Below are positions 1 to 64,000 of a stretch of DNA of 64,000 bases, in pieces (positions within the stretch are counted from its first letter, which is position 1; the number at the start of each line of letters is the position of its first letter). The stretch is taken from contig DEBR01000003.1 in NCBI GenBank assembly GCA_002348615.1, positions 12,268-76,267 of the forward strand, given 5' to 3'. Under the pieces are notes generated by a model. The model saw only the letters and a list, made by a program, of their open reading frames with translations, ran no database searches and had not been told where the DNA came from. The DNA is from Candidatus Saccharibacteria bacterium UBA2951. Its GTDB lineage: Bacteria; Patescibacteriota; Saccharimonadia; Saccharimonadales; Saccharimonadaceae. A program made the position numbers and the translations under genes.

Positions 1-312
1 GATGTTGATCTCGGGGAGCAGGGTGTCGTTGTCCGACATGGCGATTCTTCTTTCGTTCGATGGACGTGGAAGTGTGAAGTCACGGCCTTCCTTGAGGGGG
101 AAACCGCCGATCCGACATTGCTGCAGCTCATGTCGGATAGGGAAGGCAGGCCGTCATACGGTCGGCCATCCCTACCCAACATATACGCTGTAATGGTACG
201 TGGATTGATGAGATGTCAATGTACCTCAGTGAGTTCCCAAAAGACCTCGAACTTGATACGTTAAACATAATAGCATTTTATTGTAGATATGTCAAGTATA
301 TCCATAAGAATA

Positions 313-341
313 TTGACTTAATATACTATTTATGCTAAGAT
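313..341 (+). promoter_or_regulatory. sigma70-like promoter upstream of the 383 CDS
   Basis: TTGACT (313-318), 17-nt spacer, TAAGAT (336-341), inside an AT-rich intergenic region. Confidence 0.5.
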
Positions 342-382
342 ATTCCCAATAATTAATCGTTACCACGAAAGTTACCATAATC

Positions 383-2074
383 ATGTCTGAAACCGCGCCA
401 CGCACCTCAACCGAATCATCGAGCCGATATCCGGTAATCGCGAACGCACCTGCGGCGCTTCAATTGGAATTCGTTGACGGATTAGTCGGGTACGACGCTC
501 AACTGGCGGAACAGTTTACTCACGAGGACGATCAGAGCGATTACGAAGCCTATCGTGAACGGAAGGTTGACGAACTGCTGGCTGAAAACGGTATTGTTGA
601 CGGCGATGACGAAGAAGCCCACGCTCAGTATCTACTGGCCAAAGACATATATATGCAGGTGATTCAGTACGACGAGGACGAGTGGCTAGTCCGACAGGAT
701 GGCGCAGAGGTACCGCCCCGTAACTTGGTATTCCGCCGCATACTTGCCGAATACCCAACCGAATCGACACGTGGTCGCCATGTTGCTGATGGCGAAACCG
801 CTGGTACGGATGAATCTGCCAATCAATCGGACACAGATACATCGGATGTGAATGATACTGAAGACGTGAACGGTACTGAGCCGTCTGTCGACATGGACGC
901 TCTTCACGAAGAAGCGTTACTGGAAAATGCGCGTTTCGACGTCAATGGTGCCCGTGAGTCGTGGGCGACAGTATCCGCTAAACGACAGGGTCGTGCTTTC
1001 GGTAAAACCAAGGACCACGATGCCGTGCGCGACGATTATCATGCCAAAGTACAGGCGCTTGGAATCTTGGAACTTGAAGGCCGTATCAATCCTGAAGATG
1101 ATGAGACGACCAAGAACGCGATCGTCATAGCTTACTTGTTTGAAGAGCAACGTCGTTTGCGTGAACTGACAACCGAGAAGCTGCAAGGTACAAAAGTAGG
1201 CAAGTTCGTGAAATTCATGAACAAAGGTAGTTTCGGTATGCGACTATTAAAAGGCTTTGGCGTCGGTGTCGCCGTTGGAGCAGGTGGTGCATTACTGCTT
1301 GGTGCCGCTGGTGCCGCTGCTGGAGCTGCCGTCGCGGTCGGTGCAAGTCGGTTTGTTAAGGGCTACGCTTCAAACGACCGTCACCGTGGCATGCAGACCG
1401 CCGAAGAATCGTTTATTGATGAGAATGGCGAAAATCTCGTTTATCTTGAAGAAAGTGACGGTGCTTCCGTCGCCGATAAAGTAAGTGCTGCCGCGCGCAC
1501 ATACAACGAAGACTTTGAACACGACACGAAGCAAGAGCAAGTGAAGCGTCGTAAGGCATTGGCCTGGGGTGTCGGATCTGTCGCCGTCGGTGCAGGTGTC
1601 GGTTACGGCCTAGCTCACAGCGGTGATGCCGTTAACGCGGTCAAGGACTGGTGGAACGGCCCGAATGCCAAAGACGTAACACCAGGCGGTGTTGACCAAC
1701 AACCTGATATGGACCATGACGGTATTGCCGACCAGTTCGATCACGATCGTGATGGTGACGGTGTGCCAAACCGCTTTGATGACGCTCCGAATAACCCCGA
1801 CGTCACTAACATCGGTCCGGATTGGTCAGACTTCAGTCAAGAAGCCCGTTTCGTTGAACCTGGCGAGGGTGGCTTCCAGACGTTGAAAGAAATGGGCATT
1901 CCTGAAAATAAGTGGGAATCAATCTGGCAAGATGCCGGTGAGAAGCTGCACGAAGAGGGTAAGACATACACCATGGATGATGGTCGTTGGGGCTGGGATC
2001 GTTCAATGCGTTTGACGGACCATGACCTGAACATTATTGCCCAGGCGGCCCAGCACAACGGCGTCAAGCTATAA
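383..2074 (+). CDS. hypothetical two-TM membrane protein with an acidic N-terminal region and C-terminal Asp-rich thrombospondin-type-3-like repeats
   Basis: 563-aa ORF. Two Gly/Ala-rich hydrophobic segments (GVGVAVGAGGALLLGAAGAAAGAAVAV; WGVGSVAVGAGVGYGLA). DHDGIADQFDHDRDGDGVPNRFDDAPNNPD resembles DxDxDG calcium-binding repeats. Confidence 0.75.
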   Translation: MSETAPRTSTESSSRYPVIANAPAALQLEFVDGLVGYDAQLAEQFTHEDDQSDYEAYRERKVDELLAENGIVDGDDEEAHAQYLLAKDIYMQVIQYDEDEWLVRQDGAEVPPRNLVFRRILAEYPTESTRGRHVADGETAGTDESANQSDTDTSDVNDTEDVNGTEPSVDMDALHEEALLENARFDVNGARESWATVSAKRQGRAFGKTKDHDAVRDDYHAKVQALGILELEGRINPEDDETTKNAIVIAYLFEEQRRLRELTTEKLQGTKVGKFVKFMNKGSFGMRLLKGFGVGVAVGAGGALLLGAAGAAAGAAVAVGASRFVKGYASNDRHRGMQTAEESFIDENGENLVYLEESDGASVADKVSAAARTYNEDFEHDTKQEQVKRRKALAWGVGSVAVGAGVGYGLAHSGDAVNAVKDWWNGPNAKDVTPGGVDQQPDMDHDGIADQFDHDRDGDGVPNRFDDAPNNPDVTNIGPDWSDFSQEARFVEPGEGGFQTLKEMGIPENKWESIWQDAGEKLHEEGKTYTMDDGRWGWDRSMRLTDHDLNIIAQAAQHNGVKL

Positions 2075-2139
2075 GTATTCTCATTCCTTGCGTCGTTGAG
2101 GTACAATAGGGTAAACGACGTTAGATAAAGGACCGTTTT

Positions 2140-2703
2140 ATGTTTCGACTGGATGAGCAATTTCTGAAGGACATCGGCCTCGACAGCCTGCCTGAAGAAC
2201 AAAAGAAACCATTCCTGCAGCATATTTATAGCGAACTCGAACTTCGGGTTGGTACACGGCTGTCGGATGGGCTATCAGACGCCCAATTAGAGGAATTTGA
2301 AAAGATTATTGACCGCGACCAAGAGAAGGTCCAAGCCTGGCTTGCCGAGCACGCGCCAAACTATCAGTCCGAAGAAGCCTTCGGCAAATTACAGCAGGCG
2401 ACCGGCCTCGAAGCCACCGACCCGCGATTAGTGGCTGAATTTACGGCGACCAAGTGGCTTGAAGTTAACCGACCGGACTACCGCGACGTCGTTGCGCAAG
2501 TGCTGGATGAGCTGAAGAGTGAAATCATCAGTAACCGGGACGCGATTCTAGGAGGCATGGGCGGTCAGGCACAGCCAGAACCGCAACCCCAGCAACCGGT
2601 AGCACCACCTGCCCAACCTGAAGACATGCCGTTACCACCGCAGAACAGCGGGGCACAGCCATCGGGCACTCCGGGTGACATGCCACAATACCCAACCAGG
2701 TAA
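2140..2703 (+). CDS. hypothetical protein, DUF5663-like N-terminus with a Pro/Gln-rich tail
   Basis: 187-aa ORF. N-terminus MFRLDEQFLKDIGLDSLPEEQKKPFLQHIYSELELRVG matches my recollection of a family common in Saccharibacteria. Family assignment not verifiable here. Confidence 0.7.
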   Translation: MFRLDEQFLKDIGLDSLPEEQKKPFLQHIYSELELRVGTRLSDGLSDAQLEEFEKIIDRDQEKVQAWLAEHAPNYQSEEAFGKLQQATGLEATDPRLVAEFTATKWLEVNRPDYRDVVAQVLDELKSEIISNRDAILGGMGGQAQPEPQPQQPVAPPAQPEDMPLPPQNSGAQPSGTPGDMPQYPTR

Positions 2704-2735
2704 TAAAAAACCCGCCGACACGGCGGATTTTTTAG
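2704..2735. terminator. bidirectional rho-independent terminator between convergent genes
   Basis: AAAAAA-CCGCCG-ACA-CGGCGG-ATTTTTT: GC stem flanked by an A-run and a T-run, so it reads as a terminator on both strands. Confidence 0.8.
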
Positions 2736-2741
2736 TCATCG

Positions 2742-3641
2742 CTATTTTAGATAGCCCTTTATGAATGCGCCGGCAGTCATCGTTTTGCCACTTGGCGCGA
2801 TCAGTTCATCGATACTTAACACGCCGTCTTTGAAGGGTATATCAAGCGGAGACGTCTGGGTAGCCGAAAGATGCGCCTGAAGAATGATGATGTCTTGACC
2901 GGCTATGGTAAGACGAGCCCGCGGGAACGCTTTGTAGGCTCGGACCAGTCGCTCGGCTTGCTCTGCGGTATGCGCGGAAGGGTTCAGCTTGGCGTCTGCC
3001 TTCGTAATCAGCTGGCAGTAAGTGGCTTTCGACTCATCCTGCGGTGTCGGCTTGAGTGAGCCGTCAAATATCCTGGGAAGCGCCGCCATAAGTTCGGTGG
3101 CCGCTAGCGTCGCTAATTTTTGGCTGAGGTGCGGCGACGTCTCATATTTTGGTAAGTTGAATTCTACCTGGTGGTAGACGGGCCCAGCATCCATTTTAGC
3201 TGTCAGACTCATGATAGAAATACCGGTGGATTCGTCACCGTTCGCGATGGCGGATTCGATGGGGCTTGGGCCGCGATATTTCGGAAGGAGCGATGGGTGG
3301 ATGTTGATGATGCCGAATGGGAACAGGTCGATCAGCTTTTGCGGTACGATGCGGCCGTACGCGACCAACACGCCCGCGTCGGCACCGTAGGCAGCCAGGG
3401 TATCGTATATATCCATCGGTCGCTCAGGCAAGTGGACGGGAATGTCGTACTGCTTGGCGAGTTCGGCGACTTCAAGTGGACGAGGCTTACGCGAACGCGT
3501 ACCGGAGTCGTTCGCGACGACGGCTTTTATGTCGTACCCAGCATCGATAAGCGCCTGAAGTACCGGCGTCTCGGTATGGTCGAGTCCGCTGACGAGGCGC
3601 TCGTTACCGAAGAAAACCAGTTTACGACCAGAGTTCGACAT
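2742..3641 (-). CDS. fmt: methionyl-tRNA formyltransferase
   Basis: 299 aa. IINIHPSLLPKYRGPSPI motif and overall Fmt architecture. Overlaps def, the classic def-fmt pair. Confidence 0.95.
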   Translation of the reverse strand: MSNSGRKLVFFGNERLVSGLDHTETPVLQALIDAGYDIKAVVANDSGTRSRKPRPLEVAELAKQYDIPVHLPERPMDIYDTLAAYGADAGVLVAYGRIVPQKLIDLFPFGIINIHPSLLPKYRGPSPIESAIANGDESTGISIMSLTAKMDAGPVYHQVEFNLPKYETSPHLSQKLATLAATELMAALPRIFDGSLKPTPQDESKATYCQLITKADAKLNPSAHTAEQAERLVRAYKAFPRARLTIAGQDIIILQAHLSATQTSPLDIPFKDGVLSIDELIAPSGKTMTAGAFIKGYLK

Positions 3642-4206
3642 TATCTTTTATATGCTCCTCATAGCCTAGCGGTTGGAGTTCGCCGTTGTCGTCGAGCCTG
3701 AAAAAAGCGTCAGGCTGGTCCTTGATGTGGTCGATAAAGACGATGCCGTTAGTGTGGTCGACCTCGTGCTGGACGACGCGAGCTAAAAAGCCTTCGGCGC
3801 GAAAACGGACTTCGTTGCCATCTTGATCGAGTGCTTTGACACGGATCTTGGTGTGGCGAGGCACACGGCCGTAGACATTCTTGACACTTAGGCAACCTTC
3901 GAAGTCACTGACAACCTCCCCTTCGTATTTGACGATTTCAGGGTTAATAAGCACCGTGAAATCACGGTCGGCTTTGTCCTCGAAGCTGCTCCGGACGATA
4001 ACAACGCGTTCTAGCCGGTCTATCTGGACCGCGGCTAGCGCAGCCGAGATTTCGTGCGGTCGGGAATCTTCCCAGTCGAGCGCAGCCGAAGTCATGTCGT
4101 CAATCAGCTGCTTGGTCGAATCGTCCGGTACCTTTACGCGGCTGGATTTTTCACGTAGATGCGTATTAGGCAACGTTATGATGGCTTCTTTTTTCATTAT
4201 GACCAT
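3622..4206 (-). CDS. def: peptide deformylase
   Basis: EGCLS and HEVDH metal-binding motifs. Confidence 0.95.
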   Translation of the reverse strand: MVIMKKEAIITLPNTHLREKSSRVKVPDDSTKQLIDDMTSAALDWEDSRPHEISAALAAVQIDRLERVVIVRSSFEDKADRDFTVLINPEIVKYEGEVVSDFEGCLSVKNVYGRVPRHTKIRVKALDQDGNEVRFRAEGFLARVVQHEVDHTNGIVFIDHIKDQPDAFFRLDDNGELQPLGYEEHIKDNVELWS

Positions 4207-4215
4207 TGTAACAGA

Positions 4216-6159
4216 TTAGAGCAGGCTGATGGGGTCGAGTTCGAACTGCCATTTTGCTGGCGGCAGTTGACTGACGGCTTGCTGTAAATACGCGCGTTTT
4301 GGTGATTTCAGCACGAGCTGCCACCGATATTGGCCGCCGGCACGTTCATAAAATGCCGGAGTCGGGCCAAGAATCTGGACGTCGGACGGCAACGAACGCT
4401 TTAGTTGTTCGGCCAGTGCCTTGGCGTTACGGATAGCGGCCGCCTCGGTCTTGTAGGCGCACTGAAGTTTTAGCAAGTAGGTGAACGGAGGGAAGTGACT
4501 ACGGCGGCGTTGTTCCACCGCCAGGGCATAGAACCCGGCATAGTCTTGTTTAAGTCCGAGCGTAATGACGGGGTGGGTAGGTTGATAGCTCTGCACGATG
4601 ACGTTTGTATCGTGCGGGCGTCGACCGACGCGACCAATGACCTGTGCGAGTAGCTGGAAGGTTCTTTCGGCCGAACCGTAGTCGGGTAAACTGAGGCCTG
4701 CATCTGCCTGCACGACCGCGACGGTATGGAGCTTAGGGAGGTCAAGTCCTTTCGCGATAACCTGCGTGCCGATGATGACATCAATGGATCCGTCGTGAAG
4801 CTCCTTGTATCGCTGTTCAACCGTCTGGTCGCTCGCGGTGTCGCCGTCAAATCGAGCGATGGTAAGTTTAGGGTATAGCCTTTTTAATTCGCTCTCGATC
4901 AGCTTGGTGCCGATACCTTTATGAATGATACTGGCATGACCACACTGCGGGCAGCTCGTGGGGACATGTGAAGTGAAATTGCATATATGACAGCGCAGTT
5001 CGTGCGCGTCAGCATGAAGTGTAAGTGGCACGAAGCAGTTTGGACAACCAGCTTGCCAGCCGCAATTCTCGCATAACGTTGTCGGGGCACTGCCACGGCG
5101 GTTATGAAACACCAGTACCTGCTTTCCTGAACCGGTATCCTGTTCGATTTGTGCGAGTACAGCGTCGGATAAAAATCGATGTCGCTTGAAATGTGTTCGT
5201 TTGGTCATATCGATAAGTCGAACACTCGGCTTGTACGCATTTTTTATGGCGAGGTGCTCCATTGCGACAATGGGACGGCCGGTCGATTTCGCCAAATAGT
5301 AATCGACGATCGATGGCGTCGCGCTACCGAGCACGAGCTTAGCCTTGGATTGTTCAGTTAAGAAATGGGCGGCTCGCAAAGCATGATATCGAGGTGACTG
5401 CTCCTGCTTATAGCTTGGCTCGTGAGCTTCGTCGATAACGATAAGCCCCAAAGACCGTACCGGTAGGAACAGGGCCGAACGTGGCCCTATGATGACTTGC
5501 GGAGTATCAGTCATAAGCACGGTACGCCAAACCGCATGCCGTTCAGCTTCGGTCTGCCGGGAATGAGTAAGTACGACGTCCTTAAAATGAGACGAAAATT
5601 CCGCGACGACCTGCGAGGTAAGGGATATTTCGGGTACCAGTACTACGGCGGATTTACCATCCGCGAGCGCTTGTTTGACAAGTTCTATGTACACCGCGGT
5701 CTTTCCAGAACCGGTAATACCGTGAAGTATGACGGTGCCAGAGCCAGCGTTGTTAATGTCGCCCAGTGCATTCTGCTGATCGGAGTTGAGTACAATATGT
5801 GTTCGTTTATAATTATCAACAGATGAAAAGGTGGCTTTCACGCGTCGATTCTTGTGTAGTCCGCTCGGCAACAATGTTTGAAGTACGACGGCCAGCGGGG
5901 TCATGTAATAACCACTCAACCATTCGGCCAGTTGAACATATTCCTTCGGCAATGGACGGTCTTCCAGCACCTGTTCGACTGGTTTTACTACATAGTTTGG
6001 AGTGTGTTGAACAGCTTTAAGGACAAGTCCGTTCATGAGTTTTTTGCCAACACTGACACGTACCAACTGGCCAATTTCAAGCGGGTGCTCTGAAGCATAC
6101 GTAAACGAATCGGCGCCGCTACGGACGATCTGTGTCGGAGCCACCTCGTAATACTTCAT
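4216..6159 (-). CDS. priA: primosomal protein N' (replication restart helicase PriA)
   Basis: Walker A GITGSGKT, DEAH box (VIDEAHE), Cys-rich zinc module CENCGWQAGCPNC...CHICNF...CPQCG. Confidence 0.95.
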   Translation of the reverse strand: MKYYEVAPTQIVRSGADSFTYASEHPLEIGQLVRVSVGKKLMNGLVLKAVQHTPNYVVKPVEQVLEDRPLPKEYVQLAEWLSGYYMTPLAVVLQTLLPSGLHKNRRVKATFSSVDNYKRTHIVLNSDQQNALGDINNAGSGTVILHGITGSGKTAVYIELVKQALADGKSAVVLVPEISLTSQVVAEFSSHFKDVVLTHSRQTEAERHAVWRTVLMTDTPQVIIGPRSALFLPVRSLGLIVIDEAHEPSYKQEQSPRYHALRAAHFLTEQSKAKLVLGSATPSIVDYYLAKSTGRPIVAMEHLAIKNAYKPSVRLIDMTKRTHFKRHRFLSDAVLAQIEQDTGSGKQVLVFHNRRGSAPTTLCENCGWQAGCPNCFVPLTLHADAHELRCHICNFTSHVPTSCPQCGHASIIHKGIGTKLIESELKRLYPKLTIARFDGDTASDQTVEQRYKELHDGSIDVIIGTQVIAKGLDLPKLHTVAVVQADAGLSLPDYGSAERTFQLLAQVIGRVGRRPHDTNVIVQSYQPTHPVITLGLKQDYAGFYALAVEQRRRSHFPPFTYLLKLQCAYKTEAAAIRNAKALAEQLKRSLPSDVQILGPTPAFYERAGGQYRWQLVLKSPKRAYLQQAVSQLPPAKWQFELDPISLL

Positions 6160-6241
6160 GCCTACGATTATAGAGTACTTACAAAAAGAAGCTCATACGA
6201 GTCGAAGCGAGCCGCTTCTAATTATTTGTTACACTAAACAT

Positions 6242-6898
6242 ATGTATTTTGAATCGCGTGCCGATGCTGGTGCGAAGCTGGCGGCACGGCTACTCGAAAA
6301 GTACCGGTATGAAAACTGTGCCGTCGTCGCCTTATCTGACGGCGCGGTATTGGTCGGTGAACAAATCGCGGCCGCATTGCACTGTGTTCTGACCATGTTA
6401 TTGATTGAAGACATTGAAGTGCCCGGCGAGTCTATGAGCTTCGGGGGTGTGTCTGAAAGTGGTGCCTTCACGTATAACGGCATGTTCTCGGTGGGTGAAA
6501 TCGAGGAGTACACATCCGAATTCCACGGTTACCTTGATGAGAAGAAACGCGAGGCGTTCCAAGAAATCAACCGCTTACTTGGTGACGGCGGGCTGATTGA
6601 CAAAAGCCTGCTATTGGATCGAACGGTCATCTTGGTTGCTGACGGTATAGATAACGGTGCGTCGATTGACGTTGCCATGGACTTTTTGAAGCCTATCCGA
6701 ACGCAGCGGATTGTCGTCGCGACACCAGTGGCGTCAGTGCCGGCAGTCGACAAGCTGCACGTCACGGCGGACGAAATTCACATTCTTGATGTGAAAGAGA
6801 ATTACATGGGAACGAACCATTACTATACCGATAATACGGTCCCGTCGCATGAGGATACGATCGCCAAGATCAACCAGATCGTCTTGAACTGGCAATAG
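6242..6898 (+). CDS. phosphoribosyltransferase-family protein
   Basis: PRT-like acidic loop VILVADGIDNGASIDVA. Start moved to the ATG at 6242 (MYFESRADAG...) because the 6158 ORF start would overlap the priA start region. Confidence 0.6.
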   Translation: MYFESRADAGAKLAARLLEKYRYENCAVVALSDGAVLVGEQIAAALHCVLTMLLIEDIEVPGESMSFGGVSESGAFTYNGMFSVGEIEEYTSEFHGYLDEKKREAFQEINRLLGDGGLIDKSLLLDRTVILVADGIDNGASIDVAMDFLKPIRTQRIVVATPVASVPAVDKLHVTADEIHILDVKENYMGTNHYYTDNTVPSHEDTIAKINQIVLNWQ

Positions 6899-7016
6899 AA
6901 ACGTATGAATTGTTCCACGCCAAACCGCTTCACGCCTATTTGTCCTTTGCTCCTGGCAGGAACAAATGGGTTGCGCTTCGCCTTTAGTTTGGTTTTGTAA
7001 CAATTCATACGTTTCT
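6897..7016. repeat. long-range inverted repeat: 18-bp perfect arms around an 84-nt partly self-paired core
   Basis: AGAAACGTATGAATTGTT (6897-6914) is the exact reverse complement of AACAATTCATACGTTTCT (6999-7016). Inner pairings CCAAAC/GTTTGG (6920-25/6987-92) and TATTTGT/ACAAATG (6937-43/6962-68). Confidence 0.85.
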
Positions 7017-7109
7017 TGCAGCTTAGGCTTGAGTATCGTTGTAAGATTGTGCTACGATAGTAAGTACTAAACCCAACAAGTTCTAATTAAATAGCTGTGG
7101 CAGGAGAGT

Positions 7110-7421
7110 ATGTTAGACGTTTTTATTACTAGTCGAGTGCGCCGAAAAATCGTAGTAGTCTATGCGAAGTATCCTGATTTCCATACCCATGTCCGCGGCC
7201 TCGCCAAGTTAATAAAAGAAGACCCGGGCAACATTCAGCGTGAGCTGAAGCGGCTTGAGAAAGTCGGTTTTCTGACGAGTGAGAAGCAGGGGAATACCAA
7301 GATTTATTCTACGAACAAGCAGTTCCCAATCTTTAAAGAACTCCAAAGCATCGTCATTAAAAGCCAGCAGCACCAGACGGCACGTACCAAGCGCGCATCG
7401 ACTGACATCTCTCCAGTTTAG
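7110..7421 (+). CDS. small winged-helix DNA-binding protein (ArsR/MarR-like fold)
   Basis: 103 aa. VRGLAKLIKEDPGNIQRELKRLEKVGFLTSEKQGNTKIY fits an HTH plus wing pattern. Confidence 0.6.
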   Translation: MLDVFITSRVRRKIVVVYAKYPDFHTHVRGLAKLIKEDPGNIQRELKRLEKVGFLTSEKQGNTKIYSTNKQFPIFKELQSIVIKSQQHQTARTKRASTDISPV

Positions 7422-7448
7422 TAAGCGCGAGTATGAGAAAATAAAGGC

Positions 7449-9092
7449 ATGAGCGCTCATGCATTGTTTGAAAAGATTCTTATTTCACGTGGACTGAAGA
7501 CCCAGGCGCAGCGCGACGCGTTCTTGAATCCGAGTTACGATACTAAGCATGATCCATTTTTACTGCCGGATATGAAGGCGGCGGTCGACCGATTGAAAGT
7601 CGCAAGGGAAAAACAAGAGCACATTACGATTTACGGCGACTACGACATTGACGGTCTTACGGCTACGGCGGTGCTGTTAGATGCGTTTTCGTCGTTCGGC
7701 TTTAAACAAGTCGACGCCTTTATTCCCAACCGGTTCGTCGAAGGGTACGGGCTGACGGTCGACGCGATAGAGCGAATAGCCTCTACCGGCTCGAGCCTTA
7801 TTGTGACTGTCGACTGTGGCAGCCTAAGCTTTGAGCCGATCCAACGTGCGAATGAGCTTGGCGTCAATATCATCGTGACGGATCATCATAACGTGGCCGA
7901 CGAGCAGCCGCCAGCGGTTGCGGTCATTAATCCTAAGCGCACTGATCATTCGTATCCATTCATCGACCTCGCCGGTGTCGGTGTGGCTTTCAAGTTAGTC
8001 CAAGCGCTTCAGACTGAGCTGGAGGGGCTTGAAGCTGGCCAGGAAAAGTGGCTGCTTGATTTGGTCGCGCTTGGCACGGTGTGCGACGTGGTGACGTTGG
8101 TCGACGAAAACCGAGCGAACGTATTTTGGGGATTAAAGGTCCTGAGTAAAACCAGACGACCAGGCTTAAAAGCACTTATGGCGGTGGCACGGGTCGAACC
8201 GCACAAAGTGAATTCCCGCAGTCTGGGATTTGCGCTCGGGCCACGTATGAACGCCGCAGGCAGGCTTGAAACGGCGCAGATTGCCCTTGATATGCTGACC
8301 GCGACCGACCCGACGATAGCGTTCGAAAAGGCACAGGAACTCGACGCCCTGAATTCGGCAAGGCGGGCGGAGCAGGACCAAATTTATAAAGAAGCAGTGC
8401 AACAGGCGGAACTCTATAAGCACGACGACGTGCTCGTCGTGAGCTCTCCGGACTGGAACCACGGCATTGTCGGCATCGTGGCGGCGAAACTACTCGAAAA
8501 GTTTAAGAAACCGACATTCGTACTGCAAGAAATTGGCGAAGAGTCGAAAGGCTCGGCCCGGAGTTACGGTGATTTCAGCGCGGCCGAAGCCATTAAAAGC
8601 GCGAGCGATATCGTCACGAAAGGCGGGGGGCATAAATTGGCAGCCGGTGTAACCCTACCAACCAAAAATATTCAGGCATTTAGGGAACGAGTGAATAAGC
8701 ATTACCTTGATCAAAAGCTCGAAAATCAGGCCGATTTGTTGCTGCCAAAAGCGGACGTTGTCGCCGAATTGATTCATGTGACCGAAGACTTAGTAAGTAT
8801 GCTTGAAACGTTGGAGCCATTTGGCAACGGCAATACCCAACCGGTTTTACGAAGTGAGGCGCTTGAAGTGTTGCATGTTAGAAAAATGGGGGCGGATTCG
8901 CAGCATGTGAAGCTGGAGAGTCAGGCTTACGACGGGACTGTTTTACATCTCCTAGCATTTAATGCACCCAAGGAATTTTTTGTTGAACCCGGTACGAAAA
9001 TATCGGCCTGGTATCAGCCCGATATTAACGAATGGATGGGGCGGCGGAATGTCGAAGGCCGACTGCTTCACCTGACCATTGAATCTAGCTAA
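7449..9092 (+). CDS. recJ: single-stranded-DNA-specific exonuclease RecJ
   Basis: DHH-family motifs DYDIDGLT, VTDHHN, GGGHKLAAG. Confidence 0.9.
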   Translation: MSAHALFEKILISRGLKTQAQRDAFLNPSYDTKHDPFLLPDMKAAVDRLKVAREKQEHITIYGDYDIDGLTATAVLLDAFSSFGFKQVDAFIPNRFVEGYGLTVDAIERIASTGSSLIVTVDCGSLSFEPIQRANELGVNIIVTDHHNVADEQPPAVAVINPKRTDHSYPFIDLAGVGVAFKLVQALQTELEGLEAGQEKWLLDLVALGTVCDVVTLVDENRANVFWGLKVLSKTRRPGLKALMAVARVEPHKVNSRSLGFALGPRMNAAGRLETAQIALDMLTATDPTIAFEKAQELDALNSARRAEQDQIYKEAVQQAELYKHDDVLVVSSPDWNHGIVGIVAAKLLEKFKKPTFVLQEIGEESKGSARSYGDFSAAEAIKSASDIVTKGGGHKLAAGVTLPTKNIQAFRERVNKHYLDQKLENQADLLLPKADVVAELIHVTEDLVSMLETLEPFGNGNTQPVLRSEALEVLHVRKMGADSQHVKLESQAYDGTVLHLLAFNAPKEFFVEPGTKISAWYQPDINEWMGRRNVEGRLLHLTIESS

Positions 9093-9096
9093 CTTG

Positions 9097-9381
9097 CTAT
9101 TTCAGTAACATGAAATAGACAATTGCGCCGACTACTGCGCCGACGACGACCAGAGCCACACCTGCGACGACCAGGCCTTTTTTAGATTTCGCTTCAGGTG
9201 CGGGCGCAACCACGGGTTCAGCGACGGCTGGCGCGGCTTGTGGTGCCGGTTCTGACTCGACCGATATGTTTTCAACGACAGGAGCAGAATCGGGAGCGGG
9301 TGTTGGGTTGCTCGGCTTGCTTGTAGGGGTAGGAGTAGTGTCCGGTTGTTCGTTCTGGGGCTGGTTTTGATCGGGATTCAT
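9097..9381 (-). CDS. hypothetical Pro-rich protein with a C-terminal TM anchor
   Basis: 94 aa. GGAG 8 nt upstream of the ATG. C-terminal LVVAGVALVVVGAVVGAIVYFMLL helix. Confidence 0.7.
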   Translation of the reverse strand: MNPDQNQPQNEQPDTTPTPTSKPSNPTPAPDSAPVVENISVESEPAPQAAPAVAEPVVAPAPEAKSKKGLVVAGVALVVVGAVVGAIVYFMLLK

Positions 9382-9459
9382 TATGAATTCTCCTTATGGT
9401 TAAGTTACGGTGATTATACAACAGTTTTGGATTAATTGTCACCACCGTACCCCAAGGTG

Positions 9460-9488
9460 TTGATAAGCCACGTCCAATCTGTTACCAT
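9460..9488 (+). promoter_or_regulatory. promoter upstream of rpsU
   Basis: TTGATA (9460-65), 17-nt spacer, TG-extended TACCAT (9483-88). The ATG is only 9 nt downstream. Confidence 0.45.
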
Positions 9489-9497
9489 AGGGTCTAT

Positions 9498-9713
9498 ATG
9501 GTACAAGTCACACGTAAAGACGAGCGCGAAGCAAACGAAAACGTTATTCGCCGCTTCAACCGCAAGGTATTGCAGAGCGGTGTGTTAAGCACTGCCAAAG
9601 CAAGCATGCGGTTCAGCAAACCTATCAGCAAAACCGAACGACGCAACAAGGCGATCATCCGTAAAGCCCGCAAGGCTGACAAGATGGCCAAAATGCGCCT
9701 TGGAGTACGCTAG
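9498..9713 (+). CDS. rpsU: 30S ribosomal protein S21
   Basis: 71 aa, basic. VIRRFNRKVLQSGVL...ERRNKAIIRKARK is typical bS21. Confidence 0.9.
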   Translation: MVQVTRKDEREANENVIRRFNRKVLQSGVLSTAKASMRFSKPISKTERRNKAIIRKARKADKMAKMRLGVR

Positions 9714-10169
9714 TTGGCTCTCGCTGAAACAATCCAAAACGATTTGAAAGCCGCTTTGTTAAGCGGCGATCGTTTTAAAGGGGACGTTTTGCGCAGCCTG
9801 AAGGCGGCGATATTGAACGAAGAAGTAGCCTTAGGTAAGCGTGATACCGGCTTGCCTGACGAAGAGATTGAGAAAATCGTGGCGAAGGAAGTCAAAAAAC
9901 GTCAGGAAAGCGTCCGGCTATACGAAGAAAACGACCGACCGGAGCTCGCCGCGACCGAAAAAGAAGAAATCGCTGTGCTGGAAACATATTTGCCTAAGCA
10001 GCTGAGCGAAGCGGAAGTTACTGACATCGTGACGCAGACAATCGATGAGATGGGCGCGACAGGTATGCAGTCGATGGGGCTTGTCATCAAGGCCGTCAAA
10101 GATAAAGTCGGTAATACCGCCGACGGCGCCATGGTCGCGAGAGTCGTTAAGAACAAACTACCTAACTGA
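9714..10169 (+). CDS. GatB/YqeY domain protein
   Basis: 151 aa. LAETIQNDLKAALLSGD...LRSLKAAILNEEV. TTG start abuts the rpsU stop, the usual rpsU-yqeY pairing. Confidence 0.85.
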   Translation: MALAETIQNDLKAALLSGDRFKGDVLRSLKAAILNEEVALGKRDTGLPDEEIEKIVAKEVKKRQESVRLYEENDRPELAATEKEEIAVLETYLPKQLSEAEVTDIVTQTIDEMGATGMQSMGLVIKAVKDKVGNTADGAMVARVVKNKLPN

Positions 10170-10184
10170 TACAATAAGAAGCAT

Positions 10185-10739
10185 ATGATTATATTCTTTG
10201 GACCGACCGGCGCCGGAAAAAGTGTGCAAGGTCAAATGATCGCTGCCAGGCATGATTGGGACTGGCTTTCGACCGGACAATTGCTGCGTGACAGCAACGA
10301 CCCGACAATCATACAAATATTGAAATCAGGTGACCTGGTGAGCGATGGCGTAACGTATGATGTCTTTCATAAGGCGATTCAAGAGGCGAAAGACGAGGGG
10401 TTCTCGAACGTCATCGTCGATGGATTCCCCCGTACCAAGGCGCAGGCAGAGTGGCTGTCGAAGTACATGGACATGAACGGCGACAAGATAGATCTTGTCA
10501 TCGTGCTTGAAGTCCCGGAATCGGAAATCATGAAGCGACTCGAACTTCGCGGTCGCATGGAAGACACGCCGGAAACGATTGCGAAACGTATGGCGATTTA
10601 CCGACAGAAGATGTACCCGGTGCTTGGGTTGTTCGCCGAGCAGCACATTAAGATCGTCCATATCGATGGTACCGGTACGGTGGGCGAAGTCCACGACAAA
10701 ATCCAGGCAGAGATAGAAGCCAGCGGATTAGGGTCATAA
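10185..10739 (+). CDS. adk: adenylate kinase (short, Cys-free lid)
   Basis: P-loop GPTGAGKS. LSTGQLLR and DGFPRT motifs. Confidence 0.9.
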   Translation: MIIFFGPTGAGKSVQGQMIAARHDWDWLSTGQLLRDSNDPTIIQILKSGDLVSDGVTYDVFHKAIQEAKDEGFSNVIVDGFPRTKAQAEWLSKYMDMNGDKIDLVIVLEVPESEIMKRLELRGRMEDTPETIAKRMAIYRQKMYPVLGLFAEQHIKIVHIDGTGTVGEVHDKIQAEIEASGLGS

Positions 10740-11500
10740 TGACGCAGCCGAAAAAAAGTCCTGAACAAATTCAGGCAATGCGCGAAGGTGGCCGTATACT
10801 CGCGACAATTTTTGATGGCCTCCGTAAACAACTCAAGCCTGGCATGACCGGAATAGAGGCCGATGCGTGGGTGGATAGCGAAATAAAACGGCACGGAGCC
10901 GAAGCTACCTACAAGACTGCCGAAGTCGGATTTCCGGCTGCTATCTGTATTAGCGTCAACGACGCTATTGTGCATGGCGTGCCAACCGACGAGCCTTTTA
11001 AGACCGGTGATATCGTCGGGTTCGACCTCGTCATTACCTACAAAGGTATGAAGACTGATTCAGCATTTACTGCCGTGATTGGTGATGAACCTGGTGGCGC
11101 GGTCAAACATCTGCTTAAGAACACCGAGCGGAGCCTGTATGCCGGCATCGACGCCATCAAAGGCGAGGGAACGCACATCGGCGATATTTCGGCAGCCGTT
11201 GAAAAAGTGCTGACGGACGCTAATCTTGGAATCGTGAAAGAATTGGTCGGACACGGTGTCGGCACAAGTATGCATATGCCTCCGGAAGTACCGAACTATG
11301 GAACGGCTGGAACCGGACCGACGCTCAGGGTGGGTGACACGATTGCGATCGAACCGATGGCGACGCTTGGCGACGGACGGGTGAAGGGACCTTTGGACGA
11401 CGACTGGACGTACGCGAGCCGAGACGGAAGCCTAACGGCACACTTTGAACACACCGTGCTCATCACCGAAACCGGTGCTGACATTCTAACTACTTTATAG
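10739..11500 (+). CDS. map: type I methionine aminopeptidase
   Basis: Metal-ligand blocks FDLVITYKGMKTDSAFT, GHGVG, IEPM, FEHTVLIT. TAATG overlap with adk. Confidence 0.95.
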   Translation: MTQPKKSPEQIQAMREGGRILATIFDGLRKQLKPGMTGIEADAWVDSEIKRHGAEATYKTAEVGFPAAICISVNDAIVHGVPTDEPFKTGDIVGFDLVITYKGMKTDSAFTAVIGDEPGGAVKHLLKNTERSLYAGIDAIKGEGTHIGDISAAVEKVLTDANLGIVKELVGHGVGTSMHMPPEVPNYGTAGTGPTLRVGDTIAIEPMATLGDGRVKGPLDDDWTYASRDGSLTAHFEHTVLITETGADILTTL

Positions 11501-11513
11501 TTTTTGGCACCAA

Positions 11514-11522
11514 TGCTACAAT
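11514..11522 (+). promoter_or_regulatory. extended -10 box (TGCTACAAT) 7 nt upstream of the ftsA ATG
   Basis: TGCTACAAT at 11514-11522, ATG at 11530, no Shine-Dalgarno in between. Confidence 0.45.
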
Positions 11523-11529
11523 CAAGCTT

Positions 11530-12789
11530 ATGCAAGAAAACTCTCGATATGCCGTAGGGATTGACATCGGTACGTCTACCATCCGGTGCGTCGTGGGACA
11601 TATCGATGGCGAAGGTGGAAACCCGACCATCGTCGGTGTCGGCTCAGCGCCGAACGCCGGCATGCGAAAGGGTGTCGTGGCCAATCTTAGCGGTCCGGCA
11701 GCGGCAATCGACACCGCTCTAGGTGAAGCCGAGCGGATGAGCGGCTATCAGGTAGACTACGCGACCATCAGTATCAATGGTTCGCACATCGTCAGTGTCA
11801 AAGCCGACGGCATGATAGCAGTGGGCGCTATGGATCACGAGGTCAACCGTGACGACCTGCTTAGGATCGAAGACGTTGCGACCGTTGGAAAAGTTCCGGC
11901 CAACCGCGAAATCCTTGAGGTCGTGCCGCATAGCTACCGTCTGGATGGACAAGATAATATTAAGGACCCGCTCGGTATGACCGGAACCCGGCTTGAAATC
12001 CGTGCCAACGTAGTATCGGCGCTTGCGCCGCACCTGCATAACCTGCAAAAAACGGCTGAAATGGCCAAGGTAGACGCGCACACTATCATACCAAGCGTAC
12101 TGGCTGGTGCTAAGGCGGTACTTAAAGAACAGCAGATTGAGAATGGTGTCGCCGTGATTGATATGGGCGCCACAACTACTGGGGTCGCAGTGTTTGAAGA
12201 GGGTGACTTACAATACGTTGGCGTCGTACCAGCCGGCGGCGCGAACATTACGAACGACCTCGCAATCGGCCTCAAGACTGACCCCGAAGTCGCTGAAAAG
12301 GTAAAAGTCGGCCATGCTATCGCTACCGGCCGAGGCTCTGTCGAAGGTATCAGTATCAAAGACGGCGAAGAAATCCATACGTTCAGTACGGCGGATATCG
12401 ACGAGATCGTCGAAGCAAGGCTTGAAGAAATTTTTGAAGCAGTACAGGGCGAGCTGAAAAAAGCCGGCCGTGCCGGACAGCTGCCAAGCGGCGTCGTGCT
12501 CATTGGCGGCGGCGCTAACATGAAAAAAATCGCCGATTTCGCCAAAGAAAAACTTGGCCTTGCCGCCCGTGTCGGTCATGCTGCGGGGCTAGGAGGGGCA
12601 GTCGAAAACATTGAACAACCCGAGTATGCAGTCGCTTGCGGACTTATGCTCGTAGATGGTGGGAATATTTCTGATAACAGGGGTAAAAATGGTGCTCATT
12701 CGGCTGGTCGCGGTTCAAAGGCCGCCAAAGATTCCCTGAAAAAAGCGAGCAATGGCGCTCGAAAATTCCTTGGCCGATTCAAGGTTTAA
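11530..12789 (+). CDS. ftsA: cell division protein FtsA
   Basis: Actin-like ATPase motifs GIDIGTS and LIGGGANM. Sits immediately upstream of ftsZ. Confidence 0.9.
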   Translation: MQENSRYAVGIDIGTSTIRCVVGHIDGEGGNPTIVGVGSAPNAGMRKGVVANLSGPAAAIDTALGEAERMSGYQVDYATISINGSHIVSVKADGMIAVGAMDHEVNRDDLLRIEDVATVGKVPANREILEVVPHSYRLDGQDNIKDPLGMTGTRLEIRANVVSALAPHLHNLQKTAEMAKVDAHTIIPSVLAGAKAVLKEQQIENGVAVIDMGATTTGVAVFEEGDLQYVGVVPAGGANITNDLAIGLKTDPEVAEKVKVGHAIATGRGSVEGISIKDGEEIHTFSTADIDEIVEARLEEIFEAVQGELKKAGRAGQLPSGVVLIGGGANMKKIADFAKEKLGLAARVGHAAGLGGAVENIEQPEYAVACGLMLVDGGNISDNRGKNGAHSAGRGSKAAKDSLKKASNGARKFLGRFKV

Positions 12790-12880
12790 TATTCTTGTTC
12801 AAGGGTGATATACTTGGAATGAGCAAACATTTTGAATAGGGAAAATGAAAGATTTTCAGTAGGAAAGTGGGTAGTGATTA

Positions 12881-14086
12881 ATGCCTGAAGTCAAACCAAG
12901 CGAAATACAGACATTTGCCAGCATAAAAGTAGTTGGTGTTGGTGGCGCCGGAGGCTCGGCCGTCAACCGCATGAAAGACGCGGGACTTCAGGGAGTCCAG
13001 TTCATAGCTATGAACACGGACGCGCAGGCGCTTCATAACTCGAAAGCGGATGTAAAGATTCACCTCGGTAAGGACGCTACCGGCGGACTTGGAGCCGGTG
13101 CTGATCCTGCGGTCGGCGAGCAGGCGGCCATGGAGTCACGGGAAGACATCAAGGGTGCACTTGAAGGCGCCGACATGGTCTTCGTAACCATCGGTGCCGG
13201 TGGTGGGACCGGTTCTGGAGCCGGTCATATCGTGGCCGAAGTTGCCCGTGAACTTGGAATACTTGTGGTCGGTGTTGCCACTAAACCGTTTAGCTTTGAG
13301 GGCGAAAAACGCCGTGTGAATGCCGATTGGGCCGTCGCGCAGCTTGGCCGTCAGGTTGACACCATGATTACCATTCCAAACGACAGACTCCTTCAGACGA
13401 TAGACCGACGTACGCCACTGCTTGAAACGTTTAAGATCGCCGATGACGTGCTACGCCAGGGTGTGCAGGGCATTTCGGAGCTGATTACGGAGCACGGACT
13501 GATTAACCTGGACTTCGCCGACGTAAAAGCTATTATGAGCAACGCGGGTTCGGCTCTTATGGGTATTGGTCGCGCCAGCGGTGATGACCGTGCGTCTCAA
13601 GCCGCTCAGCAAGCCATTGAAAGTCCGCTTATCGAAGTCAGTATCGACGGCGCCAAGGGCGTGCTATTTAATGTCACCGGTGGCTACGACATGAGCATGA
13701 GCGAAATCCAGGAAGCGGCCGAAATCATTACTTCTGCAGTATCTCCGGACGCCAACATTATCTTCGGGGCTACTCTTAAACCTGAACTGGAAGACGAACT
13801 GATTATCACCGTCATCGCGACCGGTTTTGACAGCGCTTACTTTGAAGAGCAGGCAGCGAACATGAGCATGCCGAACCCTTCGGAAGCGAAACCCGGCGTG
13901 ACAGGAACGGAAGTCGACGAGAAAATGGTCGAATCGGTTAATCTTGAACTCGACAAAGAAGACCCGGCAGCATCATTCGCCGACGACACGCCGGCAACTG
14001 ATATCTGGAACCAACCGGAAGAAGACGAGGACGACACGCCTGCATTCTTGCGCCGTCGCAAAAAGAAGAACAACGATAAGGAATAG
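12881..14086 (+). CDS. ftsZ: cell division protein FtsZ
   Basis: Tubulin signature GGGTGSGAG, NTDAQAL, acidic C-terminal tail with a basic end. Confidence 0.97.
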   Translation: MPEVKPSEIQTFASIKVVGVGGAGGSAVNRMKDAGLQGVQFIAMNTDAQALHNSKADVKIHLGKDATGGLGAGADPAVGEQAAMESREDIKGALEGADMVFVTIGAGGGTGSGAGHIVAEVARELGILVVGVATKPFSFEGEKRRVNADWAVAQLGRQVDTMITIPNDRLLQTIDRRTPLLETFKIADDVLRQGVQGISELITEHGLINLDFADVKAIMSNAGSALMGIGRASGDDRASQAAQQAIESPLIEVSIDGAKGVLFNVTGGYDMSMSEIQEAAEIITSAVSPDANIIFGATLKPELEDELIITVIATGFDSAYFEEQAANMSMPNPSEAKPGVTGTEVDEKMVESVNLELDKEDPAASFADDTPATDIWNQPEEDEDDTPAFLRRRKKKNNDKE

Positions 14087-14100
14087 GAGGCTTGTAGTCT

Positions 14101-14550
14101 ATGCCAGCCCCGCTGAACATCGGTGACAGCCGCGTCCTGGAGTCGCGAGAGGTTGGTGATGGCAAAACCATCCGCCGCCGCCGTGAGACACCTGATGGAC
14201 GCCGTTTTACGACCTATGAGCGGATAGAAAAGCCGAACCTGGCCGTGATTAAAAAAGATGGCTCGCGAGAACTGTTCGATCGCGACAAGCTGGCCAGTGC
14301 CATTAAGCAGTCCGTAGGAAAATTCTTTTCAAGCGAAGTCGAAGTCGAAGAAATCGTAACCGACGTTGAAGATGCGATTTATAACATTGGCGATAGTGAA
14401 GTATTTTCTAAACAGATCGGCGCCATGGTGCTCGACAAGCTTGAGGAGCGCAACCAGGTGGCGTATGTGCGATTCGCTAGCGTCTTCCATGATTTCAAGA
14501 CGCTCGATGACTTCGTCGAGATACTCGCTAAGCGCCAGAAGAAAAAATAA
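14101..14550 (+). CDS. nrdR: NrdR-family transcriptional repressor (ATP-cone) lacking the zinc-ribbon cysteines
   Basis: RRRRE..RFTTYER plus ATP-cone (KKDGSRELFDRDKL...VAYVRFASVF). GGAGG upstream. In-frame TAG at 14095 excludes a longer N-terminus. Confidence 0.85.
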   Translation: MPAPLNIGDSRVLESREVGDGKTIRRRRETPDGRRFTTYERIEKPNLAVIKKDGSRELFDRDKLASAIKQSVGKFFSSEVEVEEIVTDVEDAIYNIGDSEVFSKQIGAMVLDKLEERNQVAYVRFASVFHDFKTLDDFVEILAKRQKKK

Positions 14551-14807
14551 TGAAGGCCGTTATTATTTATAGACCGGAAAGTGACCACGCCCGCGCGGTC
14601 GAGGATTATCTGCGAGATTTCTCGAGACAGACCGGGCGCGAACTTGAAACCATGGACCCAGACACCTCGGATGGTGCCGAATTATGCCGAGTCTACGATA
14701 TCGTTGAATACCCCAGCGTCATCGCGTTATCTGATGACGGCCAGTTGCAGAATAACTGGCGCGGTCTGCCACTACCAACTATTTCCGAGCTAAGTTACTA
14801 TACATAA
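14550..14807 (+). CDS. small thioredoxin/glutaredoxin-fold-like protein without a CxxC motif
   Basis: 85 aa. Beta-alpha-beta start MKAVIIYRPESDHARAVEDYL, where redox-active homologues carry CxxC. EYPSVIAL resembles the cis-Pro loop. TAATG overlap with nrdR. Confidence 0.5.
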   Translation: MKAVIIYRPESDHARAVEDYLRDFSRQTGRELETMDPDTSDGAELCRVYDIVEYPSVIALSDDGQLQNNWRGLPLPTISELSYYT

Positions 14808-14808
14808 T

Positions 14809-15438
14809 ATGAAACGATTTATCGACTTTTTCCGACACGAAGACAAAAAATTACGCGATAACCGCTGGATTTTCGCCAGCATGCTCGTCGGGTCGATACT
14901 AAGCCTGATAGCTTCGTTCGTGCTTAGCCAAGAGGCGATCCAATTGGCCAAAAATCCCGACGCGCCACTGTCATGCAGCGTGAATATCGTGCTGAACTGC
15001 GCGACGGTCGCGAACCATCCGACGGCATCGATGTTCGGATTCCCGAACAGCTTCCTTGGGATGATGGCCGAGCCTGTCGTGATTACCGTGGCGATCGCCG
15101 GTCTGGCTGGCATTAGGTTTCCACGGAAGTTCTTGTACGCCGCTGAAATCGGGTATACGATCGGGCTGCTTTACGCTCTGCTTCTGTTCGGTATCAGCTT
15201 CTTTGTCATTCAGGCGCTATGCCCGTGGTGCCTGTTGGTCACGCTCACGACTATCCTGGTGTGGTTTGCGATGACCCGGTATAACATTCGCGAAAATAAT
15301 TTGTATTTACCCAAAAAACTCCAAGCAAAGCTGCATGCGTACGTTGAAAAAGATTACGACAAGCTCGTCATGTTCGGATTAATCGTCGCGCTAATCGTCG
15401 CGATCCTGGTGAAATACGGCGATGGTATTTTTGTCTAA
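14809..15438 (+). CDS. vitamin K epoxide reductase (VKOR) family membrane protein
   Basis: Loop cysteines CSVNIVLNC and the membrane CPWC redox motif. Several TM helices. Confidence 0.8.
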   Translation: MKRFIDFFRHEDKKLRDNRWIFASMLVGSILSLIASFVLSQEAIQLAKNPDAPLSCSVNIVLNCATVANHPTASMFGFPNSFLGMMAEPVVITVAIAGLAGIRFPRKFLYAAEIGYTIGLLYALLLFGISFFVIQALCPWCLLVTLTTILVWFAMTRYNIRENNLYLPKKLQAKLHAYVEKDYDKLVMFGLIVALIVAILVKYGDGIFV

Positions 15439-16327
15439 AATTTCTAAGGTAAGTAACCAAACGGCCGCGTTAATCGTATTCGTTGCTTGGTATTTGTCGG
15501 CGGCAGTCACGACACTCTTCGTTACCGGGTTTTTTCAGAGGATAGCGCTGCTAATGACCTGGATGTTCGCCTATGTACTGGTGTTCATGACAGCCGCTTT
15601 CATCGTGTCTTGGAAGCTTAAACGCACCGACATCGTTGACATCGCATGGGGGCCGGCATTCGTCGTTGCCGCGGTCGCAAGCTTTCTGATGAACAGCTAC
15701 GACCTTCCTATCGGTTTGAACGTACAGACGCTTGTGACCGTCTTGGTTATCCTATGGGCGGCTCGGTTAAGCTACGCCATGTGGGGACGAATCAGGAATC
15801 ACTCCGAAGACAAGCGCTACCAGCAACTTCGCCGCACCTGGAAGGGCAACCTGGCGCTTAATACCTACCTCCGCATTTTTGTCGTCCAAGGGCTGCTGGC
15901 AACGGTCATTTCTATCGCCGTCATCCACATAAACACTTCGCTTCCGACACCGCTCGATACGTTCGCGTACGGCGGCCTGGCCATCTGGCTTATCGGTTTT
16001 CTGTTTGAAGCAGTCGGTGATTTGCAGCTGAAACGGTTTCTGGCGAATCCAAAGAATAAAGGCAAGCTGATGACCGAGGGGCTCTGGAAGTACACTCGCC
16101 ATCCGAACTACTTTGGCGAAGCAACCATGTGGCTCGGTATTTTCATTATCGCGCTCTCGACGCCGTACGGCTGGGTCGCCGTCATCGCGCCGGTGCTCAT
16201 CATGTACCTGCTTCTGTTCGTGTCAGGCGTGCCGCTTACGGAAAAATCATTTGAATCCAAGCCGGGCTGGCAAGCATACAAAAAACGCACCAGCAAGTTC
16301 GTGCCGCTGCCACCGAACCCTGAATGA
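15422..16327 (+). CDS. DUF1295 / steroid 5-alpha-reductase-like membrane protein
   Basis: Polytopic. GLWKYTRHPNYFGEATMWLG motif typical of the family. Confidence 0.75.
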   Translation: MVFLSKISKVSNQTAALIVFVAWYLSAAVTTLFVTGFFQRIALLMTWMFAYVLVFMTAAFIVSWKLKRTDIVDIAWGPAFVVAAVASFLMNSYDLPIGLNVQTLVTVLVILWAARLSYAMWGRIRNHSEDKRYQQLRRTWKGNLALNTYLRIFVVQGLLATVISIAVIHINTSLPTPLDTFAYGGLAIWLIGFLFEAVGDLQLKRFLANPKNKGKLMTEGLWKYTRHPNYFGEATMWLGIFIIALSTPYGWVAVIAPVLIMYLLLFVSGVPLTEKSFESKPGWQAYKKRTSKFVPLPPNPE

Positions 16328-16338
16328 TTCGTGTGATA

Positions 16339-16367
16339 TTGAATCTCCCGCCCCTTAGCGGTACAAT
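16339..16367 (+). promoter_or_regulatory. sigma70-like promoter of the ileS leader
   Basis: TTGAAT (16339-44), 17-nt spacer, TACAAT (16362-67). Confidence 0.65.
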
Positions 16368-16375
16368 CTAAGTAA

Positions 16376-16557
16376 TCCGCCGAGAGGCTATCAACCTCGA
16401 ATTCATTCGAATGCGGAGCGGGAAGAACCGCCCTTACGGCTTAGTAGACCCCGCCGCGAACGCTGCGACAAAGCGATCAAATAAGTGCTAAGAGTCCTTT
16501 CTTAGAAACCGGATGGTACCTCCCGCATAGGGATCCGGTGTCGAAGAAGGGATTTTT
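16376..16557 (+). promoter_or_regulatory. T-box-like leader RNA (Ile specifier candidate)
   Basis: Helix CCGGA/TCCGG (16509-13/16534-38) around the 7-nt bulge UGGUACC (16514-20) and inner helix UCCC/GGGA. This matches the canonical antiterminator and the T-box sequence GGNUGGUACC. AUC followed by A sits in a 7-nt loop closed by GAGG/CCUC (16384-98). U-run at 16553-57. Confidence 0.65.
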
Positions 16558-16570
16558 AATTGGAGAAAAT

Positions 16571-16795
16571 ATGACAGAACAATACGTACCACCATCCGAC
16601 CCAGAACGCGAACGAGCCCAGGCATTCGTGAATGTCGTCGAACAATACCTACCGGATGACAAAGAGTTCATCTTGGATATGGATGAGGAAGAAGCGCTGG
16701 GTTACGTGTACGGTATGTTGATTGAAATGGGTGAAGACCCGGACGTAGTGCTCCGCGAATTCGGTGTGACAGAGGAGGGTGATGATGAAGTTTAA
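16571..16795 (+). CDS. hypothetical small acidic protein between the T-box leader and ileS
   Basis: 74 aa from the ATG with GGAG 6 nt upstream. Its stop overlaps the ileS start codons. Confidence 0.45.
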   Translation: MTEQYVPPSDPERERAQAFVNVVEQYLPDDKEFILDMDEEEALGYVYGMLIEMGEDPDVVLREFGVTEEGDDEV

Positions 16796-19628
16796 ATCAG
16801 GCACGCGACGTCGGGCGATCGAATACGAAAAGGATTGGGTGCAGCGCTGGAAAGCTGACCGTACGTTCGAAAAGTCGGTCGAAAACCGTCCGAAAGACAA
16901 TTCCTATGTATTCTACGACGGCCCGCCGTTCATTTCCGGCGTGCCACATCACGGAACTCTGCTGAGTTCTATCGTCAAAGACGCGGTTCCACGCTACCAA
17001 ACCATGAAGGGCAAGCGCGTTGAGCGCGTATGGGGTTGGGATTGCCACGGACTTCCCGCCGAACGTTTTACCGAAAAGAAGCTTGGTATCCACTCGCGCC
17101 AGGAAGTCCTGGAATATGGCATTGAAAAGTACATCAATGCCACCCGCGCCAACATGGTGCAGACCAGCAGCGAATGGGAAGATGTCGTCGACCGTATCGG
17201 CCGCTGGGTCGAATTCAAGGGCGCGTACAAGACCATGGACAAAGATTACATGGAGTCTATTTGGTGGGCGTTCAAGACACTGTACGAAAAGGGCAAGATT
17301 TACGAAGGCGAAAAGGTGCTCATGTACTGCACGCTCGACGGCACGCCGCTTAGTAAAGCCGAAGTCACTATGGACGCCGGCGCTTATCAAGATGTGACCG
17401 AACCAAGCGTGTTCGTGAAGTTCAAGCTCGAGGACGGCCGTAACCTGCTGGCCTGGACCACGACGCCATGGACCCTACCGGCCAACACGGCACTTGCGGT
17501 TAACAAGGGCGTGACGTACGTTGAAGTCGAGCTAGACGGCGAAACATATGTCGTCGCCAAGCCATTGGTTGAAAAGACATTTACCGACGAAAAACATCAG
17601 CCACTCGACTTTAAAGTCGGGAAGTCATTCAAAGGCGAGCAGTTGGTTGGTTTGTCTTACGAACCGCTGTTCGCTGATCGCGGCAAGAATGCTCATAAAG
17701 TCTGGCATGCTGACTATGTAGAAACTGAGGCTGGAACCGGTATCGTCCACCTGGCACCCACCTACGGTGAGGAAGACTTTGAGCTCGCCAAAAAAGAAAA
17801 GTTCCCGGCCGTGCATGTTATCGATGAGAACGGATTCTTCACCGAAGGTGACTGGAAGGGCCACAACGTCTGGGAGATTAACAAGCAAATCGCTAAAGAC
17901 CTGAAAGAGCGCGGCGTCGTTTGGAAGATCGACTACGTCACGCACAGCTACCCGCACTGTCACCGCTGCGGCACCAAGCTGATGTACCGTGCACACCCAA
18001 GTTGGTTCATGGACATCGACGGCCAGCGCGAAAAAATGCTTAAAAAGAACGAGAACATCAATTGGTTTCCAGGTCATGTCAAACACGGTCGCTTCGAAAA
18101 AACCGTCGAGCAGGCTCCGGACTGGAATATCAGCCGTGACCGTTTTTGGGCGACCGCCATGCCGGTATGGAAGACCGAAAGCGGCAAGACGCGCATCGTC
18201 GGCAGCTACGCCGAACTGAAAGAGCTGTCAGGCGTCGAGCTCGACGATTACCACCGCCCATGGATCGACGACGTGAAATTTACCATCGACGGGGAAGAGT
18301 ATACCCGGATCGACAAGGTCATGGACAGCTGGTTCGAAGCCGGCTCCATGCCGTTCGCCCAGTTCCATTACCCGTTTGAAAACAAAGAGAAGTTCGAAGA
18401 AAACTTCCCGGGCGACTTTATCGTCGAATATATCGGCCAGGTCCGCGCTTGGTTCTACTACATGCACGCCATGGCCGTGGCACTGTTCGGTGAAAACTCG
18501 TTCAAGAACGTCATCGTGACAGGAAACGTCGCCGGAAATGACGGCCGCAAAATGAGTAAGAGCTACGGCAACTATACAGACCCCAACGAGCTGATGGATA
18601 AGTTCTCGGCCGATAGCCTTCGGTTCCTGCTGCTTTCAAGCCCGCTCTTAAACGGCGAAGACTTTTCGCTGCAGGACAAAGAAGTCGGCGACGTCGCGCG
18701 TAAGCTCGGCATGATTTGGAACATGTACGACTTCTTTACTATGTACGCCGAAGTCGATGGCTGGGAATTTGATGGTGAGCTGAAAGACCCACTAGAAGAC
18801 GCGACGAATCCGCTCGACATCTGGATTATCAGCCGGGTACACCAGCTGGTTGGTGAAGTCGAAGCACATATGGACAAATACGATATTCCGAACGCGCTCG
18901 ACCCGATACTGCCGTTCCTGGACGATGCTTCAAACTGGTACGTCCGCCGTTCACGCCGCCGATTCTGGAAGAGCGAAGACGACGGTGACAAAGACATGGC
19001 ATATCGCACGCTCCACTACGTGTTGGTCCGCTTAGCGTACGTTCTCGCACCGTTCACACCGTTCCTCGCCGAAGAGCTGTACCAGAACCTGACAGGTGAC
19101 AAAGAATCGATCCACCTGAAGGATTGGCTGCCAAAAGGCCAGATTAACGAGCTGGTCATGAACGATATGGATACGGTTCGAGAATACGTGAACCAAGGCC
19201 TCAGCCTGCGCGCCAAAGCCGGCCTGAAAGTCCGCCAGCCGCTTGCCAGCGTGAGCGTACCGGCACTCGGCGAACATGTCGAATTCGAGCCGATTCTCCG
19301 CGACGAACTGAATGTCAAAGAAGTGAAAGTAAGTGCCGAAGTAGCTATAGACGAGAAACTTACGCCGGAACTCAAACGCGAAGGCCTCATGCGCGAAGTC
19401 ATTCGCCACGTCCAATCGGCCCGAAAAGCCGCCGGTTTGAACGTCGACGACCGCATAGCGTTGTCGCTCAGTTCCGAAGACGACGAACTGGTAAATGCCA
19501 TCAACGAACACGAGCAGACCATCATGGACGAAACGCTTGCCACGCAAATGGTAGAGCATGATCTGTCGTTTGCTCAGTCGGTCAAGGTCGAAGGCAGCGA
19601 CCTGGTCATCTCGCTCGAAAAAGTCTAG
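16779..19628 (+). CDS. ileS: isoleucyl-tRNA synthetase
   Basis: Class I motifs PHHGT (HIGH-like) and KMSKS. CP1 editing domain. GGAGG precedes the GTG/ATG/ATG cluster at 16779-16787. Confidence 0.97.
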   Translation: MMMKFKSGTRRRAIEYEKDWVQRWKADRTFEKSVENRPKDNSYVFYDGPPFISGVPHHGTLLSSIVKDAVPRYQTMKGKRVERVWGWDCHGLPAERFTEKKLGIHSRQEVLEYGIEKYINATRANMVQTSSEWEDVVDRIGRWVEFKGAYKTMDKDYMESIWWAFKTLYEKGKIYEGEKVLMYCTLDGTPLSKAEVTMDAGAYQDVTEPSVFVKFKLEDGRNLLAWTTTPWTLPANTALAVNKGVTYVEVELDGETYVVAKPLVEKTFTDEKHQPLDFKVGKSFKGEQLVGLSYEPLFADRGKNAHKVWHADYVETEAGTGIVHLAPTYGEEDFELAKKEKFPAVHVIDENGFFTEGDWKGHNVWEINKQIAKDLKERGVVWKIDYVTHSYPHCHRCGTKLMYRAHPSWFMDIDGQREKMLKKNENINWFPGHVKHGRFEKTVEQAPDWNISRDRFWATAMPVWKTESGKTRIVGSYAELKELSGVELDDYHRPWIDDVKFTIDGEEYTRIDKVMDSWFEAGSMPFAQFHYPFENKEKFEENFPGDFIVEYIGQVRAWFYYMHAMAVALFGENSFKNVIVTGNVAGNDGRKMSKSYGNYTDPNELMDKFSADSLRFLLLSSPLLNGEDFSLQDKEVGDVARKLGMIWNMYDFFTMYAEVDGWEFDGELKDPLEDATNPLDIWIISRVHQLVGEVEAHMDKYDIPNALDPILPFLDDASNWYVRRSRRRFWKSEDDGDKDMAYRTLHYVLVRLAYVLAPFTPFLAEELYQNLTGDKESIHLKDWLPKGQINELVMNDMDTVREYVNQGLSLRAKAGLKVRQPLASVSVPALGEHVEFEPILRDELNVKEVKVSAEVAIDEKLTPELKREGLMREVIRHVQSARKAAGLNVDDRIALSLSSEDDELVNAINEHEQTIMDETLATQMVEHDLSFAQSVKVEGSDLVISLEKV

Positions 19629-19630
19629 CC

Positions 19631-19639
19631 TGCTACCAT
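19631..19639 (+). promoter_or_regulatory. extended -10 box (TGCTACCAT) 6 nt upstream of the ATG at 19646
   Basis: TGCTACCAT at 19631-39. No Shine-Dalgarno before the ATG. Confidence 0.4.
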
Positions 19640-19645
19640 AGTTAT

Positions 19646-20392
19646 ATGACAAAAAATAAAAAGCCGGTCATTGGTATCGTGCCTTCTTTTGACGAGGGCA
19701 TAAACATTCCGGCTGGTGGAGACATTAAGCGCATATATCTTCGCGAAGAGTATATGCGACATATTGCCGAAGTCGGCGCGATACCGATTATCGTGCACCC
19801 CAACATGACCATGGACGATATTGTTGCCATGTGTGATGGAGTCGTCATTTCAGGTGGGGGAGACATTGATCCGGAATCGTACGGTCAAAAACCATTACCC
19901 GAAGCCAGTTTTTTTGAAGTCGAACGTAATCATGAAATCTTAAAGACGATTCGGTTCGAAGAACCACGCAGCCGGTTTGAGTGGGAAACGCTACTAATAG
20001 AAGCTTGCGACAAGGCAAAGTTGCCGATTCTTGGCATTTGTTATGGCATGCAGCGTTTGAATGTGCATTATGGCGGTACACTTATCCAGGATATCCCATT
20101 CCAACGTCCCGATAACATCGGTCATGATGTCACCGCACACGACGTCACTCTTACAAGTAAGTTCCTCAGTATGGAAAAAGGTTCATATATCATCGCGTCG
20201 CGCCACCATCAGGCGATTGATATGTTAGCAGACGGGTTTACGGTCGTCGCGACCGCGCCAGATGGCATTATCGAAGCAATGAAGGGGTATGGACACTTCG
20301 GCATGCAGTGGCACCCTGAGTCGGACTCAACTGGTATCCATGTCTACCGCGCATTCGTTGAGCACTGTGTAGCACAGAAAAATGAGAAATAG
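19646..20392 (+). CDS. class I glutamine amidotransferase, gamma-glutamyl hydrolase (peptidase C26/PuuD-like)
   Basis: Nucleophile elbow GICYGMQ and the His-Glu pair in QWHPE. Confidence 0.85.
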   Translation: MTKNKKPVIGIVPSFDEGINIPAGGDIKRIYLREEYMRHIAEVGAIPIIVHPNMTMDDIVAMCDGVVISGGGDIDPESYGQKPLPEASFFEVERNHEILKTIRFEEPRSRFEWETLLIEACDKAKLPILGICYGMQRLNVHYGGTLIQDIPFQRPDNIGHDVTAHDVTLTSKFLSMEKGSYIIASRHHQAIDMLADGFTVVATAPDGIIEAMKGYGHFGMQWHPESDSTGIHVYRAFVEHCVAQKNEK

Positions 20393-20404
20393 CTGAAAAT
20401 CCTA

Positions 20405-20433
20405 TTGACGCTACGGAACCATAAGCGTATACC
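20405..20433 (+). promoter_or_regulatory. candidate promoter at the start of the GC-rich islet
   Basis: TTGACG (20405-10), 17-nt spacer, TATACC (20428-33). Confidence 0.35.
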
Positions 20434-20549
20434 TAAGGTAATACTTCGGGTCAAAGACAAACACAACTGAACATGACATGAGGTACGCCCTTTTCTAGGA
20501 ACAGGAAAGAAGAGCGTATCTTGCGAGCGAGGACAACGAGGAGGGAACC

Positions 20550-20810
20550 ATGACCCTACAGACCCGCGAAGGAGCAATCGATGAGGTGATCTCACAGGTC
20601 AGAACGGCCAACGGCCGGAAGCTGACCCAGCGACTTCGCCCCGACGAGGTACGGTCGTACCTCGGAGACCTCTGCAGCCTGCTGCAGTGCCACTTCCTCG
20701 ACCTTCCCGTCCAGCTGGCGGACATCGCCCTGCGTGACGGAGGAACGTCGAGAGCCGAGCTGGTAGACGAGCTCATCCAGATGCGCGTCCACCCCATGGT
20801 CGCCGCCTGA
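20550..20810 (+). CDS. hypothetical protein encoded in a G+C-rich islet
   Basis: 86 aa. GGAGGG 4 nt upstream of the ATG. Codons overwhelmingly end in G/C, unlike neighbouring genes. No recognisable domain. Confidence 0.5.
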   Translation: MTLQTREGAIDEVISQVRTANGRKLTQRLRPDEVRSYLGDLCSLLQCHFLDLPVQLADIALRDGGTSRAELVDELIQMRVHPMVAA

Positions 20811-20872
20811 AAGGAGGCCGCTGCAAGACAACTTCATACTGGCCGCCCCCAGGCCGGCCTGTTTCGCCCCAA

Positions 20873-20905
20873 GGGCCCCTTCTCCGTATGAGTGAGAAGG
20901 GGCCC
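20873..20905 (+). terminator. 12-bp perfect GC-rich hairpin without a T-tract (candidate intrinsic terminator)
   Basis: GGGCCCCTTCTC (20873-84), 9-nt loop, GAGAAGGGGCCC (20894-905), 60 nt after the 20550 ORF stop. Confidence 0.5.
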
Positions 20906-20924
20906 TGAAACACGTTTGGGCATA

Positions 20925-20953
20925 TTGACTTTTAATACCGTTTATGCTATTAT
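20925..20953 (+). promoter_or_regulatory. sigma70-like promoter, near-duplicate of the 313-341 promoter
   Basis: TTGACT (20925-30), 17-nt spacer, TATTAT (20948-53). Shares ATATTGACTT...AATA...TTTATGCTA with 309-337. Confidence 0.5.
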
Positions 20954-20979
20954 GAATGTATAAAGGTATAAACAAAAAC

Positions 20980-21183
20980 ATGTCATTATTCCACCACCAA
21001 CTCAGTTTCGCTCCTGTCGACCCAATGGCAGACGGCTTAGGCGACGATATTTCAGCCGAGCAGCGTGAAGAAGAACATTTTGAACTTCAGGAACAACTAG
21101 ATGGACGCTTGGCCGACGAATGGGAAGAAATCCTGAACGATGCCCGTAAAGACCCGGACTTCAACTTTGTCAGTGAAGAGTAA
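20980..21183 (+). CDS. hypothetical small acidic protein
   Basis: 67 aa from the ATG at 20980. The ORF-track start at 20956 lies only a few nt from the predicted -10. No clear Shine-Dalgarno. Confidence 0.4.
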   Translation: MSLFHHQLSFAPVDPMADGLGDDISAEQREEEHFELQEQLDGRLADEWEEILNDARKDPDFNFVSEE

Positions 21184-21221
21184 ACTATACATTGTATAGT
21201 AGATTATGATATTATTCTGAC

Positions 21222-21494
21222 ATGAGCAGAATTATCATCGACACTAGGGAATCATTCGAATATGAATCTAGCCACGTCAAAGGCGCTATTAACATACCGC
21301 CGCAAAAATTCATGCAGCCGAACTTGCCAAAAGAGCTGGAAGCGGTAAGTAAAGATGACGAAATAATCGTTTATTGCCGCAGTGGGCAGCGTTCGAACAC
21401 TGTCGGGCAAATCCTGCGTTCGCATGGATTTACGAACATCGTGAACGGTATTAACGAGCACCATGTCGCCAAAATGCTGAAAGCAGCCGCATGA
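21222..21494 (+). CDS. single-domain rhodanese-like sulfurtransferase
   Basis: Active-site loop CRSGQRS. Confidence 0.85.
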   Translation: MSRIIIDTRESFEYESSHVKGAINIPPQKFMQPNLPKELEAVSKDDEIIVYCRSGQRSNTVGQILRSHGFTNIVNGINEHHVAKMLKAAA

Positions 21495-21877
21495 CAGAAC
21501 TGACTGATGAGTTGTTTGACCAGCTCATCACAAGGGCGATGGATGAGCTGCCGCAAGAATATATACGCGGTCTGCAGAATGTTGCTATCGTCATGGCAGA
21601 TGAACCCGACGAACAGCAGCGTGAAAAGCTAAAGCTCGGGCATGGCAACTTGCTACTTGGCTTGTACGAAGGCGTGCCCCTTACGCGCCGGACTGGCAAC
21701 GAACCTGGGCTGCTGCCCGACAAAATCACGTTGTTCAAAAACCCGATTCTTATGGTCAGTCGCGACGAAACCGCCCTATTTGAGCAGATAAAGCGGACAT
21801 TATGGCACGAAATTGCCCATTATTACGGTCTCGACCACGATCGGATTGACCACTTGGAACGACGCCCAAAGCCGTAA
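21491..21877 (+). CDS. minimal zincin metallopeptidase-family protein (Zincin_1/DUF1025-like)
   Basis: LLGLYEGVPLTRR and HEIAHYYGLDHD zinc motif. ATGA overlap with the rhodanese gene. Confidence 0.8.
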   Translation: MTELTDELFDQLITRAMDELPQEYIRGLQNVAIVMADEPDEQQREKLKLGHGNLLLGLYEGVPLTRRTGNEPGLLPDKITLFKNPILMVSRDETALFEQIKRTLWHEIAHYYGLDHDRIDHLERRPKP

Positions 21878-21952
21878 AAACGGGCAGGCAGGTAAGCATT
21901 AGCGTATAATAGGGGCAGAGCACTAATCATTTCGATATGAAATAAAGATGGA

Positions 21953-23086
21953 GTGACGGAGCAAATACGGGTGAGGATAGCGCGAGGTAACCACCGAAAG
22001 ACAGCATGGCGATACGCACGAGTATTTGTCATGGTCGCTGTCACGGCAACCGCCTCACTGTGGCTCCACAAATCCCTTGTCCCGACAGTCGCGGCCGAAC
22101 CGGATAAGGTGCCGGCTGAAGAACAGGCGCCTCTGGCCGACCAACAACCGACACAGACCTTACTGCAGACTGGCGAACCGCAGTCCACGACTGCGGCTGA
22201 GACGAAGCCGGCTGATACGATACTGCGATGGACACCGACCGGCGTAGGGGACGTACAGGATATGTATGATATCCGCGTCGCGACCGACCCGACGGTTGAC
22301 CCTGCTAAGGGCGAGCTCACGACAGCTATGGTAAAAACAGTCGACGGGTTAGTTTCGGCAGAATTTGACGCTCGGGACTTACCGGAAGGTGTATATTACT
22401 GGCAAGTTCGGTCGTGTTCGGCCGCGCTGCCATCTGCCTGTCATGATTGGTCGGCGGTCTGGACTTTACGTGTCGACGCGACTGTACCGGTTGCCCCGAC
22501 GGTTGAATTCACGAGTGAGACCTATAGTCAGACGGTTTCGTTCGCGGGTACGGCCGAAGCAGCTACGACGGTAAGTGTCACGGTGGGCGACAAAACATGT
22601 ACGGCAACCGCCGGCGAAAATGGCGCGTGGAGCTGTACGTTCGACGGCGATTTTGAGTACGGCGATTACACCGCGACGGTCCGTACGGCCGATACGGCAA
22701 AAAACGTAAGTCCGGACGTTCTGTTGGACTTCAATGTTAAGGAGCTGTTTGTCGCCCCTGTCATAACGCAGGCAGAGCTTCCGCCGGTACTCGACATCGT
22801 ACCTGTTGACGAAACGCCGGAAAACAAAGTGGAGCAAAAACCCGTTACTGCGGTCATTGACGTCGTAAACACAGGGACTGCCACCGACCAAGATATATCG
22901 ACACCTACCGTCGCCATCAAACCGTTATCGACCGACGGAGGCATTATCCAATCGAGTGAGAACGGATGGCAGATTTTTGGTCTGCCGTGGTTCTTGTGGG
23001 CTGGAAGCGGCGCCGGACTAGCAGGAGCATTCTGGGCCTTTGGCGTGCCGGTTCCGCGCCGCCTGACCGCTATGTTCAGTCTGTAA
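21953..23086 (+). CDS. surface protein with bacterial Ig-like domain(s), N-terminal anchor and C-terminal TM
   Basis: N-terminal hydrophobic VFVMVAVTATASLW. Ig-like stretch TVSFAGTAEAATTVSVTVGDKTCTATAGENGAWSCTF. C-terminal LPWFLWAGSGAGLAGAFWAFG. Start uncertain (GTG at 21953 or 21971). Confidence 0.7.
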   Translation: MTEQIRVRIARGNHRKTAWRYARVFVMVAVTATASLWLHKSLVPTVAAEPDKVPAEEQAPLADQQPTQTLLQTGEPQSTTAAETKPADTILRWTPTGVGDVQDMYDIRVATDPTVDPAKGELTTAMVKTVDGLVSAEFDARDLPEGVYYWQVRSCSAALPSACHDWSAVWTLRVDATVPVAPTVEFTSETYSQTVSFAGTAEAATTVSVTVGDKTCTATAGENGAWSCTFDGDFEYGDYTATVRTADTAKNVSPDVLLDFNVKELFVAPVITQAELPPVLDIVPVDETPENKVEQKPVTAVIDVVNTGTATDQDISTPTVAIKPLSTDGGIIQSSENGWQIFGLPWFLWAGSGAGLAGAFWAFGVPVPRRLTAMFSL

Positions 23087-23151
23087 TAACTCCTGAAAAT
23101 ACCGGAATTCCCGTAAGTGCTATACTTGTGATAGCATAACCGGTAAATTTC

Positions 23152-24045
23152 ATGCCTTCGACGAAATATAAAAGTAAAAACAGGGGTATCCACAAAAAAG
23201 CCGCGCGCGGCTTGCTCCATACGCTCATACCTCATAAGGGAAACGGATACCGCCCTCACTTAATCAGACCGCTCGGACTCCTGCTCGTGCTCGCGGCCGT
23301 TTTAGCGCTGCAGTTTCTGGCCATCACCCCGAAAGTCGGTTCGGTCAAAGGCGCCGCGACCGACTTTTCGCGTCAGTCGTTACTAGATGAGACCAACAAA
23401 GTACGGGAAAGCAGCGGCGCCCCACTGTTGAATTTGAATGACAAGCTTAACTCCGCTGCGGGCTTGAAGGCACGCGACATTCTTGTGCGTCAGTATTGGG
23501 CGCACGTCGCACCGGACGGTACGACGCCTTGGTATTGGTTCCGCGAGGTGAACTATCGGTACGACTTTGCCGCCGAAAACTTAGCAAAGGGCTTCCAGAC
23601 ACCGTTGGGAGTCGTAGCTGCGTGGATGGATTTCGAGGAGCATCGGAACAACATGTTAAGCCAAGATTACCAAGATGTAGGGTTTGGCGTGGCCGAAGGT
23701 ACGCTGAACGGCGAACAGACGACCGTCGTAGTGGCGATGTATGGATCGCCCATTGGCGACCCTGTTGTTAGCGGCAGTGAAGTGCTAGCAACGAACGACG
23801 GCAGCATGAACCCGATTACTCGCTTTGGTGTAGGATTGCAGTCACTCGGACCGTTCACGCTTGGATCGATCGCGCTATTGTCACTCACGATCGTCGTCGG
23901 TTTGCTAGCGCATGCATTCCGCGACAAGCTGCCTGCTCCCATGCGAAAGAGCTGGAAACGACACCACGGACTATACACGGCCATTCTTACCGCTGGGTTA
24001 GTAACAGCGATTATTCTGCTGTACGGCGGCGGCCAAATTCTGTAG
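23152..24045 (+). CDS. CAP/SCP/PR1-like domain protein, membrane anchored
   Basis: YWAHVAPDG...AENLAKGF...AAWMDFEEHRNNML...VGFGV pattern of CAP domains. TM helices at both ends. Confidence 0.8.
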   Translation: MPSTKYKSKNRGIHKKAARGLLHTLIPHKGNGYRPHLIRPLGLLLVLAAVLALQFLAITPKVGSVKGAATDFSRQSLLDETNKVRESSGAPLLNLNDKLNSAAGLKARDILVRQYWAHVAPDGTTPWYWFREVNYRYDFAAENLAKGFQTPLGVVAAWMDFEEHRNNMLSQDYQDVGFGVAEGTLNGEQTTVVVAMYGSPIGDPVVSGSEVLATNDGSMNPITRFGVGLQSLGPFTLGSIALLSLTIVVGLLAHAFRDKLPAPMRKSWKRHHGLYTAILTAGLVTAIILLYGGGQIL

Positions 24046-24055
24046 ACTTAAGGTC

Positions 24056-24868
24056 ATGAACGTGACCAAAGCGATTATTCCGGTGGCAGGGTGGGGAACC
24101 CGCCGCTTACCGATTACCAAGACGATTGAAAAATGCATGCTGCCGATCGGCAACCGTCCACTTGTCGACTATGTCGTACAGGACTGCCTGAAGGCTGGTA
24201 TTAATGATCTATATTTTGTCGTCGGCGAACAAAGCACACAGCTGCAAGACTACTACCGCTCGAACATCCCACTCAACGATTATTTGCGACGTAATGGCAA
24301 AGAAGACAAGTTGGCACTTATCGCCCCGATTGACGACGTACAGCTGCACTTCATCGTTCAGCCAGGACAGGGTAAGTACGGTACTGCCGTCCCGATAGCA
24401 CTGGCCGCCCCATACGTTGAAGAGGGCGAATCGGTCGTCGTACTCATGGGTGACGATTTTATTTGGAACGAAGACGGCTCAAGCGAAGTCGCGCGTCTTC
24501 TCGAGGCCACACCGGAAGGAAGTTGCGGACTGCTCGCAGCGCGCGTTGACAAGAACGACGTGTCAAAATACGGCGTGATTGAAACGGACGAGCAGGGTAA
24601 TTACGTTAGGATCGTAGACCAGCCGACCCCGGAAGAAGCACCAAGCGACCTGATTAATATCTCGAAATACGTGCTAACAAAAGAGGTAATCGATCTTGCC
24701 CGTGGTCTGCAGCCGGCCCATAACGGCGAGTATCAACTGCCCGACGCTATCAATCAGTACGTTGCAAATGGTGGTAAGGTAAAGGTCGTGCCAGCCCAGG
24801 GTGAATATCTTGACGGCGGATCGGTCGAAGGTTGGCTGCACGCCAACAACGTGGTTGTCGGCAAATAG
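24056..24868 (+). CDS. galU: UTP--glucose-1-phosphate uridylyltransferase-like sugar nucleotidyltransferase
   Basis: KAIIPVAGWGTRRLPITKTIEKCMLPI N-terminal signature. Confidence 0.75.
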   Translation: MNVTKAIIPVAGWGTRRLPITKTIEKCMLPIGNRPLVDYVVQDCLKAGINDLYFVVGEQSTQLQDYYRSNIPLNDYLRRNGKEDKLALIAPIDDVQLHFIVQPGQGKYGTAVPIALAAPYVEEGESVVVLMGDDFIWNEDGSSEVARLLEATPEGSCGLLAARVDKNDVSKYGVIETDEQGNYVRIVDQPTPEEAPSDLINISKYVLTKEVIDLARGLQPAHNGEYQLPDAINQYVANGGKVKVVPAQGEYLDGGSVEGWLHANNVVVGK

Positions 24869-24883
24869 CATACGGAGCGGCCC

Positions 24884-24912
24884 TTGAATAAGCGGCTCAC
24901 ATCTGTTAAAAT
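24884..24912 (+). promoter_or_regulatory. sigma70-like promoter of rplU
   Basis: TTGAAT (24884-89), 17-nt spacer, TAAAAT (24907-12). Confidence 0.6.
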
Positions 24913-24945
24913 ACTCTAAGTTCAGTAAATAAAACGAAGGAAATC

Positions 24946-25254
24946 ATGAAAGCAGTCGTGAAAGTCGGTGGCAAGCAGTATGTTGTTGCCGAAAAAGAGA
25001 CCCTCCTGGTGGACCGCCTCCCGGATGGAACCAAAGAGCTCACACTCGACGCTATGTTGGTAATCGACGGTGACAAGACTACCGTAGGAACACCACTAGT
25101 AAAGGGCGTGGCCGTTAAAGCCAAGGTTGTAGACGAAGAAGTAAAGGGCGACAAGCTCCGCATCATCCGCTACAAAGCCAAAAAGCGCGTCCACAAAGAA
25201 ATGGGCCACCGGCAAAAGTACAGCCGGATCCAAGTAGCCTCAATCGGCAAATAA
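24946..25254 (+). CDS. rplU: 50S ribosomal protein L21
   Basis: MKAVVKVGGKQYVVAEKETLLVDRL... is typical bL21. Confidence 0.95.
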   Translation: MKAVVKVGGKQYVVAEKETLLVDRLPDGTKELTLDAMLVIDGDKTTVGTPLVKGVAVKAKVVDEEVKGDKLRIIRYKAKKRVHKEMGHRQKYSRIQVASIGK

Positions 25255-25255
25255 C

Positions 25256-25288
25256 AAAAATCCCCGCCAGATAAAGCGGGGATTTTTC
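25256..25288 (+). terminator. rho-independent terminator after rplU
   Basis: TCCCCGC-CAGATAAA-GCGGGGA followed by TTTTTC. Confidence 0.85.
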
Positions 25289-25337
25289 ATTGCCGCTCAT
25301 GCTACAATATAGCTAGTCATGAGGGGAAAATAGACAG

Positions 25338-26108
25338 ATGCCGACAGTCATCGCGGTCACGAATCAAAAGGGTGGAGTAGGCAAGACGACGAGTGCCGTC
25401 AATATTGCGTTTTACCTTGCCAAGAACGGCAAAAAGACTCTGTTAATCGACTTTGATCCGCAAGGTAACGCGACGAGCGGCCTAGGTATCGACAAACAGG
25501 AACTCGAGACAGGCACTATGAGCGATGTCATGCTTGAAACCAAAACGCTACAAGAAGTCATTTTGAAGACATCGGTTAAGGGACTGTTCTTGGCGCCTGC
25601 CACCCCGTACCTGGCGAACACCGAAGCGGAACTGGCCGGAGCAAGCCGCCGGTTCAGCCGGCTAAAAAACGCCATTGGCACCACGGGTGAAACGTACGAC
25701 TATGTGATTATAGATAGCCCGCCGTCGCTGAGCCTTCTGACGGTGAACGGCTTGATCGCGGCTCGCTATGTGCTGCTCCCTGTACAGGCGGAATTCTATG
25801 CCTTAGAAGGCTTAGGACAACTACTTGAAACCATGAAGCTGGTACGAAAGAACATGAATCCGACGCTCGATCTTATTGGAGTGTTGCCAACCATGGTGGA
25901 CGGCCGTACCACGCTTTCGGGCCAAGTGCACGAAGAGATCAAAAAGCACTTCCCGGGCAAGGTGTTTAAGACGGTCATTCCGCGCAATATCCGGCTAGCT
26001 GAAGCTCCAAGCCACGGGGTACCAATCGGGGCATACGACCGTTTTTCTAAAGGTGCGAGGGCGTATAAATCCGTTACCAAAGAACTGATTGAAAGGGCAG
26101 GGGCATAG
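25338..26108 (+). CDS. parA: chromosome partitioning ATPase ParA/Soj
   Basis: Deviant Walker A KGGVGKTT. Adjacent to parB. Confidence 0.95.
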   Translation: MPTVIAVTNQKGGVGKTTSAVNIAFYLAKNGKKTLLIDFDPQGNATSGLGIDKQELETGTMSDVMLETKTLQEVILKTSVKGLFLAPATPYLANTEAELAGASRRFSRLKNAIGTTGETYDYVIIDSPPSLSLLTVNGLIAARYVLLPVQAEFYALEGLGQLLETMKLVRKNMNPTLDLIGVLPTMVDGRTTLSGQVHEEIKKHFPGKVFKTVIPRNIRLAEAPSHGVPIGAYDRFSKGARAYKSVTKELIERAGA

Positions 26109-26109
26109 T

Positions 26110-26982
26110 ATGGCGAAAAAAGGATTAGGACGCAGCTTTTCATCGTTGATTCCGGACAACCTGCTTGATGAATCATTCGACCCAAGCGCCGGCGACGACC
26201 ACAAGGTCAGCGACCTCCGTAATATCAAACTCGCGAACATCAAGGCAGACCCGGACCAGCCCCGTCGCTACTTTGATGAAGCCGGTTTGGCCGAACTGAC
26301 GGCGAGTATTGAAGCACACGGCGTACTGCAGCCGATCGTAGTCATACCCCTAAAGGATGGCAATTACCAAATCGTCGCTGGAGAACGGCGCTTCCGCGCC
26401 AGCCAGGCAGCTGGTAAGACGACCATTCCCGCCCTCGTACGCACTTTAAGCGCACAGCACAAGCTTGAGCTGAGTCTTATTGAAAACATCCAACGCCGCG
26501 ACCTTAACCCGCTCGAAACCGCGACCGCGTACGCCAAGCTACGAGATCAGTTCAATCTGACACTCGAAGAAATCGGGGCGCGCGTGGGCGGTAAATCCGT
26601 ATCGGCCGTATCGAACACGCTACGTCTGCTTAAGCTACCTCATGACATCAAGCAAGCCGTCGCCGACGGCAAACTGTCGGAAGGCCAAGCCCGTCCGCTA
26701 ATCGGAACCGATGAAGCTACCGCGAAGGCACTGCTTCCTGTCATTATTGCCGAACATTGGAGTGCCCGAAAAATCGAAGAGCATGTGGCGAACGAACGAC
26801 CGATCGAAACTAAGCCGGGCCGTAAACCTTCTACGGTACGCCCCCAAGAGAACCAGGGACTGTCAAAGCGGCTTAATACTCGTGTGCTGACGCAGCAGAA
26901 TGCCAAAGGTGCCGGTAAGATCGTCATTGAGTTCAAGTCCGTCGAAGAGCGCGAGCGAATCGAAAAACAGCTTCAGGCATAG
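26110..26982 (+). CDS. parB: chromosome partitioning protein ParB/Spo0J
   Basis: GERRFRA and LIENIQRRDLNPLE ParB boxes. Start set to the ATG at 26110 (MAKKGLGRS), 1 nt after the parA stop. Confidence 0.95.
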   Translation: MAKKGLGRSFSSLIPDNLLDESFDPSAGDDHKVSDLRNIKLANIKADPDQPRRYFDEAGLAELTASIEAHGVLQPIVVIPLKDGNYQIVAGERRFRASQAAGKTTIPALVRTLSAQHKLELSLIENIQRRDLNPLETATAYAKLRDQFNLTLEEIGARVGGKSVSAVSNTLRLLKLPHDIKQAVADGKLSEGQARPLIGTDEATAKALLPVIIAEHWSARKIEEHVANERPIETKPGRKPSTVRPQENQGLSKRLNTRVLTQQNAKGAGKIVIEFKSVEERERIEKQLQA

Positions 26983-26985
26983 TAA

Positions 26986-27080
26986 ACGCTTCGTTCGTAT
27001 TTTCTCAATCCCCCTACGCGCCACGCGCGAGGCGCTTGGGCTGCAGTCGCTTTACGATTTCTAAAATACGCACGAAGCGT
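26986..27080. repeat. long-range inverted repeat (17 of 18 bp arms) between convergent parB and lepB
   Basis: ACGCTTCGTTCGTATTTT (26986-27003) pairs with AAAATACGCACGAAGCGT (27063-80) with one mismatch. The 59-nt core holds a GCGCC/GGCGC hairpin. Confidence 0.8.
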
Positions 27081-27101
27081 CTACTGAGAGGCAAACAGAG
27101 A

Positions 27102-27707
27102 TTAGAACGTGCGGATCTTATCGAACGGGAAGATACGGAACGCAACCGGGCCGACAACGTCGTAGTAGGGGATCTGGCCAAGTCCGTTACGTGAATCCTT
27201 TGAAAAGCCTTCGGCGCGGTGGTCACCACTGACGAACAAAGAGTTGTCGGCAACGATAGTATCGACTTCGCCAGCAGTGAATTTGCCAGGTTCGCCGTGA
27301 TTTTGGTCGTCGGGGTTGAAGCCCGCCGGGTGCTCGTCGTTATACACGGTGTATTGCCCGTCTTTTAATACCACGCGCTCGCCGGGGAACGCGATGACAC
27401 GTTTTACGATATATTCTTCACCGAGGCCGGCGACGTATTGCGGGTTCTTGAACACGATGACTTGTCCACGCTCCGGCACGTACGATTTGTTTTGTAGCTG
27501 GGCGATAGTCACAGGTAAGCGGTTCACGATCAACCGGTCACCGGTATACATGGTAGGCTCCATACTAGGCCCTTCAACGTTGAAACTACGAAAAATGAAC
27601 GCGTTGATAATAAGCGTTCCAATCAGTACGCATACGACAAACACCATGATGCCAAGGGCGTCTTTAACGCCGGGGTGCCGGTCCAGGTAGGTAGCGTTCA
27701 TGAGCAC
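27102..27707 (-). CDS. lepB: signal peptidase I
   Basis: GPSMEPT (Ser box), YIVKRVIAFPGE (Lys box), GDHRAEGFSKDSR. Confidence 0.9.
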   Translation of the reverse strand: MLMNATYLDRHPGVKDALGIMVFVVCVLIGTLIINAFIFRSFNVEGPSMEPTMYTGDRLIVNRLPVTIAQLQNKSYVPERGQVIVFKNPQYVAGLGEEYIVKRVIAFPGERVVLKDGQYTVYNDEHPAGFNPDDQNHGEPGKFTAGEVDTIVADNSLFVSGDHRAEGFSKDSRNGLGQIPYYDVVGPVAFRIFPFDKIRTF

Positions 27708-27803
27708 TACTATACACCACCAGACGAATAATCTTGCTTATGCTTATGGTTTTTTACAACCAATTTAAGGTAATTATTTGCTATAGTGGTGGGAAGAATA
27801 GTT

Positions 27804-29456
27804 ATGCGAAAACAAAATTCATCACTTGATGGTTTCGTTCCTCGTCGTGGCCCGACCGTCGGTGGCGGAACAAGCCAACAACTTGGACGGCCTGTTCCAG
27901 AAGTTCGGTCAGACATCGGCCGAGCTTCGAGGCCGATTAACCAGAATACCCCTATGACCACGCTGCGCCCGGCCGGTGGGGTCAGCCGATCGGAAATCGA
28001 TGATTCATTAGCTCAGATTCATGACGACGAACAACCAGAGGTAAAACGCGGCTTTTTACGGCGTCGACAAAAACCGGTGCAGAGCCGTCGGAAGCGGATC
28101 ATGAAACGGCTCGCGCTGCTTATCGTCCTTCTTATCATCGCCGCTGGCGCATATGTCGGCATTAAGGCGATCATTGCCAGTAATAGTGTGTTCCAAGGTA
28201 ATATATTCGATATTTTCCAGGCACGGCCGCTCAAAATGGACCAAAACGGCCGTTCGAACATCTTGGTATTCGGCACGAGTGAAGACGACCCTGGACACCA
28301 GGGTGCAAGTCTGACGGACTCCATCATGGTTATCAGTGTCGACCAGAATAAGAAGAACGCATACATGGTGAGTATTCCGCGCGACCTTCAGGTGGAGTAC
28401 GGAGGAGCTTGCCAAGCAGGATACGCCGGCAAGATCAATGCGTTGTACCAGTGTTACTACGAAGATGGCAACAACGAAGAAGGCGGCGCGAATGCCCTTA
28501 AGAAAAAAGTGGGTGAAATCCTAGGTCTTGATATTCCATACTACGCGCACGTCAACTACACCGTCGTCCGAGATACGGTGAAGGCGCTTGGCTCAATTAA
28601 AGTCGATATTCAGGGAAGTGGCGGCGCGCCAGGTGTAATGGACAGTAACTTTGACTGGAAATGTGGATCTACCTACGCCAAAAGGATAAAACAATGTCCA
28701 CCGAACGGTCACTTTATTGACTATAAGAACGGTCCCGTAGAACTCGATGCCGAGCATGCCCTTTACCTTGCCCAGGCACGTGGCGACAGGGCACCGACGT
28801 ACGGCCTTGGCCGCTCAAACTTCGACCGCGAAATAAATCAGCAAAAAATCGTCAAAGCCATCCGTGAAAAAGCGGCGAGCGCCGGCACGTTAACGAACAT
28901 CGGCGCCGTGACTGGCTTAATTGACGCGTTAGGCAATAACCTTCGCACGAATTTCGAAACCGCAGAGATACGGACGCTCATGCAGCTCGGAAACGACATA
29001 CCGTCAAAAGACATCGTTCCTATCAGCTTGATCAAAGAAGGCGAGGAAGTCGTGAGGGGTGGTGCCGGCGGAAACGTCGTGCCGACCGCCGGTACCTACG
29101 AGTACAGTGAAATCCAGGCATATATCGACAAAAACCTTTCAAGCGACCCGGTCGCCCGTGAAGCCGCCAATATCGTCGTCATGAACGGTACGACAACAGC
29201 CGGCGTCGCCTTGACTGAATCGGGGCGTCTGACAGAAGCCGGGTTCACGGTATCGAATGCTACCAACGCACCGACGCAGGACTACCAGACGACCACGATT
29301 TATCGAATTAACAAAAAAGACAAAGACGGCACGGCTAAAGCCTTGTCTAAACGCTATGGCGTCGAACTGATTACGACCGCCCCAAGCTTCGCGGTAGACG
29401 CCGGCGTCGACTTTGTCGTCATCATCGGTCGGGCCAGCTTAAGCTCATCAAACTAA
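27804..29456 (+). CDS. LCP (LytR-CpsA-Psr) family cell-wall polymer transferase
   Basis: N-terminal TM. NILVFGTSEDD...SLTDSIMVISVDQNKKNAYMVSIPRDL core. C-terminal LytR_C-like region. Start placed at the ATG at 27804. Confidence 0.88.
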   Translation: MRKQNSSLDGFVPRRGPTVGGGTSQQLGRPVPEVRSDIGRASRPINQNTPMTTLRPAGGVSRSEIDDSLAQIHDDEQPEVKRGFLRRRQKPVQSRRKRIMKRLALLIVLLIIAAGAYVGIKAIIASNSVFQGNIFDIFQARPLKMDQNGRSNILVFGTSEDDPGHQGASLTDSIMVISVDQNKKNAYMVSIPRDLQVEYGGACQAGYAGKINALYQCYYEDGNNEEGGANALKKKVGEILGLDIPYYAHVNYTVVRDTVKALGSIKVDIQGSGGAPGVMDSNFDWKCGSTYAKRIKQCPPNGHFIDYKNGPVELDAEHALYLAQARGDRAPTYGLGRSNFDREINQQKIVKAIREKAASAGTLTNIGAVTGLIDALGNNLRTNFETAEIRTLMQLGNDIPSKDIVPISLIKEGEEVVRGGAGGNVVPTAGTYEYSEIQAYIDKNLSSDPVAREAANIVVMNGTTTAGVALTESGRLTEAGFTVSNATNAPTQDYQTTTIYRINKKDKDGTAKALSKRYGVELITTAPSFAVDAGVDFVVIIGRASLSSSN

Positions 29457-29469
29457 CTGTGCCTACAGG

Positions 29470-29478
29470 TGGTACAAT
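29470..29478 (+). promoter_or_regulatory. extended -10 box (TGGTACAAT) 8 nt upstream of the ATG at 29487
   Basis: TGGTACAAT at 29470-78. No Shine-Dalgarno before the ATG. Confidence 0.4.
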
Positions 29479-29486
29479 AGGGGTAT

Positions 29487-30254
29487 ATGGAATTACTACG
29501 GTCTGTCCGCCGACGTTCGTTCATTAGCGAAGTCGCCTATATCGTATTGAACATCGCCCTTGCGGTGATGCTACTCATACTCGTATTGGTCGTGAATGTC
29601 CCATGGCCGGCACTCGGACTGGTGCTGCTAAGTAAGTGGCGTGTCTTTGCGGTCCGTTCGCGGTACTGGATGGCGAATATCCGGGCTAACCTGGTGGATG
29701 TGATCGTGGGAATCAGCATGGTCGTACTTCTGTACGCAGCCTCGGGAGATTTACCGACCCAAATAGGCCTGACAGCGTTGTACATCGCCTGGCTGCTATT
29801 CCTTAAGCCACGTTCAAAGCGGGGCCATGTCGTTGCTCAGGCCGCGGTAGGACTTATATTCGGTATTACCGCCATCGTCCAAATATCGCCTTCGTTGCCA
29901 TCTTCGGCGGTCGTGCTGCTGTCGTGGCTTATCGGGTACGCTACGGCGCGGCACATACTCAGCGTCCAGCATGAATCGCATATCAATTTCCTTAGCATCC
30001 TGTGGGGCTTCGTCGTGGCGGAGGTTATGTGGCTTGGCTATCATTGGACTATCGGCTATCAGGTCAGCAAGTCATTGCAGCTTTCACAAATCGTCATTAT
30101 TATAGGGGCACTGAGCTTCATGGCCGAACGCATTTATATTAGCTACCATCGCAACGGGAAGATTCAGTCGAGCGATATCATGATGCCGGCGCTGCTTTCG
30201 CTCAGTATCATCGGGGTGCTGATATTCGTGTTCGGTGGGGCAGCAACAATCTGA
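29487..30254 (+). CDS. hypothetical polytopic membrane protein
   Basis: 255 aa with about 7 hydrophobic helices. No recognised motif. Confidence 0.7.
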   Translation: MELLRSVRRRSFISEVAYIVLNIALAVMLLILVLVVNVPWPALGLVLLSKWRVFAVRSRYWMANIRANLVDVIVGISMVVLLYAASGDLPTQIGLTALYIAWLLFLKPRSKRGHVVAQAAVGLIFGITAIVQISPSLPSSAVVLLSWLIGYATARHILSVQHESHINFLSILWGFVVAEVMWLGYHWTIGYQVSKSLQLSQIVIIIGALSFMAERIYISYHRNGKIQSSDIMMPALLSLSIIGVLIFVFGGAATI

Positions 30255-30302
30255 CCTGAGTTTATTAAGTAAATTTTTAGGGAGGCACAGTAAAACCAAA
30301 CC

Positions 30303-31520
30303 ATGGAACAAACACACGAACCGAACGCTAACGTGCAAGCTGGACCGGCGACGTCTGAAGCACCTATGAAAAGCGAATACGCTTCGGGTAAGCCGTCCAA
30401 ACGGCCACTGTTTATCATCGTGCTGCTTATTCTCGCCGGCCTAACAGGCTTTGCCGGCTCATGGGCACAAGATTATCTTCAGGGTGACTTACGTTCATCA
30501 ACGGTACTGAACACCTCTAAAGAAGATGGCAACAATGTCGTCACCCCGAACGAAGAATCAATCGCGGCGGTCGCCAAGGCCGTCAGTCCGAGCGTCGTGT
30601 CGATCCTGACGACGACCAACCAAGTGTCACGCCTGTTTAATCAGCAATACCAGCAAGAAGGAGCCGGTACGGGCATGATCGTCAGCTCGAACGGTTACAT
30701 CATGACGAATAAGCACGTCATCGATGGTGCGGACAAGGTAACAGTGGTACTTCCGGACGGCAAGACCTACGAGAACGTCGATGTACTCGGTAGTGACCCC
30801 TTAAACGACGTTGCCTTCCTGAAAATCAGGAACGTATCGGGTCTACCGGCGATCGTGCTGGGTGATTCCAAGACTATCCGTATCGGGCAGTCGGTCGTGG
30901 CTATCGGTAACGCCCTCGGACAGTACCAGAACAGCGTGACCAGTGGTATCGTCTCAGGAACCGGGCGCCCTGTAACGGCCTCGAGCGATGGCACTGCAAA
31001 CGGCAGCACCGAGAGTCTTACGGACTTGATTCAAACCGACGCCGCCATCAACTCCGGTAATTCCGGGGGTCCGCTCCTTAACCTGAAGGGGCAGGTCATT
31101 GGCATCAATACTGCTATCGCGCAGGACGCCCAAAGTATCGGCTTTGCCATTCCGATCAGCGCTACTAAGGGGCTACTGGCTCATGTTATCAAGACTGGCA
31201 AGGTCGAGCGCTCGTACCTTGGCGTGCAATATATGTCCATCACTCCGGCCATCAAAGAACAGTACCGCCTGCCAGTCGATAAAGGGGACTACATAACCTC
31301 GGACCGTGGCAACAGCGTGCAAGCAAATGGTCCCGCGGCAAAGGCGGGAGTGAAAAACGGAGATATCATCACGCAGGTGAACGGGTATAATGTAGGCGAA
31401 ATCGCCAGCGTTTCTACCTTAATTTCAGAATACGAACCCGGCCAAAAGGTCGAGCTTACGGTATTGCGGGACGGCAAAGAGCTCAAACTGACCGCGACGC
31501 TCGGGACCTACCAACGCTAG
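30303..31520 (+). CDS. htrA: HtrA/DegP-family serine protease with PDZ domain
   Basis: N-terminal TM. Catalytic MTNKHVI (His) and GNSGGPL (Ser). C-terminal PDZ. Confidence 0.9.
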   Translation: MEQTHEPNANVQAGPATSEAPMKSEYASGKPSKRPLFIIVLLILAGLTGFAGSWAQDYLQGDLRSSTVLNTSKEDGNNVVTPNEESIAAVAKAVSPSVVSILTTTNQVSRLFNQQYQQEGAGTGMIVSSNGYIMTNKHVIDGADKVTVVLPDGKTYENVDVLGSDPLNDVAFLKIRNVSGLPAIVLGDSKTIRIGQSVVAIGNALGQYQNSVTSGIVSGTGRPVTASSDGTANGSTESLTDLIQTDAAINSGNSGGPLLNLKGQVIGINTAIAQDAQSIGFAIPISATKGLLAHVIKTGKVERSYLGVQYMSITPAIKEQYRLPVDKGDYITSDRGNSVQANGPAAKAGVKNGDIITQVNGYNVGEIASVSTLISEYEPGQKVELTVLRDGKELKLTATLGTYQR

Positions 31521-32353
31521 TCGTTATCTAGCCTGAAGGCGACCACGTACTCATCACGGCCGACTTCTTTGAAGTCATGCTTCTTCGCGTAAACGGAAAT
31601 CGTGTCGAGCTGACTTGGGTCGGCTTCAAGCAGTAACAAGGCACCGGGCTTTGCGCGCGCGGCGACCTGCTCGATACATCGTTTAATAACGGCCAATCCA
31701 CCGTCTTCAGCATATAGCGCCTCGGCTGGCTCATTGGCCAGTTCCGGTGACTGGTAATCCCACGAACGGTCGACGTACGGCAGGTTAGCGAGGATGATGT
31801 CGGGAGAATAGGGGTAGTTTGTCAGCAGGTCACTCACGAACGTTTCTACTTCCGCGCCTAGTAACCGAGCATTTTTCTCGGCGACAGTCAGCGCGTGGCG
31901 GCTATTGTCTACTAACGCGACCTCGAACTGCGGGAATAACAGCTTCGCGGTAATTCCTAAGCAACCGCTGCCGGTTCCCAGGTCTACCAATCGTTTTTCA
32001 ACGATACCGGGAAGTTCCGCCGAACGCGGTAAAAGTGTTTGCAGCATGTCTATCAACTGCTCGCTTTCAGGGCGGGGAATAAGCACGGCCGGACTAACAA
32101 CGAACCGGCGGCCATAAAATTCCTTATGGCCGATGATATATGCTACCGGTACGCGATCTTTTCGTAGCTCAACACGGGCATTGGCGATATCTTCGTCGCG
32201 AGCACTCAGTTCTTCATCGCCATGGGCATGCAAGTACGTTCGGGGGTGGCGAATGGTATGCGCCAGAATGATTTCGGCATCAAGCCGTGGTGAAGGCAGG
32301 ATTTCATCCGCCAGTTCATCTGTCGCCGCCTTAAGCCATGCTGAAATCGTCAT
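31517..32353 (-). CDS. prmC: release factor glutamine N5-methyltransferase PrmC/HemK
   Basis: SAM motif LVDLGTGSG and an NLPY (NPPY-type) motif. Start set to MTISAWL at 32353. Confidence 0.88.
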   Translation of the reverse strand: MTISAWLKAATDELADEILPSPRLDAEIILAHTIRHPRTYLHAHGDEELSARDEDIANARVELRKDRVPVAYIIGHKEFYGRRFVVSPAVLIPRPESEQLIDMLQTLLPRSAELPGIVEKRLVDLGTGSGCLGITAKLLFPQFEVALVDNSRHALTVAEKNARLLGAEVETFVSDLLTNYPYSPDIILANLPYVDRSWDYQSPELANEPAEALYAEDGGLAVIKRCIEQVAARAKPGALLLLEADPSQLDTISVYAKKHDFKEVGRDEYVVAFRLDND

Positions 32354-32391
32354 ACTTACATTATCCCACCTCTTGCATAATGTGCAAAACA

Positions 32392-32420
32392 TTGACAAAT
32401 AAGCATAAGTATGATAGATT
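32392..32420 (+). promoter_or_regulatory. sigma70-like promoter, -10 ends 6 nt before the ATG at 32427
   Basis: TTGACA (32392-97), 17-nt spacer, TAGATT (32415-20). Confidence 0.55.
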
Positions 32421-32426
32421 GTCCGT

Positions 32427-32999
32427 ATGGAACCGAAAAACAAAAACAACGTTCATAACATCGGCCGAAATGATCGAGACGCGATCGCACGACAAGTCGG
32501 TATGACAGAGTTCGAACCTTCTGAAAGTGTCCACAAACCAGAACAAGTTCGCGATCACCGTCCGGGACGTGTACTGACAGCGCTTGGTGCTACCGCGGCC
32601 GTCCTTGGAACGGCATGGCTTGCCGCACCACGTTCACACGATGCACCACTACCTGACGATAAGAAAACCTTCTCCGAAGAGGTCGCTGAATCAGCCCAGA
32701 AACCGTACGACCCTGCCAAAGATGAATTGGTCATTGATGGAATTCGGGTAAAGCCCGGTAATCCGGACCGTAACACTCCTTCTGAAGCCGTGCTTGGTGA
32801 CCCACGCGTCAAGGCGTTCGTCGAAGCAAATCCAGACGAGTCGTCATCCGTTACGACTAGCGCAATGTCGCTGCCGGGAGGTAACGAAGCCGGTATCGTT
32901 ATGCGTGATGTTGACCACGACGGCGACAAAGACGCCGTTGCTGTTCAGATCGAAGAAGAACATCCTTCAATCGAAATAGAAGATAAGACTATCCATTAG
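32427..32999 (+). CDS. hypothetical single-TM protein
   Basis: 190 aa. [21 protein letters not shown]. Acidic C-terminal region. Lies on the opposite strand between prmC and prfA. Confidence 0.6.
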
Positions 33000-34066
33000 C
33001 TTTCGGCGTTCTGTGCCTTAAGCTCACGTTCGTAGGCCTGTAATTTTTCAATGATATCGTCGATATCACCGTTCATTGCCTGCGGAATACCGCTCCTGGA
33101 ATAGCCTATACGGTGGTCGGTAATGCGATCCTGCGGAAAGTTATAGGTGCGGATCTTTTCGCTGCGGTCGCCTGTGCCGATGAGCCCGCGCCGTTCAGCG
33201 GATAGTTTGGCGTTTTCTTCGTCGATCTTAATTTGGAGCAGCCGTGAGCGTAGCACGCTCATGGCTTTTTCTTTGTTCTTCAGCTGAGACTTCTCGTCTT
33301 GGTTCGACACGACTAGGCCAGATGGCAGGTGGGTGATGCGCACGGCCGAGTCGGTCGTGTTCACCGATTGGCCACCATGGCCGGACGCGCGGAAAATATC
33401 GATACGTAGGTCCTTCGGGTCAATGACGATGTCGGTCTCTTCGGCTTCGGGCAGCACGGCCACCGTAACAGTACTGGTGTGGATACGGCCCTGGCTTTCG
33501 GTGGCCGGTACGCGCTGCACTCGGTGCACGCCGGACTCGAACTTCAGGAACGAGTAGGGGGCGTCGCCCTTGATTTCGACCACGACTTCTTTGTAGCCAC
33601 CGCTGTCATTGGCACTTTCGCTCATCTGCTCTGTCTTAAAGCCGTGGGCTTCGCACCAGCGGAGGTACATGCGGTATAGTTCGGCCGCGAATAGGCTGGC
33701 TTCATCACCGCCGGCGCCGGCGCGGATTTCCATGATGACGTTCTTTTCGTCGTTCGGGTCTTTCGGAGTAAGCAGAACGAATAACTCTTCGTTGAGCGTT
33801 TCGAGCTTCGTCTCAAGTTCGGGAACTTCAGCTTTTGCCAGTTCGGCCAGCTCATCGCTGCCAGTCGACAGTTCCTTGGCTTCGGCGAGCTGCTTTTCAA
33901 GCTGCTCGCGCTCCTGGGCCTTTGAAATGAGTGAGTCAAGTTCGCTCAGGCGCCGGCTTTTGGCTCCGAATGCCGGGTCGCTGTACGCGTCGGGCGTCGA
34001 CAAAAAGGCCGTCAGTTCGGCTTTTTCAACGTTCAGGTCTTCGAGGTTAAGATTGATTACCGGCAT
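32996..34066 (-). CDS. prfA: peptide chain release factor 1
   Basis: PAT tripeptide ([10 protein letters not shown]) and GGQ ([11 protein letters not shown]). Start set to [11 protein letters not shown] at 34066, giving a normal length of about 356 aa. Confidence 0.97.
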
Positions 34067-34424
34067 GGACTTCCTTTCGTGTCGCGAGCAGTATGATGCC
34101 GACGATGATGCCAGGCAGCCATGTAAGGACAGACAATAGACCAGCCAGCCAGATAAAGACGTTGATGATCGATTTGACAGGACTATCCTGTGCGAACAAA
34201 GCCGGGTCTTCGGTATCGGCTCTACATATTCCCGAGGCAATCGAGCCCGGGCCGCTTGGACACGGCTCGGACGCCGGAGCCATACCCGAGAAGATAAAAT
34301 TTGATACCGCGTACAAAAGCAGCGCCCCGATAAAGATCGCCGTCGGCGCGATCAAGCACACCAGGCCCCAGACCAGCTTGAGATGGTTGCTGCGTTTTAA
34401 CGCGGCTGATTGTACTTGTTCCAT
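34047..34424 (-). CDS. hypothetical small membrane protein
   Basis: Two hydrophobic helices. GGAG 9 nt upstream of the ATG at 34424. 20-nt overlap with the prfA start. Confidence 0.6.
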
Positions 34425-34462
34425 TCTTGGGTGCTCCAATTGGTTAAATATCTGAATTTACT

Positions 34463-34498
34463 ATAACAAAAAGGACTGCTCGCGAACGAACAGTCCCT
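34463..34498 (-). terminator. rho-independent terminator after rpmE
   Basis: On the minus strand: GGACTG-12 nt-CAGTCC followed by TTTTTGTT. Confidence 0.75.
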
Positions 34499-34512
34499 CT
34501 GATATACCGCCG

Positions 34513-34839
34513 CTATTTTTCAGCGGTAGCTTTTTTTGCCTTGGCGGCAGACTTCTTTTTGGCTTTGTTAGCCAACTCAGCCTTGCGGGCTTCAGCGGCG
34601 GCGAACTTAGCCTTAAAGCGGTCGACACGACCTTCGGTGTCGATGATCTTTTCTTCGCCGGTGAAGAAGGGGTGGGATGCGCTACTGATGTGCACCTTGA
34701 CCAGTGGGTATTCGTTACCGTCTTCCCACTTGATGGTGTCATCCGTTTGCGCAGTACTTTGCGTTAGGAACGCGAACCCAGCCACTTCGTCGCTAAATAC
34801 GACCGGGCGGTAATTTGTTGGGTGAATACTGCTTTTCAT
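34513..34839 (-). CDS. rpmE: 50S ribosomal protein L31, type B (no zinc-binding cysteines)
   Basis: [10 protein letters not shown]...[16 protein letters not shown]. The CxxC positions of type A L31 are replaced (ISSASHPFF). Confidence 0.9.
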
Positions 34840-34916
34840 ATCTATACGACTATACACTTTACAGAGAGAAATGTCTAGAGTCCTGAGGGGAGAAATGCCA
34901 GTCGTATAATGAATAT

Positions 34917-35675
34917 ATGGATAATGATCCAGGCAATCATTTAGAACAAGTACTAATCCGGGACATTAACGGACTGCTTACGTATGACGGAATGCTCTTG
35001 GGCGACAGGGAGATTGTCATATCGCCGGACGACGTGACTGACCTTGATGTCACCGATGTCGTGGTCGGTCGCAATGATGAGTACGGGCGAACAGTGTGTC
35101 ATATTCATCGGCCGCCAAACGAAGAGTCGTACTGGCGTCACGACACATTCATCGTGTGGGATGATGGTCGGACCACCCGGTTTAATGTCGATATATCGCT
35201 TGATGAATCCCAGCAGCGGACTATGCAAGAACTGCAAGGCGCGCACCAGGCGCTCGTGAAGGAATTTGAGCTTTTGATATCCCGTCGGGTAATTAACTCA
35301 TCAGACGCAGAAGAAATGTACGATAGCGTTCTAATGAGCCTTGAGCGCACTACGAGCGAAGTTAACGACGCGCTTTTAAAGAGTGATGAACTACTTGAAG
35401 GTCAGAGCATGCAGACGCTTCGGTCGGTAATTCAACGGGTTGAGCGGGACGCGCCACCATCCGACGCGCCATATTTAGAATTTACTCAACTCTATGCAGC
35501 GATCCATACCTTACGGCACGCGCATTACGACGCTATGGAGTTGCGCACCTTGCTCGTCGAGCGCTATTTGGAACTCTCGAATCAGCATATGGAAAAAGCC
35601 GAGGCGAATTTGTTGCCGGCCATCCAGCCCGCTGAAGCATGGGGCCTCTTACAACTGCTTGATAAGATACGATAA
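34917..35675 (+). CDS. hypothetical protein
   Basis: 252-aa ORF. TATAAT (34905-10) 6 nt upstream of the ATG. No recognised domain. Confidence 0.65.
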
Positions 35676-35687
35676 ATCTGGTATATT
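35659..35687 (+). promoter_or_regulatory. sigma70-like promoter of rpsB-tsf
   Basis: TTGATA (35659-64), 17-nt spacer, TATATT (35682-87). Confidence 0.6.
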
Positions 35688-35770
35688 CAAACGGTAATAA
35701 TTTTAACGAAGCAACATCCGCATATATCCTTCGAATAAACGAGGCGCGGGTGTGAAGGGAGAAGGATATC

Positions 35771-36469
35771 ATGGCAGTCGCTGTTGATATGAAGGCTTTG
35801 CTGGAAGCCGGTGTCCACTTCGGACACAAAACCAGCCGTTGGCACCCGAAAATGGCGCCGTACATTCACTCTAAGCGCCAGGAAACGCACATCATTGACC
35901 TGGTCAAGACGGCCGAAGGTCTTGAAAAGGCGCTTCCATTCCTGACGAAGACCGTCGCAAGCGGCAAAAAAGTACTGTTCGTCGGCACCAAAAAGCAGCA
36001 CAAGGACATCGTAAAAGCAACGGCTGAAGCTGCCGGCCAGCCATACGTCACCGAACGTTGGATTGGCGGTATGCTTACCAACACGACAACCATGTCGTCA
36101 CAGATCAAGAAGCTGCACGACCTGGAGCGCCGCATGGCGTCTGGCGACCTTGAAAAGCGCTACAACAAGCTTGAAGTCCAGCGCTTTGCCGAAGAAATTG
36201 AAGTTTTGAACCAAAAATACGGCGGCATTAAGGACCTTTCTGGCATCCCAGGCGCAGTCGTCGTCGTTGATACCATTGAAGACGCCGGGGCGATACGCGA
36301 AGCCAAGAACCTGGGCGTTCCAGTCGTCGGTGTCGTGGACACTAACGCTGACCCAAGCAAAGTCGACTATGTCATTCCTGGCAACGACGACGCGATCAAA
36401 GGTACCGAACTGCTACTTAGCTACTTCGTAGCCGCGGTCAAAGAAGGTGCAACTAAGGAGGGCAAATAA
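35771..36469 (+). CDS. rpsB: 30S ribosomal protein S2
   Basis: LLEAGVHFGHKTSRWHPKM signature. Confidence 0.97.
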   Translation: MAVAVDMKALLEAGVHFGHKTSRWHPKMAPYIHSKRQETHIIDLVKTAEGLEKALPFLTKTVASGKKVLFVGTKKQHKDIVKATAEAAGQPYVTERWIGGMLTNTTTMSSQIKKLHDLERRMASGDLEKRYNKLEVQRFAEEIEVLNQKYGGIKDLSGIPGAVVVVDTIEDAGAIREAKNLGVPVVGVVDTNADPSKVDYVIPGNDDAIKGTELLLSYFVAAVKEGATKEGK

Positions 36470-36474
36470 TACCT

Positions 36475-37071
36475 ATGGCAGTCACGATTGAAGACATTAA
36501 GAAGCTGAAAGAACTGACCGGTGTCGGTCTGACCGACGCTAAGGTCGCGCTGGTCGAAGCCGACGGCGACTTTGACAAGGCTCTTGAAGCTATGCGCAAG
36601 AAGGGTCTGACCAAGGCCGAGAAAAAAGGCGACCGCGAAACCCGCGAAGGCATTATTGACAGCTACGTGCATTCTAACCGCATCGGTGTCGTCATCGAAG
36701 TCAACTGCGAAACCGACTTCGTGGCCCGGCTTGATGAGTTCAAGGAACTGGCGCACCAGCTTGCCATGCAAGTCGCGGCCATGAACCCGCAGTACGTCAG
36801 CTTTGATGACATTCCAGCCGAAGAATATGACGCCAAAAAGAAGGAACTGCTTGAAAGCGACAGCCTGAAAGGCAAGCCGGCCGATATGGCTGAAAAGATC
36901 GTTGAAGGCCAGCTTAAAAAGCACTTCGGCGAACAAGTACTCCTAGCACAGCAATATGTCCTAGACGACTCTATGACAGTGGAAGACCGCATTAAGCAGC
37001 AGATTGCCAAGAGTGGCGAAAACATCACCGTCGGCCAATTTAAACGCATTGAGCTAGGCGTCACGGAATAA
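36475..37071 (+). CDS. tsf: elongation factor Ts (short form)
   Basis: LKELTGVGLTDAKVALVEADGDFDKALEAMRKKG N-terminal UBA-like domain. Follows rpsB. Confidence 0.95.
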   Translation: MAVTIEDIKKLKELTGVGLTDAKVALVEADGDFDKALEAMRKKGLTKAEKKGDRETREGIIDSYVHSNRIGVVIEVNCETDFVARLDEFKELAHQLAMQVAAMNPQYVSFDDIPAEEYDAKKKELLESDSLKGKPADMAEKIVEGQLKKHFGEQVLLAQQYVLDDSMTVEDRIKQQIAKSGENITVGQFKRIELGVTE

Positions 37072-37074
37072 GCT

Positions 37075-37494
37075 ATGGCCACGTACGAAGGCATGGGACT
37101 ATGCGAACCAGCAGAGTACCAAAGGGCCTTCGAACAGCGTGTCCAATACCATCAACTCAAATCGGGCGAACTATATGTCGCCCGATTTGAAATTGAGGAT
37201 TTTCCGAAAGCCTACCGTATTTTAGGCCGTGTCGGTATTTTGGCAGGTACGTACGGCGGCGTCGGTAACCTTGAGTTCCAATTGCTGAACGACCAGGATC
37301 AACCACTTGCAATCCCGCCTCGCTCGACAATGAGGGACGGCATACTCAACATTGATCGCGGTGTCGTATATAAAGACCCTCAGCGTGGCGAACTGACTAT
37401 GCGTGACGCCTGTTTGGATAATTATTCACGAGGTCTTGATTTCGATTCATGGGTGGCGGAAATGAACGAACTGACAGGAGTAGGCGGACGGTAA
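37075..37494 (+). CDS. hypothetical protein
   Basis: 139-aa ORF starting 3 nt after the tsf stop. No recognised domain. Confidence 0.6.
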   Translation: MATYEGMGLCEPAEYQRAFEQRVQYHQLKSGELYVARFEIEDFPKAYRILGRVGILAGTYGGVGNLEFQLLNDQDQPLAIPPRSTMRDGILNIDRGVVYKDPQRGELTMRDACLDNYSRGLDFDSWVAEMNELTGVGGR

Positions 37495-37530
37495 CTCTTC
37501 CGGTCCTGGAGCTATAAGCCAGGCTACAAG

Positions 37531-37539
37531 TGCTACAAT
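37531..37539 (+). promoter_or_regulatory. extended -10 box (TGCTACAAT) 10 nt upstream of pilin gene 1
   Basis: TGCTACAAT at 37531-39, ATG at 37550. Confidence 0.45.
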
Positions 37540-37549
37540 CGTAAGCACT

Positions 37550-38026
37550 ATGAAGCGTAATGGCTTTACCATCGTTGAACTTCTTATCGTCATCTTGGTG
37601 ATATCCATATTGGCGGCCATTACGGTAGTAGCCTATAACGGTGTCCAAAACCAAGCTAATGACAGTGCCGTACAGAACGATTTGAAAAATTTCGGTAAAA
37701 AAATGGAATTGTTTAAGGTCGATAACGAGACATACCCGGCGGCGGGTGACATTACGGCATCACTTGGACTTCGGTTTGCAAAGCAGGCATATGGAACGGA
37801 TTTTCAAGGAAGGAACGTACGGTACTGTATCAATTCATCAACAGGTGAATATGTACTGGTGGCGAATTCAAAATCGGGCAATTACTATTTAGTAAAGCCT
37901 GGAGCGGTCGTCGAGGCCACTGTATCGACATATGGTTGGGGCGTGTGTAACCTGGTAGGGTTGTCATCGACCAACCCGAACCCGAACGGCTATTCGGCCG
38001 GCGTTTGGGCAGCCTGGACGAATTAA
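37550..38026 (+). CDS. type IV pilin-like protein (prepilin N-terminal cleavage/methylation motif)
   Basis: MKRNG|FTIVELLIVILVISILAAITVVAY: class III signal with Gly at -1, Phe at +1, Glu at +5. Two Cys in the C-terminal half. Confidence 0.88.
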   Translation: MKRNGFTIVELLIVILVISILAAITVVAYNGVQNQANDSAVQNDLKNFGKKMELFKVDNETYPAAGDITASLGLRFAKQAYGTDFQGRNVRYCINSSTGEYVLVANSKSGNYYLVKPGAVVEATVSTYGWGVCNLVGLSSTNPNPNGYSAGVWAAWTN

Positions 38027-38052
38027 AAGGGCTCCTGTTGGTGCGCTAACGA

Positions 38053-38061
38053 TGATACAAT
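38053..38061 (+). promoter_or_regulatory. extended -10 box (TGATACAAT) 10 nt upstream of pilin gene 2
   Basis: TGATACAAT at 38053-61, ATG at 38072. Confidence 0.45.
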
Positions 38062-38071
38062 CATAACCATT

Positions 38072-38548
38072 ATGAAAGTCCGTGGCTTTACGATCGTCGA
38101 ACTGCTTCTCGTAATCGTTATTATCGGTATCGTCGCATCAATAACGATAGTTGCTTATAGGGGTACACAGTTTAAAGCGAGCGACGCCGCCGTACAGGTG
38201 GATTTGAAGAACTTTGGCAAACGCGTTGAGTCGTTCAAGATTGAAAACGGCGCGTACCCAACGCCTAGTGATTTTACAGCCTCTCTTGGGCTTAAGTTTT
38301 CAAAAGCTTCGTACGGCGTAGACAGTCAGGGCTACAACGTACGGTATTGCCGGAACACGACCACTGATACATATGTAGTGCTGGCGAATTCAAAATCGGG
38401 CAATTACTTTATGGTGCAAACAGGGGCTATAGTATCCAGTACGGCAGCGACGTACGGATGGGGGGTGTGTCAGCTGGTTGGCGTCGCAACGACCAACCCA
38501 GACCCGAACGGCTTTTCGCCTGGTGGTTGGGCAAGCTGGGCAAACTAA
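38072..38548 (+). CDS. type IV pilin-like protein, paralog of 37550..38026
   Basis: MKVRG|FTIVELLLVIVIIGIVASITIVAY. Same length (158 aa) and colinear with the upstream pilin. Confidence 0.88.
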   Translation: MKVRGFTIVELLLVIVIIGIVASITIVAYRGTQFKASDAAVQVDLKNFGKRVESFKIENGAYPTPSDFTASLGLKFSKASYGVDSQGYNVRYCRNTTTDTYVVLANSKSGNYFMVQTGAIVSSTAATYGWGVCQLVGVATTNPDPNGFSPGGWASWAN

Positions 38549-38560
38549 GGGAATATTCCT

Positions 38561-39214
38561 CTATTGTCTGCAGCCCGCGATTGAGGCGACGTTTATGTAC
38601 GCCTTAGCGGTGGAAAGCTCGTCTGAATCTTCGGACAATTCACTGCTACTGTCGATAGCGACAGGCTTGATGATCTGAATTGCTGACTGGTCAACGCCAT
38701 TCTTGACAAGCAGGTCATTCAGCACTTGAGTCCGTTTGGTCGCGGCGTCCACGGTGTCTTTTTGAGTCGCGTCGCTGCTGACCGTCACCACGACGGAACG
38801 TTTAGAGGCATATGACTGATAAAACGTACCGATTTTTTTCGCTAATGACTCAGCATTTTCTTTGACGTCTGTGGCGTAATCGGAAGTGCCGTTTTTGAAA
38901 CCAAACGACTCAGTATAGAACGACTGTGGCGACAACTGGTCGTCTGCTTCGTTGCCCGTGAGCACCTTGTAATCGTCTTTGGTCAGGCACGCCGGTGCAC
39001 TAGAGAACGGATTAATTCCAAGAGCAGACAATGTTCCGGTCGTCGCTACACAAACAAACAGTACTACCAGCGCGCCAATAAGTAGTCGCTTTTTAGGGTT
39101 CGGTCCAGTAGGTTGTTCTGCCGCAAGCGGTGTTCCAGCGTCAATCGTATTAAACCAGTCCTTAACATCGGGGTCACTCGGTGAAGGTTGGTTGTTGAAC
39201 GGTGGCATGTCCAT
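38561..39214 (-). CDS. single-TM protein with a divergent OmpA-like (peptidoglycan-binding) C-terminal domain
   Basis: TM LLIGALVVLFVCVATTGTL. FGFKNGTSDY...VVVTVSSDAT...KRTQVLNDLLVKNGVDQSAIQI follows the OmpA_C pattern. GGAG 9 nt upstream of the ATG at 39214. Confidence 0.5.
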   Translation of the reverse strand: MDMPPFNNQPSPSDPDVKDWFNTIDAGTPLAAEQPTGPNPKKRLLIGALVVLFVCVATTGTLSALGINPFSSAPACLTKDDYKVLTGNEADDQLSPQSFYTESFGFKNGTSDYATDVKENAESLAKKIGTFYQSYASKRSVVVTVSSDATQKDTVDAATKRTQVLNDLLVKNGVDQSAIQIIKPVAIDSSSELSEDSDELSTAKAYINVASIAGCRQ

Positions 39215-39218
39215 GGCC

Positions 39219-40319
39219 CTAAGCTCCAAACTTGTTCTTTAATTTAGTTATGTCGCCAGACGTCAGACCGATGCTTTTCAGATAGTTAAGGACGGAGCCG
39301 TGCCTGCTTCGGGCAGCTTGCACGCCGTTCGTTAACCATTCCTTTTTGACGACGCCGACGCCTTGGTCGTTGCTTAGTAAGTATTCCCGCATGACCTGCT
39401 GGTCACTGGCGCCATTCGCGTACATGATCATGGCGACCATCCAACCGGTACGGTCTTTGCCTGCGACGCAGTGGATATGTACCGTAGCAGGGGCGTTGGC
39501 TGCCGTTTTAAGAGCCCTTGCGAGCTGAGAACGCCGCGTAGGATCAGTAACCATAGGCGTGGTGTCAAGGATACCTTCAATCGGAATACTGACGTTCTTG
39601 GCGCCATCGATCGCTTTGTCAGGTGCAGATGGCGGAACTCGCAGGTCGATGATGGTTGCTTTTTTGCCCAAAAGCTTCGCCATTTGCTCGGCACCTTTGG
39701 CAGTCAATTTGCTTAGCTGCGCGGAACGGTAGAGTGTATTTGATTTGAGGACATTGCTCGATGCGGATGCGTCGCGCAGGTTATTGACCGATTTGATCTG
39801 GTCGGGGTTAACCGTGCCGCCTGGTGTGTCGTCCGGTCCACTGCCGGTCGGACCGCTTCCGTCTCCCGTACCAGTTGGAATATGCAACGTCGAATCGACG
39901 GTATTCGTTTTACTTGCAAAGCTGTAGCTGCGTTCAAACACACCGCCCGGCACGATAAAATTCAATCCTGCCCACATAAGCAGGAACGCCACTAACCCGA
40001 TTACGACATTCGTAATGATGCTTTTTGCCTTATTCAACTGGTCGGCTTTGTCTTCGGCGGTCGTCCAAAGAATCGAGGCATAGACGATACCAAGTACGGC
40101 AAGAACCCCGACGCCCGCCGTCATGATATTGATCGCAATAAGAAGGATCGCCCAAATGCCGTTCGTGTCATTGCCACATTCAATGATCACCGTTTCGTTC
40201 TTGTCACAAGTCGCCGCTTGGGCGGTGGCAGGGCTAATAATGCCTAACGCGAGCACTCCGAACAACGCGAGCGCTATGAGCGCCGGACCGAATCGTTTGC
40301 GGGGAAGCTTATTTTGCAT
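39219..40319 (-). CDS. fusion protein: signal peptide + two-TM VirB2/TrbC-like pilin module + PtpB-type (Y_phosphatase3) CX5R phosphatase domain
   Basis: Signal peptide ending in ATAQA. Cys pair CDKNETVIIEC. Helices IWAILLIAINIMTAGVGVLAVLGIVYASILW and VVIGLVAFLLMWAGLNFIV. Gly/Pro linker. NLRDAS..LYRSAQL..IIDLR and P-loop HCVAGKDRTG. Confidence 0.75.
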   Translation of the reverse strand: MQNKLPRKRFGPALIALALFGVLALGIISPATAQAATCDKNETVIIECGNDTNGIWAILLIAINIMTAGVGVLAVLGIVYASILWTTAEDKADQLNKAKSIITNVVIGLVAFLLMWAGLNFIVPGGVFERSYSFASKTNTVDSTLHIPTGTGDGSGPTGSGPDDTPGGTVNPDQIKSVNNLRDASASSNVLKSNTLYRSAQLSKLTAKGAEQMAKLLGKKATIIDLRVPPSAPDKAIDGAKNVSIPIEGILDTTPMVTDPTRRSQLARALKTAANAPATVHIHCVAGKDRTGWMVAMIMYANGASDQQVMREYLLSNDQGVGVVKKEWLTNGVQAARSRHGSVLNYLKSIGLTSGDITKLKNKFGA

Positions 40320-40377
40320 GTTTGTATCAACCTAGTCGATTAGCTTGATAATAGATGAGCAGGCGTCAGATGTAAAG

Positions 40378-41451
40378 TCAGGTAAGCGATATGATCGATG
40401 CGTCGATTTTTAGCTCGTCGCGAAGATCGGTCGCCGTTATGATTGTCTGGTGACCGCGAAGCGCGTTCATAAGGCGCTTCTCACGGTCGATATCAAGTTC
40501 GGAGAATACGTCGTCGAGTAGAATAAGCGGCTTTATGCCACTATGATGAGTTTGAAGCTCGACCTCAAGTAGTTTGAACGCCAGCATGATAGTGCGCATT
40601 TCGCCACGCGATGCTGACTCGGTTGCTTGGTGGCCATCGAGTGACAGTTCGATATCGTCACGATGAGGGCCGACGCTGGTATAGCCACGCCGGGCGTCAA
40701 GGGTGCGGCTGGCCTCGAGACGGTGCAGTATCGCTTGCTGTAAACCGTCGTCAATGACCGTGAACATCGACTGGTAACGGGCTAGAACCGTATGGTCGAC
40801 CCCTGCGATGTCAGAATATATCCGAGACAAATGCTCGTTGGCGTGTTGGATAAAATTAGTGCGCGCTTTAATGATGCTGGCTGAAAGTTCGGCAAACTTC
40901 ACGTCCCATGCGAACAGGTGGTTCTGCCAATCACTCTCACTCATGACGTCAAACTGCTTGAGCAGCTCATTCCGCTGCAAAAGGGTGCGCTGGAACCGGG
41001 TGAGTGCGCTTGCGTAGGTAGGGGAAAGGCGGGCAATGATACCATCGATGAAATCACGCCGACGCTGCGGGCTACTGGTAAGCAGACGTAGTTCATCCGG
41101 TTCGAACAGTACGACCGGCAACCGATCCTTGGCTGCCATGCGCGCACTTGAAGAACCGTCCACGGTGAACTGTTTGGTCAGCTTGTCTTCGGGTGTGACC
41201 GAAATACGTAGCCGCCGTTCGGGTGCATCAGCCAGCTCGAGCTTCAGCTCGGCTGAAAGACCCTCGTAAGGTACGACGTCGCGATCACGGCCACGGAAAC
41301 TCGTACCACGAAGCAACATATATACCGATTCTAAAATGGTCGTTTTGCCGGATCCGTTCGGTCCGAGTATCAGCGTCACATTGTCATCCAACGTAAAGTT
41401 CGCCAGGTCGTACGACCTGACATTATGCACACTGATACTCCGAAGCAACAT
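40378..41451 (-). CDS. recF: DNA replication and repair protein RecF
   Basis: Walker A GPNGSGKTT, SMC-like signature region, Walker B LILLDDV. Confidence 0.9.
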   Translation of the reverse strand: MLLRSISVHNVRSYDLANFTLDDNVTLILGPNGSGKTTILESVYMLLRGTSFRGRDRDVVPYEGLSAELKLELADAPERRLRISVTPEDKLTKQFTVDGSSSARMAAKDRLPVVLFEPDELRLLTSSPQRRRDFIDGIIARLSPTYASALTRFQRTLLQRNELLKQFDVMSESDWQNHLFAWDVKFAELSASIIKARTNFIQHANEHLSRIYSDIAGVDHTVLARYQSMFTVIDDGLQQAILHRLEASRTLDARRGYTSVGPHRDDIELSLDGHQATESASRGEMRTIMLAFKLLEVELQTHHSGIKPLILLDDVFSELDIDREKRLMNALRGHQTIITATDLRDELKIDASIISLT

Positions 41452-41576
41452 ACAAATAGTATAATGATTTGGACCAAATCATTGAAACATCTCCTTATTC
41501 GGACAAACCTGCAAGCAAGGTTTGTCGCTTATTTCGTCAATGTTATAGAATAATAAGTAGAGAAAGAGAGATATCT

Positions 41577-42134
41577 ATGTTCGATACCAAACATTACCAA
41601 GACAAGATGGACCATGTTCTGGAGCACTTCGCCGACGAGCTAAAGAAGGTCCGAACCGGCCGCGCCCACCCCGATATGCTGTCGGGTGTCGTGGTTGAAG
41701 CCTATGGTCAAAAAATGCCGCTCAACCAAGTGGCTAACGTTACCGCCCCCGAGGCTCAGCAACTGCTGGTATCACCGTTCGACCCAAGCAACATCGGTGC
41801 TATTACACAGGCAATCCGTGATGATCAGGCACTTGGCCTGAATCCGAGCGACGACGGCCGCGTGGTCCGTGTGCCGATTCCGGCGCTTACCGAAGAACGT
41901 CGCCATGACCTGGTGAAGCAACTCGGCGAAAAAGTTGAAAACGCCCGTATTGCTCTACGGCAGATTCGCCAGGACGCGTTCAAAGAGGTAAAGCGCAAGA
42001 AAGATGCCAAGGAACTGTCGGAAAACGACGTGACTCGGATTGAAAAAGACTTCGATCACAACCTTATGCAGGACTATCAAGCTAAGATAGACGAAACGTT
42101 CAAAGCTAAGGAGCAGGAAGTCCTGAAAATCTAG
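41577..42134 (+). CDS. frr: ribosome recycling factor
   Basis: LEHFADELKKVRTGRAHPDML... is typical RRF. Start set to the ATG at 41577 (185 aa). The upstream 36 codons of the ORF are non-homologous. Confidence 0.95.
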   Translation: MFDTKHYQDKMDHVLEHFADELKKVRTGRAHPDMLSGVVVEAYGQKMPLNQVANVTAPEAQQLLVSPFDPSNIGAITQAIRDDQALGLNPSDDGRVVRVPIPALTEERRHDLVKQLGEKVENARIALRQIRQDAFKEVKRKKDAKELSENDVTRIEKDFDHNLMQDYQAKIDETFKAKEQEVLKI

Positions 42135-42135
42135 T

Positions 42136-42825
42136 ATGTCGGCCGAAGTTCCGACACACATAGGCTATATCGTCGACGGTAACCGCCGTTGGGCAAGGCA
42201 ACATGGCCTACCAACGTATGAAGGTCACTTGGCGGGCTATAACGCCATACAGGATATAGCCCGAGCAACCATAGACGCCGGCGTGAAGTACGTGTCGGCC
42301 TATGTGTTCAGCACCGAAAACTGGAAACGTTCCGAAGATGAAGTCAGCAAGTTAATGGGGTTAGTGCTGCGACTATTAAAGTCGGATTTGCACATATTTC
42401 AGGAAAACGACGTGAGGCTAAGAATATTAGGCTCACGAGATAACGTGAGCGACAAGATTTTAAAGGCCATTGACGAAGCCGAAGAAGCGACCAAGGACAA
42501 CAAACGTGGCACGTTGGCGCTTTGCTTCAACTATGGCGGCCAACTAGAAATCGCCGACGCGGTCAAAAAGATTGTTCAGTCAGGAGTAGCCGCCGACGAA
42601 ATTACCCCGGAACTCGTTGAACGTAACCTGTACGCAGCCGATATTCCTCCGTGCGATCTGATCGTTCGGACAAGCGGCGAGAAGCGGCTGTCGAACTTCA
42701 TGCTGTGGCGTTCGGCCTATAGCGAGCTGATGTTTCTCGACAAAAATTGGCCTGACATGACAAAGGAAGACGTAACCGATATACTTGAAGAATATAAAAA
42801 TCGCGAACGACGAATAGGGAAATAA
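42136..42825 (+). CDS. uppS: undecaprenyl diphosphate synthase (isoprenyl transferase)
   Basis: HIGYIVDGNRRWA and ERRIG C-terminus. Confidence 0.95.
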   Translation: MSAEVPTHIGYIVDGNRRWARQHGLPTYEGHLAGYNAIQDIARATIDAGVKYVSAYVFSTENWKRSEDEVSKLMGLVLRLLKSDLHIFQENDVRLRILGSRDNVSDKILKAIDEAEEATKDNKRGTLALCFNYGGQLEIADAVKKIVQSGVAADEITPELVERNLYAADIPPCDLIVRTSGEKRLSNFMLWRSAYSELMFLDKNWPDMTKEDVTDILEEYKNRERRIGK

Positions 42826-42828
42826 CAC

Positions 42829-43992
42829 ATGTTGCTGATTGGCATTCTGACCGGACTTATTATTCTTGTAATCCTTGTAGCGATCCATGAGTTAGGGCAT
42901 GGCATCGTGGCACGCCGCAACGGCGTGGTCGTTGAAGAATTCGGTATCGGATTCCCCCCGAAGGCATGGGGCAAAAAGCTCAAACGAAGTATTCTGGGTA
43001 ACAACGTCCTGTTTTCTCTTAACTGGCTGCCGCTCGGGGGCTTCGTAAAGCTGCAGGGCGAATACGACTCGGCGTCAAAAAAAGGTGACTACGGCGCTGC
43101 CACGTACTGGCAGAAGACAAAGATTTTACTGGCGGGCGTACTGATGAACTGGGTAGCAGCCATCGTGCTGTTCACCATTCTGGCGCTCGTTGGACTACCG
43201 AAGATCTTGCCGAACCAGTTTAGCGTACCTGGTGACACCGAAACGACGATCGAACCGCTCAAGGTCGCCGCAGTCGAAAAGGACTCACCGGCTCAAAAAG
43301 CAGGCCTGAAGGAGGGCGACGAATTGCTACTTATCGGTGACAACGACGTACAGTCACCGAGTGAATTGTCTGACGCGACAAAGCAACTCCATGGGCAGAG
43401 CATTAACGTCACGTATTCACGTGCCGACCAGGAATACACCGTGCCAGTTACGCTGCGCGACAAAAATTCGCCGGACAAAGGGTTCTTGGGAGTGCGCACG
43501 ACGCAGCAGCTAAGTGAAATCCGTGCCACGTGGTCGGCGCCGATCGTCGGCGTCGTGACGACAGTCCAACTGACCGGTGAAACATTCGCGTCGCTCGGAA
43601 AAGTCGTTGGTAGTTTGGCGCAGGGTATTGCCAGTCGTTTCACTCCGGACGAATCGACCCGAAAATCCGGCGACGAAGCCCTGAGCTTCGCGACCAACAG
43701 CGTGTCGGGTCCGGTCGGCATATTGGGCGTCATATTCCCACAAATGCAACAGGCGGGCATTAAGCCGCTACTCCTGCTTACCGCGATCATTTCACTGTCG
43801 CTCGCCGTTATGAACGTGCTGCCTATTCCAGCGCTCGATGGTGGTCGCTGGTTCGTCATGACGGTGTTCAAACTCCTTAAGCGCCCGCTTACGAAGGAAC
43901 GCGAAGAAAAGATTCAGACCGTCGGCTTCATGACACTACTCGCACTTATCGTATTGGTAACGTTCGCCGATGTCAGCAAGCTTATTCAATAA
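42829..43992 (+). CDS. rseP: RIP metalloprotease RseP (site-2 protease) with PDZ domain
   Basis: HELGHG zinc motif, PDZ (SPAQKAGLKEGD), NVLPIPALDGG. Confidence 0.9.
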   Translation: MLLIGILTGLIILVILVAIHELGHGIVARRNGVVVEEFGIGFPPKAWGKKLKRSILGNNVLFSLNWLPLGGFVKLQGEYDSASKKGDYGAATYWQKTKILLAGVLMNWVAAIVLFTILALVGLPKILPNQFSVPGDTETTIEPLKVAAVEKDSPAQKAGLKEGDELLLIGDNDVQSPSELSDATKQLHGQSINVTYSRADQEYTVPVTLRDKNSPDKGFLGVRTTQQLSEIRATWSAPIVGVVTTVQLTGETFASLGKVVGSLAQGIASRFTPDESTRKSGDEALSFATNSVSGPVGILGVIFPQMQQAGIKPLLLLTAIISLSLAVMNVLPIPALDGGRWFVMTVFKLLKRPLTKEREEKIQTVGFMTLLALIVLVTFADVSKLIQ

Positions 43993-44734
43993 GACCAGTT
44001 ATGCCCTAGGTCTGAGCCTGTGGGTATTCGTTGCGTTCTTTGTGGGTGAAATGCTGGCCGGCGTGGCAATGGCCTACGGGTTGGCCTTCAGCGGGTTGCA
44101 TTTGAACGCCGCACTCGAATACACGATATTAGCAGCGATCGGATATTCCTTCGGGTTGGCACTCACGGTCGGATTGCCTTGGCTGGCGACTCATAAACGG
44201 CCGAGCAAAAAAACGCTAGGAATCACCAGGCTGCCATCGTGGTCCGATATCGGGTTGTCGATTCTTTCGGTCCTGCCGTATTACTTGCTGTCGGCCGGCG
44301 TGCTTTGGGCAGCGATGACCTTTACAAAAGTGGTCGACCCGAACGTCGGACAGCAGATTGGCTTTGATAACCTGACCATAGGAGCAGAATACTTCGTAGC
44401 GTTCATTACCTTGGTATTAATGGCTCCGCTGGCTGAAGAACTGCTTTTTCGCGGGTACTTTTTGGGGCGATTGAACGAGCGAGTTGGAAAATGGTTAGCG
44501 GTGCTACTTACGGCGGCCGTGTTTGGGTCGCTGCACCTTTTTGGCTTTACAGACGATGGCCATGTCGTCTTCCAGTGGGCGACGGCACTCGATACGTTCG
44601 CGCTAGGAATCATGGCTGGCGCACTGCGGCTTTTGTCGGGCAGTATTTGGGCCGGCATGCTACTGCACGCGATTAAAAACGGCATCGCATATTACTTCTT
44701 GTTCATCAGTCCGTTGCCGCCAGGGAGTTCCTAG
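43970..44734 (+). CDS. CPBP-family intramembrane glutamic endopeptidase (CAAX protease-like)
   Basis: AEELLFRGY, FGSLHL and HAIKN motifs. Confidence 0.85.
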   Translation: MSASLFNKTSYALGLSLWVFVAFFVGEMLAGVAMAYGLAFSGLHLNAALEYTILAAIGYSFGLALTVGLPWLATHKRPSKKTLGITRLPSWSDIGLSILSVLPYYLLSAGVLWAAMTFTKVVDPNVGQQIGFDNLTIGAEYFVAFITLVLMAPLAEELLFRGYFLGRLNERVGKWLAVLLTAAVFGSLHLFGFTDDGHVVFQWATALDTFALGIMAGALRLLSGSIWAGMLLHAIKNGIAYYFLFISPLPPGSS

Positions 44735-44751
44735 GGTAGGATATAAAAGAT

Positions 44752-45993
44752 ATGCGAGTTTCTAAACTGTTTACAAAAACGCTCCGCGACGCGCCTGCGG
44801 ACGAAGTTTCCAAAAATGCCCAACTACTTATTCGTGCCGGCTTTGTGTACAAAGAAATGGCCGGGGCCTATGCGTACCTGCCATTAGGTATTCGCGTGGT
44901 CGAAAAGATCAAACAAGTAGTCCGCGAAGAAATGAATGCCATTGATTCGAACGAACTCATCATGACCAGCCTGCAGCGAAAAGACGTATGGGAGCAAACC
45001 GGCCGATGGGACGATAAGGTGGTCGACATTTGGTTTAAGACGAAATTGCAAGACGAAACAGAGGTAGGACTAGGCTGGAGCCACGAAGAACCGATCGTCG
45101 AAATGATGAAGCAGTACGTGCGTAGCTACAAGGACTTGCCAATCAGTCTGTACCAGTTCCAAACCAAGATGCGCAATGAACTGCGCGCCAAAAGTGGAAT
45201 CATGCGCGGCCGTGAATTCGTTATGAAAGACATGTATTCGTTCCATGCGTCGGCTGAGGACCTTGAGCGTTACTACAATAAAACGATCGAGGCTTACAAG
45301 CGGGTTTACGACCGCTTAGGCATTGGCGAAGACACGTACGTAACATTCGCGAGCGGTGGCGCGTTCACCAAGTTTAGCCACGAATTCCAAACCGTCTGTG
45401 ATGCCGGCGAGGACGTAATTTATCTTCACCGCGAAAAGAACATCGCCGTGAACGAAGAGGTCATCGATGACGCCGTAAAAGAGCTTGGTATCGACAAAAA
45501 CGAGCTTGAACAGGTAAAAACAGCCGAAACCGGTAATATTTTCAACTTCGGTACGCAGAAAACCGACGAAATGGGTCTGCATTTCACCGGCGAAGATGGC
45601 AAGCAGCAATCGCTCTACATCGGGTCATACGGCATTGGTATTACCCGTGCAATGGGAGTTATCGCTGAAAAGATGTCTGACGACAAAGGGCTGGTCTGGC
45701 CGGAAAGCATAGCGCCGTACATGGTCTACCTGGTATCAATCGGTGAGAACGGTCAAAAAGCTGCCGACAGTTTGTACGATGAACTGAGCGCCGCTGGCGT
45801 AGAAGTACTTTACGACGACCGTGACGAACGACCAGGTACCAAGTTTGCCGACGCCGAACTGATGGGAATTCCATACCGCCTAACAGTCAGCGACCGTGGC
45901 GTAGAGGCTGGCAAATTCGAGTTTACAACGCGTAAAACAGGGCAAACGGAAGAGCTTTCGGCAACAGAGGTGAAAAATCGATTTACGGTGTAA
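44752..45993 (+). CDS. proS: prolyl-tRNA synthetase, bacterial type without the INS editing domain
   Basis: Class II motif 2 MRGREFVMKDMYSFH, motif 3 GSYGIGITR, C-terminal anticodon-binding domain. Only 413 aa. Confidence 0.92.
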   Translation: MRVSKLFTKTLRDAPADEVSKNAQLLIRAGFVYKEMAGAYAYLPLGIRVVEKIKQVVREEMNAIDSNELIMTSLQRKDVWEQTGRWDDKVVDIWFKTKLQDETEVGLGWSHEEPIVEMMKQYVRSYKDLPISLYQFQTKMRNELRAKSGIMRGREFVMKDMYSFHASAEDLERYYNKTIEAYKRVYDRLGIGEDTYVTFASGGAFTKFSHEFQTVCDAGEDVIYLHREKNIAVNEEVIDDAVKELGIDKNELEQVKTAETGNIFNFGTQKTDEMGLHFTGEDGKQQSLYIGSYGIGITRAMGVIAEKMSDDKGLVWPESIAPYMVYLVSIGENGQKAADSLYDELSAAGVEVLYDDRDERPGTKFADAELMGIPYRLTVSDRGVEAGKFEFTTRKTGQTEELSATEVKNRFTV

Positions 45994-45998
45994 ATCGA

Positions 45999-46027
45999 TT
46001 GACTTTAGTCACACCGATTGGTAAAAT
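45999..46027 (+). promoter_or_regulatory. sigma70-like promoter of greA
   Basis: TTGACT (45999-46004), 17-nt spacer, TAAAAT (46022-27). A 120-nt leader with two hairpins follows. Confidence 0.55.
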
Positions 46028-46151
46028 AAAGACTGATGTAATCACCCCTGCGTAAGGGGATTTACACTTATTAAAGAATGAAATTAACGAGGCGGTGCCC
46101 GGGCAGGCACCTCTTTATAAGACTCTCTGTACAGAACAATAGGAGAACCAT

Positions 46152-46607
46152 ATGAAGAAGATGTATCAGATTACTGCCGACGGCCGCAAAGAACTTGAGG
46201 CCGAGCTTGAAAAGCTGAAGGCACGTCGCGGCGAAATCGCCGAAAAAATCGCGGAAGCCCGCGACTATGGCGATTTGTCCGAAAATGCCGAATACGACGC
46301 AGCTCGCGAAGACCAAGGTTTGGTCGAAAGCCGTATTGCTGAAATCGAAGATATCCTCATGAACGCCGAGCTTATTAAGACCAGCCGTAAATCAACCATT
46401 GGTATTGGCAGCAAAGTCGAACTGAAGAACGGCGCCAAAAAGGTGAACTACCATGTCGTCGGACCGGTAGAAGCCAACCCGGTTGAAGGCAAGATCTCAA
46501 ACGAGTCACCAATCGGCATGGCACTCATGGGCAAAAAAGTCGGCGACAAAGCCGTCGTCACCACTCCTAAGGGCGACATCAACTACAGCATCGTTGCCGT
46601 TAACTAG
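46152..46607 (+). CDS. greA: transcription elongation factor GreA
   Basis: AEARDYGDLSENAEYDAAREDQ coiled-coil tip with acidic residues. Confidence 0.95.
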   Translation: MKKMYQITADGRKELEAELEKLKARRGEIAEKIAEARDYGDLSENAEYDAAREDQGLVESRIAEIEDILMNAELIKTSRKSTIGIGSKVELKNGAKKVNYHVVGPVEANPVEGKISNESPIGMALMGKKVGDKAVVTTPKGDINYSIVAVN

Positions 46608-47098
46608 GCAGCGTTACGCTGTTCTTCGTTGTAGCGGTCTAATTCTTCCTCGAAAGAACGGCCGGACCGCCTGGCATTCTTAAACGCTTTACTTAGTGCG
46701 GCTTGTGCCGTAAGGGCGCTCGAGTTCTCAATCAGATGTGCCATCAGTTCTTCTGTGGCATCCGTGCGAGCAACATCCCATGCCTTAGCCGCGCTCCAGA
46801 TATTAGCAAGTGACGCTTGAGATCTGTGCGTTTGCTCTTCGGTAGCTTCAACGTCTTCGAGTAGTTGTTCGGCTGTGTCATCGAGCTTCAGTATCATCTC
46901 TTGGGTATCTTCAGCATCTGTTTCGTCTGTATGCCGTAATGTAATTGCAAGTGCTTCGAGCGAGCCGAAGGTTGGTTCGACGGTAGGCGGTTCTACTTCT
47001 TTTTGCAGTAATCCCTTGATTCCTGGCAAGGGAATATGGAGCTTATCAAGCAAAGGTAGGCGTTCGGTAGGCTTTGTCTGATGTTCCAGGAGGCTCAT
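46604..47098 (-). CDS. hypothetical acidic protein
   Basis: 164 aa from MSLLEHQ at 47098. No recognised domain. Shares a CTAG stop with greA. Confidence 0.55.
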   Translation of the reverse strand: MSLLEHQTKPTERLPLLDKLHIPLPGIKGLLQKEVEPPTVEPTFGSLEALAITLRHTDETDAEDTQEMILKLDDTAEQLLEDVEATEEQTHRSQASLANIWSAAKAWDVARTDATEELMAHLIENSSALTAQAALSKAFKNARRSGRSFEEELDRYNEEQRNAA

Positions 47099-47226
47099 AT
47101 TGCGTATGTGTTTATTTAAAAATACTGGTTCTGGTGTGCATATTACCACAAACGGAAACAAAACACAAGCTTTTTTAGTAAAATTACCACTTAAAATCGC
47201 ATGTACGGTATACTAGCTAACAGATT

Positions 47227-48735
47227 ATGGCGACACTTAAAGAACTTCGTGACGAAAGATTACGCAAATTAGAAGAACTACGCGCACTCGGTGTAGACCC
47301 GTACCCGGCAAAAAGTAAACGAACCCATACGCTGGCTGAAGTTACGGGTAAGTTTGACGAGCTTGAAAATAAAGACGTCACCGTCGTCGGACGTATTGCC
47401 GGTATACGAAAGTTCGGCAAACTCGGATTTATCGTGCTTAAAGACATGAGCGGGCAAGTACAACTATTCCTTAAGGCCGACACGGTGGAACCATTGAACG
47501 CCGCTGAAAGCCAAGTCGGTATGAATGAACTGCCACTGCTTGATACCGGCGACTTTGTGCAGGCAAGTGGACCGGTCATCAAGACCAAGACCGGTGAAAT
47601 ATCGGTCGACGTGCGCAAACTGAAGCTTCTTACCAAGTCGCTTCGCCCAATGCCAACCAAACAAGACGGCTTTACCAACAAAGAAGAACGCATGCGCCGC
47701 CGCTACGTCGATATGAACGTCAACGAAGACGTGCGCCAGCGATTCGTTCGCCGCAGTAAGTTTTGGCAAGCTACCCGTAAGTTCTTAGACGACCACGGCT
47801 TTTACGAAATAAATATTCCAGTGCTAGAGCACACTACCGGTGGTGCCGACGCCAACCCGTTCGTGACTCACATGGACGCGCTCGACAACGATTTTTACCT
47901 ACGTATCAGCCACGAACTACCACTTAAACGACTGCTTGGTGGTGGCTTTGAAAAGGTCTACGATGTTGGACCGCGCTTTAGGAACGAAAATTATTCAGAC
48001 GAGCATTTGCCCGAGCACGTTGCCATGGAATGGTACTGGGCATACGCCGATTGGCACGACGGCATGAACTTCATGACCGAAATGTACCGTTATGTGCTAA
48101 AAGAAACGTTCGGCACGCTCAAGTTCAAGTTGGGCAACTTTGATGTTGACCTAGAAAAAGAGTGGGAAGAGTGGGACTACGCCGAAGTCATTAAGAAGCA
48201 TTACGACATTGACGTATACGACTGCACGATCGATCAAGTAAAAGGTGCGTTGAAGGCGAATAAGCTGGAGGTTGAAAAGACCGAAAACATTGCCCGCGGC
48301 ATAGACAAGCTTTGGAAAAACATTCGTAAAGACGTTGCCGGGCCGGTATGGCTTATCAACACGCCAAAGTTCATTAGCCCGCTCGCCAAAAGCACGCCAG
48401 GCGACGACAATACGGTGCAGCGGTTCCAGCCGGTCATTGCCGGTAGCGAGCTCGGTAATGGCTTTTCAGAACTTAACGACCCAATAGACCAGTTGAACCG
48501 ATTCGTCGAACAGCAAAGTATGCGCGACGCCGGCGACGAAGAAGCCATGATGCTCGACATCGACTTTGTTGAAATGCTGGAATACGGCATGCCGCCAGCC
48601 TGTGGCTGGGGTTACAGCGAACGCGTGTTCTGGATTTTCGAAGGCGTCACCGCCCGCGAAGGCGTGCCGTTCCCACAGCTGCGGCACGAGATAGATGACA
48701 CGACCAAACAACTTTATCCTGGAGCTAAGTTATAG
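47227..48735 (+). CDS. lysS: lysyl-tRNA synthetase, class II
   Basis: OB-fold N-domain plus class II core (FRNE, GSELGNGFSELNDP, GWGYSERV). Confidence 0.97.
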   Translation: MATLKELRDERLRKLEELRALGVDPYPAKSKRTHTLAEVTGKFDELENKDVTVVGRIAGIRKFGKLGFIVLKDMSGQVQLFLKADTVEPLNAAESQVGMNELPLLDTGDFVQASGPVIKTKTGEISVDVRKLKLLTKSLRPMPTKQDGFTNKEERMRRRYVDMNVNEDVRQRFVRRSKFWQATRKFLDDHGFYEINIPVLEHTTGGADANPFVTHMDALDNDFYLRISHELPLKRLLGGGFEKVYDVGPRFRNENYSDEHLPEHVAMEWYWAYADWHDGMNFMTEMYRYVLKETFGTLKFKLGNFDVDLEKEWEEWDYAEVIKKHYDIDVYDCTIDQVKGALKANKLEVEKTENIARGIDKLWKNIRKDVAGPVWLINTPKFISPLAKSTPGDDNTVQRFQPVIAGSELGNGFSELNDPIDQLNRFVEQQSMRDAGDEEAMMLDIDFVEMLEYGMPPACGWGYSERVFWIFEGVTAREGVPFPQLRHEIDDTTKQLYPGAKL

Positions 48736-49518
48736 GTGAATATAGTAAAGCCGAAAGGCAAACTTGAAGAGCTTATTGGAACCGGTTTATGGATAGAGCT
48801 TGTTCCGACTAGAAAGGGACTCGAATTCAGCGAATATTTTACTGACGTTGATATAGATATCATGAGTGCGCCATTCGTTCAGGGGGATGGTATTGTTAGG
48901 ATACAGCCTGTCTGGGAATCATCATCACATATCTTATATTTTGGTGAACCTCGTGATGAAAAGTTAAGCAGACAAATAACAGTTGCAGATTTTCGAAATA
49001 GCCGTGATTTTTATGCCAAGCTGACTGGTAAAAAAGCAGGGTATAAAGTGCTATATGATCGCGTGTCATTCTTTCGTTCGAAGGAGCTGTATGAACATAT
49101 TGCACAGGTCGAACAATATATAAGAGAAAAGTACGTGGCGGAAGTGGGCTACGATGACTTACCTGTGCCTCAAAAGTTTCGTTCCGATTCAGTTGATCAC
49201 CGAATTACTCAATTTGACTTATTTGAACTGACGGCTATTGAGTTCTTGAAGCCCGCATCAGACGATTATTTCGAATTACAAATCAGCATAGGGCTTTCAC
49301 CAACTGATGCTCGTAAGCTCACACGATTAGATGAGTTTGGTATTCCACTAAGCGGTCCCGAATTAAATCGTTTTCGCCAGATTAGGAATTCTATAATGCA
49401 TTTCAAGGTTGTCACAAATGACGACGTCGCATTTATTGTTGATGCGCACTCAAAAATGAGTTATTTCCACCTTTCTGACATCGTGTATAAATCGATAAAT
49501 AATCAAACAAAAGGATAA
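48736..49518 (+). CDS. hypothetical protein with a C-terminal Swt1/Abi-like HEPN signature (Rx4H)
   Basis: 260 aa, visibly AT-rich. VEQYIREKY...ITQFDLFELTAIEF...ELNRFRQIRNSIMHF (R-N-x3-H). GTG start abuts the lysS stop. Confidence 0.5.
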   Translation: MNIVKPKGKLEELIGTGLWIELVPTRKGLEFSEYFTDVDIDIMSAPFVQGDGIVRIQPVWESSSHILYFGEPRDEKLSRQITVADFRNSRDFYAKLTGKKAGYKVLYDRVSFFRSKELYEHIAQVEQYIREKYVAEVGYDDLPVPQKFRSDSVDHRITQFDLFELTAIEFLKPASDDYFELQISIGLSPTDARKLTRLDEFGIPLSGPELNRFRQIRNSIMHFKVVTNDDVAFIVDAHSKMSYFHLSDIVYKSINNQTKG

Positions 49519-50015
49519 TGGCTAACTATAAGGGGCATCTCGTCGGCGGAGCAATTGTAACTGGAGCATTCACAGCACTGATTTCGTTTGCGCCGGTAGA
49601 GAAGTTTGCCGAGTATGCGCATATTCTGCAGGACTGGCAGGCGCTTACGGCGGTGTTTGTAATCGGTATGTTGTTTGCGTTGTTCCCAGATGTTGATACG
49701 AACAGCAAAGGGCAGGATATATTCTATTGGATTTTATTCCCGGTAGATGTTCTACTAATTTATTCAGGTCACCTGCAGGCTGCAGCGTACTTGGGACTCG
49801 TTGGAATGCTGCCGGTGCTGACGCATCACCGCGGTTGGACACATACCAAGTGGGCGATGATATTGATTCCGCTGCCAATCGTTCTAGTGCCGTATTTGTA
49901 CAGCGACAAAGTATTAGCGTTCAGTTTGGTGCTCTACGGCGCTGCGGTGGCGGGATACTTTAGTCATTTGCTACTCGACGGTCTGATTTGGCGCAAATTC
50001 CGTATTAAGAACTAG
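49518..50015 (+). CDS. YdjM/DUF457-like membrane-bound metal-dependent hydrolase
   Basis: GHLVGGA...LFPDVD...HHRGWTHT...FSHLLLDG motifs on a 4-5 TM scaffold. TAATG overlap with the upstream gene. Confidence 0.7.
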   Translation: MANYKGHLVGGAIVTGAFTALISFAPVEKFAEYAHILQDWQALTAVFVIGMLFALFPDVDTNSKGQDIFYWILFPVDVLLIYSGHLQAAAYLGLVGMLPVLTHHRGWTHTKWAMILIPLPIVLVPYLYSDKVLAFSLVLYGAAVAGYFSHLLLDGLIWRKFRIKN

Positions 50016-50023
50016 CCGTTAGC

Positions 50024-50031
50024 TGTACAAT
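50024..50031 (+). promoter_or_regulatory. -10 box (TGTACAAT) 6 nt upstream of the ATG at 50038
   Basis: TACAAT at 50026-31 preceded by TG. No Shine-Dalgarno. Confidence 0.4.
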
Positions 50032-50037
50032 AAAATC

Positions 50038-51786
50038 ATGAAACGGCTGCTGTTGAGCCTGGGGTTGGCAGTTTTCGCACTCTTTGGGGTATCTGCTGCG
50101 CATGCGAGCGTTAATGACTTTACGATTTCAAACTACGACATTAAGTACGAATTGTCGCAGGATTCCAGCGGCCGTTCGGTGCTGAAAACCGTCGAAACGA
50201 TTACGGCACAGTTCCCGAACTACGACCAAAACCACGGAATCGAACGGGCCATTCCGAAAAGTTACGACGACCATTCGGTCAGCCTAGACATCGAATCGGT
50301 CAAAAAAGTCGATGGCTCCGACTGGAACTACACCACCTATGACTCGAATGATAACAAGGTGGTACGGATAGGCGATGCCGACAGGTATGTGCACGGCGAA
50401 CAAACGTACGTGATTACGTACACCCAGCGCGATGTTACCAAATACTTCAATGACACGAACGACGACGAATTCTATTGGGACACCAACGGCACAGACTGGC
50501 AGGTGCCGATTAATAAGTTAAGTGTACAGCTGACTGTGGCCGACAACCTGAAGTCAAGGTTGAACGGCAACACCGCTTGCTATCAGGGTTATAGCGGATC
50601 GAGCACACCGTGCCAAGTGGCTCTAAACGGCTCGACATTTACTACAAGTGCCACTAACCTAATGGCAGGGCAGAACGTTACACTGGCAATCGGATTCAAG
50701 CCGCAGACATTCGCTAAATACGAACCGTCGCTTTTGGATAGGTTAATCGGATTCTATATAGCTTCCATATTCGCGGTCGGTGCGGCTGCTGTTGGTATTC
50801 TTATATGGCTTAGTGTGCGCTGGAACAATTGGTCAAACCGAAAGCGCGACCTTGGCACGGTAATCGCCGAATATACGCCACCGAAAGATGCGAGCCTGAC
50901 GACATCGGCCAGCCTGCATTCGGGCATGGGCTCGTTATTCACCGCACAGCTGCTCGATTTTGCGGTCCGTGGGTACATAAACATCTACCAGACCAGGGAA
51001 AAGTCGCTGTTCAAAGCCGCCGAATACGATATTGAAATCGCTAAGGATATTAGCGATCTTAAGGCTGAGGAACGCGAGATCCTGAACGATATATTCGGTT
51101 CATCACCGAAAGTAGGGGAAAGGCTGGCGCTGAAGACGTTAAAGAATAACACTTCGGTATACACCCGAACGCTTGATAACGACAAAAAACTGAAAACTTT
51201 AGTGCGTGGCGAATATGGCCTGTGCCAAAAGGACGACGCCAAGCGAAGCTGGTTTACGAACGCGGGCTGGGTGCTACTTGGCGCGAGTATTATTTTGCTT
51301 AATCCGCTGTTGTTCTTCGCGTCAATTACCGCATTCGTTCTTGGCTACACGTTGTGGCCGTTGACCGACAAAGGCCTTGATCTGTACCGATACCTTAAGG
51401 GACTTGAACTTTACATAAAGGTCGCCGAAGCAGACCGCATAAAAATGCTGCAAAGCCCAGAGGGTGCCGAAAAGACCGGTGGCGTCGACCCGAACGATCC
51501 ATCACAACTTATTAAGCTGTACGAAAAAGTATTACCATATGCCGTGTTATTCGGCCAGGAAAAAGAATGGTCAAAACGGATTGGCGAGATTTACGCGTCG
51601 ACAGGTAGCGATCCGTCATGGTACCACGGTGTGAACGCGTTCAACGCGGCATCATTCAGTTCGGGTCTAAGCGGCTTTTCAACTGCCGCGGCGTATTCAT
51701 CGGCTAGCAGTTCATCGTCCGGCGGCTCAAGCGGCGGCGGTTCCTCCGGCGGCGGAGGCGGTGGAGGCGGCGGCGGTGGCTGGTAG
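50038..51786 (+). CDS. DUF2207-like membrane protein
   Basis: Signal peptide ending in SAAHA, large extracytoplasmic N-domain, several TM helices, Ser/Gly-rich tail ending in GGGGGGGGGGGW. Confidence 0.75.
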   Translation: MKRLLLSLGLAVFALFGVSAAHASVNDFTISNYDIKYELSQDSSGRSVLKTVETITAQFPNYDQNHGIERAIPKSYDDHSVSLDIESVKKVDGSDWNYTTYDSNDNKVVRIGDADRYVHGEQTYVITYTQRDVTKYFNDTNDDEFYWDTNGTDWQVPINKLSVQLTVADNLKSRLNGNTACYQGYSGSSTPCQVALNGSTFTTSATNLMAGQNVTLAIGFKPQTFAKYEPSLLDRLIGFYIASIFAVGAAAVGILIWLSVRWNNWSNRKRDLGTVIAEYTPPKDASLTTSASLHSGMGSLFTAQLLDFAVRGYINIYQTREKSLFKAAEYDIEIAKDISDLKAEEREILNDIFGSSPKVGERLALKTLKNNTSVYTRTLDNDKKLKTLVRGEYGLCQKDDAKRSWFTNAGWVLLGASIILLNPLLFFASITAFVLGYTLWPLTDKGLDLYRYLKGLELYIKVAEADRIKMLQSPEGAEKTGGVDPNDPSQLIKLYEKVLPYAVLFGQEKEWSKRIGEIYASTGSDPSWYHGVNAFNAASFSSGLSGFSTAAAYSSASSSSSGGSSGGGSSGGGGGGGGGGGW

Positions 51787-51828
51787 GCCACGAATCGCGC
51801 TATACTAGAAACAGAAGAGGAGGCTGTA

Positions 51829-52062
51829 ATGGGAAACGTGTACGAACTTGACGGACAACTGTTTACGAATGTTGGTGAATTCTTAGATGCGGTGGCACAC
51901 GAGTATAAACATGGTGATAAGGACTTGGCGGTCCAAACTCTCGAAGATTATGGGTTTACGCTCAGCGATATCAACGCCGGCGGACACCAGCCACACCCAC
52001 ACGCCGCGAAGGACGACGCGAATCCTGAGCAGACTCCTGAAAATAACGGTGACGCGTCATGA
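51829..52062 (+). CDS. hypothetical small protein
   Basis: 77 aa. Strong GGAGG 6 nt upstream. ATGA overlap with the ABC ATPase gene. Confidence 0.6.
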   Translation: MGNVYELDGQLFTNVGEFLDAVAHEYKHGDKDLAVQTLEDYGFTLSDINAGGHQPHPHAAKDDANPEQTPENNGDAS

Positions 52063-52760
52063 TTGAACTGGCGCACGTTTCAAAGATTTACGGCAAGAAA
52101 CAAAACCAATTCACAGCACTTGAGGGAATAAACCTCATCATTGAAAGTGGCAAAAGCGTCGCGATCGTCGGCAAAAGCGGGTCGGGCAAAAGCACGCTCA
52201 TGCATATTATGAGTGGGCTTGACCGCGCGACATCCGGCACGATAACGGTTGATGGCCAAGATATTTCACAGCTGAAAAACCGGGCACTCGATAAGTTTCG
52301 AGCCGAAAAAATCGGATTCATATTCCAATCGTTTTTCGTACAGGCTAACGAAACGTGTTTGCAGAACGTATTGCTGCCTCTTGAGATATCCCGCGCGCCG
52401 CGGTCTGAACGTACCGACATGGCCCTTAACGCGCTGAAAGATGTGGACCTGCTTGAGAAGAAATCATCTAAAGCCAGGGACTTGTCCGGCGGGCAGAAGC
52501 AGCGTCTGGCTATTGCACGGGCGATCGTATCGCACCCGGACATCATATTCGCGGACGAACCGACAGGAAACCTTGATACCGCGACCGGCGACAAAGTTGA
52601 AAAGCTGCTGTTCGATTTTAACAAGCGGCTGGGAAGCACGCTTGTAGTAGTGACACACGACCCCGACCTTGCGAAAAAGTGCGAGATTCAGATACATATG
52701 AAGGACGGCAAGGTCGTGAAGGTCGTTGGAGCGGATTCCAAGAAGGGGAAGAAGAAATGA
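52059..52760 (+). CDS. ABC transporter ATP-binding protein (MacB/LolD/FtsE-like)
   Basis: Walker A GKSGSGKST, signature LSGGQKQR, Walker B IIFADEPT. Confidence 0.95.
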   Translation: MIELAHVSKIYGKKQNQFTALEGINLIIESGKSVAIVGKSGSGKSTLMHIMSGLDRATSGTITVDGQDISQLKNRALDKFRAEKIGFIFQSFFVQANETCLQNVLLPLEISRAPRSERTDMALNALKDVDLLEKKSSKARDLSGGQKQRLAIARAIVSHPDIIFADEPTGNLDTATGDKVEKLLFDFNKRLGSTLVVVTHDPDLAKKCEIQIHMKDGKVVKVVGADSKKGKKK

Positions 52761-54130
52761 GGATGCTGGATATCATCAGGCGGGCTGGCCGTAGTTTACG
52801 AAGTGCCAAGGCTCGTACGTTACTGACAAGCCTGGCGATCGCGGTCGGAGCCTTCACGTTGACTCTTACTCTGGCGGCCGGCAACGGCATTAGTGCCTAT
52901 GTGGACCGGTTGGTCGCAAGCAACTTTGACCCGTCAGAGCTTATCGTTGGTCGGGACAAGGAGGTCGAGAACACGGGCGCTCCGGACTCGTCGCCGCGTG
53001 AGTATGACGAATCTGTGGCGAGCGTTTCATTTGGCGGCCAAGGCAGTTTACAGCTGAAGCAGATTAGCGACGAAGATATAAAAAAGCTTGAATCGCTCAG
53101 TTACGTCAAGCAGGTCAGGCCGAATTACCAAATTGACGCAAGGTATATTACCCGTGAGGGAAGTAAGCGCTACAGCCTGAGTGTGCAGTCGTATAATCCA
53201 GGTCAGAAACCGGAGCTTGCGGCGGGAACATTGCCGAGCCGCGACTTGAAGCCAGGCACGTTGGTGCTACCGGAAGCATACGTCAAACTACTTGGGTTCA
53301 AGGATGCTAAATCGGCGATCGGAAAAACTGTGGACATCGTGACGCAGCAGCCATTCACCGAAGAAGCTATGAGAAGCTTCTTAGCCAGCGGCGCGTTAAC
53401 CCAGCCTGGTGCGGCCGCTCCCGAACCAAAGCGCCAGACAAGTGTATTTACCATTGCGGGTGTAAGCAAGCCAAGCGTCACCAGCCTGGCGACTGCAGGA
53501 CTGCCTGTTCTGCTTAGTTCGGAAGACGCCAAATCTTTGTATGACTTTACCTCGGCCGGTACGCAGAACCATGGCAAATATCTTTACGCCTACGTTCGAG
53601 TCGATGGAGCTGAAGACGTAAAAGTCGCGAACGACGCCAAGAAAAAGCTCAAAGCCATGGGGTATTCGGTCGTGACAAGCCAGGACCTTCAGGCAAGTTT
53701 GCAAACTATCGTCGCGGTGCTGCAAAGTCTTGTGGCTGTGTTCGCTATGATAACGATCATCGCTAGCGTGTTCGGTATCGTGAACACCATGTACATCAGC
53801 GTACTTGAGCGTACCCGGGAAATCGGGCTGATGAAAGCGCTCGGCATGCGTAGTCGATCAGTCGCGTGGTTATTCAGGATCGAAGCGGCATGGATTGGTT
53901 TTTTAGGAGGCGCCTTAGGCGCGACCGTCGCGGTACTCTTAAGCGTTGCCATCAACCCGCTTCTTACTAAGCAGCTTAATCTTGGTAAAGGCAATACCAT
54001 CCTCATGAACGATTGGGGTCAGATACTGCTACTCATTGCCGCGCTAATACTTGTGGCAATTTTGGCTGGTTGGTTCCCGGCACGAAAAGCCGCCAAACTT
54101 GACCCGATTGAAGCTTTGAGGACTGAGTAA
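52757..54130 (+). CDS. ABC transporter permease, FtsX/MacB type
   Basis: N-terminal TM, large extracytoplasmic domain, C-terminal three-helix FtsX module (REIGLMKALG). ATGA overlap with the ATPase gene. Confidence 0.9.
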   Translation: MRMLDIIRRAGRSLRSAKARTLLTSLAIAVGAFTLTLTLAAGNGISAYVDRLVASNFDPSELIVGRDKEVENTGAPDSSPREYDESVASVSFGGQGSLQLKQISDEDIKKLESLSYVKQVRPNYQIDARYITREGSKRYSLSVQSYNPGQKPELAAGTLPSRDLKPGTLVLPEAYVKLLGFKDAKSAIGKTVDIVTQQPFTEEAMRSFLASGALTQPGAAAPEPKRQTSVFTIAGVSKPSVTSLATAGLPVLLSSEDAKSLYDFTSAGTQNHGKYLYAYVRVDGAEDVKVANDAKKKLKAMGYSVVTSQDLQASLQTIVAVLQSLVAVFAMITIIASVFGIVNTMYISVLERTREIGLMKALGMRSRSVAWLFRIEAAWIGFLGGALGATVAVLLSVAINPLLTKQLNLGKGNTILMNDWGQILLLIAALILVAILAGWFPARKAAKLDPIEALRTE

Positions 54131-54381
54131 TGACTGAGCGGTATGGCAACTTCGCGGAAGGTATGGGAATGAGTGAAGTCAACGATAAAGTAGATGAACT
54201 CAACGCACGCATCGACCAATTGCAGCAAGACATAGCAACGCTGCAAGAGGCACTTGAAGCAGGCCACATGACTCACGAAGCGTACGAGATGGCGCATGAA
54301 CCGCTCGACCAGCAGCTTTCGATCGCAAAATATAACCGCGACGCATACTTAGCGCGGCTTGAATCGTGGGTGTCAGAGTAA
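54130..54381 (+). CDS. hypothetical small coiled-coil protein
   Basis: 83 aa. TAATG overlap with the permease gene. Heptad-like VDELNARIDQLQQDIATLQEALE. Confidence 0.5.
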   Translation: MTERYGNFAEGMGMSEVNDKVDELNARIDQLQQDIATLQEALEAGHMTHEAYEMAHEPLDQQLSIAKYNRDAYLARLESWVSE

Positions 54382-54389
54382 TGACCTTC

Positions 54390-54398
54390 TGCTACACT
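54390..54398 (+). promoter_or_regulatory. extended -10 box (TGCTACACT) 9 nt upstream of serS
   Basis: TGCTACACT at 54390-98, ATG at 54408. Confidence 0.4.
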
Positions 54399-54407
54399 TA
54401 TTGATAT

Positions 54408-55706
54408 ATGTTAGACATCCGTTATATCCGTGAAAATGCCGATAAGGTTCAAGAAGCCGCTAAAAATAAAGGCTACGACGTTTCGATTTCAGAACTTTTG
54501 AAGCTTGATGACGAGCGCCGCGAATTGCAGCAGCAAGTTGACGCACTGCGCGAACGGCGCAACGCGAACGCAGCGAGCATGAAAGGCGGCAAACCGGAAC
54601 AATCGGTCATTGATGAAGGCAAGCAGATAAAGATCGAACTGGCCGAACGCGAAGAATACCTAACTAACACTGAAGTAAAGTTCGTCGAACTATTAAAGAC
54701 CGTGCCGAACGTACCACTCGATATGGTTCCCGTAGGTTCAACGGAAGATGAGAACGTCGTCATTAAAACAAGTGGTGAAAAACCGCAGTTTGATTTTGAG
54801 CCCAAAAGTCACTGGGAACTGGCAGAGGCCCACGATTGGATTGATAAGGAACGTGCGGCCAAAATCGCCGGTGCACGATTCGCCTACCTAAAAGGCGATT
54901 TAGTACGTCTTGAAATGGCTCTTTGGAACTACGGCATGGACGTGCTTGGTTCGCAGGAGACATTGCAGAAAATCATTGACGATAATCACCTTGAAGGTGT
55001 CAGTTCAAAACCGTTCACACCAGTCATCCCGCCCGCCGTCGCGCGTACGGAAGTGTTCCAAGCAACCGGTCGACTGAACAAAGAGGAGCAGACCTACAAG
55101 CTTGAAGACGAAGATCTATGGCTGAACGCGAGCGCCGAGCATACCATGGCTCCTATGTACTTAAACGAAATCCTGCCGGAAGCACAGCTGCCGATTAGAA
55201 TCGTGGGCTATACTACGGCCTTTAGGCGTGAGGCCGGTACGTACGGCAAAGACGCCGAAGGAATCTTCAGGCTGCATCAATTCAATAAATTGGAGATGGA
55301 GAGTTTTACCACGGCCGAAGCCGGCCTGAACGAACACCTGTTCATGGTGGCGATTCAAGAGTATCTGATGGCTTCGCTGGGCTTGCCGTTCCAAACGCTT
55401 GAAAAATGCACGGCCGACATTGGTCGTCCGAACGCGAAGGGTGTCGACATCAATACCTGGCTGCCGGGACAGAGCGAATATCGTGAAACCCACACAGCTG
55501 ATTACATTACCGACTACCAAGCCCGACCTATGAAAACACGGGTTCGTCGTCAAGATGACACCGTACAATTCGTTCACACGAACGATGCCACAGTATTTTC
55601 GGAACGACCTCTAGTAGCGATACTTGAGAACTTCCAAACCGCCGATGGAAACGTGGTGATTCCAGAGGTACTACGCCCATACATGGGTGGCCGCGACATA
55701 CTTTAG
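54408..55706 (+). CDS. serS: seryl-tRNA synthetase
   Basis: N-terminal coiled-coil arm plus class II core (FRREAG, RLHQFNKLE). Confidence 0.97.
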   Translation: MLDIRYIRENADKVQEAAKNKGYDVSISELLKLDDERRELQQQVDALRERRNANAASMKGGKPEQSVIDEGKQIKIELAEREEYLTNTEVKFVELLKTVPNVPLDMVPVGSTEDENVVIKTSGEKPQFDFEPKSHWELAEAHDWIDKERAAKIAGARFAYLKGDLVRLEMALWNYGMDVLGSQETLQKIIDDNHLEGVSSKPFTPVIPPAVARTEVFQATGRLNKEEQTYKLEDEDLWLNASAEHTMAPMYLNEILPEAQLPIRIVGYTTAFRREAGTYGKDAEGIFRLHQFNKLEMESFTTAEAGLNEHLFMVAIQEYLMASLGLPFQTLEKCTADIGRPNAKGVDINTWLPGQSEYRETHTADYITDYQARPMKTRVRRQDDTVQFVHTNDATVFSERPLVAILENFQTADGNVVIPEVLRPYMGGRDIL

Positions 55707-55754
55707 AGTGCTATACTATAAGTACAAGAACTTCTAACGAAGGAGGGCACTTAC

Positions 55755-56132
55755 ATGATCCAATCAATCGCAATCACAGGCGTCAAATATGACATCGATG
55801 ATACGACTCAAAAATACGTGATGCGAAAGATAGGACGGCTCGACAGATTCCTCCCGCGACACGCACGAAAAAGCGTTTCCGCCGAAGTAAAGCTTAAAGA
55901 GGTCAACCGGGACAACGGCAACAAATACGAAGCCGAAATCATTCTGCATGTACCTGACAAACAGCTGGCTGCCAAGGATTCGACTGTCAATATGATCGCG
56001 GCGGTCGACATCGTTGAAGCCAAGATCGTGAGCCAACTTCGAAAGTACAAGGATCTTCACCTTGGTCACACCGGTCGAGCACGCGCAGTCCTGTCGCAAT
56101 TCAAACGAAGTTACGACCGCGAAGCCGCCTAG
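55755..56132 (+). CDS. hpf: ribosome hibernation promoting factor (RaiA/HPF family)
   Basis: ITG...YVMRKIGRLDRF...EAEIILHV...DSTVNMIAAVDIVEAKIVSQLRKYK. GGAGGG Shine-Dalgarno. Confidence 0.88.
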   Translation: MIQSIAITGVKYDIDDTTQKYVMRKIGRLDRFLPRHARKSVSAEVKLKEVNRDNGNKYEAEIILHVPDKQLAAKDSTVNMIAAVDIVEAKIVSQLRKYKDLHLGHTGRARAVLSQFKRSYDREAA

Positions 56133-56151
56133 CGACTACGCAAAACGATGT

Positions 56152-56189
56152 AAAACTGTCCGCTATGCAACTGGCGGGCAGTTTTGTTA
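56152..56189 (+). terminator. rho-independent terminator after hpf
   Basis: ACTGTCCGC-10 nt-GCGGGCAGT followed by TTTGTT. Confidence 0.75.
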
Positions 56190-56352
56190 CGATAAAAGCA
56201 TAAGAGTTTAACCAAAAGGGAACATAAACACGCATGACCCAGCAATTAGTCACATGCTTTTCAGCAGGCATATTTGCCGCCGTGGTATTCATGGTCGCAC
56301 TGGCATCCTTCGCCTAGTCGAATTTACGCCATAATTTCAGGGGTATTCGGAC

Positions 56353-56381
56353 TTCCAGCCAGGTCCGTTTCAGGGTATAAT
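56353..56381 (+). promoter_or_regulatory. sigma70-like promoter of secA
   Basis: TTCCAG (56353-58), 17-nt spacer, TATAAT (56376-81). Confidence 0.5.
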
Positions 56382-56422
56382 AATGCGTAGTTTTGAACTA
56401 GGCTGATAAGAGACGAGGGAAT

Positions 56423-59050
56423 ATGCCAAAGATTACGAGGCAATCTGTTTTAACGAAAGTGTTTGGGGACCCGCAAAAGCGGATACTTCGCGGCTACGAA
56501 AAGAAGGTCGCCGCGGTCAACGCACTGGCAGACAAATACAAAGACATGAAGAAGTCGGACCTGCCAAAGCAGACCGAACTGTTAAAAAAACGCCTGACAA
56601 AGAAAGGTACGACGCTCGACGACATCCTGCCGGACGCGTTCGCGCTGGTACGCGAGGCGTCAACACGCGTGCTTGGCATGCGTCATTTTGACGTACAGCT
56701 GATCGGTGGCATGGCCTTGCATCAGGGCAATGTGGCCGAAATGAAAACCGGTGAAGGAAAGACACTGGTCGCTACGCTTCCGACTTACCTGAACGCGCTT
56801 GAAGGTAAGGGCGTGCACGTCGTGACAGTGAACGACTACCTGGCACAACGCGACGCGTCGTGGATGGGCGAGTTGTATCACTTTTTGGGACTTTCGACCG
56901 GTGTTATCATCAACGATGCCAGCTTTATCTACGATCCAGACTACGACAATGAGGCTCACGACGACGAGCGCATGCGAAGGCTCCGTCCGGTTACCCGCAA
57001 GGAAGCCTATGCGGCCGATGTTACCTACGGAACGAACAACGAATTCGGATTCGACTACTTACGCGACAACATGGTCGATGACGTTGAACTACTTCGCCAA
57101 CGCGAGCTGAACTTCGCCATCGTCGACGAGGTCGACAGTATTCTGATTGACGAAGCCAGGACGCCGCTTATCATCAGTGCGCCGGCCGCCGAAAACCCCG
57201 ACAGCTATTACCAGTTCGCCAAAGTAGCCGCCAAGTTAACGGAAAAAGATTACATCCTGGACGAGAAGCGCCGTAGCGTCGCGCTGTCTGATGAAGGCGT
57301 GGAGCGCGTGCAGAAAATGCTCGGCATAAAAAACTTATTCACACCGGAATACGTACGTACCGTCTACCATATGGATCAAGCTCTTAAGGCTCAGACGCTA
57401 TTTAAGCGTGACAAAGATTACGTAGTTACGAACGACGGCGAGGTAATTATCGTTGACGAACACACCGGTCGTCTCATGCAGGGTCGTCGTTACAACGAAG
57501 GCCTGCATCAAGCAATTGAAGCCAAAGAAAACGTTCCCGTGTTGTCGGAAAGTATGACGCTCGCGACGATTTCGTTCCAGAACTACTTTAGGTTGTACAA
57601 CAAACTTTCAGGTATGACTGGTACGGCATTCACCGAAGCCGAGGAGTTCCAGCAGATTTACAGCCTTGATGTCGTTCAAATACCACCGAACAAACCTGTT
57701 ATCCGCGACGACAAGGAAGACCTGATTTTCAAGACAGAAAAAGGCAAATTAAAGGCCGTTGCCGATGTTATTAAAGAACATCACAAAGCCGGTCGTCCGG
57801 TGCTGGTCGGGTCGGCGAGCATCGCTAAGAACGAGATGATCGCGGAATATCTGAAAAAAGAAAAGATTCCGTTTGAAATCTTGAACGCGAAGAACAACGA
57901 ACGTGAAGCAGCCATCATTGCCAAGGCAGGAGAAAAGGGCGCGATCACACTCGCGACGAACATCGCCGGTCGTGGTACCGACATTAAGCTTGGCGAAGGA
58001 GTGGTTGAACTCGGTGGATTGGTCGTGATCGGCAGTGAACGTCACGAGTCACGCCGTATCGACAATCAGCTGCGAGGACGTGGCGGACGTCAGGGTGACC
58101 CGGGCGAGACACAGTTCTTCGTTAGTACCGAGGACGATCTTATGCGGATTTTCCAAGGCGAGCGGATCGCCAGCCTGATGGATCGTCTTGGTGTCGACGA
58201 AGACACGCCGATTCAGAACAAGGCGGTATCGAAAACGCTTGAAAACGCCCAGAAACGCGTTGAAGGCTACCATTTTGATACCCGTAAGAACGTTGTGCAG
58301 TATGACAACGTGATCAACCGCCATCGCCGTGTCGTTTACACCATGCGCCGCAAAATTTTGGAAGGTGACAATATCCAACCAGAGATCAAGCGTCTGATTA
58401 CCGAGATGGTCCGTGAGCTCACCGTTCTGCCAGCCAAGAACAACCCTAAGTTTTACGACGAGTTCACGGCTATCTTCCCGGTTGACGAGAAAGACCTGAA
58501 GCTGGTAGCGGAAGAAAAACGCGACAAAGCTCGCTACGAAGCCGGCCTTAAACTTGCTGAAAAACTGTACAAGCAAAAGGAGACCGAGGTCGAGGCCGAA
58601 ATGCTTCGCAAGGTTGAACGGGACGTCTATATACAGGTACTCGACACGCTTTGGATGCAGCACCTTGAAAACATGCAGCATCTACGTGACGGCATTCACT
58701 GGCGTTCAGTCGGGCAGCGGGACCCGCTGGTCGAATACCGGTCGGAATCGCAAAAATTGTTTGACGGCTTACAGGCGACGCTTCGCGAAGAAGTGCTACG
58801 GGCGATCATGCACGTACACAAGCATGACGCCATAACCGCCGATCATGAAGACCATGACACCGAGCTGACAAGGCTTGCCGAACGCGCGGTCGAACGTGGC
58901 GTGAACGAAATCGACACGGGTGAAACAAACCGTGACGACGACTTTAAGGTCACCAAAGTTAAGTCGGCCAACGAATCTGCTCGCGCTAAGAACGCGGCTC
59001 GCAAGAAAAAGAAAACCCAACGACAGAACAAAAAGAAAGGCCGACGTTAA
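56423..59050 (+). CDS. secA: preprotein translocase ATPase SecA
   Basis: MKTGEGKT Walker A, DEVDS, TNIAGRGTDI. Lys/Arg-rich C-terminus with no Cys/His. Confidence 0.98.
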   Translation: MPKITRQSVLTKVFGDPQKRILRGYEKKVAAVNALADKYKDMKKSDLPKQTELLKKRLTKKGTTLDDILPDAFALVREASTRVLGMRHFDVQLIGGMALHQGNVAEMKTGEGKTLVATLPTYLNALEGKGVHVVTVNDYLAQRDASWMGELYHFLGLSTGVIINDASFIYDPDYDNEAHDDERMRRLRPVTRKEAYAADVTYGTNNEFGFDYLRDNMVDDVELLRQRELNFAIVDEVDSILIDEARTPLIISAPAAENPDSYYQFAKVAAKLTEKDYILDEKRRSVALSDEGVERVQKMLGIKNLFTPEYVRTVYHMDQALKAQTLFKRDKDYVVTNDGEVIIVDEHTGRLMQGRRYNEGLHQAIEAKENVPVLSESMTLATISFQNYFRLYNKLSGMTGTAFTEAEEFQQIYSLDVVQIPPNKPVIRDDKEDLIFKTEKGKLKAVADVIKEHHKAGRPVLVGSASIAKNEMIAEYLKKEKIPFEILNAKNNEREAAIIAKAGEKGAITLATNIAGRGTDIKLGEGVVELGGLVVIGSERHESRRIDNQLRGRGGRQGDPGETQFFVSTEDDLMRIFQGERIASLMDRLGVDEDTPIQNKAVSKTLENAQKRVEGYHFDTRKNVVQYDNVINRHRRVVYTMRRKILEGDNIQPEIKRLITEMVRELTVLPAKNNPKFYDEFTAIFPVDEKDLKLVAEEKRDKARYEAGLKLAEKLYKQKETEVEAEMLRKVERDVYIQVLDTLWMQHLENMQHLRDGIHWRSVGQRDPLVEYRSESQKLFDGLQATLREEVLRAIMHVHKHDAITADHEDHDTELTRLAERAVERGVNEIDTGETNRDDDFKVTKVKSANESARAKNAARKKKKTQRQNKKKGRR

Positions 59051-59111
59051 CCGCTCTCCCGACTGAGCTAACTACCATAGAACGGGTGGGCAGGAAGACG
59101 AAATCATCGCA

Positions 59112-60404
59112 GTGAAGCATACGACACAAGAAGTACGACTAAAAAACGGCGCGCGCGGCCTGCTGGTTGATATTCCTGGCGCGACCGTCATGAGTTTCCA
59201 GTTCCAGTTCCGCGCCGGTAACCGCTACGTTAAACACAAGGACATTTACGAGACGGCGCACATCATGGAACACATGGCGTTCGGTGCCAACGCGCAGTTT
59301 AAGAGTGAGCATGAATACGAGGCCGAGTTTACCAAGAACGGCGCGTATCATAATGCCTTCACGAGCGACCTTTCAATGGTGTATATCGCTGATTGCGCCG
59401 ATTTTGAATGGGACCGGATACTGAAACTACAGCAGGTGGCGATTTGCCAGCCGCGCTTCAACAACGCCGAGCTTGAAGCCGAAAAGGGCAATGTCCGCTC
59501 TGAACTGACCGGCTATCTGAACAATCACAGCAGGGTGCTCTGGCCTAAGATTCAGCAACTCTTAGGCGAGGACATCCTGACGTTCTGGCAGCGGTTACAG
59601 ACTATCAACAACGTAACCCTAAAAGATATTAAAGAGCACTACGCGCGGACGCACACGGCCGATAACATGCGGTTCGTCATTGCCGGCAAACTATATGGTA
59701 GAAAAAAAGAAATCATTCGCATGCTTGAAGAATGGGAGCTCAGCCCTGGCGAACGCTTTGAGGTCCCTCGGGATGAACTGTCGAGCGGTAACCCGACCAT
59801 CATCCGCCGCAAGGAAGCCAGTAATATCACGTTCGGACTGTCTATGATGGTGCCACGCGAACTTGACGACGACGAACTTGAAGCTATGAACTGCCTTGAC
59901 CATATATTGACCGGTACCATGCACTCACGTATTTACGGTGCGGCGCGCGCCAAGGGTCTGGCTTATGGAGTATTTTCAGACACGACAGCTGGGTTCTACG
60001 ATTCAAGTTGGGACTTTGGTGGGCAAGTAAACCACGAAACAGCTGACCAGCTATTCGACATCTTCGTTCGCGAAATTAACGCGGTCTGCGAAGGCAACGT
60101 CACCGAAAAGGAACTTGAAGCAGCAAAATCATACGCACTTGGCCGTTACCAAATGGGTGCACAGACCGTATCGCAGATCTCGGGCTTTTACACCAACCGT
60201 TACTTCGCAGACGGAGTCGTCAAGGAATACGAAAAGGTTCCTGATGCTATCCGTGCCGTCACGTGCGACCAGATGGTCCAAACCGCTAAGTCATTCATGG
60301 ATGCCAACACCTGGGTGCTCGCAGCGGTCAGTAGCGAAGAAAAGGATGAAATCGTCGCCCTTAGTGATAAGATGGAAACGTTATTTAAGGTAAAGGAACA
60401 GTAA
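59112..60404 (+). CDS. M16-family (pitrilysin/insulinase-like) zinc peptidase
   Basis: Inverted zinc motif HIMEH (HxxEH). Two-domain length (430 aa). GTG start. Confidence 0.85.
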   Translation: MKHTTQEVRLKNGARGLLVDIPGATVMSFQFQFRAGNRYVKHKDIYETAHIMEHMAFGANAQFKSEHEYEAEFTKNGAYHNAFTSDLSMVYIADCADFEWDRILKLQQVAICQPRFNNAELEAEKGNVRSELTGYLNNHSRVLWPKIQQLLGEDILTFWQRLQTINNVTLKDIKEHYARTHTADNMRFVIAGKLYGRKKEIIRMLEEWELSPGERFEVPRDELSSGNPTIIRRKEASNITFGLSMMVPRELDDDELEAMNCLDHILTGTMHSRIYGAARAKGLAYGVFSDTTAGFYDSSWDFGGQVNHETADQLFDIFVREINAVCEGNVTEKELEAAKSYALGRYQMGAQTVSQISGFYTNRYFADGVVKEYEKVPDAIRAVTCDQMVQTAKSFMDANTWVLAAVSSEEKDEIVALSDKMETLFKVKEQ

Positions 60405-60408
60405 CGTA

Positions 60409-61653
60409 ATGAACATAGCACTGGCCGGTTTCGGGCAAGAGGGCAGAGCGAGTTACGAGTACTGGAATACGCCCGAGAATACGTTGACCATCGCCGACGA
60501 GCGCGAAACAATTGACGGCCTGCCTGACGGAATACGCACCGTGGTAGGTGCTGACGCGTTCGCGAAACTCGGTGAGTTCGATCTTATTATCCGTTCTCCG
60601 GGTATCAATCCGAAAAAGCTGCCATATGGCGAAAAAGTCTGGAGTCCGACCAACGAGTTCTTCGTCAAATGTCCGGCGCCTATCATTGGCGTGACTGGCA
60701 CAAAAGGCAAGGGAACGACAAGCAGCCTGATCGCTAGTATCTTAACGGCTGCCGGAAAAACCGTCCATCTGGTCGGTAATATCGGTACGCCGGCGCTTAC
60801 GGAACTGCCAAAAATAAAACCGGACGATATCGTCGTGTTTGAGCTCTCGAGTTTTCAACTTTGGGACATAAAAAAGAGCCCGCAAGTTGCTGTCGTGCTC
60901 GGTATTGAACCGGATCATTTGAACGTCCACGATGCTATGGAAGATTATGTGGCAGCGAAAGCGAACATCGTCCGGTTCCAAACGGCGGATGACTTGATGG
61001 TATTTAACCGTAACAATCAGATCGCAGTTCAAATCGCCTCTCTGTCGCCAGGTCGAAAAGCGGAGTATCCATTCGAACTAGGTGATATCGTTTCGACCAT
61101 CCAACTGCCTGGCCCGCACAACGTTGAAAACGCTAGCGCGGCGGTCGCGGCCGTGCAGGATTACGTAACGGACCCCGAGGTATTGAAGCAGGGCATCAGT
61201 TCGTTCACCGGTTTGCCGCACCGAATTAAGTTCGTGCGAGAAGTCGGCGGGGTACGCTTTTACGACGACAGCTATTCGTCGGCACCGGCAGCAAGCATTG
61301 CCGCCCTGAAATCATTTAACGACCCGAAAATCATTATTCTTGGCGGGTATGAAAAGCACGCTGATTTTTCTGATCTCGCAAGTTATGTCGCAAACGACGC
61401 GACCGTTAAAAAAGCCGTACTTATAGGTCAGACCAAGAACCGCATCGCGGAAGAATTCTCACGGCAGGGTATCGCCGATGACAGGTATGTAGTTATCGAC
61501 GACACAGATTTTTCAGCCATCATCCGCCAGGCATATGAAGCGGCTGAGTCAGGCGACGTACTACTGCTTAGTCCTGGCTGCGCCAGTTTTGATATGTTCA
61601 ACAATTTTACCGAACGTGGCGACCGTTTCGTCGACATCGTGAACGACCTATGA
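60409..61653 (+). CDS. murD: UDP-N-acetylmuramoyl-L-alanine--glutamate ligase (MurD family; possibly MurD2)
   Basis: Mur ligase ATP-binding loop GVTGTKGKGTT. MurD-like N-terminal Rossmann GFGQEG. DSYSSAP C-domain. Confidence 0.85.
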   Translation: MNIALAGFGQEGRASYEYWNTPENTLTIADERETIDGLPDGIRTVVGADAFAKLGEFDLIIRSPGINPKKLPYGEKVWSPTNEFFVKCPAPIIGVTGTKGKGTTSSLIASILTAAGKTVHLVGNIGTPALTELPKIKPDDIVVFELSSFQLWDIKKSPQVAVVLGIEPDHLNVHDAMEDYVAAKANIVRFQTADDLMVFNRNNQIAVQIASLSPGRKAEYPFELGDIVSTIQLPGPHNVENASAAVAAVQDYVTDPEVLKQGISSFTGLPHRIKFVREVGGVRFYDDSYSSAPAASIAALKSFNDPKIIILGGYEKHADFSDLASYVANDATVKKAVLIGQTKNRIAEEFSRQGIADDRYVVIDDTDFSAIIRQAYEAAESGDVLLLSPGCASFDMFNNFTERGDRFVDIVNDL

Positions 61654-62933
61654 GCTACCAGTCGCCATACGCAGAATTCGTTTTTAAGCGCTACGACTAC
61701 GATAAAACAAGCGGGGTACTGACGTTTGAATACGGATTCGATGATGCGGTGCAGTTTCAAGAACGTGTACATTTTGAGACGAATGAGTCATATGACGACG
61801 CGCTTTTTGATCGAGCCGTGTTCATGGCGTTCGTACTCGCCGGCATTTCGTATTACAAATGCTACCCCACAAAAAACGTTCGGTTCGATAAACATGAAAT
61901 TACTCGCGACCAAGCCGACTTCTTTACGAACGTCTACCGAAACGGTCTTAGTCAGTTCGTGTATGAAAATGGGCTATCACCGGAAGACATCGTTACATTC
62001 AAAGCGACCACAAGTGAACTCGTCGGTCCTTTGCCGTACGGCGGCAACGGAATCATCGCCTTACAAAGCGGCGGTAAGGACTCGCTACTACTCGCTCGTC
62101 TGCTTGAAGAAAAGGGTATTGATTTTAGTCCATGGTACGTATCGCAGGTCGCGAATCATCCTACGATACTCGATAGCCTACCCGGCACACTTATTACGCC
62201 TAGGCGCGAAATTGACCGAAGCGCCCTGACGACCGAACAGGAAAAAGGAGCGTTAAACGGCCACGTGCCGGTCACATTCATCACGCTTTCGTACGCGCTT
62301 ACTGATGCGGTGCTATGCGGTAAAAACACGATACTCGCGGCGATCGGCCGAGAGGGCGAAGAACCGCACGCTTACATCGGTGACTACCCTGTCATGCACC
62401 AATGGTCAAAGACCTGGCAAGCCGAGCAACTTTACGCTAACTATCTTCGCCGTTTCGTATCGCCTGACATTCGTGTCGGGTCACCAATCCGAGGGTTTAG
62501 CGAGTTAAAAATCGCGGAACTCTTCGTGCTGCACGCCTGGGACAAGTATGGTCATAGCTTCTCTTCCTGCAACGTCGCGAATTACAAGCAGGGACATGAT
62601 AACGCGCGTCTTGCGTGGTGTGGCAATTGTCCAAAGTGCGCTAATTCTTTCCTACTGTTCGCACCGTTCGTTGAGAAAAGCGAACTGGTCGAGGTATTCG
62701 GTAAGGACCTATTCGCTGATGTAGCGCTGACCGATACGTTCAAAGGACTGCTTGGTGTGGACGGTATCATGAAGCCCTTTGAGTGCGTTGGCGAAACCGA
62801 CGAGCTTCGGTTAGCCTACCATATGGCAGTGCAGAACGACCATACGCCACTCGGGTTTGATGTTCCCACGTCCAACTACGACAAGGACCGGCTAAGCGAC
62901 GCCCAACCGTGGGCAACCCAGATGATACAATAA
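61650..62933 (+). CDS. PP-loop ATP pyrophosphatase-fold protein with a CxxCxxC zinc motif (candidate MurL-type epimerase)
   Basis: SGGKDS PP-loop (IIALQSGGKDSLLLARLL), WCGNCPKCANSF. ATGA overlap with murD. Confidence 0.6.
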   Translation: MSYQSPYAEFVFKRYDYDKTSGVLTFEYGFDDAVQFQERVHFETNESYDDALFDRAVFMAFVLAGISYYKCYPTKNVRFDKHEITRDQADFFTNVYRNGLSQFVYENGLSPEDIVTFKATTSELVGPLPYGGNGIIALQSGGKDSLLLARLLEEKGIDFSPWYVSQVANHPTILDSLPGTLITPRREIDRSALTTEQEKGALNGHVPVTFITLSYALTDAVLCGKNTILAAIGREGEEPHAYIGDYPVMHQWSKTWQAEQLYANYLRRFVSPDIRVGSPIRGFSELKIAELFVLHAWDKYGHSFSSCNVANYKQGHDNARLAWCGNCPKCANSFLLFAPFVEKSELVEVFGKDLFADVALTDTFKGLLGVDGIMKPFECVGETDELRLAYHMAVQNDHTPLGFDVPTSNYDKDRLSDAQPWATQMIQ

Positions 62934-62938
62934 GGGTA

Positions 62939-64000
62939 ATGCAACCCCTTGAAAAACGTGCCCAGGCGCTAAAAGAAGCAATCGACCAGGCGATGGCGCG
63001 CTTAGACGTGGCTGGAAAAGCCGAGCGGCTGCAAGCAGTCGACGCACAACTAGCCATTCCCGAAGTCTGGAACAACCCGGCGCATGCGCAGGAACTAAGC
63101 AAGCACTCAGCCGGGCTCCGGGCAGTCGTTGAACCATGGCAAACGCTTCAGGCACAGGTGGCCGATATCGTCGAACTTATGCAGATGGGCGACGAATCAA
63201 TGCAGGCCGAATTCGACTCGCAGCTCACCGCGCTCGAAGCCGAACTCGCGTCGCGCAAAAAAGACTTACTCTACGGTGGCCCTTACGACGACCACGACGC
63301 GATCCTGCGTATTACCGCGGGTGTCGGCGGTACCGACGCGCAGGACTGGGCCGAAATGCTGGAACGTATGTACCTACGATGGGCCGAAAAAGCCGGCATG
63401 AATGTCACGACGGCCGAGCGCTCCACCGGCGAAGAAGCTGGTATTAAGACCAGCGTGCTTGAAGTCAGCGGACCATTCGCCTACGGTAAGCTTAAAAGCG
63501 AACATGGCGTTCACCGCCTCGTGCGCCTCAGTCCGTTCAATTCAGACAATCTGCGTCAGACCAGCTTCGCGTTAGTCGAAGTGCTACCAAATATCGACGC
63601 GCCGGACGACGTACAGATTGATGAAAAAGACCTAAAAATCGATGTCTACCGAGCCGGCGGCCACGGTGGTCAGTCGGTTAATACTACCGACTCTGCTGTC
63701 CGAATCACGCACTTGCCGACAAACACGGTCGTCGCGATTCAGAACGAACGTTCGCAGCTACAGAACAAAGAAACCGCCATGCGTATTCTTCGCTCGAAAC
63801 TCGCCCAGCTTCAAATGGAACAGCACGCCGAATCCCTCAGCGACTTGAAGGCAGGGGAGTCGGCTAACTGGGGCTCGCAAATCCGTAACTACGTACTGCA
63901 CCCGTATACGCTCGTCAAAGACACGCGTACCAAATATGAAGACAAGGACGCTGGGAAGGTGCTCGATGGCAAACTTGATGGCTTCATGACCAGCTATCTT
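62939..64000 (+). CDS. prfB: peptide chain release factor 2 (3' end beyond the window)
   Basis: My own translation from the ATG at 62939 is open to the window end (354 codons). SPF tripeptide (RLSPFNSDN), GGQ ([11 protein letters not shown]). Continuous frame with no internal TGA. Confidence 0.93.
   Translation, partial: MQPLEKRAQALKEAIDQAMARLDVAGKAERLQAVDAQLAIPEVWNNPAHAQELSKHSAGLRAVVEPWQTLQAQVADIVELMQMGDESMQAEFDSQLTALEAELASRKKDLLYGGPYDDHDAILRITAGVGGTDAQDWAEMLERMYLRWAEKAGMNVTTAERSTGEEAGIKTSVLEVSGPFAYGKLKSEHGVHRLVRLSPFNSDNLRQTSFALVEVLPNIDAPDDVQIDEKDLKIDVYRAGGHGGQSVNTTDSAVRITHLPTNTVVAIQNERSQLQNKETAMRILRSKLAQLQMEQHAESLSDLKAGESANWGSQIRNYVLHPYTLVKDTRTKYEDKDAGKVLDGKLDGFMTSYL

Follow-up and report, generated by a model that had tools for sequence, protein, structure and literature searches.

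The gene under study, which encodes a VirB2-like pilin module joined to an MptpB-type phosphatase, is located between recF and tsf-rpsB in the window (the whole 64,000-nt stretch of DNA analysed). It is followed by a partner gene, of which the ATG at position 39214 is separated from the stop codon of the fusion by 4 nt. The features of both genes are listed in Table 1. About 34 full-length orthologues of the fusion, with 43–100% identity, were found in independent assemblies and the synteny is conserved, so the fusion gene is real and not a product of chance. Fusion and partner are conserved as a pair at loci L002, L008, L009 and L010 and at seven GTDB loci. For the promoter-like site upstream of the fusion gene the position alone is suggestive, since such sites are no more numerous here than expected by chance.

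The large ORFs of the window have housekeeping functions (PriA, RecJ, IleRS, FtsA, FtsZ, LytR, HtrA, RF, SecA, FtsX, aaRSs and M16 peptidases). Neither a gene of a type IV secretion system (T4SS) nor a second copy of the module was found in the 64-kb window. As all its large ORFs are housekeeping genes, it was rejected that the fusion locus is part of a T4SS island.

Table 1. Position, strand and supporting evidence of the features at the fusion locus (positions in the window).
Feature	Position	Strand	Evidence
Promoter-like site TTTACA-17-TATTAT, in the 58-bp gap between recF and the fusion gene	40348..40376	-	10/12 matches
Fusion gene, 366-aa modular VirB2-like pilin with MptpB-type phosphatase	39219..40319	-	ORF call, Pfam, orthologues, AF2
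Sec-type signal peptide, residues 1–35, predicted cleavage AQA↓A	40215..40319	-	sequence, hydropathy
Extracytoplasmic N-segment (ATCDKNETVIIECGNDTN) with conserved Cys pair C38/C48	40161..40214	-	module alignment
Pilin-like helical hairpin, residues 54–128, ending in conserved PGGVF	39936..40160	-	AF2, PF18895, homology to T4SS-locus pilin
Disordered Gly/Ser/Thr/Pro/Asp linker, residues 129–170	39810..39935	-	AF2 pLDDT below 50
MptpB-like (ALP / Y_phosphatase3) catalytic domain, residues 171–366	39222..39809	-	PF13350, 1ywf matches, AF2
P-loop HCVAGKDRTG, residues 283–292, nucleophile Cys284	39444..39473	-	62-homologue alignment, ALP signature
Shine-Dalgarno GGAG of the partner gene	39224..39227	-	sequence
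Partner gene, 217 aa, cytoplasmic N-tail (WF motif), one TM, OmpA-like ectodomain, Cys76...Cys215	38561..39214	-	sequence, AF2, Foldseek
Partner TM segment, residues 44–66	39017..39085	-	hydropathy, sequence
Partner OmpA-like fold, residues 98–217	38564..38923	-	AF2, Foldseek
Two tandem type IV pilin genes, 158 aa each (37550–38026 and 38072–38548), 62% identical, outside the conserved cassette	37550..38548	+	N_methyl matches

The earlier note had read from the fusion protein a signal peptide ending in ATAQA, a Cys pair and two hydrophobic helices separated by a TTAEDKADQLNKAKS loop, and all of these are present; nothing that it claims on structure was contradicted by the analysis. The n-region has four positive charges and is followed by a hydrophobic core and the motif ATAQA↓ATC. 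Three hydrophobic segments were located by hydropathy (residues 9–36, 52–88 and 97–128). Cysteines occur at residues 38 and 48, the latter being the corrected position of the second Cys of the pair, with Cys284 as the sole further one; across the module alignment the second Cys of the pair is invariant and the first nearly so. The AlphaFold model (AF2) gave the layout of the fusion as a hairpin (helix 54–87, loop 88–91 and helix 92–122, pLDDT 81–92), a disordered linker and a folded phosphatase domain. The linker, earlier described as a Gly/Pro stretch and here found to be made up of Gly, Pro, Ser and Thr, has about 42 residues and a negative net charge.

Residues 175–364 match PF13350 with 107.6 bits (E = 1.3e-30, cut-off 22.2), covering positions 3–238 of the 240 in the profile. 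MptpB (1ywf) was matched in sequence (phmmer 3.4e-11) and in fold (Foldseek E 3.8e-11, TM(target) 0.67), the C. difficile PTP (8dhi/8dhj) in fold at about 1e-9, and the pLDDT of the catalytic domain is above 94. The motifs NLRDAS, LYRSAQL, IIDLR and HCVAGKDRTG all occur in the fusion, and the P-loop residues H, C, G, K, D, R, T and G are invariant in 62/62 homologues. The ALP signature is HCXXGKDR[TA]G, with Cys as nucleophile, Lys, the catalytic Asp and Arg, and for the enzymes MptpB, Lmo1800, Lmo1935 and LM1, which carry it, both phosphoinositide and protein phosphatase activity have been shown (PMC3091653). The assignment of a complete Y_phosphatase3 domain of the PtpB family was upheld by the PF13350 match, by 1ywf in sequence and fold and by the intact P-loop. 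As judged from its residues, this MptpB-type atypical lipid/protein phosphatase domain is catalytically intact.

For the partner, the GGAG, the 4-nt gap and the TM protein described before were all seen in the sequence; of the divergent OmpA-like peptidoglycan-binding domain also claimed, the fold stood, but the candidate peptidoglycan-binding Asp is not conserved. The ectodomain was modelled with a pLDDT of 84–96 over most of the domain from a shallow alignment of seven sequences, and the top 50 Foldseek matches were OmpA/Pal/MotB-C domains in 50/50 cases (E 1.4e-5 to 1.5e-3, TM(target) mostly about 0.5–0.7). No OmpA match was obtained for the window protein by sequence (Pfam, NCBIfam and PDB profile), but PF00691 matches two of the seven orthologues (best 3.5e-5) and the partner at L008 has a weak precomputed OmpA match. 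The word-indexed homologue search returned seven close relatives only, and distant partners were located through synteny. Arg161 is invariant and distant orthologues have Gly or Ala in place of the candidate Asp148, both positions being set by motif spacing only. The partner resembles the OmpA-like/Pal/MotB C-terminal domains (5u1h, 3td5, 1oap) in its predicted fold and in an Arg at the expected position, and differs from them in the candidate D148, unconserved in orthologues, the lack of a Pfam match for the window protein, the N-terminal anchoring by one TM in a monoderm and the conserved Cys76-Cys215 pair.

The two type IV pilin genes beyond the partner carry the N_methyl motif and are convergent with the fusion-partner operon. 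They are present as the earlier note described, but incidental: at the equivalent locus no type IV pilins were found in L002, L008, L009, L010 and L011, and relatives have an SGNH gene or nothing at this position. A functional link between the fusion and these genes was rejected, as it is not conserved at the locus in relatives; their insertion beside the operon is lineage-specific.

Relationship of the pilin module to T4SS-locus pilins

The module has the layout of a signal peptide and two long hydrophobic helices with a short polar loop, as found by hydropathy and AF2. Against PF18895, the whole fusion protein scored 19.9 bits (E 7.6e-4) and the isolated module 24.5 bits (E 3e-5), with a Pfam gathering cut-off of 26.6. 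The profile matches 22/24 close homologues of the module at E<=0.01 (best 1.5e-9). In related Saccharibacteria (L001), a seven-gene array of PF18895 pilins adjoins VirB4/TraC-like/PrgI/TrbL_3 genes, and the first pilin of this array shares 72% identity (E 3e-43) with the fusion module; matches to the other seven pilins at L001 range from E 3e-8 to 3e-3. The earlier identification as a T4SS pilin is supported by this identity and by the homologues, although the fusion itself remains below the cut-off.

Kinship with canonical VirB2/TrbC was not supported. The fusion protein gave no match to PF04956 (TrbC/VirB2) in the Pfam search; one of 24 module members matches it (E 0.0068), as do some array pilins weakly. 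Two query profiles, the narrow module alignment A1 and a 426-sequence pilin profile, were compared by hhalign with real VirB2/TrbC sequences from Agrobacterium, Sinorhizobium and Acetobacter plasmids, fetched with a VirB2 sequence as probe. The probabilities of 1.5% and 0.5% did not exceed that of a reversed control, and homology to the Agrobacterium-type VirB2 is therefore not demonstrable by sequence and was rejected as profile-detectable. The likeness to canonical VirB2/TrbC (PF04956; Agrobacterium VirB2) consists of the signal peptide, the two hydrophobic helices, the short polar loop and the paralogues in T4SS clusters, whereas significant profile-profile similarity is lacking and the fusion's host is a monoderm. 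A PDB profile search with the module gave only spurious matches to designed Kelch repeats, which were discarded, and in the Foldseek search with the full fusion model the phosphatase domain dominated the matches.

By homology, the hairpin is a paralogue of the pilin that comes first in the Saccharibacterial T4SS pilin array and is its best-conserved member. Since the gene sits between recF and tsf-rpsB, at a locus kept in the orthologues, the fusion is classified as a paralogue of the PF18895 family and not as an array member. Among the best 80 loci with the module, 64 adjoin T4SS genes (VirB4/TraC-like/PrgI/TrbL_3), and the pilins there stop 0–4 aa past the module. The conserved recF...tsf-rpsB locus accounts for seven of these 80, all seven with a C-terminal enzyme (extension of 236–254 aa) and a partner gene. 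An apparent C-terminal extension at L089 was a run of masked N and was rejected as a fusion.

The C-terminal passengers of 33 long module members were Y_phosphatase3 (15), EEP (5), GDPD (4), SGNH (3) and a beta-helix (1), and at L028 a GDPD takes the place of the phosphatase at the same locus. The tsf-locus fusion P0025 is 74% identical over 230 aa to a complete T4SS-locus pilin, P0077, recorded on the same contig (962,722 bp). The identity runs up to ...PGGVFS, beyond which P0025 continues with a linker and then the phosphatase; the T4SS-locus pilin is kept in full, Cys-rich N-domain included. The sequence PGGVF-[DNE]-R is conserved at the junction of module and linker in many fusions, and stand-alone pilins end exactly there. 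Related phosphatases also occur on a plain single TM anchor (P0039/P0040).

In four of five genomes the nearest neighbour of the fusion module is that genome's own T4SS pilin, with 74–83% module identity within a genome against about 55–58% across genomes. The modules of two fusions that carry different enzymes within a single genome are 86% identical, and the enzyme fusions are not monophyletic in the module comparison. Recent gene conversion was rejected as the source of this similarity because synonymous sites are saturated between fusion modules and same-genome T4SS pilins, and identical residues use the same codon as often in same-genome pairs (0.31–0.40) as in cross-genome pairs (0.33–0.47). 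Old gene conversion or module replacement, instead of co-assembly, could account for it.

Proposed display of the phosphatase and alternative explanations

The protein is probably a modular VirB2-like pilin that displays a phosphoesterase outside the cell, probably in association with T4SS pilins. Its N-terminus would be exported and the predicted signal peptide cleaved, and the hairpin would span the membrane, its loop on the cytoplasmic side and the phosphatase therefore facing outwards. The earlier note had likewise placed the phosphatase outside the cell, in agreement with the three hydrophobic segments and the positively charged n-region. Because the hairpin stays matched to the T4SS-locus pilin of the same genome, we propose with moderate confidence that the fusion would join the T4SS pilins, by association or co-assembly, as a minor, passenger-bearing subunit. 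Its place would be the membrane pilin pool and perhaps the pilus itself or its end; incorporation would be limited to minor or terminal positions because a 22-kDa globular passenger on each subunit would crowd a VirB2-type filament. The phosphoesterase would thereby be placed at the epibiont-host interface, and the putatively co-transcribed OmpA-like partner probably anchors or orders the complex within the cell wall. Since GDPD, EEP or SGNH hydrolases are found in place of the phosphatase on this carrier at this locus, one may speculate that it acts on phospho-monoesters of lipids of the host envelope (e.g. phosphoinositide-type head groups) or on phosphoproteins. No PF13350 entry is listed for S. 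epibionticum ML1, and hence not every such epibiont has the fusion. Counterpoints are noted: the gene stands among housekeeping genes, away from the T4SS loci, and a Cys-dependent phosphatase outside the cell is open to oxidation.

A possible but less probable alternative is that the pilin-derived hairpin has been co-opted as a mere two-TM tether of an exo-phosphatase at the cell surface, with no role in a T4SS or pilus. The tether would have the length needed to span the wall, to which the OmpA-like partner would be bound as a companion. The absence of T4SS genes from the window, the location away from T4SS loci, next to a cell-envelope partner and among conserved housekeeping genes, and the bulk of the passenger agree with such a role, and the single-TM phosphatases P0039/P0040 indicate that anchoring alone can suffice. 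A mere anchor should drift, yet hairpin, Cys pair and terminal PGGVF stay 50–99% identical, and the hairpin is closest to the genome's own T4SS-locus pilin in four of five genomes despite the saturated synonymous sites. The retention of an entire T4SS-locus pilin with its Cys-rich N-domain in P0025, and the fact that the T4SS-locus pilin of this subfamily itself bears an N-terminal passenger, also speak against a simple tether.

It is improbable that the T4SS uses the pilin module as a handle for recognition or export, by which the phosphatase would be released (e.g. by cleavage after PGGVF) or injected and would alter phospho-signalling or phosphoinositide-type lipid intermediates of the host. 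MptpB is a secreted effector (PMC3091653), the T4SS of Saccharibacteria was proposed to be a protein exporter and has neither relaxase nor coupling proteins in S. epibionticum, the one species tested (PMC10633639), and the conserved PGGVF-[DNE]-R at the point where stand-alone pilins end would suit such a release. Against this, there is no sign of cleavage, a Sec signal peptide with two TM helices is not known as a signal of T4SS substrates, and the conserved, wall-associated nature of the partner points to a complex that stays in place. That an uncleaved signal peptide or inverted topology turns the phosphatase towards the cell's own cytoplasmic proteins is very improbable: Cys-based phosphatases usually work in reducing compartments, but the three hydrophobic segments after a +4 n-region, the acidic flanks on the outside segments, the conserved Cys pair in the first exported segment, the paralogues with one N-terminal TM that also put the domain outside and the OmpA-like partner ectodomain with its own conserved Cys pair all argue for the opposite orientation.

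Comparison with known systems and significance

Southlakia epibionticum has an essential series of VirB2-like pilins, SEML1_0014-0019 (Wang 2023, PMC10633639), and arrays of 2–11 pilin genes near virB4 are reported for Patescibacteria (Quinonero-Coronel 2025, PMC12102498). The signal peptide and two-helix hairpin of these PF18895 pilins are shared by the fusion, the module of which is homologous to the first array pilin. The fusion differs in 240 aa of linker and enzyme past the end point of the pilins, in being encoded away from the T4SS locus and in its dedicated OmpA-like partner. No enzyme-bearing PF18895 pilin is described in the available text of the two reports (PMC10633639, PMC12102498). 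The statement of the earlier note that it knew of no described enzyme-bearing VirB2-type pilin is in line with our finding no published description in the literature. The architecture is hidden in databases because the fusions are mostly labelled tyrosine phosphatases, with a precomputed PF18895 match in only 3 of about 34 orthologues.

A parallel in design is found in modular type IV pilins such as PilB (pilin and vWA) and PilC (pilin and lectin) of Streptococcus sanguinis (Raynaud 2021, PMC8179133). Both designs have a small pilin module with a function grafted on through a linker, many different passengers and a proposed display at the tip or as minor subunit. The filament superfamilies are unrelated: modular type IV pilins have a class III signal peptide, an N_methyl motif and a prepilin peptidase, whereas the fusion is a Sec-type VirB2-like hairpin with hydrolases, and not mainly binding modules, as passengers. 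No match to PF07963/TIGR02532 was found in the fusion (Pfam, NCBIfam), which has a Sec-type AXA signal instead. The fusion would work like a modular type IV pilin but is no member of that superfamily.

With the MptpB/ALP family (1ywf, 2oz5; PMC3091653) and the C. difficile PTP (8dhi/8dhj), the catalytic domain shares the fold, the P-loop, the catalytic Asp and the substrate-binding Lys. It differs in being covalently joined to a pilin hairpin and, at about 197 aa versus 276, falls some 80 residues short of MptpB. ALPs were described as proteins with only a phosphatase domain, without a membrane-targeting module (Beresford 2010, PMC3091653), and the fusion would supply the module that this family of MptpB-like lipid phosphatases was noted to lack.

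Saccharibacteria depend on the T4SS and its pilins for epibiotic growth, the T4SS pilins being essential in S. epibionticum (PMC10633639). T4SS-pilin paralogues that bear phosphoesterases or esterases predicted to face outwards, and that stay matched in sequence to the cognate pilin, lead to the testable hypothesis that the pilin system is a scaffold for enzymes at the host interface; if true, the 'modular pilin' principle of type IV pili would extend to VirB2-like pilins. A wider and more tentative idea, which we hold to be doubtful as yet, is that the essential VirB2-like pilus of Saccharibacteria is a heteropolymeric 'enzymatic pilus' that brings hydrolases of phospholipid or teichoic-acid head groups to the envelope of the actinobacterial host. 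Passengers would then be interchangeable on a conserved subfamily of carrier pilins (at the T4SS locus, a Cys-rich N-domain; elsewhere, MptpB-type lipid phosphatase, GDPD, EEP or SGNH), which would co-assemble with cognate pilins. If true, the enzymatic pilus would allow a lipid-auxotrophic epibiont to harvest or remodel lipids of the host envelope, e.g. phosphatidylinositol-phosphate-type intermediates.

Composition of the fusion protein and its phosphatase

The elements described in the earlier note for the 366-aa fusion protein were all present on reading the window sequence. An n-region, MQNKLPRKRFGP, with a charge of +4 is followed by a hydrophobic core and an AQA↓A cleavage motif, and the only Cys residues are Cys38, Cys48 and Cys284. 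Two hydrophobic stretches (52-88 and 97-128) are separated by TTAEDKADQLNKAKS, and a linker rich in Gly, Ser, Thr, Pro and Asp leads to the phosphatase motifs NLRDAS, LYRSAQL, IIDLR and HCVAGKDRTG. In the AF2 model, a helical hairpin (54-87 and 92-122, pLDDT 81-92) precedes a disordered linker (129-166) and a folded phosphatase (170-366, pLDDT >94). The gene is real and not an artefact; about 34 full-length orthologues of 43-100% identity were found in independent assemblies, and the surrounding 6.6 kb was seen in several metagenomes at 100% identity to the window. A promoter-like site is located within the 58-bp gap between recF and the fusion gene. Directly after PGGVF, the end of the pilin-like module, [DNE]-R is kept in many fusions including that of the window, and could be a processing site or a mere boundary motif.

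Features of the fusion locus, the rest of the window and related loci (window positions unless a locus is named)
Feature	Position	Strand
Fusion gene, 366 aa	39219..40319	-
Module-linker junction of fusion (PGGVF followed by [DNE]-R), residues 124-131	39927-39950	-
Partner gene, 217 aa (ATG at 39214, 4 bases past fusion stop, GGAG ahead)	38561..39214	-
Type IV pilin gene 1, 158 aa	37550-38026	+
Type IV pilin gene 2, 158 aa	38072-38548	+
ORF, 139 aa	37075-37494	+
Ig-like protein, 377 aa	21953-23086	+
Acidic protein, 563 aa	383-2074	+
P0039 phosphatase neighbourhood	L094 6001-7272 and 8458-9945	
T4SS pilin array	L001 10001-15098	
T4SS pilin array	L095 9001-14436	

The proposed complete PtpB-type domain was upheld by three methods in agreement: PF13350 (Y_phosphatase3) matched at 1.3e-30 over almost the full profile, phmmer against PDB retrieved M. 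tuberculosis PtpB (3.4e-11) and also a C. difficile PTP, and Foldseek retrieved 1ywf (3.8e-11). Across 62 homologous domains, N180, R182, D183, R198, S199 and H283-C-x-x-G-K-D-R-T-G292 are invariant, with D225 conserved in 61 and R227 in 60. The P-loop corresponds exactly to HCXXGKDR[TA]G, the defining signature of the MptpB-like ‘atypical lipid phosphatases’, a family with members that act on phosphoinositides and phospho-peptides and one noted to be without any membrane-targeting module (PMC3091653). As predicted from these residues, the domain should be active. In another lineage, a phosphatase of the same clade (P0039) has a single TM anchor and a long Ser/Thr-rich linker; a gene for a 495-aa EEP protein follows two genes (~1.2 kb) downstream of it, and a heliorhodopsin gene lies ~3.5 kb upstream.

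Relation of the module to type IV secretion pilins

The T4SS-pilin assignment stood for the module family, with 22 of 24 module sequences matching PF18895 (T4SS_pilin; best 1.5e-9), whereas the window protein taken singly stayed below the Pfam cut-off of 26.6 bits, with 19.9 bits as a whole and 24.5 bits as isolated module. The module, ~95 residues with the Cys pair, both helices and PGGVF at its end, is common to about 50 short proteins of 55-72% identity, in which it forms the extreme C-terminus with only 0-3 residues after PGGVF. One of these, P0058, is the product of the leading gene in a PF18895 array of seven, divergent from two TrbL_3 (VirB6-like) genes, PrgI (VirB3-like), a TraC-like gene and a VirB4-like ATPase. 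P0058 and the window module share 72% identity (E 3e-43), and the remaining pilins of the array are also significantly similar to the module. In a search of 1.84 billion proteins, a module profile retrieved 13,468 cluster representatives. Among the best 80 module loci of species-representative genomes, nearly all labelled Saccharibacteria or Saccharimonadia, 64 adjoin T4SS genes and encode proteins that stop at the module; seven sit in a recF...tsf-rpsB neighbourhood, all with a C-terminal extension of 236-254 aa. UBA2952, the closest species representative (~86% nucleotide identity to the window), encodes a fusion at L011 as well as a pilin in a T4SS locus, L013.

The module is thus a true paralogue of the VirB2-like pilins of Patescibacteria. 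These pilins have been described before (PMC12102498, PMC10633639, PMC12857230); their genes form arrays near virB4, and they are essential in Southlakia epibionticum. Comparison of the module profile with canonical Agrobacterium-type VirB2 by hhalign gave probabilities of 1.5% and 0.5%, no sequence homology being found, so the label ‘VirB2-like’ is founded on architecture, on gene context and on structure-based calls in the literature.

The pilin arrays of two distant genomes (L001 and L095) share one fixed layout: a pilin with a Cys-rich N-extension, six short pilins, an HSP20 gene, a 223-aa gene and a further pilin, the HSP20 gene and this last pilin both being on the opposite strand. Across genomes the first pilin is conserved at ~59%, far above the 22-41% of the other pilins relative to it. 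The 476-aa protein P0098 is built of four or more PF18895 hairpin modules in tandem, with near-identical repeat units (...YITSQGDDKKA...) and has a precomputed PF19607 match; this poly-pilin architecture cannot be a conventional pilus subunit.

The choice between anchor and pilin, set by the earlier note as its own refutation test, was addressed over the 77-residue helical core. The nearest neighbour of the fusion was the T4SS-locus pilin of its own genome in four of five genomes, with identities of 83% (L011/L013), 81% (L019/L022), 74% (L026/L030) and 83% (L087/L082); the exception was L017/L033 (55%). Cross-genome identities average 58% between fusions and 55% between fusion and pilin, the fusions do not form a clade, and two fusions of one genome carrying different enzymes are 86% identical. 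Had one old duplication been followed by independent drift, a first rank among 64 would not be expected for the same-genome pilin; the chance of four such ranks in five is roughly estimated at the order of 1e-7.

That the hairpin was kept like the cognate T4SS pilin argues for a shared interaction, either co-assembly or a common machine. Incorporation into the pilus has several points against it: the fusion gene sits outside the T4SS locus, the partner is of wall type, the passenger is bulky and the related phosphatases P0039 and P0040 manage with a plain single TM segment. A free-drifting membrane anchor is argued against by the same likeness, whatever the cause of the matching. Identical residues share the same codon in 31-40% of cases in same-genome pairs, as in cross-genome pairs, and recent gene conversion was therefore ruled out as its source, leaving co-evolution at the protein level or, alternatively, conversion or replacement further back in time.

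Passengers, partner and gene neighbourhood

The hydrolase passengers are interchangeable. Of the 33 members of the family that have a long C-extension, 15 carry Y_phosphatase3, five EEP, four GDPD, three SGNH and one a pectate-lyase-like beta-helix, the remainder having no family assignment. At the same chromosomal locus, L028 has GDPD in place of the phosphatase. Composites are found in P0010 (module-SGNH-phosphatase) and P0036 (module-EEP-phosphatase, confirmed by Pfam), and P0017 and P0024 have an insert of 230-280 aa, of no assigned family, ahead of the phosphatase. The clearest case is the fusion P0025, encoded at the tsf locus beside a partner with an OmpA match. Over 230 residues it shares 74% identity with the T4SS-locus pilin P0077 in its full length, and the two proteins were reported on one contig of 962,722 bp. 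The alignment spans the signal peptide, Cys-rich N-domain and hairpin up to ...PGGVFS, beyond which P0025 adds a Gly linker and the phosphatase; thus a passenger is already present at the N-terminus of the T4SS-locus pilin of this subfamily, and the fusions have another at the C-terminus. Two further proteins, one of 395 aa at L047 and P0056 of 391 aa, join the module to a ~277-aa domain without Pfam match, which from NxxE...NTHF...TADFN looks like a putative divergent endonuclease/exonuclease/phosphatase fold.

The claimed GGAG Shine-Dalgarno and 4-nt gap before the partner gene are present. In the partner, a cytoplasmic tail containing an invariant WF leads through a single TM segment to an ectodomain in which Cys76 and Cys215 are invariant. 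Pfam, NCBIfam and PDB profile searches gave no identity for the window protein. With the AF2 ectodomain (pLDDT 84-96, shallow alignment), the top 50 Foldseek hits were all OmpA/Pal/MotB-C domains (best 1.4e-5), and two of seven orthologues match PF00691, in support of the suggested divergent OmpA-like fold. Arg161 is invariant among orthologues, but they do not conserve the Asp that peptidoglycan binding would call for; wall binding is thus putative. The two genes form a conserved cassette, kept in orthologues as far as 39-54% identity and present at L002, L008, L009 and L010 and in the GTDB loci L011, L017, L019, L026, L028, L075 and L087.

No T4SS component was found in the 64-kb window, the genes of which are housekeeping. 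The two type IV pilins noted beyond the partner gene were confirmed as tandem genes, 62% identical in product and convergent with the fusion-partner operon. In the close relatives L002 and L011 their slot holds a gene for a secreted or anchored SGNH/GDSL hydrolase, and in L008, L009 and L010 other unassigned ORFs and no type IV pilin gene; the adjacency is therefore incidental. The SGNH family of the slot is also fused in P0010, between module and phosphatase, and in P0037, where it follows the module directly; a functional link between the hydrolases is hinted at by these fusions. The 139-aa ORF, without Pfam or NCBIfam match, is kept beside tsf in L002 and L004; in that place L008 has a 182-aa ORF, likewise without Pfam match. 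Elsewhere in the window, a very acidic 563-aa protein without Pfam match combines two hydrophobic segments rich in Gly and Ala with an Asp-rich stretch, DHDGIADQFDHDRDGDGVPNRFDD, of calcium-binding-like character. A bacterial Ig-like domain (Big_13 / Big_6) marks a protein of 377 aa as a possible surface adhesin.

Novelty and proposed role

Every part of the fusion belongs to a known family. The design resembles that of modular type IV pilins (PMC8179133), but with a VirB2-like pilin class unrelated to type IV pilins. Full-text searches covering PF18895 and, for Saccharibacteria, VirB2, T4SS, pilins, effectors and tyrosine phosphatase retrieved no description of enzyme-fused VirB2-like pilins, as the earlier note had supposed. 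A Patescibacterial T4SS survey, in the portion consulted, mentions fusion solely for VirB3-VirB4 (PMC12102498), and the annotation table of S. epibionticum ML1 lists no PF13350 protein.

In the proposed mechanism, the fusion would be exported by Sec and adopt an N-out, loop-in, C-out topology, placing the enzyme outside the cell. It may associate with T4SS pilins as a minor subunit bearing the passenger, in a complex organised by the OmpA-like partner. Because of the atypical lipid phosphatase signature and the GDPD, EEP and SGNH alternatives, the substrates might, speculatively, be lipids or polymers of the host envelope, at their phospho-ester head groups.

Follow-up and report, generated by a model that had tools for sequence, protein, structure and literature searches.

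A probable MurD2/MurL-type route to peptidoglycan D-glutamate in a Saccharibacterial genome

We analysed a 64,000-nucleotide stretch (the window) of the ultra-small genome of Candidatus Saccharibacteria bacterium UBA2951 and found that two overlapping genes, a murD and a murL homologue, very probably encode an alternative, MurD2/MurL-type way of supplying stem-peptide D-glutamate. In such a route, the MurD ligase would attach L-glutamate to the cell-wall precursor and MurL would then flip the attached residue to D-glutamate at the expense of ATP. AMP formation was shown for the MurL of Xanthomonas, and orthologues from Micromonospora and Salinispora have been assayed (Feng et al. 2017, as reviewed in PMC8788868 and PMC5808125); the enzymes of these three genera are the only ones for which an ATP/Mg2+-dependent, one-way L-to-D epimerisation with release of AMP is known. 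The genes, domains and motifs on which the analysis draws are listed in Table 1.

Table 1. Coordinates of the murD–murL pair, its motifs and its neighbours, numbered along the window
Feature	Position	Strand	Evidence or remark
Peptidase M16-family gene	59112..60404	+	Pfam Peptidase_M16 and M16_C; conserved neighbour 5' of murD (context)
murD-family ligase, 414 aa	60409..61653	+	TIGR01087, 313 bits (cut-off 212); putative L-Glu-adding MurD2-type enzyme
Mur-ligase ATP-binding P-loop GTKGKGTT (residues 97-104)	60697..60720	+	Aligns with E. coli MurD GSNGKST
Glutamate-pocket loop DDSYSSAPAAS (residues 286-296)	61264..61296	+	Y289, S291, A292, A295 = E. coli K319, T321, N322, S325
GGYEKHADF (residues 312-320)	61342..61368	+	K316 = E. 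coli K348
SPGCASFDMFNNF (residues 388-400)	61570..61608	+	A392, F394, F400 = E. coli A414, L416, F422
ATGA overlap murD/murL	61650..61653	+	Read from the sequence
murL homologue, 427 aa	61650..62933	+	NF041275, identity to X. sacchari MurL, AlphaFold model
MurL N-terminal domain (residues 1-130)	61650..62039	+	Three-strand meander and helices in the model
PP-loop SGGKDS (residues 140-145)	62067..62084	+	ATP pyrophosphatase signature; GGKDS invariant in 231 members
NGHVP motif (residues 203-207)	62256..62270	+	H205 invariant, candidate catalytic residue
HQWSKTW motif (residues 250-256)	62397..62417	+	H250, Q251, S253, K254 invariant; candidate catalytic/substrate-binding residues
Four-Cys cluster FSSC307N ... 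WC324GNC327PKC330	62559..62639	+	Each Cys at least 98% conserved in 231 members
KPFEC379VGE motif	62772..62795	+	C379 in 231/231 members, outside the metal cluster
prfB (release factor 2), single reading frame	62939..64000	+	Conserved neighbour 3' of murL (context)

The TGA stop codon of murD (61651-61653) overlaps the ATG start codon of the murL homologue (61650-61652), forming the ATGA overlap that an earlier note on this DNA had pointed out and which suggests, from its layout, translational coupling of the two genes. The pairing is not a matter of chance, because murD lies directly upstream of the murL homologue in all 78 related loci for which upstream DNA is present, with an overlap of 4 nt in 55 of 74 such loci. 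Proteins in which the two are fused also exist, in both the MurD-MurL and the MurL-MurD order. The wider gene order, M16 - murD - X - prfB, is kept in relatives. The G+C content of murD and murL is 0.51-0.52, against a window mean of 0.518, and base composition gives no sign of a recent foreign origin for the pair. Scanning the locus for promoters and terminators returned sites no more frequent than in shuffled sequence. Genes are tightly packed throughout the stretch.

The 427-aa protein matches the NF041275 (MurL) model over positions 9-394 of 447 (241.6 bits, E = 1.2e-71), and BLASTP aligns 391 aa of it with the MurL of Xanthomonas sacchari (32% identity, E = 2e-50); the comparison with Xanthomonas MurL that the earlier note had called for thus came out in favour of its proposal. 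The score is far under the equivalog cut-off of 700 bits of this model, which was built for Xanthomonadales and on which X. sacchari MurL reaches 836.5 bits; ten other non-Xanthomonad relatives are also under the cut-off, at 305-422 bits. Close homologues of the protein carry PF26298 and PF26299. With a Pfam library devoid of MurL models, only noise was returned (B3, Hyphal_reg_CWP), and no QueC or other PP-loop family of Pfam or NCBIfam matches the protein. Judged from these matches, homology between the 427-aa protein and the characterised MurL extends over the full length.

Conservation was computed over 231 diverse members of the MurL family. The window's residue is found at 48 positions conserved at 93% or more, including GGKDS, H205, H250/K254, the four cysteines of the cluster and C379; other family-invariant residues present here are R186, R281, S306-C307-N308, W323, K329, K375/P376 and E385. 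Both motifs that the earlier note had named, the SGGKDS PP-loop (residues 140-145) and the QueC-like WCGNCPKC (residues 323-330, nt 62616-62639), were located in the protein, the latter being completed by a fourth cysteine, C307, in the FSSCN segment. The resulting spacing, C-x16-C-x2-C-x2-C, compares with C-x8-C-x2-C-x2-C in E. coli QueC, and by analogy with that enzyme the four cysteines would most likely bind a zinc of structural role, an Fe-S cluster being the alternative. C379 is a candidate general acid/base. The Saccharibacterial subfamily of MurL is 27-36% identical to the remaining family; its SNExSA segment is rewritten, and the near-invariant family residues E233 and N249 are replaced in the window by G and M, respectively.

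MurL has been described in the literature as lacking 'known conserved domains'. An AlphaFold model of the 427-aa protein (pLDDT 94.5) was compared with the PDB using Foldseek, the best matches being QueC structures (2pg3, E = 9.7e-5; 3bl5, E = 3e-4; probability 1.0, target TM 0.59-0.63), followed by QatC, YcfA, Cap9, TtuA, TrmU, ArgG and GuaA. In the model, the SGGKDS loop follows strand 135-138 of a Rossmann-like core. Searches of PDB sequences with the single protein and with a 30-sequence profile yielded no match, and hhalign against E. coli QueC aligned only 22 columns, at the PP-loop (probability 4%); the relationship with QueC is therefore one of fold only. The earlier note was unsure whether MurL is a PP-loop protein at all: by the fold of the model it is one, belonging to the QueC-like branch. 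The first 130 or so residues, rightly called unfamiliar, have no Pfam match in the library without MurL models, and the model of this domain (pLDDT 92.6) retrieved nothing significant among PDB folds (best E = 0.03). It contains the family-invariant residues G65, S67, Y68, K70, G99 and N107, and our guess is that it binds the substrate.

In the mechanism that we propose, the terminal alpha-carboxylate would be adenylated (ATP -> AMP + PPi) by the QueC-like PP-loop domain, whose adenylating fold is seen in the predicted structure. This activation would acidify the alpha-proton, either directly or by way of a 5(4H)-oxazolone in which the Ala carbonyl takes part, and the invariant C379, H205, H250 and K254 could then remove the proton and return it on the opposite face. 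The reaction would be one-way because adenylation would be restricted to the L-epimer.

The genome, whose completeness is 99.6% (99.59%), encodes murA, B, C, D, E and F, mraY, murG, ftsW, ftsI and ddl. HMM, Pfam and tblastn searches, the latter with queries including a MurI of the same genus, found no murI in the genome, and no D-amino-acid aminotransferase (class IV, Aminotran_4) was found there either; a normal murI was one of the outcomes that the earlier note had named as speaking against its proposal. Alanine racemase is absent from this genome and from most of its class, despite the presence of ddl. Because many genomes with MurD have neither murI nor murL, and most are without alanine racemase, the D-amino acids of these epibionts may partly be obtained in other ways.

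The distribution of the two D-glutamate genes was examined in 151 genomes of the class Saccharimonadia, 34 of which have MurL and 40 a strong murI match, none having both; some 32 genomes with MurD, about a third of those in the sample, have neither. The MurI of Candidatus Saccharimonas aalborgensis has been reported to be active (Penalver et al. 2024, as cited in PMC11974145). Both states occur inside single genera (g1 and g3). At slot X of the conserved gene order, murL stands in the window and murI in genomes G110, G026, G125 and G077, with prfB following murI in G110; a relative of the same genus has murI at this locus in place of murL. A third D-glutamate gene was sought in the slot of genomes devoid of both, and the site proved empty, prfB coming directly after murD in G080. 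In a tree of MurD sequences, the window murD falls within a murL-linked clade (support 100/99), the class shows at least three or four switches of partner type, and an AU test rejects one single split between murL-linked and murI-linked MurDs. Since the partner type changed repeatedly, 'MurD2' is here a functional state reached independently and not a clade. The MurL route of this class would stand in for glutamate racemase, one gene replacing the other at an unchanged place in the chromosome.

The murD open reading frame is the sole TIGR01087 match over the cut-off in the genome. Its product has Mur_ligase_M and Mur_ligase_C over the Pfam cut-offs and MurD-like_N just under (24.7 vs 27 bits), and its identity is about 33% with X. 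sacchari MurD2, 31% with E. coli MurD and 55% with a murI-linked MurD of the same genus. Xanthomonas MurD2 has an Arg at the position of E. coli K348, its E197D/R358K double mutant becomes a D-Glu ligase, and E. coli MurD K319T accepts L-Glu (PMC8788868); T321 and F422 of E. coli MurD contact D-Glu (PMC3527612). At the positions of E. coli D182/K348, where X. sacchari MurD2 has E206/R367 (E197/R358 in Xoo), the window MurD has D169/K316. At E. coli A414/L416 (P433/F435 in Xoo) it has A392/F394, sharing the Phe and not the Pro, and this Phe is non-discriminating, being also carried by the murI-linked MurDs of the class. By these sequence comparisons, the window MurD is no nearer to Xanthomonas MurD2 than to E. 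coli MurD and cannot be called an orthologue of the former. Of the MurD2-MurL route as it had been proposed, the MurL homology and the absence of murI thus stand, whereas the ligase is no MurD2 orthologue and is without the two specificity residues of that enzyme.

Because the Glu/Arg pair of MurD2 is absent, L-Glu specificity is read from context and not from a sequence signature. We infer a preference for L-Glu on three grounds: MurL as the partner, no MurI in the genome and an altered pocket (S291, A292, A295, F400). MurDs linked to murL and those linked to murI are told apart best by the alignment columns of E. coli T321, N322, S325 and F422, at which the window carries the murL-linked residues. 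The murI-linked MurDs, as well as those with neither partner, keep the canonical T-T-S/T...Y pocket residues; MurL-MurD fusions retain the canonical T-T-S. An independent-contrast test of this pocket signature, with three contrasts only, was not significant. Among organisms equally far apart, the C-terminal MurD domain shows excess divergence where the partner types differ. Two further ideas were considered. Loss of E. coli K319 was evaluated as a MurD2 marker and rejected, the Lys being missing from murI-linked MurDs as well as from all murL-linked ones. A recombination breakpoint inside murD was considered from a comparison with G110 (70-90% identity at residues 61-180 and 33-50% elsewhere), an idea weakened by the fact that residues 61-180 form a conserved core in every comparison.

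These observations can be assembled into a broader reading, to which we give slightly less than an even chance. Within Saccharimonadia, the gene for D-Glu supply would have alternated repeatedly between murI and murL, always at the one locus next to murD and sometimes inside a genus. Whenever murL was gained, the MurD pocket would have been rewritten convergently (E. coli T321/N322/S325/F422 to S/V, A, A and F), unlike the Glu/Arg pair of Xanthomonas. L-Glu specificity would in that case have more than one evolutionary origin, with differing residue sets, and MurL would be a QueC-like carboxylate adenylase in which the invariant extra Cys serves as the epimerisation base.

Three other explanations of the gene pair were weighed. 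The one that survives best, though we hold it unlikely, is that MurD remains a ligase for D-Glu, which would be scavenged, for instance from host wall turnover, with MurL in an accessory role, either the rescue of precursors mis-ligated to L-Glu or another modification such as stem-glutamate amidation. QueC converts a carboxylate into an amide and then into a nitrile, and this amide-forming chemistry speaks for such a role, as do the Asp/Lys that the window MurD keeps where Xanthomonas MurD2 has Glu/Arg, the third of the MurD-containing genomes in which murI and murL are both missing, and the lack of alanine racemase beside ddl, which leaves some D-amino-acid supply unaccounted for. However, that murL and strong murI never co-occur in the 151 genomes and swap at one locus within a genus is predicted by functional equivalence and not by an accessory role; in addition, fusions in both orders imply consecutive steps, and the pocket of the murL-linked MurDs differs from that of the murI-linked MurDs and of those with neither partner.

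It is more improbable still that the MurL system acts at another stage than in Xanthomonas. Its substrate might then be a precursor with a tripeptide or a pentapeptide, or its target a different amino acid, and the subfamily found in Saccharibacteria would be a functional variant and not an equivalent. The low identity of this subfamily to the rest of the family (27-36%), its loss of E233 and N249 and its rewritten SNExSA segment would agree with a change of function, but the coupling and the fusions are specific to MurD, not MurE or MurF, and the complementarity is with glutamate racemase. Finally, the proposal that would make of the 427-aa protein a PP-loop enzyme outside cell-wall synthesis, QueC-like or tRNA-modifying, with an overlap with murD due to incidental packing in a compact genome, could draw on the PP-loop, the QueC-type Cys cluster, the top fold match to QueC and the tight packing of all genes in the stretch, but is already contradicted by the present data, as Pfam and NCBIfam give MurL only, hhalign against E. 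coli QueC stops at 22 columns with a probability of 4%, the pairing with murD holds at 78 of 78 loci with fusions besides, and the family is anticorrelated with murI; a tRNA-modification enzyme was also what the earlier note had named as the outcome that would speak against its proposal.

The MurD/MurL-type route has consequences for annotation, since current pipelines label this murD a D-glutamate ligase and its partner a hypothetical or 'endonuclease domain-containing' protein: the gene 3' of murD can be annotated as murL, and the substrate annotation of murD should be corrected. The route would explain a D-Glu-containing wall made without glutamate racemase, which bears on the metabolic reconstruction of CPR epibionts. 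The confident QueC-like PP-loop model, together with the invariant residues, suggests a mechanism open to testing for the sole peptide epimerase known to consume ATP. Because murI and murL alternate at a single locus and near relatives carry the matching MurD variants, the class offers a natural experiment on the D-/L-Glu specificity of MurD, an antibiotic target.

The pathway itself is already known as the "Xanthomonas" route, and the window pair is an ordinary new member of it in Saccharibacteria, where the literature does not report it. Compared with the MurL of Xanthomonas, the homologue described here has the same invariant motifs (GGKDS, GH.P, HQ.SK, SCN, WC..C.KC and KP.EC.G) and likewise adjoins a murD-family gene, which it overlaps here; both murI and a D-amino-acid aminotransferase are missing from its genome, a further point in common. 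The two differ in gene order (murD-murL here, murL-murD in Xanthomonas), in the PP-loop (SGGKDS here, GGGKDS there) and in the host, a Saccharibacterial (CPR) epibiont outside the distribution given in reviews. The window MurD shares with Xanthomonas MurD2 a Phe at the position of E. coli L416 and, in X. sacchari, an Ala at that of S325, but has Asp169, Lys316 and Ala392 in place of Glu197, Arg358 and Pro433. With QueC, QatC and Cap9, MurL shares a fold over residues ~130-370 (Foldseek probability 1.0). It has in common with QueC the SGGxDS PP-loop and a C...CxxCxxC arrangement after the core, and would likewise begin by adenylating a substrate carboxylate with release of AMP; sequence similarity is confined to the PP-loop. 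Unlike QueC, MurL carries an additional domain at its N-terminus and, towards the C-terminus, a helical region bearing the invariant Cys379, and the predicted outcome of its reaction is epimerisation instead of amide or nitrile formation. The MurI of other Saccharibacteria supplies the same D-Glu residue, from the same locus beside murD in close relatives, but is an unrelated, cofactor-independent racemase of free glutamate that this genome does without.

The murD-family gene and the 427-aa frame downstream of it belong to a closely packed, same-strand run of secA, an M16 peptidase gene, murD, the 427-aa gene and prfB, in which a consensus scan found promoter-like and terminator-like sites in numbers not above those of shuffled sequence. 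The features first noticed in the sequence (murD, the ATGA overlap, the 427-aa frame, a PP-loop and a WCGNCPKC motif) are all present at this locus. The prfB gene lacks a programmed +1 frameshift site.

Features of the murD-murL locus
Feature	Position (nt)	Strand	Extent
murD-family open reading frame	60409..61653	+	414 aa
murL homologue	61650..62933	+	427-aa open reading frame
ATGA, four bases common to murD end and murL start	61650-61653	+	
SGGKDS of the 427-aa protein	62067-62084	+	residues 140-145
WCGNCPKC of the 427-aa protein	62616-62639	+	residues 323-330
prfB	62939-64000	+	one continuous frame from ATG

An earlier note had proposed that this pair constitutes a MurD2-MurL route, and the comparison with Xanthomonas MurL upheld the MurL half: the 427-aa protein is 32% identical over 391 residues (E 2e-50) to MurL from the Xanthomonas sacchari record that served as our reference murL/murD pair. 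The local copy of Pfam gave 0 matches for the protein; the MurL model NF041275 matched it at model positions 9-394 of 447 (E-value 1.2e-71, 241.6 bits). This score lies below the equivalog cut-off of 700 bits, as do those of ten other relatives (305-422 bits); the cut-off is tuned to Xanthomonadales (X. sacchari murL, 836.5 bits). Close relatives in a large protein collection, all from Candidatus Saccharibacteria or Saccharimonadales, bear two more recent Pfam families, PF26298 and PF26299; JGI names already label some of them as MurL-type epimerase. An exhaustive HMMER search retrieved 622 representative clusters at E <= 1e-30, rising to 2,118 when the limit was relaxed to E <= 1e-3, with named members including Thiotrichales, Sericytochromatia, Zambryskibacteria, Hyphomicrobiales and Rhodospirillaceae. 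NCBI's pipeline often names MurL homologues “endonuclease domain-containing protein”, probably a propagating annotation error.

Whether MurL is itself a PP-loop protein had been left in doubt, and the predicted fold now supports it. AlphaFold2, given 30 homologues, yielded a model (mean pLDDT 94.5, pTM 0.92) for which the top Foldseek match in the PDB was QueC (2pg3, E 9.7e-5; 3bl5, E 3e-4; probability 1.0, target TM 0.59-0.63), followed by QatC, YcfA, Cap9, TtuA, TrmU, argininosuccinate synthase and GMP synthetase, all of which except YcfA we take to be PP-loop ATP pyrophosphatases. PDB sequence searches and alignment to QueC revealed no sequence-level link to QueC or PP-loop structures past the PP-loop. 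C307 and the WCGNCPKC motif form a C-x16-C-x2-C-x2-C array, which matches the layout of the E. coli QueC site, C-x8-C-x2-C-x2-C. A separate model of the N-terminal 130 residues (pLDDT 92.6) found no significant structural neighbour in a fold search. Across 231 diverse family members, invariant or nearly invariant positions comprise G141-G142-K143-D144-S145, R186, H205, H250-Q251-x-S253-K254, R281, S306-C307-N308, W323-C324-x2-C327-x-K329-C330, K375-P376-x2-C379 and E385, together with G65, S67, Y68, K70, G99 and N107 in the N-terminal domain; the saccharibacterial subfamily deviates in the SNExSA segment as well as at two positions that are otherwise almost invariant in the family.

QueC adenylates a carboxylate, and its fold therefore fits a mechanism in which the terminal alpha-carboxylate of the substrate, bound by the N-terminal domain, would be adenylated at the PP-loop. 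C379, H205, H250 or K254 could then abstract and re-add the proton, possibly via an oxazolone, and hydrolysis would free the product; the four-Cys site would hold a structural zinc. MurL is reported to use one ATP, yield AMP and act only in the L to D direction (PMC8788868, PMC5808125).

The UBA2951 assembly (832 kb, 5 contigs, 99.59% complete) contains 0 matches to murI (TIGR00067, Pfam Asp_Glu_race) and 0 class-IV aminotransferases, in line with the suggestion that peptidoglycan D-Glu is made without MurI. Searching the genome by tblastn with MurI of E. coli or of the same-genus relative gave no match; such searches found murA, murB, murC, murD, murE, murF, mraY, murG, ftsW, ftsI and ddl. 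A single murD exceeds the cut-off, that of the window. It lies between the M16 peptidase gene and prfB, ~36 kb from the dcw cluster (G000:C1:108295-113399, outside the window), where ftsI, mraY, ftsW and murG are contiguous without the murD usually found among them; murI-type relatives show the same relocation.

We searched 151 genomes drawn evenly from the class Saccharimonadia, of which 34 had a MurL match (E <= 1e-10), 40 a strong MurI match (E <= 1e-20) and 0 both; six MurL-positive genomes gave weak racemase-like matches of 25-41 bits and none stronger. The window's family comprises 7 MurL-positive and 14 MurI-positive genomes, and two genera (g1 and g3) have members of both kinds. Kinship makes any P-value across these genomes unreliable. 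G110, the one further member of the window's genus, carries murI and lacks murL. Between murD and prfB, downstream of the M16 peptidase gene, the window carries murL, and G110 and three further genomes (G026, G125, G077) carry an oppositely oriented murI; the site is empty in G080, where both genes are missing and murD adjoins prfB. The strongest functional evidence in this analysis is that the alternation recurs in several families with the two genes not co-occurring.

Identity between the window and G110 is 88% for the M16 peptidase, 77% for RF2 and 55% for MurD; the murL-linked locus L012, equally distant as an organism (M16 89%), has a MurD 65% identical to the window's. The extra divergence from G110 falls in residues 241-414, a stretch that takes in the C-terminal, glutamate-binding domain. 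The residues holding the D-Glu carboxylates in E. coli MurD are T321, K348, S415 and F422 (PMC3527612). In X. oryzae pv. oryzae (Xoo), exchange of E197 and R358 (E. coli D182, K348) turns MurD2 into a D-Glu ligase, and P433 and F435 are neutral (PMC8788868). The window enzyme has D169 and K316 where X. sacchari has E206 and R367, so the defining MurD2 pair is absent. It is ~33% identical to Xanthomonas MurD2, no nearer than to E. coli MurD (31%), and murD HMM scores fail to tell the types apart (298 bits for Xanthomonas, 313 for the window, 339 for a murI-linked enzyme).

Pocket residues of MurD by E. coli position, with residues in 40 murL-linked and 17 murI-linked enzymes at the best separating columns (“neither”, genomes with neither gene)
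E. coli	X. sacchari MurD2	Window MurD	murI-linked and “neither”	murL-linked
182	E206	D169		
319	I339	Y289		
T321	T341	S291	T	S or V (S in 37/40)
N322	T342	A292	T, N or H	A, S, Q or V
S325	A345	A295	S or T (one A)	A (40/40)
348	R367	K316		
414	P443	A392		
416	F445	F394		
F422	Y451	F400	Y	F (38/40)

At the four separating columns the window carries the murL-linked set. In a careful maximum-likelihood tree covering 66 MurDs from the class, the window enzyme belongs to a clade with 100/99 support that comprises four murL-linked enzymes, and that of G110 lies elsewhere (in a quick tree, in a starred clade of mostly murI-linked enzymes). The partner label requires four changes on the careful tree, and a topology in which murL-linked and murI-linked MurDs split just once fails the AU test (delta lnL 228). 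L056, murL-linked yet nested among murI-linked enzymes, is changed at 322, 325, 348 and 422. Positions 322 and 325 track the partner in 3/3 independent contrasts, and 321 and 422 in 2/3; with only three contrasts on the tree the signature cannot reach significance. MurL-MurD fusions retain T-T-S, plus R348 and P414. On our reading, L-Glu use by MurD may have been reached more than once, via different residue sets.

We compared 80 related loci in species-representative genomes, each titled as Saccharibacteria. Upstream DNA is available for 78 of them, and in every one the end of a murD homologue meets the start of the murL homologue, with a 4-nt overlap in 55/74. The two are also fused, in both orders, in proteins of 800-880 residues (P0122-P0257 among these; examples read, 8 MurD-MurL and 11 MurL-MurD), and the sampled class holds one fused gene (G061:C1:524803-527265, an 899-aa open frame). 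In G007, an alanine racemase gene adjoins murL on the opposite strand (G007:C14:9987-12365), and murD, with a pocket of murL type, lies on another contig. G094 has murL on one contig (L113) and elsewhere (G094:C23:5104-6366) a MurD whose pocket is canonical and which groups with murI-linked enzymes; the genome's only racemase-like match is weak (41 bits), and G094 may carry two MurD types.

About 32 MurD-positive genomes of the class sample lack both murI and murL (e.g. G050, G080, G092, G122; loci L104, L106, L115). Their MurDs keep the canonical T-T-S/T...Y pocket, and D-Glu may reach these organisms by scavenging or through an enzyme not yet recognised. Alanine racemase (Pfam Ala_racemase_N) is absent from the 99.6%-complete UBA2951 genome despite ddl and murF, and present in only 16/151 class genomes, most of the class likewise having ddl without it; the D-Ala source is therefore unaccounted for in most Saccharimonadia. 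Together, these two gaps point to unrecognised D-amino-acid sources in the group.

The MurL assignment is thus supported by homology, a predicted adenylating PP-loop fold, conserved residues, coupling to murD, absence of and complementarity with MurI, and a remodelled MurD pocket. The MurD2/MurL pathway is already known, and NCBIfam, Pfam and JGI names already cover the MurL family. Reviews place MurL only in Xanthomonadales, a small number of Alphaproteobacteria, and Micromonosporaceae, apart from orthologues of low similarity in other groups (PMC8788868, PMC5808125). Homologues annotated “hypothetical protein”, 31-34% identical to proteobacterial-type MurL, occur on Pseudonocardia sp. plasmid pLS1-1 (L131, 4878-6287) and two other Pseudonocardia plasmids; on these mobilizable actinomycete plasmids no murD is listed alongside in the PLSDB gene table, which is incomplete, and they appear to be orphan copies. 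A working MurI is on record for Candidatus Saccharimonas aalborgensis, going by a citation in PMC11974145, and the open literature as searched made no mention of MurL in Saccharibacteria or of a PP-loop fold for MurL. This work adds the strict alternation of murI and murL at a single locus across the class, a residue-level proposal for the MurL mechanism, and a MurD pocket signature unlike that of Xanthomonas.
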